Source of the DNA: a phage
Assembly: GCA_030877765.1 (NCBI GenBank)
Contig: GCA_030877765.1_4853.1
Strand: one strand, 5' to 3'
Length of the DNA: 46,671 nt
The position numbers and the translations under genes were made by a program. The stretch's first letter is position 1; each line of letters opens with the position of its first letter. Shown here piece after piece: positions 1-46,671 of the stretch. The notes under the pieces were generated by a model that had not been told where the DNA came from, made no database searches, and saw only the letters and a program-made list of their open reading frames with translations.

Positions 1-1
1 C

Positions 2-1180
2 AACCTTATCAATGGGGTAGTGGCTAATAATCCTAAATATGCAGCGGTTGTTGCAGGCAAAGGTAGTGCCAACTTAATCTCAGATGTGCTTGTAGATTTC
101 TCAATCTCTGATGCTAGGCAGGCTCACGGTGTTACAGTAGAAGGTTCTGATAACGTCATAAATAATGTGCTTATGTCAGGATGTGATGGTACTAACTCTT
201 TAGGGCAAACTCAGACTGCTACAATTGCGCGCTTTATAGGTACAGCTAATAACAACTATGCGTCTGTATTTCCTAGCTACAGTGCTACAGGTGTTATTAC
301 TTTCGAATCAGGTTCTACCCGTAACTTCGTAGAGGTAAAGCATCCGGGAAGGAGAAACGACCTTCTCAGTACTGATAGTGCTATTAGCGGTGCAGATACT
401 ATTGACGGCACTAATAATAGCAACGTAGTGCACGCCCCTGCATTAGGGCAGTACATAGGCAGTATGTCCGGTAGGTTCGAATGGCGGATTAAGTCCATGT
501 CACTTCCGTCAGGCGTTCTTACCTCGGCTGATAAGTACAGAATGCTTGGGGATGGTGCTGTGTCATTAGCTGTAGGAGGGGGTACTTCTTCTCAAGTTCG
601 CCTATTTACTTCTAATGGTACTTATCGGACAGTATCACTCACCAACGGTAACGTGCGTCTTCCTACCAGTAGCACAGGTTATTTGCAGTTAGGTTCTGAT
701 GCAATGACCCCACATAGTACTAATACATACGCATTAGGTTCCGCAAGTAGAGCATGGTCTGGCGGTTTTACTCAATCAGCATTCACTGTTGTCTCAGATG
801 CTAGGGATAAAACAGAGCCTCTTAATATCTCAGATGCTTTACTGGATGCTTGGTCTGAAGTTGACTTTGTGCAGTTTCAGTACTTGGACCGAATTGAGGA
901 GAAGGGTGCAGACTCAGCTAGATGGCACTTCGGCATCATCGCTCAGCGAGCTAAGGAGGCATTCGAACGTCACGGTATAGATGCACATCGCTATGGCTTC
1001 CTGTGCTTCAACAGTTGGGATGATGTATACGAGGAAGATGCCAATGGCTCTCGTAAACTGATTACACCAGCAGGTTCCCGCTACGGTATTCGTTACGAGG
1101 AAGTACTGATATTAGAGGCTGCGTTGATGCGGCGTACTATTAAGCGTATGCAGGAAGCATTAGCTGTTATGTCTAAGTGA
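2..1180 (+). CDS. Tail fibre/tailspike, 3' portion (5'-truncated at window edge) with C-terminal intramolecular chaperone (peptidase S74-like) domain
   Basis: Reading frame is open from nt 2 with no upstream stop. C-terminal ~130 aa (SDARDKTEPLNISDALLDAWSEVDFVQFQYLDR...HFGIIAQRAKEAFERHGIDAHRYGFLCFNSWDD) matches the autoproteolytic chaperone domain of endosialidase/L-shaped tail fibres. Confidence 0.75.
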   Translation, partial: NLINGVVANNPKYAAVVAGKGSANLISDVLVDFSISDARQAHGVTVEGSDNVINNVLMSGCDGTNSLGQTQTATIARFIGTANNNYASVFPSYSATGVITFESGSTRNFVEVKHPGRRNDLLSTDSAISGADTIDGTNNSNVVHAPALGQYIGSMSGRFEWRIKSMSLPSGVLTSADKYRMLGDGAVSLAVGGGTSSQVRLFTSNGTYRTVSLTNGNVRLPTSSTGYLQLGSDAMTPHSTNTYALGSASRAWSGGFTQSAFTVVSDARDKTEPLNISDALLDAWSEVDFVQFQYLDRIEEKGADSARWHFGIIAQRAKEAFERHGIDAHRYGFLCFNSWDDVYEEDANGSRKLITPAGSRYGIRYEEVLILEAALMRRTIKRMQEALAVMSK

Positions 1181-1258
1181 GTAATACTAGTACGGTTAGA
1201 TCAGTAGAGTTGGTTAACAGTAGCCTACGTACTACCAGGCTATTATTTATCAAGGTAT

Positions 1259-1288
1259 AAAACCCCGCCCAGGCGGGGTTTGTTTTAT
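1259..1288. terminator. Bidirectional rho-independent terminator between tail fibre (+) and ssb (-)
   Basis: GC stem ccccgcc/ggcgggg with 3-nt loop, T-runs on both strands. Confidence 0.75.
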
Positions 1289-1290
1289 CA

Positions 1291-1797
1291 TCAGAACGGA
1301 ATGTCGTCGTCGAAGTCAATCGGCGGCTCATTGCCTCCTTGTGGGCTTTGTTGTTTTTGTGGCTGTTGTTGTTGCGGATTTGTCCCCCATCCACCTTGAG
1401 GTTGCTGTCCTGATTGCTGGCGTGGTTGTTGCTGATCAGAATCATCACGTCTACCACCAAGCATCTGCATAACACCACCCATCTGCGGAATGACAATCTC
1501 AGTGGTGTATTTGTCCACGCCGTTGCTGTCAGTCCACTTACGAGTGCGTAGCTGGCCTTCGATATAAACCTGAGAACCTTTGCGAAGGTATTCGCCTGCA
1601 ATCTCAGCAAGTTTCCCGAAGATGACCACGCGATGCCACTCGGTCTGTTCTTTCTTTTCTCCTGTCTGCTTATCTTTCCACTGCTCAGATGTTGCAACAG
1701 AAAGGTTGGCAATTGAAGAGCCTGATGCTGAATATTTAACTTCAGGATCGTTTCCGAGGGTACCGACAATAATTACTTTATTTACGCCGCGTGCCAT
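1291..1797 (-). CDS. ssb: Single-stranded DNA-binding protein
   Basis: OB-fold SSB N-terminus ([18 protein letters not shown]...[12 protein letters not shown]), Gly/Gln-rich tail, acidic C-terminus DFDDDIPF. Confidence 0.95.
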
Positions 1798-1800
1798 TTA

Positions 1801-2850
1801 TTAAAATCCTTCAATTGGAGTTGGTTTATGTTCGGTTTTTGTTTCTTCCTGCTGTTCTGGCTGATGATGTTGCGGTTTAGCCAGTTTTGCAGGGTTGAAA
1901 TTATCCTGTGGAGTTATTACCACAGGAGGTAATTGCTCATCATTGATAAAAGACTCAATGCGATCATATTCAGCAGCAGAAGCAGCGAGAGAAGGCCATA
2001 TTGCACGAATCTTATCTTTCAGGTTATCAGGTATTGATTTCGCCTCTTCCTTCAGTCCTTCCATTCCTTTTGCTGCTGAAAGCTGAAGTCGTGAGCGCCA
2101 TGATTCAAACTCTTCGTCAACTTTAACACCAGAGTCCACCCATTTGATGAGTCCTCGACCATGAGCCTCTCCAATATAGCCATGACGAACGCTTTCACGA
2201 CCAGACTCAAAGAAGATGGGGCGTAGCTCTTCTGGTAATTTGGTGAACTCCTGAATTTTTCCTCCATCGTGCATCATCATGCTCACGGTCATCTCGAACA
2301 TGAAATCTTTCTCGCACACTGGCTGTAACCCAAGTGATACAGGTTCCTTCGGGTTTGCGAAGTCAGTTTTCTGGCGAGCGCGAAGACAGACAATGATATG
2401 CATATCGCTTTGTAGCATGGCATTCATGAACTTCTTGTGTTCAGCTTTGGCGCGCTTCCAGTCAGCCATCTTTTTACCGTTAAGCAGCGGCTTTTCAGCA
2501 ATCTCCGTGCAACTGCCTTCACCTTCCCATTCATGCGAACCTGAATCAATAACAAGAACCTTAACGCCGGCAGCCTGAAACTCTTCAATGGCCTGACGGT
2601 AACGGGCCGGGCTGAATGGAGCATACATATCAGCGTGCAGGAATTTGCCATCAAGGATGTTTGAGTACAGGCGACCGCGACCATTTTCAGTATCAAGGAA
2701 TCCGATTTCTTCTGGTGAGTCAACCATCCCGCGAGCCAGCTTAAGTGCGCTGTATGTTTTTCCGCTACCAGACTGGCCTGAAATACCGATGACTACACGA
2801 GAACCTGAACGCTCTGCTGGTTTAATATTGAGAATACCCATTTTCATCAC
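1801..2850 (-). CDS. RecA-like/AAA ATPase (recombination/replication); true start probably ATG at 2841
   Basis: Walker A GISGQSGSGKTYSALKLARG; Walker B-like hydrophobic strand plus D; GAGGTG RBS 8 nt before the 2841 ATG. Confidence 0.75.
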   Translation of the reverse strand: MMKMGILNIKPAERSGSRVVIGISGQSGSGKTYSALKLARGMVDSPEEIGFLDTENGRGRLYSNILDGKFLHADMYAPFSPARYRQAIEEFQAAGVKVLVIDSGSHEWEGEGSCTEIAEKPLLNGKKMADWKRAKAEHKKFMNAMLQSDMHIIVCLRARQKTDFANPKEPVSLGLQPVCEKDFMFEMTVSMMMHDGGKIQEFTKLPEELRPIFFESGRESVRHGYIGEAHGRGLIKWVDSGVKVDEEFESWRSRLQLSAAKGMEGLKEEAKSIPDNLKDKIRAIWPSLAASAAEYDRIESFINDEQLPPVVITPQDNFNPAKLAKPQHHQPEQQEETKTEHKPTPIEGF

Positions 2851-2858
2851 CTCACTAA

Positions 2859-3803
2859 TTATAAATTAAACTGTTTTTTGAACCATTCAGGCGTTTCCAT
2901 TTCTATGACAGGATTACCCATTGAATAACCGGGCCACGAATTGGCTTTTTTGCACGCCTTGTAAATTTCCATAGCGCCATGCAACTGAATTCGACCGATG
3001 CGTAATTGCTCTTCAGTCAAGCGAATTAACGCAGGAATAAATGGTGCTTTCTTTTCCTGAACGAGAAGATTAACAGAGCGTGGCGCATGACCATATGCCG
3101 CAACAAACATGTCGTGCTGCATCGCCATTTTCATAAAGTACCCAAGTCTCGCAGCATGACGGAAAAACTCTTCTGGCTTGGCGCTCACCGCTGTTTTGTA
3201 GTCGATGATGTCGCCACCTTTGGTAAGGCAGTCAAAGCGAACTTTTGCCTTCTCTCCGTTAAGTTCACCTAGAATTGACACTTCAGCATAAGCACCAGCG
3301 AGAAGACTGCTGTAATAGCTGTTTGCGTGGATTACAGCACGCATTTGCTGAATAGCGTCATAATCACCACCTTCCAGCATTTGCTTTCCTACAGCAGCTT
3401 TTTCAGCCTCTTCACGGATGACATCGTAAATTTTCACTGGCTCGCCAGTCGCCTGGATGATTTTGATCACCTCAGCTTTCGACTTTCCTGAAAGTCCTTT
3501 GATGCCTCGTTCTTTTGCCCATGAGTTCATATCACTTACAGTAACAAGCAGGTCATCACCAAAATCTTCTTTGGTTGGCATTCGTGCATATTCAGCATCA
3601 AAACGCTCTGGTTCAAGCAACGCAGTATGGCTACCTGTACCGAATATAAGAGCTTTTGATTGCTCATCCTCTTCGTCTTTGTATCGCCATGCTGCCGGGC
3701 ATCTGTCAAGTATATTCCATAATCCAGAACCATTAATGTGCTCTGTGTCAGCATGATAATCCTGATTGCTTAATTCATTGTTGAAATAAACTCTCATCAT
3801 CAC
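2859..3803 (-). CDS. PD-(D/E)XK family nuclease (RecB/Cas4-like exonuclease)
   Basis: GGDIIDYKT motif with downstream acidic residues; same operon as ATPase and SSB as in phage recombination modules. Confidence 0.65.
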   Translation of the reverse strand: MMMRVYFNNELSNQDYHADTEHINGSGLWNILDRCPAAWRYKDEEDEQSKALIFGTGSHTALLEPERFDAEYARMPTKEDFGDDLLVTVSDMNSWAKERGIKGLSGKSKAEVIKIIQATGEPVKIYDVIREEAEKAAVGKQMLEGGDYDAIQQMRAVIHANSYYSSLLAGAYAEVSILGELNGEKAKVRFDCLTKGGDIIDYKTAVSAKPEEFFRHAARLGYFMKMAMQHDMFVAAYGHAPRSVNLLVQEKKAPFIPALIRLTEEQLRIGRIQLHGAMEIYKACKKANSWPGYSMGNPVIEMETPEWFKKQFNL

Positions 3804-4426
3804 TCTCCGTGGTTACAGAATTCTTTATGCATCTTTTCTCTGAATTTCATCACAGACAACCTCGCTCTCTCAATATCATTGAATAACCCAAGATGGTATC
3901 TTTTCCCGTTAACATCACAGTAAGCATGCCACTTTTTAACCTGTTTTTGCCAATACACACCTTTAACTCCTGATGTGTTATTTTTTGGTTTTTTAGCGTT
4001 ATACTGGTTCTGCATATTTGTTGCGATTCTTAAGTTGCAAATCCTGTTATCGTCACGCACACCGTTAATGTGATCAATTTGACCTTCAGGCCAGAAACCA
4101 TAATAAATCAACCATACCAAGCGATGCGCGTAGTATCTTTTATTATTTATGCTTATCTCTATGTATCCGTTATGTTTTTTCCTGCCAGCGACACTACCCT
4201 TTCTTACACCTCCACCCGTCTTATTTCTAATGAAAACCCCTGTTTCATGGTTGTAATTTAAGCTATCCAAAACAACATAACGTGGTATTCTTTTTCTTCT
4301 TCCTATGGTGTTTGACTCTGCACTTCCCTGAGCAAAATCTTGCTTTTGCAGTTCCGATAAACTCATTTCCACAAACCTCGCACTTCTTAACGGTGATAGC
4401 CATTTCTTACCCTCTATTGTAATCAT
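3800..4426 (-). CDS. HNH-AP2 homing endonuclease (paralog 1 of 4)
   Basis: AHRLVWLIYYGFWPEGQIDHINGVRDDNRICNLR (HNH) followed by NTSGVKGVYWQKQVKKWHAYCDVNGKRYHLGLF (AP2). Confidence 0.85.
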   Translation of the reverse strand: MITIEGKKWLSPLRSARFVEMSLSELQKQDFAQGSAESNTIGRRKRIPRYVVLDSLNYNHETGVFIRNKTGGGVRKGSVAGRKKHNGYIEISINNKRYYAHRLVWLIYYGFWPEGQIDHINGVRDDNRICNLRIATNMQNQYNAKKPKNNTSGVKGVYWQKQVKKWHAYCDVNGKRYHLGLFNDIERARLSVMKFREKMHKEFCNHGE

Positions 4427-4471
4427 TTTCCGTTACATTGCAAGTAACTTTTATTTGTTACTAACGATACA

Positions 4472-4897
4472 TTAATCTACGTCATCCAGCAAGCCAAAAT
4501 AGAAAAGCGTGGCTTTTTTTAATTCATCAAGCCCATAAGCTATGGCAGCATAATGACCAAGCCTGCACATCTCTGTTAGCACTGCTGATTGATCCTTGCT
4601 CACCCTGCTTTTGCTTTTATCGCGGCGCTTTGCTTCAATCATCCCACAACTGTGATTTACCCCCGGAGTCATTATCACATTGTCGCCTATACCAGCCTTA
4701 ACCCCCATCTTCTGGCGCTTCAGCACAAACTGCACCCTGCTTGATGTGCCAGTTTCGTTGGGTACATGAAACCACAGAACATCAGGGAAGCGGTGTTGCA
4801 TCCATGTTCCATAACCCATCTGGTCAGTCTCCTCTTTTGGGCATTCTCCTCGATAACCGCTATCAAATACCCATATACCGCTATCAAGCTGCTTCAC
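4472..4897 (-). CDS. VRR-NUC domain nuclease
   Basis: FHVPNE ... GMIEAKRR pattern typical of VRR-NUC (PD-(D/E)XK fold). Confidence 0.65.
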   Translation of the reverse strand: MKQLDSGIWVFDSGYRGECPKEETDQMGYGTWMQHRFPDVLWFHVPNETGTSSRVQFVLKRQKMGVKAGIGDNVIMTPGVNHSCGMIEAKRRDKSKSRVSKDQSAVLTEMCRLGHYAAIAYGLDELKKATLFYFGLLDDVD

Positions 4898-4907
4898 TTT
4901 GTTATCC

Positions 4908-6812
4908 TTAAAATTCTTTTCGGTGGATTATGTCGCGACCTTTATCATTAATACGATGCGTGATGCGTTTTGGCGCTTTAATCAACCCCGCATACATCAT
5001 GAACTGCTTGGCGTTCTGGTATTTCAATATTTTCCCAGCCATTGACTTATCATCAAGGTGTGGGAATACAGCCTTTGCCTTGAACATGTTTTTCATGTGA
5101 GTTGCGCCGCCATAAGGGTAGAAAACTTCATTAGCCCAGCCTTCTTTGCCATCACAACGGTTAATCCAGTAGCGATATAAAATCCCCTCTCCGTCCTTCG
5201 TTAGTTGAACCTTGAAATCCATAACATCAGCCCACTCGTTATCTGTATAAGCACGCTCATTCAGTGCCGAATTAGGGTCGCGCAACACGTGATCGCAATG
5301 TCTGCAATAGCGCGCAGTGGGGTCGTTTTTAGTGCCGCAACCATCATCAAAAATCCGGATTCCGTGCTTATCAAAACCGCAACGGATGTAACTGAAAAAT
5401 TCTTCGCAGCGACCATCTGGAGATAGCGGGTCTTTCCCTATGCATCGACGCGCATATGGGCTGTTCATTGTTCCACATGTATGACACGGAACTTGTTCGC
5501 CACTGCGTTTTGAACGTTGCGCTTCAGCCTCTTCCAGAATCGGGTCTTCATACAGCTGACCAAGCTCAAACATCGTGCCAGAGAAATCAAGAACCAGATG
5601 GTCTTCTTTATGATACCCGGCATCAATTTGCTCTTTCTTCAGTAGGCGCATTCCGCGACCAAGAAGCTGGACAAGGAGAGTTAGCGACATTATTTTTCGC
5701 AATATGCAGCTCGTATCCCATAACGGTATATTTACGCCAGTGGTAAGGGCGGCTATCTGGAATGTGAATTTTTTACGCCCGGTGTATGCATCTTTTAGAG
5801 CCTTCCTTCTGGCTTTTGACCCCATATCTTCTGTAACTATTGAATAACTTCCTTCGGGTAGGTATTTTGCCGCCTCCTGACAATGTTTTTTACCAGCACA
5901 TGTAATCAGTACGCCGTTTCTGTTTTTAGTCAACTCCATAACCTTGAGCATGATTTTCTGCGTCAACGTACCTTGCTCAAGAATTTCTTTCTGCATCTGC
6001 TTGAGCTGCTCGGCGGTAAAGTCCTGAGTACCATCAACATCTGAACCATGAAAATCCGAAAGGTCATAATGCAGACTATCAACATCATGAAGACCAAAAA
6101 TTGTTGGAACAAGAAAACCGTTTTCAACCATGTACTTGGTGTCTATGTTGATAATCTCTTTCTTCCAGAAAGCGCCTTTTATTGATGTAGTTCCGCGAAA
6201 CGGTGAGCCTGTATAACCTATTATTCTCAACTCATGGCCATGCTTATCTTTACACCTTTTCATTAGCTCATTAATTATCACTGCATACTGCGTATCACCA
6301 TTATTAACAACATCAATGTCATTAACCATATGATTTTCATCGATCAGCAGGAATCTTGGGCAAAAGTCAGAGAGCGCACCTTTTGCAATAACATTCCCAT
6401 GCTCATCTTTTTTATCAAACAAAGCATTTACAACAGTACCCTCAGAACCACAGATTATTGGGTACGTAGAACTTTTCCTACCCAACGAAGCACTGAATAG
6501 CGAGTTTCTAACACCAAGCAACCATAGCTCTTCCGCATCTTGCTCCACTATTTCGCCCTGTCTTGATAAAATCATCCCTGAATAGCCCATCTCCTGAAAA
6601 CGCTTTGCTATCATGGCAATCATCAGTGACTTTCCGCTACCGACACTTGCTGTTACATAGCTTGGGCCAACATAATGACGAATCACATCGCCAGTTAACT
6701 TATATATCAACCACTGATAGGGTCTTGGCTCGATATCACCAGTATCCAGATAAGATTTCAGCAGATTAATATCAATCTCTGAAATCATTTTGTCGATTTT
6801 ATGCATTACCAA
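4908..6812 (-). CDS. SF2 DEAD/DExH-box DNA helicase with C-terminal Cys-rich zinc-finger region
   Basis: Walker A ASVGSGKSLM, DExH box LLIDENHMV, helicase C-domain motifs, C-terminal CHTCG...CRHCDH clusters. Confidence 0.85.
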   Translation of the reverse strand: MVMHKIDKMISEIDINLLKSYLDTGDIEPRPYQWLIYKLTGDVIRHYVGPSYVTASVGSGKSLMIAMIAKRFQEMGYSGMILSRQGEIVEQDAEELWLLGVRNSLFSASLGRKSSTYPIICGSEGTVVNALFDKKDEHGNVIAKGALSDFCPRFLLIDENHMVNDIDVVNNGDTQYAVIINELMKRCKDKHGHELRIIGYTGSPFRGTTSIKGAFWKKEIINIDTKYMVENGFLVPTIFGLHDVDSLHYDLSDFHGSDVDGTQDFTAEQLKQMQKEILEQGTLTQKIMLKVMELTKNRNGVLITCAGKKHCQEAAKYLPEGSYSIVTEDMGSKARRKALKDAYTGRKKFTFQIAALTTGVNIPLWDTSCILRKIMSLTLLVQLLGRGMRLLKKEQIDAGYHKEDHLVLDFSGTMFELGQLYEDPILEEAEAQRSKRSGEQVPCHTCGTMNSPYARRCIGKDPLSPDGRCEEFFSYIRCGFDKHGIRIFDDGCGTKNDPTARYCRHCDHVLRDPNSALNERAYTDNEWADVMDFKVQLTKDGEGILYRYWINRCDGKEGWANEVFYPYGGATHMKNMFKAKAVFPHLDDKSMAGKILKYQNAKQFMMYAGLIKAPKRITHRINDKGRDIIHRKEF

Positions 6813-7069
6813 ATCCTCGCACCAAGACGTTCAATTGTTTGTTTCTTTGTTTCATCATCTATTCCGCTATAAAAATACATATAACTAAGATTCCATAGAT
6901 AATCTTCTGGTCGCTCATCGGCAAACAAATCATCCCACTCAAAAATCCATTCTCCAGTTCTCTGTCTTCTGTATATGGTTAGCCATGTATTGCTTCGTGG
7001 CGGGTATCCGAAGGCAACAGGGATTGGCTTGCCATGAAAAATCCTCTTAAAAATGCTATCAAGGAACAC
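6806..7069 (-). CDS. Hypothetical protein (87 aa)
   Basis: ORF in operon orientation, overlapping the helicase start. Confidence 0.45.
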   Translation of the reverse strand: MFLDSIFKRIFHGKPIPVAFGYPPRSNTWLTIYRRQRTGEWIFEWDDLFADERPEDYLWNLSYMYFYSGIDDETKKQTIERLGARIW

Positions 7070-7084
7070 TGCTATATCCTTTTA

Positions 7085-7125
7085 TTGATGTTTCTACGTC
7101 AGTTAGCTTATACTCAATCTACACC
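7085..7125 (+). promoter_or_regulatory. Sigma70-like promoter for the primase gene
   Basis: TTGATG, 18 bp, TATACT, then AATCTACACC at the predicted start region. Confidence 0.4.
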
Positions 7126-7144
7126 AACAATCAAGGGTAAATTT

Positions 7145-8098
7145 ATGAGATACGACTGGAAAGACATTGAGCCAAAAATGATCGGAAATTGGCAAGCTGC
7201 CATCATGTCTATCGTCAATGTGGATAGCAGAGTTTTCAATGGCAAGCACCAGCCATGCCCGTCATGCTCAGGAAAAGACAGGTATCGCTTTGATGACAAC
7301 TTCGAAACAAAAGGCGATGGCGGCGCAATCTGCAATCAGTGCGGTTCCGGCAGCGGCATGAATTGGCTGATGAAACTCTCCGGAATGAGCTTTCCTGAAG
7401 CGCTGGAGGCACTTGGTGGATTCCTGAATATGCACCCGCGTGAAAAGCTGGAGGCAATCAGGAAAGAGCTACCGAAGATAAATCACAGCGATGACTTCAT
7501 CACCGAGCAGGAAGTCGCAGCAATCATGGCTAAAACGACTCGTGTCGCGATGAATGAGTGGACTTTGATAAATGGTATTGGTTGCGACGTTAACGTCACC
7601 AGAGGCAAATCTGGAGAACTTATTGCGGTTGAGATGATGCGAGCTGACACAATGAAACTGTGCAACGTGGCATTCATTGGCATGGATGGTGATTCAATCA
7701 GAACGTTTTTCCGCGCAGGATACAACAAGGACTCAGCCATCAACGGCAAACTCACGCGCGGCGCGATAAGCCCAATCGGAGAAGACAACGGGAAGTTCAT
7801 TTACCTGGTATCTGATTATGCCGATGCGTGGAAATGCCACTACTTCACTGGCGCTCATGCCTGGTGCTGCTGGTCGCCGGAAAACATGTGGGAGGTTGTG
7901 CGCTCGGTTAGCGATGAAACGAAGGCGAGATTGCGCTGCATAGTTAATTATAAATTCGACGAACTTTGCGCTGCGGAAAATGCAGGGCTTCCGGTGATGC
8001 TTCCTGATGATGCTGAAACAATAAGGATGGCAAAGAGAATCAGGAGAAAGATTTATGACGCTGGCGAGCTGATAGAGAAAATGCCAGTAAGCAGATAA
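7145..8098 (+). CDS. DNA primase-like protein with N-terminal zinc-binding domain
   Basis: CPSCSGKDRYRFDD...GGAICNQCGSGSGMNWLMKLSGMSFPEALEAL resembles phage primase zinc ribbon; ATG 7145 has a GGGT RBS; track ORF start at 7034 is probably too long. Confidence 0.6.
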   Translation: MRYDWKDIEPKMIGNWQAAIMSIVNVDSRVFNGKHQPCPSCSGKDRYRFDDNFETKGDGGAICNQCGSGSGMNWLMKLSGMSFPEALEALGGFLNMHPREKLEAIRKELPKINHSDDFITEQEVAAIMAKTTRVAMNEWTLINGIGCDVNVTRGKSGELIAVEMMRADTMKLCNVAFIGMDGDSIRTFFRAGYNKDSAINGKLTRGAISPIGEDNGKFIYLVSDYADAWKCHYFTGAHAWCCWSPENMWEVVRSVSDETKARLRCIVNYKFDELCAAENAGLPVMLPDDAETIRMAKRIRRKIYDAGELIEKMPVSR

Positions 8099-8103
8099 AA
8101 TAA

Positions 8104-8127
8104 ACCATCCGACTGGAGGGTTTTTGT
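8104..8127 (+). terminator. Putative terminator after primase
   Basis: Imperfect stem ccatcc/ggaggg followed by TTTTTGTT. Confidence 0.4.
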
Positions 8128-8477
8128 TATGCTTTGATGTTAACTTTTATTGCGAACACTTCCACCGGGTCAGGACCGAAGTGTGGGTGGGTGATGGTCT
8201 TAACCGTCCATCCATCGTATGGGATATCAATACGCCTGGATTTATCGTCCTTCTTTGGATATCCTTTTGTGATAATTAACCTTTCGTACTTCCTTCCAAT
8301 CTGTCCGCTGTCTTTAAAGTTAATAAGGCGCTTCTTCCAGTAGTCATTAAAAAGGCGATACTCTTCCGTTTTCTCTCCGCGAATCATGGCATCGAAGTAT
8401 TCACCTTTGACAGCAAGTTGCAGGTTAGCCATTACCGCGCCTCCAGTCTCCATACCGCCTGACCATCCGGCTGGCAT
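8127..8477 (-). CDS. ASCH domain protein
   Basis: GEKTEEYR motif typical of ASCH; likely start at MANLQLAVKGEYF. Confidence 0.5.
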   Translation of the reverse strand: MPAGWSGGMETGGAVMANLQLAVKGEYFDAMIRGEKTEEYRLFNDYWKKRLINFKDSGQIGRKYERLIITKGYPKKDDKSRRIDIPYDGWTVKTITHPHFGPDPVEVFAIKVNIKA

Positions 8478-8688
8478 AGGTGTCTTTGGATACCGCTCCG
8501 TCTTTAGCCAGCTTCATAAGAATTTTTCGCAAATCTGCCGAACGCCATTCTTCATCAGGAAATTCCTTCTCCATTGCCAACCGCAAATTCCATGTTGCTA
8601 TCCTGAATGGATATTCCCCGCCGAGAGCTTTCTCTTGCAGGGCAGCCCGGGAACGCATCACCTGCAAAACCTTCTCTTTTACATCCAT
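8425..8688 (-). CDS. Hypothetical protein (87 aa)
   Basis: ORF in operon orientation. Confidence 0.4.
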   Translation of the reverse strand: MDVKEKVLQVMRSRAALQEKALGGEYPFRIATWNLRLAMEKEFPDEEWRSADLRKILMKLAKDGAVSKDTYASRMVRRYGDWRRGNG

Positions 8689-8698
8689 TTCCTTACCC

Positions 8699-8890
8699 TC
8701 ACTTAATCATCAATTTTGAAATGTCAACATAACCAACAGAAAATCTGTGCCAGTAATCATCAAGTACGTGGTAATTAGATCGAATCCATACTTTGTTAAT
8801 CCCAGACCAGAAAAACCACGTCGAATAACCATACGGTCTGAAATTCCATGAGCCTTCTGAGCGGCAAAGTTCGCCTGATATTGTTATCAT
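8699..8890 (-). CDS. Hypothetical protein (63 aa)
   Basis: Short ORF in operon orientation, ATGA overlap with the upstream gene. Confidence 0.3.
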   Translation of the reverse strand: MITISGELCRSEGSWNFRPYGYSTWFFWSGINKVWIRSNYHVLDDYWHRFSVGYVDISKLMIK

Positions 8891-10443
8891 TTCAACCTCG
8901 GATTTATGTGAACAGTGTTTCCGATAAATACGCAGTAACCATCCTCTTCAAGTGATGGCAATACACTTGATCTGAGTCGGTCATAAATTTTAGGTATCCC
9001 TTTGAATGGTCGCACGTTTTTAAGTGAATCATAAAGCCACTTCACCGTTACGCTATTTTTCCCTTTCTGAGCGGCGGAGCGTAGTTTTTCGGCAACAACA
9101 TCAAACTCAGATCGTTCACCAGCATACCCATTTGATTCAACAGCATCAGTGAACGTTTTTGTCAGTGCGTCATAAACACTGATGGCGCGACTAATTTCAT
9201 TTTCACCGATAATCTTTGAACGCTTTCCTCCATCGCACCAGTTTTCAGCAGCGTGAAATATTGCTGCCAGACGTATTATTTGCTTATCAGCTTTACCCAT
9301 CGCGCCACGAAGAAGAACGTGGTCCCACTTACCGCCGGGAAGGAAGTTTTTCTCCCACTGATTTCGTAACAGGCCGATCATTCTTGCTGAGTCATTGTGA
9401 AGCGTCAGTTTTGTTTTTTCTGCTGACACAACATTATGTATAAATCTTGCATATTCCGACCTCAAGCTGTCTGGCATTGGCTTGCTTACAGGGCAATCAT
9501 TAACCATGTCCCAGTGTTCGCGATAGCCAAGCATTGATTGCTCTCGCAACATCAGGAAACGTTCAGAAAGACCGTTCCCCCTGTCGCCAGCGGCAAGAAT
9601 GGCATCAATACTTTCATCCTGCGCAATCACACTTATGTTTCCAAGCACGTAACCAGATGAAACGCCACGACCAACACGAGCAGAGCCAATGAATCCGCCA
9701 TCCCATCCCTTCAGGATGACTTCGGCGTTTGCCTTTCCACCTTCCTTTCCGTAAGAGAGGCCAAGACATGTGTTAAGAACGCTTGCCTCGTCACTTATCA
9801 GATTAAAAAAGCCACCTTCATGGATTGCCTGATGCTGAACAGCCTCCGGCGTTGCGTCAGTAAGTGGGTATGTAATCGTATAAAGCTCTTCCAGCTTCTC
9901 CTTTTCCCGAGCAATATCGTCGCCGATTAGTGCCTTTGCATTCTGATTGCTGGCCTCTTTATATGCCTTCATCAATTCTTCAATGCGAAGATTTATTTTT
10001 ATGATCTGCTTTTCCATCTTTTTGGAAAGGTTGTCATATTCAATCTTCACCGGATTCATGTGCATTGAGTTGATAGCGGTTTTCCCTGCTGATGGAGGCT
10101 GAGAAGTAACCACGTAAAGAGAAACTGGAAGCTCTGAATGGTAATACTCAACGCTAAAGTTTCTCGTCATTGCGCTGGCGACGCAACCAAGTAAATGCAT
10201 GAACGATGTATTTATTGGGAACTGAACTGCGCGAGCTGCAGCGATTGCATAACGAGACAGCAAATCAGTCCTGTGCTCACTGGTCAGTTCTGTTTCTGAA
10301 TACGTTACATCACGCTCCTTACCTTCCTTGATGTCCAGCCACATATTTGAGCTTGGTATCATGCCATAATGGAAGGCAACGCGAGCCGGAGATACTTTCA
10401 ATTCCCTTGCTTCGTTGAAGATGTCTTGAGCTGTGATCATCAT
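8887..10443 (-). CDS. Large replication-associated protein with P-loop (possibly DUF3987-like primase/helicase-associated)
   Basis: 518 aa, first large gene of the leftward operon next to the iteron region; P-loop-like SQPPSAGKT. Family assignment is uncertain. Confidence 0.55.
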   Translation of the reverse strand: MMITAQDIFNEARELKVSPARVAFHYGMIPSSNMWLDIKEGKERDVTYSETELTSEHRTDLLSRYAIAAARAVQFPINTSFMHLLGCVASAMTRNFSVEYYHSELPVSLYVVTSQPPSAGKTAINSMHMNPVKIEYDNLSKKMEKQIIKINLRIEELMKAYKEASNQNAKALIGDDIAREKEKLEELYTITYPLTDATPEAVQHQAIHEGGFFNLISDEASVLNTCLGLSYGKEGGKANAEVILKGWDGGFIGSARVGRGVSSGYVLGNISVIAQDESIDAILAAGDRGNGLSERFLMLREQSMLGYREHWDMVNDCPVSKPMPDSLRSEYARFIHNVVSAEKTKLTLHNDSARMIGLLRNQWEKNFLPGGKWDHVLLRGAMGKADKQIIRLAAIFHAAENWCDGGKRSKIIGENEISRAISVYDALTKTFTDAVESNGYAGERSEFDVVAEKLRSAAQKGKNSVTVKWLYDSLKNVRPFKGIPKIYDRLRSSVLPSLEEDGYCVFIGNTVHINPRLK

Positions 10444-10679
10444 GAAATCCTTTTTACGTAAACCATGTCTTTATCAGGGTATCCAACCTTTGTTGAGAAT
10501 TTCATTCCTTCATTCCTGCGCATGAAGTAGTTTAATGCGTTCCTCAGGTTTGCAATTCCTCCAAACCTCTTCGAGTTAATCATCACAGTCTCACCTACTG
10601 AAACCGCCGACAACCCAGAAAGAGCTGCATTCTTTTTGCCGTACTTGTCAAGTTTCACAAAAGCCTCCAACAGCAACAA
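10440..10679 (-). CDS. Small hypothetical protein (N-terminus uncertain; likely the 47-aa product from internal ATG near 10583)
   Basis: Track ORF begins at a TTG; internal ATG (MINSKRFGG...) has a GGTGA RBS. Confidence 0.3.
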   Translation of the reverse strand: MLLLEAFVKLDKYGKKNAALSGLSAVSVGETVMINSKRFGGIANLRNALNYFMRRNEGMKFSTKVGYPDKDMVYVKRIS

Positions 10680-10730
10680 ATTATAATTGAATCATATCAT
10701 AACTATTGAATCATGCAACATCAAATACGA

Positions 10731-11040
10731 CTCACGTGGGTAGCGTGGGGAAGCCGTGGGGAACATCACCTTCCCCACGAAGTTTCACTCTAAGTATATG
10801 TAATATAATATAATTATTATTATTTGGGTTAATGGGTAATATTATTATTCATATTATAGATAGTAATTAACATAATATTAACAAATGGATTATTTGAATA
10901 TATTTATAAGGGGATGGGTATGAAATCTTCCCCTTTTTACCCACGAAAAATAAAAACATTAAAATCAATTATTTACGATGAAAAACGTGGGGCAACTGAC
11001 CTTCCCCACGGCTTCCCCACGGGTAAAAATTTACCCCACG
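10731..11040. repeat. Iteron array flanking an AT-rich core (candidate origin/operator region)
   Basis: About nine copies of (T)YCCCCACG(G) or its complement CGTGGGG in both orientations at 10732-10779, 10939-10946 and 10986-11040, either side of a ~140-bp AT-rich stretch (10795-10935). Confidence 0.7.
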
Positions 11041-11063
11041 AGCACGTTTTTAACGCATTCATG

Positions 11064-11092
11064 TTGACGTAGAATCACAACTGATGTAGATT
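11064..11092 (+). promoter_or_regulatory. Rightward early promoter
   Basis: TTGACG (11064-11069), 17-bp spacer, TAGATT (11087-11092); GAGGG RBS and ATG at 11123 downstream. Confidence 0.55.
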
Positions 11093-11122
11093 GAACTCAT
11101 AGGAACAAACGAGGGTGAAGAG

Positions 11123-11269
11123 ATGAGAATCAAAGACCGTGAAGAATTTGAAGATGCACAGACTATGGCGCGCATTGCAGTTAACCGCACAAACAACAGC
11201 ATTCCTGCAGAAGCATTCTGGAACGCAGCGATGCAGGCTTTAATCTCAGCGTATGGACTCAGCAAATGA
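11123..11269 (+). CDS. Small early protein (48 aa)
   Basis: ATG 11123 preceded by GAGGGTGAAG RBS and a promoter; below the track cutoff. Confidence 0.45.
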   Translation: MRIKDREEFEDAQTMARIAVNRTNNSIPAEAFWNAAMQALISAYGLSK

Positions 11270-11450
11270 CAGGCGCAACACTCGAACTTATCGCCAGTCT
11301 GGTTATCGTTGCTGGCATCATTATCGCAGTGGCAGTTTCCAAATCAGGGTATAAGGAGTGACAAGATGAGCAACTGGCATAACGAACACATCATGCAATG
11401 GTATCGTCGCCGCATTAAGGCAATCATTAACTCTTATGAGGTTTAACAAG

Positions 11451-11609
11451 ATGAACAACAAGCCAATTCAGCCAACAGAAGAAATGATTGAAGCAGGTAT
11501 CCGTGAGCTTATGGAAAACATTGATGTTGAGTGTATGACAGATGATGAGATGAGTGACACCGTGGTTTTCATCTGGCAAGCAATGTATCAGGCGCACACG
11601 GAGAAATAA
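11451..11609 (+). CDS. Small early protein (52 aa)
   Basis: ATG with upstream AGG; tightly packed with neighbours. Confidence 0.35.
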   Translation: MNNKPIQPTEEMIEAGIRELMENIDVECMTDDEMSDTVVFIWQAMYQAHTEK

Positions 11610-11612
11610 CAA

Positions 11613-11795
11613 ATGGCAAAGACTATCTATCGTCGCGAGAAGCTGGAGCCTGAACTCGGTCACGTTGGCGCACAGAACTTTATGAGTAAGCAGGCACGCA
11701 ATGCAATGGAATCTATCCGCGTGAATCGCGTTGTGCGCGTGTTTAATGGTGAAGGTAAGCGAAGAGTAATGGATGAGCTGATTATCGTATTTTGA
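11613..11795 (+). CDS. Hypothetical early protein (60 aa)
   Basis: Track ORF in operon orientation. Confidence 0.45.
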   Translation: MAKTIYRREKLEPELGHVGAQNFMSKQARNAMESIRVNRVVRVFNGEGKRRVMDELIIVF

Positions 11796-11831
11796 CATCG
11801 ATTCAGCAGGCTTATTTCTAATGGTGATGAT

Positions 11832-12065
11832 ATGGAAAAAGTAAAAACATATGAGTTCTGGTTTATGCAGAACAAAATGTATGCAAGCAGGACAATCAAG
11901 CGAGTGCACTGGTGGAATAAGTGGCTAATCATTTTCGGCTGCATGGTGCTGGCAAAGTGCAAATTCAAAGCGATTGACATTACGGATGAGGATGCGCTCA
12001 AAATCGCAAAGATTGAGTTTGAAGAAGATGGTTATTACGAAGAAATTATGGGGGTTAGGGTATGA
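11832..12065 (+). CDS. Hypothetical early protein with one TM segment (77 aa)
   Basis: Hydrophobic stretch WLIIFGCMVLA; operon orientation. Confidence 0.45.
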   Translation: MEKVKTYEFWFMQNKMYASRTIKRVHWWNKWLIIFGCMVLAKCKFKAIDITDEDALKIAKIEFEEDGYYEEIMGVRV

Positions 12066-12352
12066 GTGAAGTGAAGATATACACATTGGTTATGGGAGAA
12101 AAAGAGATTCTTAATTTTAAGCATGGAGAAGAGCTGAGGATCGGGCAGTTCGTTAAATACAAGGACTATGCAGAACTCGAAACTAAATGCGATGAGCTAC
12201 TTAAAGAAATTAAAAACATGCAGGACCAAGCCATTGATGATGGATGCCGAATTGCAGAGCTTGAAGAAGCCTTGCGAGATAAGCAGGCACTAATTCCTGA
12301 TGAGCACGACACGACAGCACGGCAATTCGAAAGCCTGGCTAAAAGTGAATAG
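12062..12352 (+). CDS. Hypothetical acidic early protein (96 aa)
   Basis: ATGA overlap with the upstream gene; acidic coiled-coil-like C-terminus. Confidence 0.5.
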   Translation: MSEVKIYTLVMGEKEILNFKHGEELRIGQFVKYKDYAELETKCDELLKEIKNMQDQAIDDGCRIAELEEALRDKQALIPDEHDTTARQFESLAKSE

Positions 12353-12515
12353 CTACCCGTTCATATTAATTATCAGTGCGCTCTATGTGGCGCACGTTTT
12401 AGTGGAGGCACATCAATGAACAACCACCAACGACGCCGATACACCACTGGTGCTAAAATTTTCCTTACTGTTTATGTGCTTGCACTGGTAGCAGCTATCG
12501 CAGGAGTTGTGCATT

Positions 12516-12695
12516 ATGTTTAACGATATCAGTGACGCAATGCAAAACATGCGGGAACGCTACTGGGATGGCGGTATGATGTGTCATTACATGATGGTGC
12601 AGCTCAGCAATCGCATTGAGGTTGTGCCTGACAATGGCGTGCATGACATTAAGTGCATGTGCTCAACGAGGGCTTTCGCAAATGCAAACCACTAA
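12516..12695 (+). CDS. Hypothetical Cys/Met-rich small protein
   Basis: Track ORF 12507-12695; start ambiguous. Confidence 0.3.
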   Translation: MFNDISDAMQNMRERYWDGGMMCHYMMVQLSNRIEVVPDNGVHDIKCMCSTRAFANANH

Positions 12696-12849
12696 ACAGA
12701 AAGTCTGGCAACTCGCAAAGCAGCACGAATTAGACGATTTCATCGAGAAGGTTGCAAAGACATTCCCTGACGCGCTTGAAGTCGTTCATGTGCAGACGCG
12801 AAATGAAAATGCATGGTGCTACACAAAAAATCATACAAATGGTAGATGA
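12682..12849 (+). CDS. Hypothetical small protein (55 aa)
   Basis: ATG at 12682 within track ORF 12616-12849. Confidence 0.3.
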   Translation: MQTTKQKVWQLAKQHELDDFIEKVAKTFPDALEVVHVQTRNENAWCYTKNHTNGR

Positions 12850-13276
12850 AATGAAGCTAACAAAAAAACAACGCGAAGAGCTACGCATGAAGTTCGGTGG
12901 TCGCTGTGCTTATTGTGGGTGTGAGCTACCCGAGAAAGGTTGGCATGCAGACCATGTTGAACCAGTGCTACGTAAATCTGAGCAGTGCATGAAGGCAGCG
13001 GCGAAAGGGATTTTCAAGCTGAAGGCAACCGGTGAGCTATATCGACCAGAAGCAGAGCGACTGGAAAACCTTTACCCTGCGTGCGCCCCCTGCAATCTGA
13101 TGAAAACTTCCTATTCCCTGGAAATGTTCAGGAAGCAGGTATCTCTTCAGGTTGCTCGTGGGCGCAAAAGCAGCATGAATTTCCGCACTGCAGAGCGTTT
13201 CGGTCTTATCGCCGTGGTGGAGAAACCAGTTGTTTTCTGGTTTGAGAAATACCAGGAAGAGAACGAAAAAAAATAA
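12839..13276 (+). CDS. HNH endonuclease (terminase-associated type)
   Basis: CAYCGCEL...HADHVEPV...ENLYPACAPCNLMK: Cys4-type HNH motif, positioned just upstream of the terminase genes. Confidence 0.8.
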   Translation: MVDEMKLTKKQREELRMKFGGRCAYCGCELPEKGWHADHVEPVLRKSEQCMKAAAKGIFKLKATGELYRPEAERLENLYPACAPCNLMKTSYSLEMFRKQVSLQVARGRKSSMNFRTAERFGLIAVVEKPVVFWFEKYQEENEKK

Positions 13277-13410
13277 ATGTGTTTATGATGCTCTGTTGGC
13301 AAGCGCGATAATGATGGTGTACAATAAACGCATAACCACCATTGCTTTCACTTATATCATCACCCAACCTTTAAACCGCCTTGTGCGGGTTCTTTTTTAT
13401 CTACGTCTAT

Positions 13411-13450
13411 GTGTTAAAATTAGCGTATGTGTGTTAAAATTAGCGTATGT
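13411..13450. repeat. Perfect 20-bp tandem direct repeat x2
   Basis: GTGTTAAAATTAGCGTATGT at 13411-13430 and again at 13431-13450, between the HNH gene and terS. Confidence 0.9.
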
Positions 13451-13476
13451 GAGTTACTAAAAGAGCACAAAAAGAC

Positions 13477-13917
13477 ATGGCGAATCCAAATCCAAAACAC
13501 AAGTTTTCCTCTACAAATCAACCGCCTCCGCGCGGTAAGAGTTATCGCACAGTGCTGCTTGAGGCGCTTCGTGCTGCAAATACACCGATGAATGAGATTG
13601 AATTCGTCACGTATTACATCAATAGGGCCATGACATGCGAAGACGCTCAGGCAACTGGTATGCTTCGAGAGATATTCCTGCGGCTCAACCCAATTCCTAA
13701 GCCTGTAGCTCCTCCTGTGGAGTTTGACTTCCCTGCTGACGGAACTCCGGTTCAGAAAATGGATGCAATCATCAAGGGTGTCTCCACTGGCGTCGTGCCT
13801 GCTGACATCGGCAAGATGATGGCTGACATTATCAAGTCTGGCCTTGATATTCAGGAAATCACCGAACTCGCAGCGCGACTTGAGCGACTGGAGAAATTGC
13901 TGGAACAGCAACAGTAA
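13477..13917 (+). CDS. Putative terminase small subunit
   Basis: 146-aa protein upstream of the large terminase with helical, coiled-coil C-terminus; assigned by position and size. Confidence 0.5.
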   Translation: MANPNPKHKFSSTNQPPPRGKSYRTVLLEALRAANTPMNEIEFVTYYINRAMTCEDAQATGMLREIFLRLNPIPKPVAPPVEFDFPADGTPVQKMDAIIKGVSTGVVPADIGKMMADIIKSGLDIQEITELAARLERLEKLLEQQQ

Positions 13918-14019
13918 CTGATTTATAATAATTAATGCGGCAAAGGGTAGCTCCCTGCCTGGATTGGTCTCCGGGCTGCCGCATCCATCCAGTGACCGCC
14001 TTTAACCGAGGATTCAATA

Positions 14020-14532
14020 ATGCGACCCTTAAAAGAAGAAAAACTCACGCAAGACAGGCTGAAAGAGTTGCTGCATTATAACCATGATACTGGTATTTTC
14101 ACATGGGTTCAGCGCGCCTCAAAAAGCGTAAGAGTTGGTAATTCAGCTGGCAGTAAGAATAAGTCAGGCTATATAGATATACGCATCGATAAGTCTTTAC
14201 ACAAAGCTCATCGGCTTGCGTGGCTTTACATTTATGGTGTGTGGCCCAATGGGAAAATAGATCACATCAATAACGTGAAGACAGATAACAGAATCTGCAA
14301 CCTGAGAGAAGCAAGCAATAATGAAAACGGATGGAATGCTGGTAAACCATCGACAAATACGTCAGGAGTAAAAGGTGTGAGTTGGGATGCAGAGAAAAAT
14401 AAATGGAAGGCGCATTGCAGGGTTTTTGGGAAAAAATATACAGTAGGTAGGTTTTCATCAAAAGAATATGCTGAGAGAGCCGTGGCGGAGTTCAGAGAGA
14501 AACATCACGGGGAGTTTTTTAATCATGGCTAG
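14020..14532 (+). CDS. HNH-AP2 homing endonuclease (paralog 2 of 4), between terS and terL
   Basis: AHRLAWLYIYGVWPNGKIDHINNVKTDNRICNLR followed by NTSGVKGVSWDAEKNKWKAHCRVFGKKYTVGRF. Confidence 0.85.
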   Translation: MRPLKEEKLTQDRLKELLHYNHDTGIFTWVQRASKSVRVGNSAGSKNKSGYIDIRIDKSLHKAHRLAWLYIYGVWPNGKIDHINNVKTDNRICNLREASNNENGWNAGKPSTNTSGVKGVSWDAEKNKWKAHCRVFGKKYTVGRFSSKEYAERAVAEFREKHHGEFFNHG

Positions 14533-15949
14533 AAAAAGACTCTCAAGTGTGGCAATCGAAAAACTTGAACAGGCGGTTGGAAACTCAACTTCAAAGCCTG
14601 AGTCTGCTGTATTTGGCATTGTTAACAAACTGCTTGCCGATGGTACGCCTAATGTTATAAAGCGCCTAAAAATGACATCAACAGGCGTATCTGAAACAAA
14701 CGAAGAACCAACAATACTCATTCCCGAGAGAATGGAATTACTGCTTTATCCTCGCCGTTTCAAAGTGTTCTATGGAGGTAGGGGCAGCGGAAAGACGGCT
14801 AACGTTGTTTCTTACCTTATAGAAAAGGCAAGATTTCGCAACAGCCGCGTCGGATGCTTTCGTGAGATACAGAACTCAATCAAAGAATCAAGCTATGCCG
14901 AACTGGTTGATGAGATAAACAGGAAAGGACACACTCAGGAATATCGTTGCGTGGATGGTGAAATAACCCACCATTCAACGAGGTCAAAGTTTGTTTTCCG
15001 TGGTTTGTGGCGAAATATAACCGCCATTAAGGGTATGGCTGGCCTTACAGATGTATTCTGTGAAGAATCAGAAAATATCAGCCAGGTTTCATGGGATACG
15101 CTAATCCCAACAGTCCGCGCCGCTGGCTCTGAAATTATTATTGTTTTTAACCCAAACAAAGAGACGGACCCGACATGGACTAACTTTGTTGCGCCTTATA
15201 TTGACAAGATGGTTGACGGCATATATCAGGATGATGACATCGTTGTTGTTAATGTTAATTACATCCACAACCCGTGGTTCACGGAAGAACTTAAGCAGCA
15301 CATGAACCAGATGAAAGCTGTGGATTATGATCGCTACCTTTGGGTGTATGAAGGCTTATTCAACAAGCGGTCTGACGAAGCTGTTCTCGGGGGGAAATGG
15401 CAAACACTCGACTTTGAACCATCTCCTGAGTGGGGTGGGCCTTACTACGGCATTGACTTTGGTTTTTCTCAGGATGCAACAGCAGCAACTGAATCATATG
15501 TAGAAGATTTGGGTGATGGACGAAGAAACCTGTATATCTATCGTGACTTTGCAAAGGTTGGCCTTGAGATAACTGACACGCCGGAAGCGATGCGCTCAGC
15601 ATTCCCAAATTCAGAGAAGTACAGATGGTATGGGGATTGCGCAAGACCTGAAACAATAAGCCATATACGACGCTCTGGATTCGATATTCATCCGTGCGCA
15701 AAATGGCCGGGGAGCATTGAGGACGGTATTACGTGGCTGCGTGGGTGTGACAGGATTTACGTGCACTCAAGATGCAGGCACGTCATTGAAGAGATGACAA
15801 TGTACAGCTATAAGGTGGACAAATTAACAGGTAACATACTCCCTGATATAGTTGATAAATACAATCACGCGATTGATAGTTTACGCTATGGACTTGGAGA
15901 TCACATCGTTCAACGCGGTAGCGGGATGCTAATCCGGCGCAGTCGATAA
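14525..15949 (+). CDS. Terminase large subunit
   Basis: Walker A YGGRGSGKT, ATPase and nuclease domain layout; ATG 14525 overlaps the HNH stop. Confidence 0.9.
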   Translation: MARKRLSSVAIEKLEQAVGNSTSKPESAVFGIVNKLLADGTPNVIKRLKMTSTGVSETNEEPTILIPERMELLLYPRRFKVFYGGRGSGKTANVVSYLIEKARFRNSRVGCFREIQNSIKESSYAELVDEINRKGHTQEYRCVDGEITHHSTRSKFVFRGLWRNITAIKGMAGLTDVFCEESENISQVSWDTLIPTVRAAGSEIIIVFNPNKETDPTWTNFVAPYIDKMVDGIYQDDDIVVVNVNYIHNPWFTEELKQHMNQMKAVDYDRYLWVYEGLFNKRSDEAVLGGKWQTLDFEPSPEWGGPYYGIDFGFSQDATAATESYVEDLGDGRRNLYIYRDFAKVGLEITDTPEAMRSAFPNSEKYRWYGDCARPETISHIRRSGFDIHPCAKWPGSIEDGITWLRGCDRIYVHSRCRHVIEEMTMYSYKVDKLTGNILPDIVDKYNHAIDSLRYGLGDHIVQRGSGMLIRRSR

Positions 15950-15965
15950 ATCCGCATCACCACAC

Positions 15966-16004
15966 TTGACCAATCTACACCGAGCGCATAGTATAATCTA
16001 CATC
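15966..16004 (+). promoter_or_regulatory. Sigma70-like promoter
   Basis: TTGACC, 17 bp, TAGTAT overlapping TATAAT; two AATCTAC boxes inside. Confidence 0.55.
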
Positions 16005-16025
16005 AGGCTTATCGGAGATATCACT

Positions 16026-16232
16026 ATGCGCAGCTATGCAGGGTTCACACAGGAGGAGAAAGAGCAGGTTTATTCACTGGCTCGGGCTGGTGTGCCAGAT
16101 GAGGTGATTTGCCGTCGGTATGACATCGACGAGGATTTCCTGCTGCGCGTTATTGATGATGTCTTCGTTAACCTGCAAGAGAAGCGCGGATATAAAGGTA
16201 TCTGCTGCAAGAATGATTTTTTGAGAGGGTGA
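16026..16232 (+). CDS. Hypothetical protein (68 aa)
   Basis: ATG 16026 downstream of the promoter; track ORF 15966-16232 is over-extended. Confidence 0.45.
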   Translation: MRSYAGFTQEEKEQVYSLARAGVPDEVICRRYDIDEDFLLRVIDDVFVNLQEKRGYKGICCKNDFLRG

Positions 16233-16233
16233 T

Positions 16234-16431
16234 GTGATGATTAAGATGAGCAAGATGAGCAACAGAAGCAAGGTTTGCAGGATTGCTTTATTGCCAATCT
16301 TCCTGCCTGTGTGGTTGTTATGGGTTTTATTTTCTGGGGCGAGAAATCTATTTGAGTATCTTGAATTTTGTCAGGCAAAGGTTATACGAAAATTCCATGA
16401 TGTCATTGATAAGTGGTTTCCGCTTGGTTGA
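16234..16431 (+). CDS. Small membrane protein (65 aa)
   Basis: One TM helix (LLPIFLPVWLLWVLF). Confidence 0.4.
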   Translation: MMIKMSKMSNRSKVCRIALLPIFLPVWLLWVLFSGARNLFEYLEFCQAKVIRKFHDVIDKWFPLG

Positions 16432-16604
16432 GGTGATGTGATGAAAATTGAAGAAACAGTTAACTGCATGGCGATTAATGTGTTCACGGATTGCGATACC
16501 ATTTGCGTGCAGGATTTCACTGGCGATTATGTCAGGATTGACAAACACCAAGCCGCGCAGCTAATCGAAGTCCTGCAACGCTGGGTTAATGGTGAGGAAA
16601 TTGA

Positions 16605-16793
16605 GTGATGAGTGTTTATTTCATTCATGGTGAAGTGCTTGATGGTGGTGATGTTGTTACCAAGGTTTGCGCGACATCTACGGCATCAAACGCCAGTGAA
16701 GCGTTTGATTGGTTTTTGGGTTGCGAATTGGTTGTAAAGTACGAAATAAAAGGCTACGACGTCATCATTGATAAACTGGAAAAGGTGGAGTGA
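16605..16793 (+). CDS. Hypothetical protein (62 aa)
   Basis: Track ORF with GGTGAGG RBS. Confidence 0.4.
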   Translation: MMSVYFIHGEVLDGGDVVTKVCATSTASNASEAFDWFLGCELVVKYEIKGYDVIIDKLEKVE

Positions 16794-16964
16794 TGGCGCT
16801 ATTCTGGTCGTTCTGGATTCCACTTAATTTTATGTTCTGGTGGTTTATAGCAGCCGGAGTGCAAGAGCCAAGCAAGATACATTTCATGATTAGTTCATTT
16901 TTCGCTGTGATGACTGGTGTTGTGCCATGCTTGTTGTATCAATATTTCAAATAGAGGTGGAGTG

Positions 16965-17162
16965 ATGCATTTCAAATCACTAAATACCATAAGGAACGAG
17001 ATGGTTGGTGGCAAATATAAAAACCACAGAGACGAAGTAGTAACCGTTGTTAATGTTGTTGGCGCTGGCGGTGGTTATCAGGTCCATTTTAATTACGGCA
17101 TGCCATACAATGTGGTTTGCGGACTTGGCAAGTTCAGGCAGCGATACCCGCATAAGGTTTAG
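16965..17162 (+). CDS. Hypothetical protein (65 aa)
   Basis: ATG 16965 preceded by GAGGTGGAG. Confidence 0.4.
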   Translation: MHFKSLNTIRNEMVGGKYKNHRDEVVTVVNVVGAGGGYQVHFNYGMPYNVVCGLGKFRQRYPHKV

Positions 17163-17183
17163 CCATATACCATCCATGCTATA

Positions 17184-17212
17184 ATCCCATCCAACGTGAT
17201 GGGATTTTTTAT
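17184..17212 (+). terminator. Rho-independent terminator immediately upstream of the portal gene
   Basis: 8-bp stem atcccatc/gatgggat, 6-nt loop, TTTTTTATT; a TGCTATAAT extended -10 overlaps its 5' side. Confidence 0.65.
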
Positions 17213-17221
17213 TGGTGACAT

Positions 17222-18634
17222 ATGTCAAAAATTGATGCACTAAACGCTTATATACGCGACCGCGTAGCGAACAATAACCGGGCGATCCAGCAGCAACGGC
17301 TTTGCGCTGGCGGGAAGAATCTGGACCAGAAGCGAGAGTTCATGTGGAAGGAACTTGGCTACCCGCAGGAAATCACCGCCGAGATGTTCCGCTATGCCTA
17401 TGAGCGACACCCAGCCGCCGCCGCTGGAATTAACCGCATTATTAATAAATGTTGGCAGAAATACCCTGAAGTTGTCGAAGATGGCGAGGATGACAAGAAC
17501 TCAACGACATGGGAGCTGTCCATCAACGACATGATGAAGCGCGCCTACCCGTTCATCAAGGAGGCTGATAAGCGCAACGCCATCAACCGCTATTCCGCTG
17601 TTATCCTGCAAATCCGTGACGGCAAACAGTGGAGTGAGCCTGTAGACATTACAAAAACCCGCCGCATTAAAGATAAATCCATCGCTCGCTTTATTCCGGT
17701 ATGGGAAGAGCAGCTACGCGTTAGCGCATGGAATAACGACGAAACCAGCGAAGACTACGGAATGCCTGAGATGTACGAATATCAGGAAAGCGCCGTGGAG
17801 GACTTCGATAGCGATGGCAAGCCTGAGCGTTCCGTGCAGATTCACCCTGACCGCATCATCATTCTGGCTGAGGGTAGTTTTGACGGCAGTATGTTCAGTG
17901 GCATCCCGATGTTGCGTGCTGGCTACAATAGCCTTATCGACATGGCTAAGGTTTCAGGTAGTTCAGCAGAAGGATTCCTGAAGAATGCCAGCCGTCAACT
18001 GGCTGTTAACTACACGAAGGACAACGTAACGCCAGCAAGCCTTGCGCAGTCTATGGGTGTCGATATTGAAGAACTCACTGACATCATGAATGAGAACATC
18101 GAAGCGCTAAACTCAGGCATCGACGCAGCTATGTTCACAATGGGGGCGGATGCAAAGGTGCTTGCCGTAACGCCAGCCGACCCGAAACCAACATGGGAAG
18201 TGGCTGCCAACCAGTTCGCTGCATCAATGGCGCTTCCGTTCACCGTCATTTTTGGTCAGCAAACCGGACGCCTTGCGAGTGATGAGGACAAGATGCAGGA
18301 GGCGATGACAGCCAAGCAGCGCCGCGAAACGTGGGTTGATTATGTCATCTCAATGTTCGTTGAGCGCATGATTCAGTTCGGCATTGTCGATAAAGCACCG
18401 GCAAATGGCTACAAGGTTAAGTGGGATGATCTGCTTGCCCCATCAGAGCTGGATAAAGCTGAATTGCTGTCCAAGCTCGCCACTGCGAACAAGTCCTTCT
18501 TTGATGCTGGTCAATCTGCACTGCTGACCGTCGATGAAGCTCGCGGCATGGTTGGCATGGAGCCAATTGAACTTGACGAAAGCTATCGCGAAGACACACC
18601 GCCGGAAGACGAAAATGAAGATACTCCGGTTTAA
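17222..18634 (+). CDS. Portal protein
   Basis: 470 aa, acidic C-terminus, located after the terminase block; assigned by position, size and composition. Confidence 0.7.
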
Positions 18635-19565
18635 CGCAAGGCTACCCCAACCGCGCATATCGCAGAGCCTGACAGACCCGCTGGGTGCTGCGACTCGCCT
18701 GTCGAAGATGGATAAGGTGATAACGCGCAAATACAAACAATTCAGGACTCGTGCTCTTGAGTTGTTTCGCACTATTCCGAACGGTCAGGCTAATGCAGAA
18801 TCAAGCGGTCTGTATTTCTACGATTTCAGCAGTGCACGGGCTGCCACTTTCATGGATGAGTTACAGGCGCTGATTGACGAGATTCTTCTTGAAGGTGATG
18901 ATTTCGGTCACGGCAGGATGTGGGCCAATGTGTTCATTGGTGATGCGTATCAGGCCGGAACACAAAAGGCTAACTCAGAACTGTCAAGCCTGTCTCCGGT
19001 TTACGCTGAGCAGAGGCCGATTGCCGCGATACTCTACAGTGAGCCTTACCTGAATCGGCTCCAACTGGCTTATACGCAAGGTTACTCAGACTGGCGCGGA
19101 TTGAGTGATTACTCCCGCCAGCAACTGGCATCTGTCATTATGGAAGGCATTGCCCGTGGCGCTAATCCTCGCGATGTTGAAGCTGACATTGTTAAACGTG
19201 TTGATGTATCTCACAGCTACGCGAAACAGTTGGCGCAGACTGAAATAACCGGAACGCTACGTCAGGCTAACAGGCGGGAGGTCATTGAGGCGCGCGAAGA
19301 GTTAGGCATTGAGACGGTGATGCTGTGGCAATCGGCGTTGATGCGCACAACCCGCCAGACGCACGCAGCGCGACACGGACGGTTTTATACACCAGAAGAG
19401 ATTGACACGTTTTATAGCGAGAATGGCAATAAATATAATTGTCACTGTGCACAAACACCAGCATTGCTAATGGATGGGAAACCAGTCATTCTTGAATCCT
19501 CGCAGGAAAGGCTTGATAAACAGCGTGAAGCATGGCAATCAGTCAACAAAAAGCCCTCTAAGTGA
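18615..19565 (+). CDS. Head morphogenesis protein (SPP1 gp7-like minor head protein)
   Basis: Follows the portal; in-frame ATG at 18615 overlaps the portal stop; assigned by position and size. Confidence 0.6.
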
Positions 19566-19580
19566 GGGCTTGGTTTTGTC
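19553..19580. terminator. Bidirectional terminator
   Basis: Stem gccctc/gagggc with 5-nt loop, then TTGGTTTTG. Confidence 0.7.
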
Positions 19581-19648
19581 TTGTGAGCATACACAGAACA
19601 AATATTATTATCGCATAGCACAATATCTCTACGATGCTGAATATTGTT

Positions 19649-20293
19649 TTAATCATCCAGTTTCACGCCTGGAATTTTTCCTGCTGCAATGGCTTCATAA
19701 ATTAGCTTGGCCTCGTCCTCGCGCCTGTAATCTTGAGCTGCCATTTCTAACACCGCGCAGATAGACTCAAGTACAGCCTCATGCTTCTTTTCTGCTTCTG
19801 TGCGTAGTGGTTTTAGGCTTTCCGGTACGAAGCAGCATGACCGACCAGCACCACCTTCATCCCAATAGCAAACAGCCACATCGTTTCCGTCCGTTGTTGT
19901 CTTGTGCGCTACAACTTCCATTTCAGTGCCAGCATCAGGAATCCAGTCATTGCAGTATCCTAACTTTGGATTAAAGAAGAATTCTACTTTTGCACCAACT
20001 GGCGGCAGGCCTTCTCCATTCCATGTCTGCTTTTGCAATGCTGCTAGCGCGGATTCATACAAGTCGCGAGTTATCATACAATAATCCGTGGCTACGCTGA
20101 CATAGCGACCGGGTATGGGGATTGCCACGGTGTACTGAAATGGCACATCAAAACCATCGCTATATCCCTTTGGGAAACAAAAAGCAATTGTGATACTGTC
20201 ACCATTGAAATCACCAACTCGACACCTCTCAGCACCATCAGGCCACCCACCACGCTTAGGTAATTCTTGAACTAACAGGTCGATAAGTTTCAT
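19649..20293 (-). CDS. Hypothetical protein (214 aa), last gene of leftward cassette A
   Basis: Long ORF on the opposite strand to the structural genes, coupled to the upstream paralog-A gene. Confidence 0.55.
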   Translation of the reverse strand: MKLIDLLVQELPKRGGWPDGAERCRVGDFNGDSITIAFCFPKGYSDGFDVPFQYTVAIPIPGRYVSVATDYCMITRDLYESALAALQKQTWNGEGLPPVGAKVEFFFNPKLGYCNDWIPDAGTEMEVVAHKTTTDGNDVAVCYWDEGGAGRSCCFVPESLKPLRTEAEKKHEAVLESICAVLEMAAQDYRREDEAKLIYEAIAAGKIPGVKLDD

Positions 20294-20592
20294 TTTGTTT
20301 CTCCCAATGCTTTATTAACCGCGGCACGTGCATTATCCAGAGCGCGACGCTTGCTTGATGTTGTCCAGCATTTTCCGGAGTGGTCGTCGTAGATTTCCAG
20401 AAGTTGCTGGAGTGCTGATAACAGGTCAGGAGATGCCGCTATTAGCCTTGCGTTATGCCATTGCTCGGTTTTATCACCGTTATATGTTGGAGTGAATGCA
20501 ACCTCGACACCAATATCCGAGATAACATCTGGCGCGTTATCATCACCAACAACAACTTCCCATTTTCCATGCGTACCTTTAAATTCTTTCAC
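20290..20592 (-). CDS. KEFKGT-motif protein, paralog A (likely GTG start at 20592)
   Basis: Shares MKEFKGT-G-W N-terminus, AA-P-LL-ALQ and NKALG C-terminal motifs with the 33777-34118 product; GAGGT RBS. Confidence 0.55.
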   Translation of the reverse strand: MKEFKGTHGKWEVVVGDDNAPDVISDIGVEVAFTPTYNGDKTEQWHNARLIAASPDLLSALQQLLEIYDDHSGKCWTTSSKRRALDNARAAVNKALGETK

Positions 20593-20600
20593 ATCCAACC

Positions 20601-20744
20601 TCACTTAATATACTCAACAATCTCAACTTCACGCATCTGCACCAGGCCAAATGGTGCAACCACCTTACCGCACGGACGGATTTTGATTTGCTCAAGGTTG
20701 AACACTCCGCAGCGTCCGTTTTCTTTGAATTTGACCATTACCAT
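20601..20744 (-). CDS. Small protein (47 aa)
   Basis: ATG start; stop overlaps the downstream GTG; below track cutoff. Confidence 0.3.
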   Translation of the reverse strand: MVMVKFKENGRCGVFNLEQIKIRPCGKVVAPFGLVQMREVEIVEYIK

Positions 20745-20746
20745 AA

Positions 20747-20899
20747 TTAATACCCGTTTTTCTTGGCTAATTGTTGCGCACGTTTCTTCGTGTACCCACA
20801 GGCCATCAGGCGCTTGACCTCGTTGCGGCGCCTTGCGAAATGGTACTCACGAGAATTAAATGCACATTCGTTGCTAAAGTTAACATTACGTGGATTCAT
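20747..20899 (-). CDS. Small basic protein (50 aa)
   Basis: GAGGTG RBS 6 nt upstream; Arg/Lys-rich; first ORF after the leftward promoter. Confidence 0.3.
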   Translation of the reverse strand: MNPRNVNFSNECAFNSREYHFARRRNEVKRLMACGYTKKRAQQLAKKNGY

Positions 20900-20931
20900 C
20901 TTCATCACCTCATTCATCACTTGATATAGAT

Positions 20932-20977
20932 ACTATGCACCACCAACCAATCTACGTCAACACCATTGTGATAGAAT
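20932..20977. promoter_or_regulatory. Divergent promoter pair
   Basis: Minus strand TTGACG, 17 bp, CATAGT; plus strand extended -10 TGaTAGAAT. The core CACCACCAACCAATCTACGTCAACA recurs at 34160-34190. Confidence 0.55.
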
Positions 20978-21003
20978 TAATCATTATTTGAACTGGAGGC
21001 AGA

Positions 21004-21282
21004 ATGAAACTATCGCAACGAGGCGTGGAGACGTTTGGAATTACCGATGCCGTGAATATATCGCCTTACATCACTACCGAGACAACGCAGAATCAGTTCG
21101 ACGCGCTGGCAAGTCTTGCCACCGACATTGGCATTTACGCGTTCCGTAAATCAACGCTTCTGAAGAAGCACAACCTCCGCTGCTTCTCATGTGCTGTTGC
21201 GCATTTCATCGCGTGGGGCGAGAAGACTGGCGACAAAGCAAAACGCAAAGCTGAAAAAGAGGTTTACTGGTATGGCTATTAG
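21004..21282 (+). CDS. Lysozyme-like remnant (GH24/P22 gp19-type C-terminal subdomain only)
   Basis: QNQFDALASLATDIGIYAFRKSTLLKKHNL...AHFIAWGEK parallels the P22/T4 lysozyme C-terminal region as recalled from memory; catalytic Glu/Asp/Thr segment absent; has its own RBS (GGAGG). Confidence 0.5.
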   Translation: MKLSQRGVETFGITDAVNISPYITTETTQNQFDALASLATDIGIYAFRKSTLLKKHNLRCFSCAVAHFIAWGEKTGDKAKRKAEKEVYWYGY

Positions 21283-21736
21283 TAAAAACATGAAGGCGTT
21301 TCTGGATATGCTGGCGTACAGCGAGGGCACTGATAACGGGCGGCAGAAAACCAATAATCATGGTTATGATGTGATTGTTGGCGGCTCACTGTTTACCGAC
21401 TATTCCGACCACCCGCGCAAGCTGATTAGCCTGCCAAGGCTGGGCATTAAATCCACCGCCGCCGGTCGCTATCAGGTACTGGCTAAGTTTTATGATGCGT
21501 ACAAAAAGCAATTGCGTTTACCGGACTTCTCCCCCGCATCGCAGGACGCCATTGCAATGCAGCTAATCCGTGAATGCAAGGCCACCGCTGATATTGAGGC
21601 TGGTCGCATTGCTGATGCCATCCATAAATGCCGCTCCCGCTGGGCCTCATTGCCGGGCGCTGGGTATGGTCAGCATGAGCAGAAGCTGGATAAGCTGATT
21701 CAGGTATACAAAGAGGCTGGCGGAGCTGTGGCATGA
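21272..21736 (+). CDS. Endolysin, lambda R-type lytic transglycosylase
   Basis: KAFLDMLAYSEGTDNGRQKTNNHGYDVIVGG..FTDYSDHPR...GRYQ...WASLPGAGYGQ closely tracks lambda R as recalled. Confidence 0.9.
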   Translation: MAISKNMKAFLDMLAYSEGTDNGRQKTNNHGYDVIVGGSLFTDYSDHPRKLISLPRLGIKSTAAGRYQVLAKFYDAYKKQLRLPDFSPASQDAIAMQLIRECKATADIEAGRIADAIHKCRSRWASLPGAGYGQHEQKLDKLIQVYKEAGGAVA

Positions 21737-21972
21737 AAAAGCTAAGCAACTGGCTGCTCGCCGCGTGGATTTCATTCTGCTCGCTGTTACAACTATGGCC
21801 TGATGCAATGATGCATGTGTGGGTAATGATGCCGGATGACCTGAAAGCAGCGCTACCGCCAATCGTGGTCAAAGGTGTGAGTTACTCAATTATGCTTGTC
21901 GGCATCCTCGGCAAAATGCACGGCATGAGGAAGGAAAACCGGAGGCTGCGCAATGATGTCGATTCTCGTTAA
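21733..21972 (+). CDS. Putative holin (two TM helices, charged C-terminus)
   Basis: TM1 LSNWLLAAWISFCSLLQLW, TM2 VSYSIMLVGILG, tail KMHGMRKENRRLRND; ATGA-coupled to the endolysin. Confidence 0.45.
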   Translation: MKKLSNWLLAAWISFCSLLQLWPDAMMHVWVMMPDDLKAALPPIVVKGVSYSIMLVGILGKMHGMRKENRRLRNDVDSR

Positions 21973-22444
21973 ATACTGGCGACCGCTGGCAATTATTATA
22001 ATTGTTGCCGCTGGCGCGTTGTGGGTGGCAAATAAAGTGTCCGGTTATGGCGAGCAACAATATGCCGCCGGATACGCGAAGGCAGTCGCAGAACAGAAGG
22101 CCGCAGACGAACAAGAGGAGCAACGACGCAATGCAGAACTGCAAAAGATTCAGGCCGACGCACAGCAAAGGATTGATGCTGCGCGCAATGATGCTGTTAA
22201 TGCTGCCGCTAAGTCTGGCAGGTTGCAGCAACAACTCACCAGTATCCGCAAGCAGCTCGTCGGATATTCCACCGCTGAGTCCATTGGCAACCCAGCCGCA
22301 GAAACCGGAGTTTTGCTTGCAGACGTGCTCCGCAAATCTGTCGAAAGAAATCAACAGCTGGCAGATTACGCTGACAGGGCGAGAGAGGCAGGATTGACGT
22401 GTGAGGCACAGTATAATTCTCTGCGTAATAAAAAAGCCCCGTGA
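21953..22444 (+). CDS. Rz: Rz-like i-spanin
   Basis: N-terminal TM (LAIIIIVAAGALWV) followed by Gln/Ala-rich coiled coil. Confidence 0.8.
   Translation: MMSILVKYWRPLAIIIIVAAGALWVANKVSGYGEQQYAAGYAKAVAEQKAADEQEEQRRNAELQKIQADAQQRIDAARNDAVNAAAKSGRLQQQLTSIRKQLVGYSTAESIGNPAAETGVLLADVLRKSVERNQQLADYADRAREAGLTCEAQYNSLRNKKAP
22176..22397 (+). CDS. Rz1: Rz1-like o-spanin lipoprotein, embedded in +1 frame within Rz
   Basis: MLRAMMLLMLPLSLAGCSNN: signal peptide with LAGC lipobox; Pro-rich mature region. Confidence 0.7.
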   Translation: MLRAMMLLMLPLSLAGCSNNSPVSASSSSDIPPLSPLATQPQKPEFCLQTCSANLSKEINSWQITLTGRERQD

Positions 22445-22460
22445 TGGGGCTTTGTTTTAA
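22433..22460. terminator. Bidirectional terminator
   Basis: Stem agcccc/ggggct overlapping the Rz stop, followed by TTTGTTTT. Confidence 0.75.
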
Positions 22461-22478
22461 CCTTCTCCGTAGCCAATG

Positions 22479-22862
22479 TCACGCATAAAGCGCCTCCATC
22501 TTGTACCCAAACATAATTGCATTCTGATGCTCAGTGCTACCAGAAAACACCAGATAGCGTTTACCTCGATTATCCGTAACGATGTAGGCAGCTGGTGAGT
22601 TTTCCTTCCTAAATCTGGCTTCGTCATCACTCCCTTCATACATCCTCCCACTCGCTGGCAGATACAAATCGAATGTTTGAATTTCCGTTCCGCTGCATTC
22701 ATTGCTACGTTCATTGAACAGGATAGCCAATCTTGGGTTGCCATTGGAATGCTTTGCAGGGAATGCGATTCTCCAGCCATCGTACATATACTGACTTGGG
22801 TAGGATAGCCATGACTTACCGCGCCTACCCTCCGTAAGAATCGGCTTACTCGCCATTATGAT
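22479..22862 (-). CDS. Hypothetical protein (about 127 aa from MASKPILTEG)
   Basis: Track ORF 22479-22904; internal ATG preferred. Confidence 0.45.
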   Translation of the reverse strand: MIMASKPILTEGRRGKSWLSYPSQYMYDGWRIAFPAKHSNGNPRLAILFNERSNECSGTEIQTFDLYLPASGRMYEGSDDEARFRKENSPAAYIVTDNRGKRYLVFSGSTEHQNAIMFGYKMEALYA

Positions 22863-23121
22863 CCTCCACAATCCGCACCAGTGAGCACTCAAGATTCGGT
22901 GCATTGTAATTACCAGCCAGAAACAGCACGCTACCAGTGCTAATAAGCACCTGCTTCGCGTTCGCCTGCGACAGATTCTGCACGATGAATTGCGCTGTTT
23001 CTGTGCCGATTTTCAGCACTGCGCTGCCGTCGCTGTTCAGTGATACAAGTTGTGCGGAAGTGTCAGTAATGTTGGTGAAGTTCGCGTTTCGCTGCGCGAT
23101 TGTGATGTCGCAAAAAGACAT
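22846..23121 (-). CDS. Hypothetical protein (91 aa)
   Basis: Operon-coupled ORF. Confidence 0.4.
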   Translation of the reverse strand: MSFCDITIAQRNANFTNITDTSAQLVSLNSDGSAVLKIGTETAQFIVQNLSQANAKQVLISTGSVLFLAGNYNAPNLECSLVRIVEDHNGE

Positions 23122-23423
23122 TATTTAATCTCTCCGTTCAGTTCATTAACAATTAACGTTGCATAGCCAGCAATATCTTTCCAGCTGTCATCATAAGTCG
23201 GGTCGCCATTCAGAATGCGCCCAATCTTGTGCTGAATCATGTCGAGCGCCTCGCGTTGACTTGGTGTGAGATTGCGCCAGCCATCTACCTTGCGCATCAC
23301 ATCTTTCAACTCCTGCATAATTTCAGCGCCGTCTTTGAATTTACCGTATCGACTACCGCGTTCGGTGATGAGTCGCTCTGTTGCGTCAGTATGGCGCTTA
23401 TCGCCCGTGATTTGTGAACTCAT
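23121..23423 (-). CDS. Hypothetical protein (100 aa)
   Basis: Operon-coupled ORF. Confidence 0.45.
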   Translation of the reverse strand: MSSQITGDKRHTDATERLITERGSRYGKFKDGAEIMQELKDVMRKVDGWRNLTPSQREALDMIQHKIGRILNGDPTYDDSWKDIAGYATLIVNELNGEIK

Positions 23424-23910
23424 TGTGATGCATTCTCCTGAATTCTTTTATTTTTGCTTCTGCTTCTCTTATGTCGGAAAAGTAACCAACTGTGAATCTT
23501 TTGCCATTTACTCCAACTCTTGCATGCCACTTGTTGTGCGATGAACTCCAGTTAACCCCCTTGATACCGCTAGTGTTGTTTTTGTTCATTGCTTTGTTGT
23601 GGCTATTCTCAAATTTGCTGGCCTCCCTTAAATTGCACGCCCTGTTGTCATTGCGAATGCCATTAATGTGGTCAATCATTTCACTTGCTGGCGCGCCATG
23701 AATGCATATCCATGCCAATCTGTGAGCAAGAAAAGCCCTACCGCAAAGAATTATTTGCACATATCCATCTGGCTTTAAGTAGCCAGCCACACTCCCTTTT
23801 TCTGCAATCCTATTCCTTGTCTTTAGCCATTTAAATTCCCCAGTTAGTGGATTGTAGTAAAGGTAACTCAATATAAACTCCCTACTCGGCTCATCTCTCC
23901 TATGCCTCAT
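23398..23910 (-). CDS. HNH-AP2 homing endonuclease (paralog 3 of 4)
   Basis: AHRLAWICIHGAPASEMIDHINGIRNDNRACNLR followed by NTSGIKGVNWSSSHNKWHARVGVNGKRFTVGYF. Confidence 0.85.
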   Translation of the reverse strand: MRHRRDEPSREFILSYLYYNPLTGEFKWLKTRNRIAEKGSVAGYLKPDGYVQIILCGRAFLAHRLAWICIHGAPASEMIDHINGIRNDNRACNLREASKFENSHNKAMNKNNTSGIKGVNWSSSHNKWHARVGVNGKRFTVGYFSDIREAEAKIKEFRRMHHNEFTNHGR

Positions 23911-24113
23911 TTCTCATCCTCTTTCATTGTCACCCTATTATTCTCGTCAACACTGAAGTTGGCCCGAATCAAATCATACATATCTTCCTTAGGCATATCA
24001 GCCAGCGCCACATAGCAACGGGCGAAGTAGCGAACATCACGGAGTGTCAGCGGTTGTCGCTTCTCCACAATGCTGGTGATAATGTCCATCGGCTCGCGTC
24101 GTGGTCTTGGCAT
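23907..24113 (-). CDS. Hypothetical protein (68 aa), first gene of leftward cassette B
   Basis: AAGGAG RBS; ATGA overlap with the HNH gene. Confidence 0.5.
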   Translation of the reverse strand: MPRPRREPMDIITSIVEKRQPLTLRDVRYFARCYVALADMPKEDMYDLIRANFSVDENNRVTMKEDEK

Positions 24114-24140
24114 ATTTACTACTCCTTCTCGAAAAACATC

Positions 24141-24201
24141 TTGACGTTTCTACATCATTTAGTCAATACTTGTTGACGTAGATTGTACCACAACGGAAAA
24201 G
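24141..24201. promoter_or_regulatory. Divergent promoter region with two TTGACG boxes
   Basis: TTGACG at 24141 and 24173, the second as TGTTGACGTAGATT; separates leftward cassette B from rightward genes. Confidence 0.4.
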
Positions 24202-24212
24202 GTGATGTGGAA

Positions 24213-24410
24213 ATGCGATACAAAGAAATAGCAGCGAGATACCAGAAGGAAGTTCGCGAGGTTATGGAAATCCTTAACGTTCGCGAGGATACCATTAAGT
24301 TTGTGGAAACCGCCATGTGTTCACTGGCGCTTGAAGCGGAGGTTGCGGGTCGTGAAAAGGCTGACGAACTTATATCTGCGGTGGTTTATAGTTCAACCAG
24401 TAACGGTTGA
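24213..24410 (+). CDS. Hypothetical protein (65 aa)
   Basis: ATG 24213 with a GGTGATG RBS region; track ORF starts at a TTG. Confidence 0.4.
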   Translation: MRYKEIAARYQKEVREVMEILNVREDTIKFVETAMCSLALEAEVAGREKADELISAVVYSSTSNG

Positions 24411-24470
24411 AGATGAAGGTTATCTGTGCGTTGAGCACGTTGTTATCAAATTCTACGGGAGAAATTATAA

Positions 24471-24665
24471 ATGGCGCATGACGAACTGTACGAAGAATCG
24501 TTAATCCAGAGGTTGAATGAAGTTGAGCGCACTCGCGAATGGCTGGAGTGCGAGTTACGAGAAGTGCGCAACCGCCTGCAACGCAAGCGCAGTCAGCAAA
24601 GAGATGTCATCGACTGGTCTGGGGGTACACCTAAATTTAACAATCTGGGAGAATGGTTGAAATGA
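24471..24665 (+). CDS. Hypothetical protein (64 aa)
   Basis: Track ORF in operon orientation. Confidence 0.4.
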   Translation: MAHDELYEESLIQRLNEVERTREWLECELREVRNRLQRKRSQQRDVIDWSGGTPKFNNLGEWLK

Positions 24666-25192
24666 GCAACATTAGTAAGGAAAGCATTTTAAAGTTCCTC
24701 CAGCATGATGAAAATACAGGAAACTTTCTATGGATTGATAATTTCTCAAGAAAATCAAAGAAAGGGAAGGTGGCTGGAGGTATTACATCGCATGGGTATT
24801 GGAGAATTCAACTCCCCATCGGGAGGTTTTACGCACACAGAATGGCGTGGATTGTTTGCAATGGAGATATACCAAACGGATATGAGATTGATCACATAAA
24901 TGGGAACAAGAAAGATAATCGCATCAGCAACCTAAGATTGGTCACAAGAGGTCAAAATGTTATGAATGTAGGCGTGAAAAACAATAATACAAGCGGAGTT
25001 AAGGATGTTGTTTGGGACTCTTCGCGAGAAAGGTGGAGGGTTCAAATTACAGCCAATGGCAAGCATTATTATGGAGGTAGATTCTCGTCAATAACACAAG
25101 CAAAAGAGGAGAGGAACAGGCTCATAAAGATGGTTCACGGGAAATTTTTGAATACAAAAGGTGAGCAATATGACACTACTAATGAACGATGA
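24653..25192 (+). CDS. HNH-AP2 homing endonuclease (paralog 4 of 4)
   Basis: AHRMAWIVCNGDIPNGYEIDHINGNKKDNRISNLR followed by NTSGVKDVVWDSSRERWRVQITANGKHYYGGRF. Confidence 0.85.
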   Translation: MVEMSNISKESILKFLQHDENTGNFLWIDNFSRKSKKGKVAGGITSHGYWRIQLPIGRFYAHRMAWIVCNGDIPNGYEIDHINGNKKDNRISNLRLVTRGQNVMNVGVKNNNTSGVKDVVWDSSRERWRVQITANGKHYYGGRFSSITQAKEERNRLIKMVHGKFLNTKGEQYDTTNER

Positions 25193-25406
25193 GAAATTAC
25201 TTGAATGCCCGTTTTGTGGTTGTGATGACGTAAGTGTTATTGATGACGGCGAATGGTTGCACGTTGAGTGCGGAGATTGTTTTTGCCGCACTGACTCGTA
25301 TTGCTGCGCATCCACGGCAATGAAGAAATGGAACACAAGAGGTGGACACCTCTACACTTCCGACGACTTCAATCAGGCAGCAGAGGAGCGTGATTATGGA
25401 CTATAA
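25170..25406 (+). CDS. Lar-like restriction alleviation zinc-ribbon protein
   Basis: LLECPFCG...HVECGDCFC...AMKKWNTRG matches the Lar family CxxC..CxxC..WNTR pattern. Confidence 0.55.
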   Translation: MTLLMNDEKLLECPFCGCDDVSVIDDGEWLHVECGDCFCRTDSYCCASTAMKKWNTRGGHLYTSDDFNQAAEERDYGL

Positions 25407-25884
25407 ATCACAAATCATGCGCGTGATTATGAATCACCCCGGAGCAACGCGCGCATACATTGAGAAGCATTGCGGAGGTAAGCATTCAAGCACCACAACG
25501 CATCGCTTACATGAGATGCTTGCTCTTGGATTCATTCGTCGCGAGAAGTCAGTGATTCGCGGCGGCAAGTGGCAGTATAAATATTTCATCTCTGATGATG
25601 CAGCCGGTATTGATGATGCTATTAAGTGCCATTTGCTTGATAACGCTGGCGCGGAAGTGAAAGAAATCAGTACCACCAATGGCATTGATTATCGCATCGT
25701 GAAAAGCCGCATCCGCATTATGTTTCATAACGGTGATGTGACGCGAAGCTATGACCACCACAAGAAGCTGTGGCGTTATTCATGGAAGGAGAAGGAAGTC
25801 AATGTAAGCAATCTATTTAATTCACTTCTTCGCAGCGTAAGGGGTCAGCATGGGAAAAGCCAAACGCAAGAAGCAAGAGTATGA
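25396..25884 (+). CDS. Hypothetical protein with N-terminal winged-helix-like region
   Basis: IMRVIMNHPGATRAYIEKHCG...HRLHEMLALGFIRRE resembles a MarR-type wHTH. Confidence 0.45.
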   Translation: MDYKSQIMRVIMNHPGATRAYIEKHCGGKHSSTTTHRLHEMLALGFIRREKSVIRGGKWQYKYFISDDAAGIDDAIKCHLLDNAGAEVKEISTTNGIDYRIVKSRIRIMFHNGDVTRSYDHHKKLWRYSWKEKEVNVSNLFNSLLRSVRGQHGKSQTQEARV

Positions 25885-26026
25885 ACCTCTACCGCCATGC
25901 GAAATGTCAGGAATGCCGCAGCAGGAGGATGTGATTCTCACCGCGGCTGAGTGGCGCAAGGTGGCAAGAGTGCAAATCATGTTCCGCAAACTTGCTGAGG
26001 ATGTACTAAATGAAATGGGCTATTAA
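25850..26026 (+). CDS. Small basic protein (58 aa)
   Basis: ATG 25850; below track cutoff; overlaps neighbours. Confidence 0.3.
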   Translation: MGKAKRKKQEYEPLPPCEMSGMPQQEDVILTAAEWRKVARVQIMFRKLAEDVLNEMGY

Positions 26027-26363
26027 GCATAAATCCGGCAGAACTCTGTTTGTAACATCGGATGAGTTTATTGCCAATAACCGTAGAAAGATGGGCTGGA
26101 TAGTAGAGGAAGTGAAGATGACGAGTAGAGAGCAGTTTGAGCTCCAATGCAGAAATGGGTTGATCAATGGCGGATTAGCAGTGTTTGAAAATGGTGTTTA
26201 CGCTTCCGAATTAACAAGAGCTGTCTGGGCTGGATGGAAAGCATCGCGCGCAGCAATTGAAATTGAATTGCCAGAGGAAGAAAGTTTGGGATGCCACGCT
26301 ATTTACTATGCAGAAGATGTTATTGAGGCAATTGAACAATCAGGCTTAAAGGTGAAAAAATGA
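26010..26363 (+). CDS. Hypothetical protein (117 aa)
   Basis: Track ORF. Confidence 0.5.
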   Translation: MKWAIKHKSGRTLFVTSDEFIANNRRKMGWIVEEVKMTSREQFELQCRNGLINGGLAVFENGVYASELTRAVWAGWKASRAAIEIELPEEESLGCHAIYYAEDVIEAIEQSGLKVKK

Positions 26364-26686
26364 TTATCCAACTAAACGACATTATGAAAGCAGACATCAT
26401 TCAGCTTGAAGATTATGACGTGCAACTGGCGTTTGAAATCGAAACAGTTGAGCGTCAGCTGCAGTATGCTGATAAGAAGAATGATCGTGTCTGGCACGAG
26501 AAAGCACTTAAGGCGCGCGACCACATGAAACGCACGCGAGCGCTTATCAAAACGCGACTCGACAAGCTGTATTTTGGTGAAGAACGCATGTTGCATGGCG
26601 CGATACTGGCGCAAATCCGCAAGGAAATGCCAATTGGCAAGTTTATGTCATACGTTCACCGCGCAAAGCAGGAGGCCGGGTTATGA
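26360..26686 (+). CDS. Hypothetical protein (108 aa)
   Basis: ATGA-coupled to the upstream gene. Confidence 0.5.
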   Translation: MIIQLNDIMKADIIQLEDYDVQLAFEIETVERQLQYADKKNDRVWHEKALKARDHMKRTRALIKTRLDKLYFGEERMLHGAILAQIRKEMPIGKFMSYVHRAKQEAGL

Positions 26687-26871
26687 GCGAACCAAAATTT
26701 CCAGAGCTGCCTGTTGAGGTTCAGGTTGCATTGATCAATGCGGCAAGTGCAATGGCGACAAAGAAGATTGAGGCAATAGGCAGTGATTACAACAGGAGCA
26801 TAGACTGGTTTCAGAGGGAGTATCAAAAAATCTGCGACGCACTCTACAAAGAAAACAGAGGTAGATCATGA
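26683..26871 (+). CDS. Hypothetical protein (62 aa)
   Basis: ATGA-coupled. Confidence 0.45.
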   Translation: MSEPKFPELPVEVQVALINAASAMATKKIEAIGSDYNRSIDWFQREYQKICDALYKENRGRS

Positions 26872-27034
26872 TTTCATTGCTTTGGATATTATCAGCATAT
26901 GCATTTGCGAGAGTATTTGAGGCCGACACTCTGTACCAGATGATTTGCTATGGCGCTCTGTTCTGTCTCTCTGGTGCTGCGCTCGCATTCATTGATGATG
27001 TGATTTCAGAATAACTCAGTATATCTTTTGTTCA

Positions 27035-27050
27035 TCATGGGCTGCTATAA
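27035..27050 (+). promoter_or_regulatory. Extended -10 promoter (TGcTATAAT) ahead of the capsid module
   Basis: GGGCTGCTATAATTTAAT within an inverted repeat; same TGCTATAAT as at 17178. Confidence 0.4.
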
Positions 27051-27208
27051 TTTAATCAGGAGGTAGCCCATGAACACAATCCCTATCACCTACTTTCTCA
27101 CGCTATACGCACTCACCAATTCGCCATTGTTTGCACTGGCTACCGCCTCGTGGTGCTATATCTCCCTGTGTTATAATTCGACCACAAACTAACCGTGGAG
27201 AGTTAACC

Positions 27209-29091
<1,883 letters not shown>

Positions 29092-29102
29092 GGAGCCGAA
29101 TA

Positions 29103-30176
29103 ATGGAAAAGATTATTTTTACCAAAGACTTGGTAGCCAACTCCGCAGTGGTGGCTGACCAGTGGAAACATCTCACCATCGACCGCAAGGTGTTCTGCAA
29201 TGCAGAAGCTGAACTGGCGAAAACATACGGTGTTAACGCCACCGCGCTGGTAACGAAAGATTACTGGCGCGACGTGGATAACGTCACCACCCGTGTTTTC
29301 CGCAACGAAGCTGGCCAGGACATGATGGCTGACCTGATGGGTATCGCGGCAAACATTAACATTGGTAAGACTGTGGCAATCAGCCGCATTGCTTCCGATG
29401 CTGGCAAGGTAGTCCGCACTCTGTCTGGTCAGGAGCCGGAAGACTTGGATAAAACTCGCTACGATTACACTGGCGACGTGATTCCAATCTTCAAAACTGG
29501 CTACAGCCGCGAATGGCGCGAACTGCTGGGTATGCAGTCTGAAGGTTTTGACCCCCTGCTGGACGATCAGGCTAACGTCACCTTTAACCTACGTTCCGAC
29601 ATGGCGCAGTATCTGCTGACCGGCGACCAGACTCTGAACGTGAACGGCGTTTACACTGGCTACGGTATCACCAACCACCCGAACACCATTCAGGTCAACC
29701 TGAACATTCACGATGGCGGCCTGAATATCGACCTGCAAACCGCAACGCCAGATGAAATCGTGAAATTCTTCAATCAGGATTTCCAGGCTATTCTGGATGC
29801 GCAGAACGTATTTGAGCAGGTGACTCTGTGGGTTTCCCCGGCAGTGCGTCGCAGTTTCATGCGTCCGTATTCTAATGCGGCTGGCTTCAAAGGCGGCACG
29901 GTTGAGCAGTACATCACGCAGTTCGGTAATGGTCGCATTGGTAAGATTGGCACCAACTTCCTGCTGACTGGCAACCATTTCGTTGGTTACGTTCGCAATG
30001 ACATGTACATCCGTCCGCGTGTTGCTCAGCCTGTCTCCACCTATGCGGCAGCTCGCACCAACCCGCACGATAACTTTAACTTCCTCGTATGGTCTGCTTT
30101 CGGTCTGCAGATTCGCAAGGATGCCGCTGGAAAAAGCCGCGTCTTTAATGGCTATGGTAGCCAGGAAGCTAAATAA
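29103..30176 (+). CDS. Major capsid protein
   Basis: 357 aa, strong RBS, followed by a strong terminator; lambda E-like position and size. Confidence 0.65.
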   Translation: MEKIIFTKDLVANSAVVADQWKHLTIDRKVFCNAEAELAKTYGVNATALVTKDYWRDVDNVTTRVFRNEAGQDMMADLMGIAANINIGKTVAISRIASDAGKVVRTLSGQEPEDLDKTRYDYTGDVIPIFKTGYSREWRELLGMQSEGFDPLLDDQANVTFNLRSDMAQYLLTGDQTLNVNGVYTGYGITNHPNTIQVNLNIHDGGLNIDLQTATPDEIVKFFNQDFQAILDAQNVFEQVTLWVSPAVRRSFMRPYSNAAGFKGGTVEQYITQFGNGRIGKIGTNFLLTGNHFVGYVRNDMYIRPRVAQPVSTYAAARTNPHDNFNFLVWSAFGLQIRKDAAGKSRVFNGYGSQEAK

Positions 30177-30179
30177 TAA

Positions 30180-30205
30180 AAAAGGGGGTTTATCCCCCTT
30201 CTTTG
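30180..30205. terminator. Bidirectional terminator
   Basis: Stem aggggg/ccccct with T-runs on both strands; on the minus strand it overlaps the last codons of 30190-30996. Confidence 0.75.
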
Positions 30206-30996
30206 TATCTAATTTCACCGTAAACCATGTACTGTAACATGTAACAAAACTCCCATTCCGTCATATCTGTCCGTAGCCACTTCCTGTTCTTCTTGTAATT
30301 GTACTCCGCCAGCTCCGCTTTTAAATTGTGAAGAGCATTAACCAGTTCTGGATATACGAGGTTATTCTTAACAAACCAGTTGACAGATAAAATATGGTCA
30401 ATATGCCAATTATTGCGGTCATCAAAACTCATCCATGGAAGCATGGTTGATTTTATATGCTTAATGAAATCATCCTTTGAGTACCCGAGAACATCATCTA
30501 CTGTTCTATCAAGCGCAATGTCAGATACTCTCATATCAAGCCGCTCAAGCATTTTTCTTAGGAACACGTGGTGTGGGTGCTTCTTTTGCCATTGCCTGAC
30601 ATTATCCAGAGCCTTTTTATTGCCTTTCTCTGAGTAGTACCATCTGCGATAAGCTTCCCTTTTCTTTTGTAAAAACTCCTCCTTTTTCTCTGGATTCTCG
30701 TTAAGCCTTTGCATCTTCCTTTTGTTGTACTCCTGTTGTGATTGTTTTCTTTTCTTTTTGTACTCGCTGTTATCCTTGTTTTTCTGCCACTCCTTTTTTC
30801 TGTACTCACTTTCCTTGCGTTTGCGCTCCTCTGTTGTTCTCTGCTTCCTTGTTCTTTCGTATACGCAATGCTTGCATCCGCCTGATGCTGTAAAAAACAC
30901 AGTTCCACCACATACAGAGCATGGAATCCATTCACACACAAATTGCTTCAGTCCAGCAACCCTTGCTTCTTGCGCGGCTTCTTTTCTTGTTTTCAT
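30190..30996 (-). CDS. Zinc-ribbon, Lys/Glu-rich protein with C-terminal HNH-like motif
   Basis: N-terminal CEWIPCSVCGG...CKHC; long KRKE-rich middle; C-terminal NNWHIDHILSVNWF. Confidence 0.5.
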   Translation of the reverse strand: MKTRKEAAQEARVAGLKQFVCEWIPCSVCGGTVFFTASGGCKHCVYERTRKQRTTEERKRKESEYRKKEWQKNKDNSEYKKKRKQSQQEYNKRKMQRLNENPEKKEEFLQKKREAYRRWYYSEKGNKKALDNVRQWQKKHPHHVFLRKMLERLDMRVSDIALDRTVDDVLGYSKDDFIKHIKSTMLPWMSFDDRNNWHIDHILSVNWFVKNNLVYPELVNALHNLKAELAEYNYKKNRKWLRTDMTEWEFCYMLQYMVYGEIRYKEGG

Positions 30997-31082
30997 AAAG
31001 TCACTCCTAATTTGGTTTTATATTACCACGAGTGTAACTAGTGTGCTACAATTAACCAGCATTAACTCATGAGGATATTTAA

Positions 31083-31280
31083 ATGGCTAAATACGAAGTG
31101 ATTGCGCGAGGCATCTTTGTCAAAGAAAAAGGCAAGATTCGTGAGTTGCAGCTTGGCGAGGTGATTACCGAACCTGCTGATCATCTGATGTCAAAGCTGC
31201 GCGTTATGCCAGAACTGGAAAAATCTTTCGAAGTCGCAACCCCGCAAGAAAAGACGACAAAGAAAAAGAAAGCAGAGTAA
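31083..31280 (+). CDS. Hypothetical protein (65 aa)
   Basis: Track ORF followed by a terminator. Confidence 0.45.
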   Translation: MAKYEVIARGIFVKEKGKIRELQLGEVITEPADHLMSKLRVMPELEKSFEVATPQEKTTKKKKAE

Positions 31281-31284
31281 ACTG

Positions 31285-31310
31285 AACCCGCATAATGCGG
31301 GTTTTTTATT
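31285..31310 (+). terminator. Rho-independent terminator
   Basis: Stem cccgc/gcggg, 5-nt loop, TTTTTTATT. Confidence 0.75.
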
Positions 31311-31320
31311 GGGGGTTTCT

Positions 31321-32139
31321 ATGGCTGTCAGGTACGAAATAAACACAACTCCGGCTGACGGAGAGGTTTTGCTTAGCGAAACCATGTCTGCGGACTGGTC
31401 AGCATTACAGGTGCAGATTGTGCCGCTAAATTCTTCCGGTGGCTATGTGCCATTAACAAGCGGGTCTGTTTACGTAATGGTATCGCCGTTTGCGTCTGGT
31501 GATTTCTGGATTGACGTCAACAATAATAATTATTATGGCGTAGCGCTGCGGCTGAAGGTGATCAAGTCCCAAATACCTGCTGGCATTGCATCTCTGAAAG
31601 TCCTTGTATGGCGAGCAGCTACATCAGTGCCATCAAGTCAGGTTGTGGCACAGTCCTATGCAGAGTTTGCTAACAAGCAAGGGAAGTTATTCACTGCGTC
31701 GCGCAGAGTAACTGATGTCGCTGGCAGCTCAAACCTTGACAGCATATTTATCACCGGAACAAAGCAGGTGATATTCAACCAGCGCATTATTGGTTACACG
31801 GGGAAAGGTGTTGTTGCATCAATCTATCGCGGCGCAGTTGCCACTGGCGGTACGACGGCAGAGATTAACAACCCAAACGACATAACGCCACAAGCAGCTA
31901 CGGCGCAGTTAATTACTGGCGCTACCGTGACAAACATCGGGCAGCTGACGGTGGCGGCAACATACAGTGAGGGTAACGCATCGAATCAGGGGCAGGGTAA
32001 CTCGCAGGCGAAGCTCGGCGAGCAGATTATCATGGCACCGAATACGACGTACTTACTTCGCATAACATCACTAGATACTGCGGCGCAGAATATCAATGCG
32101 TACGTTTCATGGTTTGAGGATGATACTTATCTGGCGTGA
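31321..32139 (+). CDS. Hypothetical (probably virion-associated) Thr/Ala/Gly-rich protein
   Basis: 273 aa from MAVRYEIN; flanked by terminators on both sides. Confidence 0.5.
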   Translation: MAVRYEINTTPADGEVLLSETMSADWSALQVQIVPLNSSGGYVPLTSGSVYVMVSPFASGDFWIDVNNNNYYGVALRLKVIKSQIPAGIASLKVLVWRAATSVPSSQVVAQSYAEFANKQGKLFTASRRVTDVAGSSNLDSIFITGTKQVIFNQRIIGYTGKGVVASIYRGAVATGGTTAEINNPNDITPQAATAQLITGATVTNIGQLTVAATYSEGNASNQGQGNSQAKLGEQIIMAPNTTYLLRITSLDTAAQNINAYVSWFEDDTYLA

Positions 32140-32145
32140 TAAAAG

Positions 32146-32170
32146 AAAAGCCCCGCAAGGGGCTTTTTAT
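32146..32170. terminator. Bidirectional terminator
   Basis: Stem agcccc/ggggct with gcaa loop; T-runs on both strands. Confidence 0.8.
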
Positions 32171-32172
32171 TG

Positions 32173-32709
32173 CTACAGACGCATAGGCATAACAACAATC
32201 TTCGCAGTCTCTCCAGATGGCGCACTAAGACAGCAAACAGCGGCATCTGTGTTTCCATTTAGTTCAAATTTAACGCAACAGAATCTTGGGTTAAACAGCT
32301 TTGCCACCTTCTCGATATCAACAAGGTAGCCAGCATTGAAGCCAATTTTCTCTGCAGGCAAGGTCTGATTCGGAATGACGCGATCAATATCAGGGAATCG
32401 ACCATCAATCTCTTCGCAGATACCTGCTCCAACCATCGCGCCGGCTTCATCATGATACGTTGCAATTTTCGACTTTGTATCAATGATGGCGTGCTCATAA
32501 CGCTTTGTTGGTGACTTGCCAATCTTGATGATTACATTTTCTGTCAGCTTATTGTCATGGTTGCCACCAATAAATGCGCGATGACCGTCAGTTGAGGCAA
32601 TGCGACCATCTTGCATAAAGCAAATACCATTCAGGTAGTAGCGCACATCATTGCGAGCCTGAAAGATTAATGCTGATTCAAGTAATAATTTGCTGATTTT
32701 TAGTTTCAT
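32173..32709 (-). CDS. Truncated DnaN-like sliding clamp (beta-clamp) fragment
   Basis: Blocks shared with E. coli DnaN as recalled: DVRYYLNG, TDGHR, DGRFPD, IGFN..Y.LD, C-terminal VVMPMRL. At 178 aa it is about half of a full clamp. Confidence 0.7.
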   Translation of the reverse strand: MKLKISKLLLESALIFQARNDVRYYLNGICFMQDGRIASTDGHRAFIGGNHDNKLTENVIIKIGKSPTKRYEHAIIDTKSKIATYHDEAGAMVGAGICEEIDGRFPDIDRVIPNQTLPAEKIGFNAGYLVDIEKVAKLFNPRFCCVKFELNGNTDAAVCCLSAPSGETAKIVVMPMRL

Positions 32710-32882
32710 CACTTCACCTTAATCATGTGTTGTTTTGCAACCTTCAGGCATTCTTCAAAAATGCCACCATTCTTTGCGCTCTGATTGCGCTTGTAATACT
32801 GAATTGCCGCATCAATTGCCATCTGGTCGATTTCAGGCAGTTTTGCGCGCAGCTGTTTTTCGATGAATTGTTCGGCGTTCAT
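32709..32882 (-). CDS. Small protein (57 aa)
   Basis: ATG 32882; stop overlaps the clamp-fragment start (TGATG); below track cutoff. Confidence 0.3.
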   Translation of the reverse strand: MNAEQFIEKQLRAKLPEIDQMAIDAAIQYYKRNQSAKNGGIFEECLKVAKQHMIKVK

Positions 32883-32967
32883 TTTTCAACCTATTTGCAG
32901 TATGGGCACGTTGATTTCGTTCCGCTACCACCATGTCGTGGGCAACATATTTTCTCTATTGGTGTCA

Positions 32968-33777
32968 TCACATCTTCTCCAGAATTGCCATAACCTCGTG
33001 AATGTCAGCAACAGGAATCTGAATAAATTCCTCATCCTCTGCCACCACATGACCAGCAGGGAGAATTACATGGTCAGCTGGCTTCAGTAACTCAATCAGG
33101 CGGTCTACTGGCTTAATCTTTTTCGACTTCAGCACTTTGGCTGTGACCTTATCCTTGCCTTGCGCCTTCGCTTCTTCGACCGCTTCGTCGATAACTTTTA
33201 CCGCATCATCTCCATGTTCGCGCGTTACCGCTACGGCATTTGCATAGCTGATCTGTCCGGCACTGATTCGCGCTTTTACTTCCGCAGGCACATCACCCAA
33301 CGACAGGTGCATTTGCACGTCAGATACTGAGCGGCCTACCTTCTTGGCGATTTCCTCGTTTGTCCAGCCAAAACCTTTCAGACGCGTGTAAGCCTTTGCG
33401 CGTTCAAACGGGTCAAGTTGCTTGCCCTGACTTGATGACACCATGAATGCGATTTTGTCAGCCTCGTCGCCAGTAAAATCCTTACACTCAATGCGAACGA
33501 TTGGTGCGCCGCGCTCAATGGCTCGCAATGCGCCGAGGTAGCGATGCTGCCCATCAAGAATGCGGATACCTTTATCGTCAGGAATAACTGTTAATGCTGG
33601 CAATGGCTGACCTGACTCCCAGCACTGCGCGAAATATTCCACATGCTGCTCATCTGCTTCACGGATGTTGTATCCCGGCTCCAGATAGATTTGCTCTACT
33701 GGCACGAGGTAGGTTTTGTTAACAGCGATACCGTTACGCGTTTCTTTGTCTGAATAGATTTTGCTTAGTGTTTTCAT
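32968..33777 (-). CDS. ParB N-terminal domain (ParB/Srx-like) nuclease-type protein
   Basis: ILDGQHRYLGALRA motif; central HTH-like segment (EEIAKKVGRSVSDVQ). Confidence 0.7.
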   Translation of the reverse strand: MKTLSKIYSDKETRNGIAVNKTYLVPVEQIYLEPGYNIREADEQHVEYFAQCWESGQPLPALTVIPDDKGIRILDGQHRYLGALRAIERGAPIVRIECKDFTGDEADKIAFMVSSSQGKQLDPFERAKAYTRLKGFGWTNEEIAKKVGRSVSDVQMHLSLGDVPAEVKARISAGQISYANAVAVTREHGDDAVKVIDEAVEEAKAQGKDKVTAKVLKSKKIKPVDRLIELLKPADHVILPAGHVVAEDEEFIQIPVADIHEVMAILEKM

Positions 33778-34118
33778 TATTTCTTTCCTAATGCTTTATT
33801 GATAGATTCTTCAGCTAACAGCAATTCATCTGGGTATTGTTCATTCCAGTTTTGTTTGTATGCCTTGCTAAGCATTTTTTGCAGAGCTTCAAGCAACTCA
33901 GGTGCTGCTGCCATTAAATTAAAGTCATGCTCAACACTGCTATCAATCTCCCAATGCATCCCGTTGTATTTAGCACCCTTGCTAGAGAAGGCAATATTTC
34001 TGTCATCGTCGTGGTGACAGCCAGGTGTGTCATCAGTTCGACAAGACGGGTAAATAGCTGCGCAACCCCCGCGAATGTCTGCGACCCACGGCCCGGGCGT
34101 ACCTTTAAATTCTTTCAT
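33777..34118 (-). CDS. KEFKGT-motif protein, paralog B
   Basis: MKEFKGTPGPW...AAAPELLEALQ...INKALGKK; the RBS-start context GAGGTGATGAAAATGAAAGAATTTAAAGGTACG is shared with paralog A. Confidence 0.6.
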   Translation of the reverse strand: MKEFKGTPGPWVADIRGGCAAIYPSCRTDDTPGCHHDDDRNIAFSSKGAKYNGMHWEIDSSVEHDFNLMAAAPELLEALQKMLSKAYKQNWNEQYPDELLLAEESINKALGKK

Positions 34119-34159
34119 TTTCATCACCTCTAATATTTATTGTTGTTTCTACGTCACTA

Positions 34160-34205
34160 ACTATAAACGCACCACCAATCTACGTCAACAGGAATATGCT
34201 AAAAT
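34160..34205. promoter_or_regulatory. Divergent promoter pair (duplicate of 20932-20977)
   Basis: Minus strand TTGACG, 17 bp, TATAGT; plus strand extended -10 TGcTAAAAT. Confidence 0.6.
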
Positions 34206-34235
34206 CATGCTAATCAAACAACAGGAGATTTAAAC

Positions 34236-34355
34236 ATGGGTTCAACCAACTCACCATCTCGTTCGCGCGCTACTGGCAACACAAAAACTGGCGGCAAAAC
34301 TGGCGTGGTGAAGCCAAACGGCTCTACCCGTTCACCATCGCGCGGTAAAAAATAA
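34236..34355 (+). CDS. Small basic Ser/Gly/Arg/Lys-rich protein (39 aa)
   Basis: AGGAG RBS, ATG 34236; stop overlaps the next ATG. Confidence 0.35.
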   Translation: MGSTNSPSRSRATGNTKTGGKTGVVKPNGSTRSPSRGKK

Positions 34356-34783
34356 TGTTCGGCGCAGATGTTGCCATCATGATCATGTATGTGCTTGGAT
34401 TTGCCTGCACGGGCATGGTTGCGTTTCTGGTGTTCATTCCGGCAATGGTGATGTCTGTGTATCTTGGATGGGTGCTTGTTGATTCATTTCCCGCCGAATA
34501 TCTGTATTACCTTGCGCAGTGTATGGTCGGGTTGTTTCCGGCTATTGCGCTGCGTAAAAGTACAAAGATGGCGCTCTGCGTGCTGACGATGAGCCTTTAC
34601 GAATGGCTGGTTGCGATAGAGTCATTCGTATGGGAATTTATCACGCCTGTAGAAACGCCGCTTCATGCGCAGTACGCATTTATTATTATCGGCATCCATC
34701 TGTTCATCCTTTTCATCACTTTTAAATGGGGCGGCGAAATTGGACGTTATTCTTGGCGTGGTTGCCATCGTTTTTTTCGCTGA
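34355..34783 (+). CDS. Polytopic membrane protein (about 4 TM)
   Basis: Four hydrophobic helices. Confidence 0.5.
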   Translation: MFGADVAIMIMYVLGFACTGMVAFLVFIPAMVMSVYLGWVLVDSFPAEYLYYLAQCMVGLFPAIALRKSTKMALCVLTMSLYEWLVAIESFVWEFITPVETPLHAQYAFIIIGIHLFILFITFKWGGEIGRYSWRGCHRFFR

Positions 34784-34828
34784 TTCAAATCTATAAGTGC
34801 TGGAAACATATTATCAGCGAGACTCGCA

Positions 34829-35113
34829 ATGAACGAAACACTAAGACAGGCCACAGAGCAAGTTATAAGCGGGCCGATGGGGCAGGTGATTGACAAGGCT
34901 GGATATGCCTCCATTGGTACTGGTATTGGACTGAAAGTTGCAGAGCAAACGCCTGTCACGCAGTCTTATTTTGAGGCTATGATTCCACACAGTCTGACAG
35001 AGTGGGCGGCAGTAGCGTCAATCCTCGGCGCCCTGTCTCTGGTAATAAAGAACCTCTTTGAAATGTGGTGGAAGGTACGGGAGTCAAAAAAAAATGGCAG
35101 CACCAACACCTGA
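34829..35113 (+). CDS. Hypothetical protein with C-terminal TM helix
   Basis: WAAVASILGALSLVIKNLF hydrophobic segment. Confidence 0.4.
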   Translation: MNETLRQATEQVISGPMGQVIDKAGYASIGTGIGLKVAEQTPVTQSYFEAMIPHSLTEWAAVASILGALSLVIKNLFEMWWKVRESKKNGSTNT

Positions 35114-35486
35114 AGAATTAGTAAGCCAGATGGCATCACGTGGAATGACTATCACCACAACGGATGCGTCTGGTATTCTGTGCCTTGTGGCATCAATCAG
35201 TGAATGCCTTGAGCTGAACTACCCCAATGATGAATGCCGGCAAAATGCGATCATGCTGTGGGCTTCCATCCTGATTAGCGCAAATACCGCAGGGCGCTAC
35301 GTCACCAGTCAGAGCGCACCATCTGGCGCATCGCAATCATTCGCTTATGGCAGCAAGCCGTGGGTGGCGCTATACAATCAGATGAAACTACTGGATACAG
35401 CAGGATGCACTGGCGATTTAGTGGAAGACCCGGACGGCGGCGGCAAGCCGTGGTTTGCGGTTGTGCGTGGGAGTAAATGCAAATGA
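35094..35486 (+). CDS. Putative head-tail connector/adaptor protein
   Basis: 131 aa from MAAPTPEEL; position relative to downstream head-tail joining genes. Confidence 0.4.
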   Translation: MAAPTPEELVSQMASRGMTITTTDASGILCLVASISECLELNYPNDECRQNAIMLWASILISANTAGRYVTSQSAPSGASQSFAYGSKPWVALYNQMKLLDTAGCTGDLVEDPDGGGKPWFAVVRGSKCK

Positions 35487-35824
35487 CTTCACTGGCTAAC
35501 TGGAGCTACACGCAACCATGCACCATCTGGCACAAAAGAGGCACTGACAAGTACGGCAAGCCAACTTTTGACGCGCCAGTGAGCATCATGTGCGATTATG
35601 GCTTTAACGATGATGTATCGACCGATGCGAAAGGCAATGAGATTGTGCAGAAAAATACATTCTGGACAGAATACACTGACGCTAATGTTGGTGATTACAT
35701 CATGATTGGCACGGTGACAGAAGCTGACCCGCTGGCGGCTGGCGCAAATCAGATTCTGAATGTGATTAACTATGGCTCAACTTTCAACAGGTCAGAGCCA
35801 CCTGACTTTGCACTGGTGACATAA
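35477..35824 (+). CDS. Putative head-tail joining protein
   Basis: 115 aa, overlapping start; lambda FII-like position. Confidence 0.45.
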   Translation: MQMTSLANWSYTQPCTIWHKRGTDKYGKPTFDAPVSIMCDYGFNDDVSTDAKGNEIVQKNTFWTEYTDANVGDYIMIGTVTEADPLAAGANQILNVINYGSTFNRSEPPDFALVT

Positions 35825-36222
35825 TGCCAGCGAAATTAAGAGGCGTCCGACAGGCCGTAGAGAGAACATCGCAGATTGTGGATGAGATAATCGCCACGAA
35901 AGCTGTGCGTGCAATTAAGTCAGCGACATACATCATCCGCACCGAATCAGCCACGCTAACGCCAATTGATACATCAACGCTAATTAACAGTCAGTTTGAT
36001 ACCGTGGAAGTTAGCGGAACGCGAATCACTGGCAAGGTTGGCTACTCTGCAAAATATGCACTGTACGTCCACAATGCCAGCGGTAAACTTGCAGGGAAAC
36101 CGCGCAGCAACGGCAACGGCACGTATTGGTCGCCGGGTGGTGAACCACAATTCCTGACCAAAGCAGCGCAACGCACAAAAGACCTTGTTGATAGCGTGAT
36201 TAAGAAGGAGATGACACTCTAA
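35824..36222 (+). CDS. Putative tail completion protein
   Basis: 132 aa; position and size. Confidence 0.45.
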   Translation: MPAKLRGVRQAVERTSQIVDEIIATKAVRAIKSATYIIRTESATLTPIDTSTLINSQFDTVEVSGTRITGKVGYSAKYALYVHNASGKLAGKPRSNGNGTYWSPGGEPQFLTKAAQRTKDLVDSVIKKEMTL

Positions 36223-36596
36223 TGAATATGCTTGAACTGGTTGATGCATATCTTCAGGATGCAGGATTGTACGATGGCTGGACTTCGCAGCTGCAGTTCT
36301 GGAATGACACCGGAGATGGAAGTGAGCAATTTATTGTTCTGCAATCCAACGGTGGCACTCAGGTTATGGATGGCCTCGGCGGTGACTTCTATTTTTCGCT
36401 GTATGTTGTTGGCAAACAAGGCCAATACAATGTTGCTGATGTTGATTCGAAGGCCAATGAGATTATCGAATACATCAAAACACACCCGATTGATTCATGC
36501 GTTAACTACATCCAGTTGCAAGCGCCACTTGGCAGGGCAATGCTGACGGAAGAAAAAAGACCAGTGCATGAACTGCTATTACGTGTTGTGAAATAA
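36222..36596 (+). CDS. Putative tail terminator protein
   Basis: 124 aa; immediately before the major tail region. Confidence 0.45.
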   Translation: MNMLELVDAYLQDAGLYDGWTSQLQFWNDTGDGSEQFIVLQSNGGTQVMDGLGGDFYFSLYVVGKQGQYNVADVDSKANEIIEYIKTHPIDSCVNYIQLQAPLGRAMLTEEKRPVHELLLRVVK

Positions 36597-36597
36597 A

Positions 36598-36624
36598 TAA
36601 AGCCGCATGAAGCGGCTTTTAATT
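36598..36624. terminator. Bidirectional terminator
   Basis: Stem agccgc/gcggct with 5-nt loop; T-runs on both strands. Confidence 0.75.
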
Positions 36625-36701
36625 TGGTGGACACGGACGGATTTGAACCTTCAATCAGCCGATTATTAGTCGGTTGCTTTAACCAATTAAGCTACGCGTC
36701 C
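36625..36701 (-). tRNA. tRNA-like gene (77 nt including encoded CCA); apparent anticodon AAU
   Basis: Minus strand folds by eye: 7-bp acceptor stem with one G-U, D-arm GCTT/AAGC, anticodon stem-loop with loop CTAATAA, T-loop GGTTCAAATCC, discriminator A plus CCA. One mismatch each in anticodon and T stems. Confidence 0.55.
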
Positions 36702-37199
36702 ATAAGTGCTGGTTTAAGCATTGCCAGCGTGCTTTCTTAACATCCAGCCCCGTAACCCATACATACCCCTACATATGATTGCGATAATGCTGGATATTAA
36801 GTGTTGTGGTGGCCGGTGCTGATCTCCGGCATAAGGCGCTTATTCGGCGGCGTCGAGCTTGCTTATTCGCTTGAGCCATCCTCGTGAGTCAGCCACGTCC
36901 CACTGCGCATCAGCCTGCGCATTCACCACAACGGAAAGAGCACTGATGCGCTCACTTGGGACTCCTTAGCCATAACCCACGGGCTTCTGGTACACCAATG
37001 CTCTTACCTGTTGTGTTCCCTGACTTATTAATCACACCTCAGGGACGCAGTGCGCCGAATTTGTTTACAAGGAATCGGAAGACCTTGCTGACTTACAGGC
37101 TATTACGCCGCCATCAGAACAACATCATCGTTTGCATTTATCTTTGTGGTCAGTTTCTAAAAAGTCCGCAAAGTCGCTCACGAAAACTATCTGAAATAC

Positions 37200-37243
37200 A
37201 ATCTACACCACAAAATAATCGCTGTCAACACCTGTGATATAAT
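37200..37243. promoter_or_regulatory. Divergent promoter pair: leftward into the non-coding locus, rightward for the major tail gene
   Basis: Minus strand TTGACA (37228-37223), 17 bp, TAGATT (37205-37200); plus strand extended -10 TGaTATAAT (37235-37243). Confidence 0.6.
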
Positions 37244-37279
37244 CACCACGTTAGCAGCTAACACAATTCGGAGATCGAA

Positions 37280-37999
37280 ATGGCTATTTGTGCAAATGAT
37301 AAAGGCGTTCTGGTCGGTCGCATGACCCGACTGTTCCTTGCTGAAGGGTGCGGCGACGCAGTTCCGGATGCAGGCGACTGGAAGTATTTAGGCTCAACCA
37401 CCAGTAAAGGCGTTGACTACTCGCCGCAGACCACTACGTCGGAAGCGGATACCGCTGGCGGCTTTGTTTCTACTCTCGTTACCAGCTCTGATATGACCAT
37501 CAGTGCAGAGGTAGAAATCCGCAAGAATGACCCGAGCGATGAGTTTGGCTTCCATCGTCTTGTTGAGATTTACACCACTGAACTGAAGGCTCGCCGCCAG
37601 CCTTCCTTGTGGGTGCGTCAGGTGACTGGTGCAACTATCGTTACCGCGTATTGCAACATCACCAGCATCAGCTACGAAGGTGGCACGAACGATATCGTTA
37701 CTGGTAGCCTTGAGTTTAAGGTTTACGATTCTGACAGCGTTACCGTAGAAAGCCTTGAACCTCTGGCATTCACTACCGACCTGCAATCAACTGGCACGGC
37801 CGGAATCCCGTTAACCGTTGCTGTTGAAGGTGGCGTTGATCCTTACACTTATGTATGGCGCAAAGATGGCGCAGTTGTTGATGGTGAGTCTGGCGCATCT
37901 CTGGCAAGCCCTACCGCTGGCGTGCATACCGTCACGGTAACTGATTCATCTACCGACCCGGAAATTATCATCAGCACGGCGTGCACGGTATCCCGATAA
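37280..37999 (+). CDS. Major tail protein with C-terminal Ig-like domain
   Basis: 239 aa, GGAG RBS; Thr/Val-rich Ig-like C-terminus as in lambda V; followed by a strong terminator. Confidence 0.7.
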   Translation: MAICANDKGVLVGRMTRLFLAEGCGDAVPDAGDWKYLGSTTSKGVDYSPQTTTSEADTAGGFVSTLVTSSDMTISAEVEIRKNDPSDEFGFHRLVEIYTTELKARRQPSLWVRQVTGATIVTAYCNITSISYEGGTNDIVTGSLEFKVYDSDSVTVESLEPLAFTTDLQSTGTAGIPLTVAVEGGVDPYTYVWRKDGAVVDGESGASLASPTAGVHTVTVTDSSTDPEIIISTACTVSR

Positions 38000-38004
38000 A
38001 GAAA

Positions 38005-38030
38005 AGCCCCGAAAGGGGCTTTGTTTTATT
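38005..38030. terminator. Bidirectional terminator
   Basis: Stem agcccc/ggggct with gaaa loop, TTGTTTTATT. Confidence 0.8.
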
Positions 38031-38226
38031 CTTGTGGTGGTTCTGGCGGATTGGCCCAGTGGGTAGCTGGAATTCCGTGACAGCAGTCCAATTCACTAAC
38101 AAATATCTTGCTGCCAATATTATCGACAGCTTTACATACCGCAGTTCTAACAACACCGCGAAATGCTGTAAGAACCATCGTTCCTTCTTCTGGCATTCGC
38201 TCACTACACTTAATCCACTGGCTCAT
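38026..38226 (-). CDS. DUF551-like protein
   Basis: MSQWIKCSERMPEEGTMVL matches the DUF551 N-terminal signature. Confidence 0.55.
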   Translation of the reverse strand: MSQWIKCSERMPEEGTMVLTAFRGVVRTAVCKAVDNIGSKIFVSELDCCHGIPATHWANPPEPPQE

Positions 38227-38366
38227 ATCACCTTGTCCTCATCAAAAATCACGCCAATAACGCGAAGTAAGTCTTTCGCCATGCGTTCCGCTTCCTCGTA
38301 GTCGTAACCTGCATCAACATACAAATCAGTGTAGAAAATCAGGTCAGCTTTTGTTTGTTCGTTCAT
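38223..38366 (-). CDS. Small acidic protein (47 aa)
   Basis: ATGA overlaps at both ends with the Imm-like and DUF551-like genes. Confidence 0.3.
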   Translation of the reverse strand: MNEQTKADLIFYTDLYVDAGYDYEEAERMAKDLLRVIGVIFDEDKVI

Positions 38367-38557
38367 TTCTTGTCGCCACTGTTAACTAATGCCCAAACAA
38401 GTGCCGCAACCCATCCAATAAAGCTCCACCCGACAAGAATATTCAGTACACAGATTGCTGTCGTGTTTGTGTGCTTGCGTTGCAAAGCCACAAATGATGG
38501 AAGAAGATAAACAAATATAACCAATCCAGCAAAAAGCAACAAAATAACAACATCCAT
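38363..38557 (-). CDS. Superinfection immunity (Imm-like) small membrane protein
   Basis: Two TM helices; LPSFVALQRKHTN...LNILVGWSFIGWVAALVWAL matches the Imm superinfection-immunity family pattern. Confidence 0.6.
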   Translation of the reverse strand: MDVVILLLFAGLVIFVYLLPSFVALQRKHTNTTAICVLNILVGWSFIGWVAALVWALVNSGDKK

Positions 38558-38592
38558 AACTCACCTCATTCATATCTCGTTTCGATGATTTG

Positions 38593-38641
38593 AATCTACA
38601 TCACCACCTCGCAGGTGTCAACACTACTGAGATGATATAAT
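38593..38641. promoter_or_regulatory. Divergent promoter pair: leftward for the Imm cassette, rightward for the tail assembly genes
   Basis: Minus strand TTGACA (38621-38616), 17 bp, TAGATT (38598-38593); plus strand extended -10 TGaTATAAT (38633-38641). Confidence 0.6.
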
Positions 38642-38670
38642 CAACATCAGTCAAATTCAGGATGCAAAAC

Positions 38671-39408
38671 ATGAGCAATCGCACGCCACTAACAGAAATC
38701 GGGGAGATGCGCATCTCGCTTTCTGACAGGAGTTTTTTCTTTAAGCCATCATTCCGTGCCATGAATGAAATTGGCACGCCAAAAGAAATCGTCGAGGTAT
38801 ACGCTAAGCTCAATGGCATTGATTATATTGCGCCGTTGCAGCACGTCGAATACCTGCCATTTGGCGCGCAGATGCAGGTTATGAAGACCATCAGCAAACC
38901 TGTGTATGGTCGCCATGTACTGAGCGCAGCCTATATCGTCATGCAATCATGCTGTGAAGATGATATTTCTGTGCTGATTGGTGGATGGAAGCCAACACCG
39001 CGCGGTGTGCGATACGTGCCGGGAGTAATGCCAATTGGCGGCACTGGACATTTGCCAGGTGGAACAGGTGGAATTATTGAGATTGCCCGCTCATTAATGG
39101 AGCACGGCATTATTGGCAAATCACCACTCAAAGTGCCTGAGCGTCTGGAAGAGCAGGGTAAGAAAACCACAAATGAGTTTCATGCGTCGCAATACATCAT
39201 CTCAGCGCGCACGCATTTCGACATGACGCGTGATGAGGCCGAAAACCTGTCCATGACAGAGTTTCAGATGATGATTAAAAATAAATATCCAGAGCCGAAA
39301 GGGTTAACGAAAGAAGAGCGCGCGGCAGAGTACGATCAGGCTAAAGCAGACCGTGAGCGCATGAAGGCACTGGCTGAACGCAAAGCGAAAAAAGCGAGGA
39401 ATACATAA
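38671..39408 (+). CDS. Putative tail assembly chaperone
   Basis: Immediately upstream of the tape measure gene; AGGA RBS; Lys/Glu-rich C-terminus. Confidence 0.5.
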   Translation: MSNRTPLTEIGEMRISLSDRSFFFKPSFRAMNEIGTPKEIVEVYAKLNGIDYIAPLQHVEYLPFGAQMQVMKTISKPVYGRHVLSAAYIVMQSCCEDDISVLIGGWKPTPRGVRYVPGVMPIGGTGHLPGGTGGIIEIARSLMEHGIIGKSPLKVPERLEEQGKKTTNEFHASQYIISARTHFDMTRDEAENLSMTEFQMMIKNKYPEPKGLTKEERAAEYDQAKADRERMKALAERKAKKARNT

Positions 39409-41782
39409 TGGCTGAAGAAGTCGGCGGAATTGTCTATGAAGTCGGGATGGATGTTAAAGGCCTGAAGGCTGGCGCGACAACAGCCAATAAGACTTTAGAT
39501 GACCTTGAATCATCAACCAACAAAACCACAAGCGCCCTTGGCAAGCTGGATAAAAACGCCAGAAATGCTGGCAGCGGAATGAAAAATGCTGGCGGCGCAG
39601 CTTCAGGGCTAAAAACGCAGATGACGGCTCTTGCTGGCGCAATATCCGTGTCACTGATTATCGAATGGGGAAAGCGATTCCTTGATGTTGCCGATAACAT
39701 GACACAACTTCAGGCAAGGATTGCTCGCTTGTCAACTGATGCGAAAACCGCGAACGAAACATTCAGTACACTGGCAAATATCGCCTCGACCACTGGCGCA
39801 AGTCTCAGCGACACCACGAAGCTGTGGGAAACATTGACGTCATCACTGAAAGAGGCTGGCGCGACAAATGCGCAGGTTCTTAACCTTACTGACACTCTGC
39901 AAAAGATAGGACGAATCGGCGGGTCATCAACAGAAGAAATGGCGAACGCCCTGCGTCAGTTCGGTCAGTCAATTGCTTCTGGCACAATCCGCGCCGAAGA
40001 ATTTAACTCCATCCTTGAACAGATGCCTGAACTTGCGCGCCAGATTGCAGCTGGACTTGGCATTTCAATGGGCGAACTTCGCGCCAGAATGCTTGACGGA
40101 AAGCTGACGGCAGAAGATGCACTGAATGCCATTCAGGACAGGACAAGCATCGTCAATGCTGAGTTTGAAAAACTTCCTCGCACAATGGATCAGGCCGTTG
40201 GTTCTCTTGAAGTTTCATTCTCCAAACTTGTGGTTGCCGTTAACGATGCCACTGGCGCATCAAAAACAGTAGTAGAGATTATCGACCAGCTGGCAAAATA
40301 CATTGATTTCCTCGGCGACAAATCAACCAGCACGAGCGACAAGATTCTATCTCTCGCCACGGTTATCTCGAAGCTAAACCCAGGCGCATGGGCACAAATG
40401 GGGGTTGATGCGCTTTTCGGTGATGATGATATTGAGAAGCAAAAACAATATAACGATCAAGTCGAGCGATTCGTTAAGGCTTCAAAAGAAGGTTACGAGC
40501 AGACAAAGAAACAGGCTGAAGCAACAAAACACCTGAAGATTGCACAAGCACCAACCAAAGACAAGAAAGGCAAAGGAAAGGGCAAAAGCGCCGAAGAACG
40601 GCAAGCTGAGTCAGTTGCTGAAAAGCTGGAGAAATTACGCCAGCAAACCATGCTTAATGCCACATCTACCAGCGAACTCTCCCGCGATCAAGCCATCCTC
40701 AACGCGCAGCAATCGCTTGGCAAGGCTGCCACTCAGGAACAAATAAAACTGGCTGGCGAGTACGCTGCGAAGATTTGGGACCAGAGAAACGCGCTGAAGG
40801 AGCAGGCAGCAGCTGAGAAAGAAAAGCAGCGCGTAGAAAAATCATATCAGGGGTTGCGCGCCATTGCGTCACCAACATCTGGCATTGATAGTGAATACCA
40901 GCAACGCATGGCTGACCTTGACGCCTACGCCGCAGCATATCCACAAAAAATCACGGAGATTGAGCAGACTCGCGCAGCAATTGAGGCACAGTACCGCCAG
41001 CAGAGAATGGACGCCATGTGGGCTGAATGGCAGCAGCAAAGCCTCGGGGCGCAATTGTTCGGCACGGCGCTTGATTCAGCGATGAGTACAGCATCAAACA
41101 GCATCACTGGATTGCTCACAGGCACAATGAGCGTTCAGGATGCAATGCGCAGCCTCGGCTCTACGGTGCTGAATTCTCTGGTAAACAGCTTTGTTGAAAT
41201 GGGCGTTCAGTGGGTTAAATCCGCCGTTATGGGGCAGACTGCGCAGGTTGCGGCAACAGCTACCACCACAGCGGCGCAAACGGCAGGACTCGCAACCACA
41301 ACAGCAGCATCAACTGCAGCGGCAGCAACCACTACCGCAGCATGGACTCCAGCGGCAATCGTAGCATCAATCGGTTCATTCGGCGGGGCGGCTGCAATTG
41401 GTGTAGGTGCTGTTCTCGGGGCACTGGCAATGGGTATCGCTGGCAAGCGAAAAAATGGCGGCTCAGTTAGCGCCGGAAGTATGTACGAAGTGGGCGAAAA
41501 TGGCTTGCCTGAAATATTCCAGGCGTCCAACGGTCGCCAGTATATGATTCCCGGCAACGATGGCTCAGTTATCAGCAACAAAGACATTACCGGAAGTGGC
41601 AGTGGCGTTGTGGTTTATAATAACGTGATAAATAACAGCTCTGCTCAGGTTAGCAGCAGTGCCAGAGATAATGGTGATGGCAGTGTGACGATTGAGACTA
41701 TCGTTAGTGATATCGAAAACAACGGCCCTATCGGGCAAAGCATTGGAAGAAACTACTCAGCAAGCCGGAGGGCAACTGAATA

Positions 41783-41783
<1 letters not shown>
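39408..41783 (+). CDS. Tail tape measure protein
   Basis: 791 aa, long Ala/Gln/Glu-rich helical regions, Thr/Ala-rich segment, Gly-rich putative TM segment. Confidence 0.9.
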
Positions 41784-45587
<3,804 letters not shown>

Positions 45588-45626
45588 TACAATATACATC
45601 AAATTCACAAAGGAGCATTTATTATA

Positions 45627-46671
45627 ATGGCTACCACACCAACCAATAAACCAATTCCGTCAGAAGACCCGCGCGACCTGAAGTTTAATGCTGGTAAAAT
45701 TGACGAAGTTGTCAACTCTGACAATCACTACTACACCGATCGCTTTGGTCATCGCCGCTTTACAATTGCAGGATTCCAACACACCGCAGAAGAAGCAATT
45801 CGTAACTATGGCTACATCACAATGGATAGCTTCGAGGATGGCGCGACGCTGACGTTACCGAATCAGGTTTTGCGCTATGAAGCTACTGGAGAATATTACC
45901 GCTGGGATGGTGAATTCCCTAAAACAGTCGCTTCTGGTTCAGCTCCTGCATCCGCTGGCGGTGTTGGAATTGGGAAATGGTTGAGTGTTGGTGATGCAGC
46001 CCTGCGCAGCCAGATTTCAGACCCGGATGGTGCGTCCAGTTACCCTGAATTGCAGATGGCAAGATGGCGTGATGAGGGTGATGTTCGAGGCTGGGGTGCT
46101 AAAGGGGATGGTGTAACGGATAGTACGGAGAATATAGCTGCTTCACTAAATTCTCAAAAAGCTGTCGTAGCATCAGACGGTGTATTCTCTAGTTCTGGTA
46201 TTAATAGTAATTACTGTAACTTAGACGGTAGAGGCAGTGGTGTACTAAGTCACCGTTCAAGTACAGGTAACTACTTAGTATTTAACAATCTACGCTCAGG
46301 TCGCTTAAGTAATATTACGGTAGAAAGTAATAAGGCGACCGATACCACTCAAGGGCAGCAGGTATCTCTTGCTGGTGGTAGTGATGTTACTATAAGTGAT
46401 GTTAATTTCTCAAACGTTAAGGGCATTGGTTTCAGTTTAATCACATACCCTAATAATGCACCCTCTGATGGGCTTATGATTAAAGGCATTCGAGGTAGCT
46501 ACTCCGGCTATGCTACTAATAAGGCGGCTGGATGCATACTTGCTGATTCCTCGGTTAACTCCCTCATAAATAACGTCATTGCTAAGCACTACCCTCAGTT
46601 CGGGGCTGTAGAACTGAAAGGTACAGCCAGTTATAACATAGTCAGCAATGTTATAGGGGCAGACTGCCAGC
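45627..46671 (+). CDS. Tailspike/tail fibre, 5' portion (3'-truncated at window edge) with right-handed beta-helix repeats
   Basis: ATG 45627 with AGGAG RBS; frame open to the window end; Asn/Ser/Gly-rich repeats typical of tailspike beta-helix. Confidence 0.7.
   Translation, partial: MATTPTNKPIPSEDPRDLKFNAGKIDEVVNSDNHYYTDRFGHRRFTIAGFQHTAEEAIRNYGYITMDSFEDGATLTLPNQVLRYEATGEYYRWDGEFPKTVASGSAPASAGGVGIGKWLSVGDAALRSQISDPDGASSYPELQMARWRDEGDVRGWGAKGDGVTDSTENIAASLNSQKAVVASDGVFSSSGINSNYCNLDGRGSGVLSHRSSTGNYLVFNNLRSGRLSNITVESNKATDTTQGQQVSLAGGSDVTISDVNFSNVKGIGFSLITYPNNAPSDGLMIKGIRGSYSGYATNKAAGCILADSSVNSLINNVIAKHYPQFGAVELKGTASYNIVSNVIGADCQ

Follow-up and report, generated by a model that had tools for sequence, protein, structure and literature searches.

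A leftward modular operon carrying a T4 Imm-family gene in the tail gene region of a Skatevirus-like phage

Organization of the locus

Three minus-strand open reading frames (ORFs), listed as encoding proteins of 64, 47 and 66 amino acids (aa), occupy positions 38026-38557 of a phage contig of 46,671 nucleotides (GCA_030877765.1_4853.1; hereafter, the window). They are located in a slot bounded by the major tail protein gene on one side and, on the other side, by the DUF6246 gene that precedes the tape measure gene. The following features were identified in this region.

37280-37999, plus strand: major tail protein gene, rightward (phrog_853, E = 4e-85)
38003-38022, both strands: bidirectional intrinsic terminator AAAGCCCC-GAAA-GGGGCTTT, with a T-run on each strand (terminator scan)
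38026..38226, minus strand: third gene, DUF551 protein of 66 aa (PF04448)
38223..38366, minus strand: second gene, acidic protein of 47 aa, pI 4.1 (phrog_17424, E = 1.8e-36)
38363..38557, minus strand: Imm-like protein of 64 aa with two predicted transmembrane (TM) helices (PF14373; phrog_1039)
38562..38567, minus strand: ribosome-binding site (RBS) GAGGTG, 4 nt 5' of the imm-like ATG (read from the sequence)
38593..38621, minus strand: leftward sigma-70-type promoter, -35 TTGACA (38621-38616), 17-nt spacer, -10 TAGATT (38598-38593)
38633-38641, plus strand: extended -10 promoter TGATATAAT reading rightward, placed back-to-back to the leftward one and lacking a recognisable -35
38671-39408, plus strand: DUF6246/phrog_791 protein gene, rightward (DUF6246, 225 bits; both families lack a known function)
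39408-41783, plus strand: 791-aa ORF, rightward, counterpart of the annotated tape measure gene of relatives

In leftward order, the imm-like gene is followed by the gene for the 47-aa protein and then by the DUF551 gene, and each neighbouring pair overlaps by a 4-nt ATGA (minus-strand sequences AGAAATGAACG and TGATATGAGCC). A sequence-only reading of this DNA had described three ATGA-coupled genes running opposite to the tail genes, and this layout is borne out. The span given there for the cassette, 38026-38641, ends at the last base of the rightward extended -10 element, which does not belong to the cassette. The flanks had been named as major tail and tail assembly genes. The former assignment agrees with the phrog_853 match, whereas the latter label finds no counterpart in the DUF6246 and phrog_791 matches; a role of the DUF6246 gene in tail assembly is compatible with its position before the tape measure gene, the one feature that fits.

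In pairwise comparisons with relatives, at pS of 0.3-0.5, the pN/pS ratio was 0.11 for the imm-like gene, 0.04 for the 47-aa protein gene and 0.12 for the DUF551 gene, indicating that all three ORFs are real protein-coding genes under purifying selection. A plus-strand ORF at 37981-38301 (106 aa) and alternative minus-frame ORFs at 38382-38573 and 38443-38553 were rejected because the substitutions among relatives fit the three annotated frames. Scans of the three cassette proteins with PADLOC and NCBIfam returned sub-threshold noise only.

Promoters and terminators

The leftward promoter, with its TTGACA and TAGATT hexamers separated by 17 nt, is present as the sequence-only reading had it, and transcription from it would start near position 38586. 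Eight promoter-like sites were found in a 3.1-kb region, compared to 4.2 +/- 2.0 in shuffled sequences, so that a lone match to the promoter consensus is not significant by itself. The extended motif GTGTTGACA-N15-TGTAGATT, however, occurs in exactly two copies in the window, at 38624..38593 and 37231..37200, each heading a leftward unit; with up to three mismatches allowed, there were 3 matches in the window against 0.07 expected. The third copy, with two mismatches (ATGTTGACG...TGTAGATT), is located elsewhere in the genome, at 11061-11092 on the plus strand. Both hexamers are invariant in all 10 related loci compared, whereas the spacer varies at 5 of its 17 positions, and Klebsiella phage relatives with diverged intergenic DNA still contain TTGACA, 18 nt and TAGATT. 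The leader and the RBS are retained in the 10 loci regardless of which gene comes first.

The rightward promoter TGATATAAT at 38633-38641 would serve the DUF6246 and tape measure genes and lies outside the cassette transcript. The same back-to-back pairing of leftward and rightward promoters recurs at 37200-37243, before the major tail gene, and in the Klebsiella phage relatives. Both promoters next to the imm-like gene are also annotated in the GenBank record of phage ASO78B (MZ726796). Polymerases bound at these two promoters would have overlapping footprints, and competition between the promoters is therefore possible. Perfect TGnTATAAT elements occur in five copies on the plus strand of the window (17177-17185, 27043-27051, 27169-27177, 37235-37243 and 38633-38641) and in none on the minus strand, with about 0.7 per strand expected by chance under equal base frequencies. 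At least three of the five are directly upstream of rightward genes. This distribution suggests that rightward operons of the phage use promoters that need no -35 element.

The bidirectional terminator, also claimed in the sequence-only reading, is located at 38003-38022, just outside the start of the span given there. Its hairpin folds with -16.4 and -14.8 kcal/mol on the two strands (z-scores of -4.1 and -4.0), is common to the cassette and the convergent major tail gene, and is conserved in the 10 related loci. The 47-aa protein gene contains, at its 3' end, another hairpin that resembles a terminator and precedes a T-run (38249-38265, minus strand); this hairpin is weak (-6.1 kcal/mol, z-score of -1.4) and is probably a by-product of the coding sequence. 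A bidirectional terminator on one side and a bidirectional promoter module on the other appear to flank each leftward unit, such that transcription of the tail genes could resume afterwards.

Chance often produces short ORFs and isolated promoter-like matches, as the eight sites against 4.2 expected illustrate, and the ORFs and the promoter could be viewed as chance features or as unexpressed, decaying remnants. We regard this as highly improbable. All three frames are under strong purifying selection, the family matches are significant, and the promoter, RBS and terminator are conserved across genera; the combination of promoter conservation and purifying selection effectively refutes this explanation.

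A second leftward unit with a tRNA gene

A second leftward unit of the same architecture is located one gene upstream, at 36599-37243 of the window, and comprises the following features.

36619..36599, minus strand: terminator
36625-36701, minus strand: tRNA-Ile with the unusual anticodon AAT (ARAGORN; Rfam tRNA, 62 bits)
37231..37200, minus strand: promoter GTGTTGACA-N15-TGTAGATT, back-to-back with a rightward TGATATAAT element directed towards the major tail gene (37235-37243)

The same tRNA-Ile call has been made for phage vB_Eco_ZCEC08 (PMC12001532). In relatives, the tRNA slot holds Arg-TCT and Ser-GCT tRNAs (ASO78B), a Met tRNA (others) or an HNH endonuclease gene. About 500 nt of the second unit contain no ORF of 50 aa or longer and no significant fold (z-score of -1.7), and the tRNA was the only Rfam match above threshold in the 36400-38800 interval. 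Sub-threshold tmRNA matches at 37054-37212 (minus strand), within the non-coding leader of the tRNA unit, scored 27 and 18 bits against gathering thresholds of 47 and 84, and may represent decayed tRNA-like remnants or chance similarity.

The Imm-like protein

Judging by its profile and pairwise matches, the 64-aa protein is a true member of the T4 Imm family (PF14373). It matches the PF14373 Imm_superinfect profile with 67.1 bits, against a cut-off of 27.9, over the full 42-position model, to which T4 Imm itself (from NC_000866) aligns with 58.2 bits, and phrog_1039, annotated as 'immunity to superinfection', with E = 2.9e-24. In a BLASTP comparison with T4 Imm, 34% of the residues are identical and 55% are positives over 62 aa (pairwise E = 1e-12), and the two proteins have the LP..A..R and GWS.IGW motifs in common. 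Kyte-Doolittle windows exceed 1.6 over residues ~3-25 and ~33-59, with a GRAVY of 1.26, and the two predicted helices are joined by a basic loop, QRKH (segment QRKHTN). The protein is accordingly predicted to be a small integral inner-membrane protein with two TM helices; the sequence-only reading had called it an Imm-like membrane protein. Members of the PF14373 family were found in 1,811 phage records, including T-even, Jersey-like, Acinetobacter and jumbo phages and mycobacteriophages, and tblastn also reached T4-type phages.

T4, like the phage group described here, is virulent, and both its Imm and the 64-aa protein are small, with two hydrophobic helices. The differences are of length and context. 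T4 Imm is 83 aa long, whereas the cassette protein lacks the terminal extensions of the T4 protein; unlike T4 imm, the imm-like gene lies in the tail module of a siphovirus, where it opens a coupled three-gene operon on the opposite strand; and, again unlike T4, the window holds no Spackle partner.

Relatives and the modular content of the unit

The region matched 387 phage records, with relatives in the genera Skatevirus, Deseoctovirus, Segzyvirus, Saltrevirus and Macdonaldcampvirus. The best match was Escherichia phage vB_Eco_ZCEC08 (PP213477), with DNA identities of ~97% for the 3-kb region and 97.6% for the cassette, followed by phages HC6 (OL362274) and 6947, at 97.8%; HC6 encodes an identical 64-aa Imm. 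The BASEL paper unites 'Skatevirus and relatives' as virulent small siphoviruses that recognize surface glycans via tailspikes (PMC11990801), and the closest relatives are reported to be virulent, without lysogeny markers (PMC12001532; PMC11990801).

The cassette is found in the same position, on the same strand and with the same order, promoter and terminator in ZCEC08, HC6, ASO78B, SeSz-2, C1 and Bas80/81. In GenBank records of relatives, its products are labelled either 'superinfection immunity protein' or 'immunity to superinfection' and, for the third gene, 'DUF551 domain-containing protein'. The ASO78B record additionally marks the terminator and the two divergent promoters, and the ZCEC08 paper lists a reverse-strand superinfection immunity protein (PMC12001532). 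The cassette is thus already known at the level of annotation, from near-identical published relatives.

Across the relatives, the promoter is followed by an optional gene for a 97-aa signal-peptide protein, an optional imm gene, the invariably present 47-aa protein gene, an optional NinX/DUF2591 gene, a usually present DUF551 gene with a variable centre, and the terminator. The window carries the minimal three-gene version, to which relatives add the exported protein gene before imm and/or the NinX/DUF2591 gene before the DUF551 gene. The imm gene is absent from phages LPSTLL, 64795_sal3 and ST46 and from Klebsiella phages 6991 and SCNJ1-C, all of which keep the 47-aa protein gene, and Bas78 is a further relative lacking imm; Imm is therefore an exchangeable module, and the 47-aa protein gene forms the conserved core. 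A modular accessory operon, with Imm as one optional module, is a more fitting description of the unit. Divergent units are also present at this position, flanked by the DUF6246 and major tail genes, in Klebsiella phages and in Vibrio and Aeromonas phages (Roufvirus), where a 44-aa homolog of the 47-aa protein comes first, with or without Imm, and is followed by HNH, NinX or DUF7740 genes. The imm gene of Vibrio phage pYD38-A overlaps the gene for the 47-aa homolog by ATGA, as in the window.

The exported protein that heads the cassette in many relatives, and is absent from the window, is 97-112 aa long and has a signal peptide and two conserved Cys residues (phrog_2315). Among the nine related loci, denoted L001-L009, its gene was located as follows.

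L004, 1589-1882: exported protein gene
L005, 1960-2253: exported protein gene
L006, 1926-2219: exported protein gene
L007, 1683-1976: exported protein gene
L008, 1382-1675: exported protein gene
L009, 1191-1529: exported protein gene

Imm, the exported protein or both are encoded in all 10 Skatevirus-like loci (the window and L001-L009). AlphaFold2 produced a confident four-helix bundle model for the exported protein, with no significant match in the PDB. The possibility that this protein is an analog of T4 Spackle was rejected, given that it resembles T4 Sp in neither sequence nor fold.

Traces of module exchange are apparent in several of these loci. In phage C1 (L005, 1921-1971), the RBS-plus-start string GAGGTGAGTTATG precedes both the 97-aa protein gene and imm, and a deletion across this repeat would yield the arrangement of the window, with imm directly behind the leader. 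The NinX/DUF2591 genes (L001, L003 and L005-L007) have near-identical termini, MKNYEDMSD...NPLRAAMIVFLKMNEDKL, and unrelated centres. DUF551 proteins are likewise mosaic, with near-identical termini, MSQWIKCSERMP...HWMPLPEPPQE, around unrelated central segments. Together with the ATGA overlaps kept at every junction, this mosaicism suggests recombination at gene boundaries.

The DUF551 protein of the window scores 44 bits on PF04448 (cut-off of 22) in an alignment that spans all 68 model positions, and W4, K6, C7, P12, P61, P63 and P64 are invariant in the alignment. The termini are conserved, with W-I/V-x-x-x-x-x-P at the N-terminus and HW-x-P-L-P-x-P-P at the C-terminus, and the centre is variable. 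DUF551 has been characterized as a portable domain without a known function (PMC10834534). An AlphaFold2 model built on a 23-sequence alignment was unusable (pLDDT of 54, pTM of 0.39), a PDB sequence search with this protein found no solved structure, and the structure of the lambda Ea22 C-terminal domain was rejected as a representative of DUF551 because the domain is carried by the Stx Ea22 V2 variant alone.

The 47-aa protein as the conserved core

The 47-aa acidic protein is the invariant core of the unit, present in every relative examined. At pS values of up to 0.46, pN/pS of its gene is 0.04, and there is not a single amino acid change in comparisons with four relatives at pS of 0.29-0.46. 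Homologs were found in 205 phage records, in the same slot, including Klebsiella and Vibrio/Aeromonas phages; the homolog of Vibrio phage pYD38-A (NC_021534; L011, 2001-2135), whose start overlaps the Imm stop as ATGA, is unannotated in RefSeq. The protein had no match in Pfam, NCBIfam or PADLOC. Searches for distant homologs, a word-indexed one that returned 10 close relatives and an exhaustive HMMER search that returned 7 representatives among 1.84 billion proteins, yielded no annotation or functional clue, and no Pfam, NCBIfam or PADLOC match ties either the 47-aa or the DUF551 protein to exclusion.

This pattern of conservation invites a different view of the entire unit, namely, that it represents an early accessory or host-takeover operon of ancient origin in which the near-invariant 47-aa protein performs the real function, for example, as a small inhibitor or regulator of a host protein or as a factor tied to the divergent promoter switch, with Imm, NinX/DUF2591, DUF551 and the 97-aa exported protein as interchangeable passengers. 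'Exclusion cassette' would then be a misnomer. The 47-aa protein gene is present in every locus examined, with the low pN/pS ratio and the lack of changes noted above, and its homologs take up the corresponding position in Klebsiella, Vibrio and Aeromonas phages, whereas the presence of Imm, NinX and the exported protein varies between loci; furthermore, NinX and DUF551 are typical of the early/nin accessory regions of lambdoid phages. However, the 47-aa protein, with its 7 representatives, offers no homology-based or structural clue to such a function, its ATGA coupling to Imm in the window and in pYD38-A is also compatible with a functional Imm/47-aa pair, and the host-takeover scenario leaves an exclusion role of Imm itself uncontradicted. 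We consider this scenario possible but clearly less probable than a moron-like unit with Imm-mediated exclusion.

A related and rather unlikely proposal assigns the central function to the 44-47-aa protein rather than to Imm, within an ancient, divergently transcribed early unit that is shared by Skatevirus-like coliphages and Roufvirus-like phages of Klebsiella, Vibrio and Aeromonas. The protein would act either as a small host-takeover or regulatory protein or as the cytoplasmic partner of Imm in a two-component exclusion system. The back-to-back promoters (TTGACA/TAGATT and TGnTATAAT) could also constitute a mutually exclusive early/late switch for the tail genes.

Predicted function of the unit

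Autonomous promoter-gene-terminator units inserted among tail genes are familiar from lambdoid phages, where such morons are expressed from prophages of temperate phages. Some lambdoid morons contain exclusion genes (HK97 gp15), and siphoviruses also encode DNA-entry blockers such as the lactococcal Sie2009; these are small inner-membrane proteins that are expected to block genome entry. The present unit resembles these systems in architecture, having its own promoter and its own terminator. Sporadic presence, another hallmark of morons, applies to the imm, NinX and 97-aa protein genes, but not to the 47-aa protein gene or to the unit as a whole, which are found in every relative examined; thus, the core is conserved rather than sporadic. 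Expression from a prophage, as in lambdoid phages, is not expected, given that the phage group is virulent and the closest relatives are reported as such (PMC12001532; PMC11990801).

With these qualifications, we favour the interpretation of the locus as a moron-like leftward unit with a homology-predicted exclusion function of Imm and two accessory proteins, and assign to it a probability of roughly 55%. The host RNA polymerase with sigma-70 would read the unit from the TTGACA-17-TAGATT promoter, requiring no phage factor, probably from the start of infection. The Imm-like inner-membrane protein would most likely block, as inferred by homology to T4 Imm, the entry of DNA from secondary phages that have already adsorbed, and the 47-aa and DUF551 proteins would be co-translated accessory proteins. 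The bidirectional terminator would halt polymerases converging from the major tail gene, and the rightward extended -10 promoter would restart transcription of the tail genes downstream.

In T4, Imm is a plasma-membrane protein that acts with Spackle to prevent the genomes of secondary phages from being translocated, leaving adsorption unaffected (PMC6832632; PMC7677548). For phages that target glycans, masking of the receptor has been argued to be futile (PMC11990801), and, with glycan receptors in this phage group, a post-adsorption block of DNA entry is plausible. This sets the predicted mechanism apart from that of T1 Cor and T5 Llp, exclusion lipoproteins of virulent small siphoviruses that are encoded near tail genes as well (PMC11990801). 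Cor and Llp target the porin receptor in the outer membrane and keep phages from adsorbing, whereas the Imm-like protein, predicted to span the inner membrane twice, would act after adsorption. We infer that superinfection exclusion at the step of DNA entry is the best functional assignment for the imm-like gene. T4 Imm acts against T-even myoviruses, so the transfer of its activity to siphoviral DNA entry is an assumption, and the literature searched contained no exclusion phenotype, transcript or topology for siphoviral Imm homologs. In Kagunavirus K1B4, a gene annotated as 'superinfection immunity' was classed as late by RNA-seq (PMC12645636), which counts against early exclusion; this timing is not directly transferable because K1B4 belongs to a different phage group.

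The placement of the putative K1B4 homolog among late and lysis functions (PMC12645636) also bears on a role of the Imm-like protein in lysis control or envelope protection rather than in the exclusion of incoming genomes, either in a holin/antiholin-like capacity or in resistance to lysis from without and 'secondary traumatization'. T4 Imm is said to be holin-like, to aid resistance to lysis from without and to help delay the collapse of lysis inhibition (PMC6832632), and the small size and two TM helices of the Imm-like protein are in line with such a role. Nevertheless, the imm-like gene lies outside the lysis module, the holin and lysis genes of the closest relative being annotated elsewhere (PMC12001532), and has its own constitutive-type promoter, and exclusion is the main phenotype seen in the genetics of T4 imm (PMC6832632; PMC7677548). 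A lysis-related function therefore appears improbable.

The designation of the locus as a superinfection-exclusion cassette, introduced in the sequence-only reading, is partly supported: it holds as a prediction from homology where the imm-like gene is concerned and is overstated for the unit as a whole, in which Imm is optional and no finding links the 47-aa and DUF551 proteins to exclusion.

Implications

As it stands, the analysis adds nothing beyond the existing database annotation, and the sole, mildly novel angle is the combination of a strictly conserved, lineage-restricted 47-aa protein with a recurring bidirectional promoter module. If the favoured interpretation is correct, the Imm mechanism of T4 would also operate in small, virulent, glycan-targeting siphoviruses. 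This would matter for the composition of phage cocktails, in which carriers of the gene could interfere with co-administered phages. The 64-aa protein would, moreover, provide a compact model for the Imm-mediated block of genome entry, which is unexplained even for T4.
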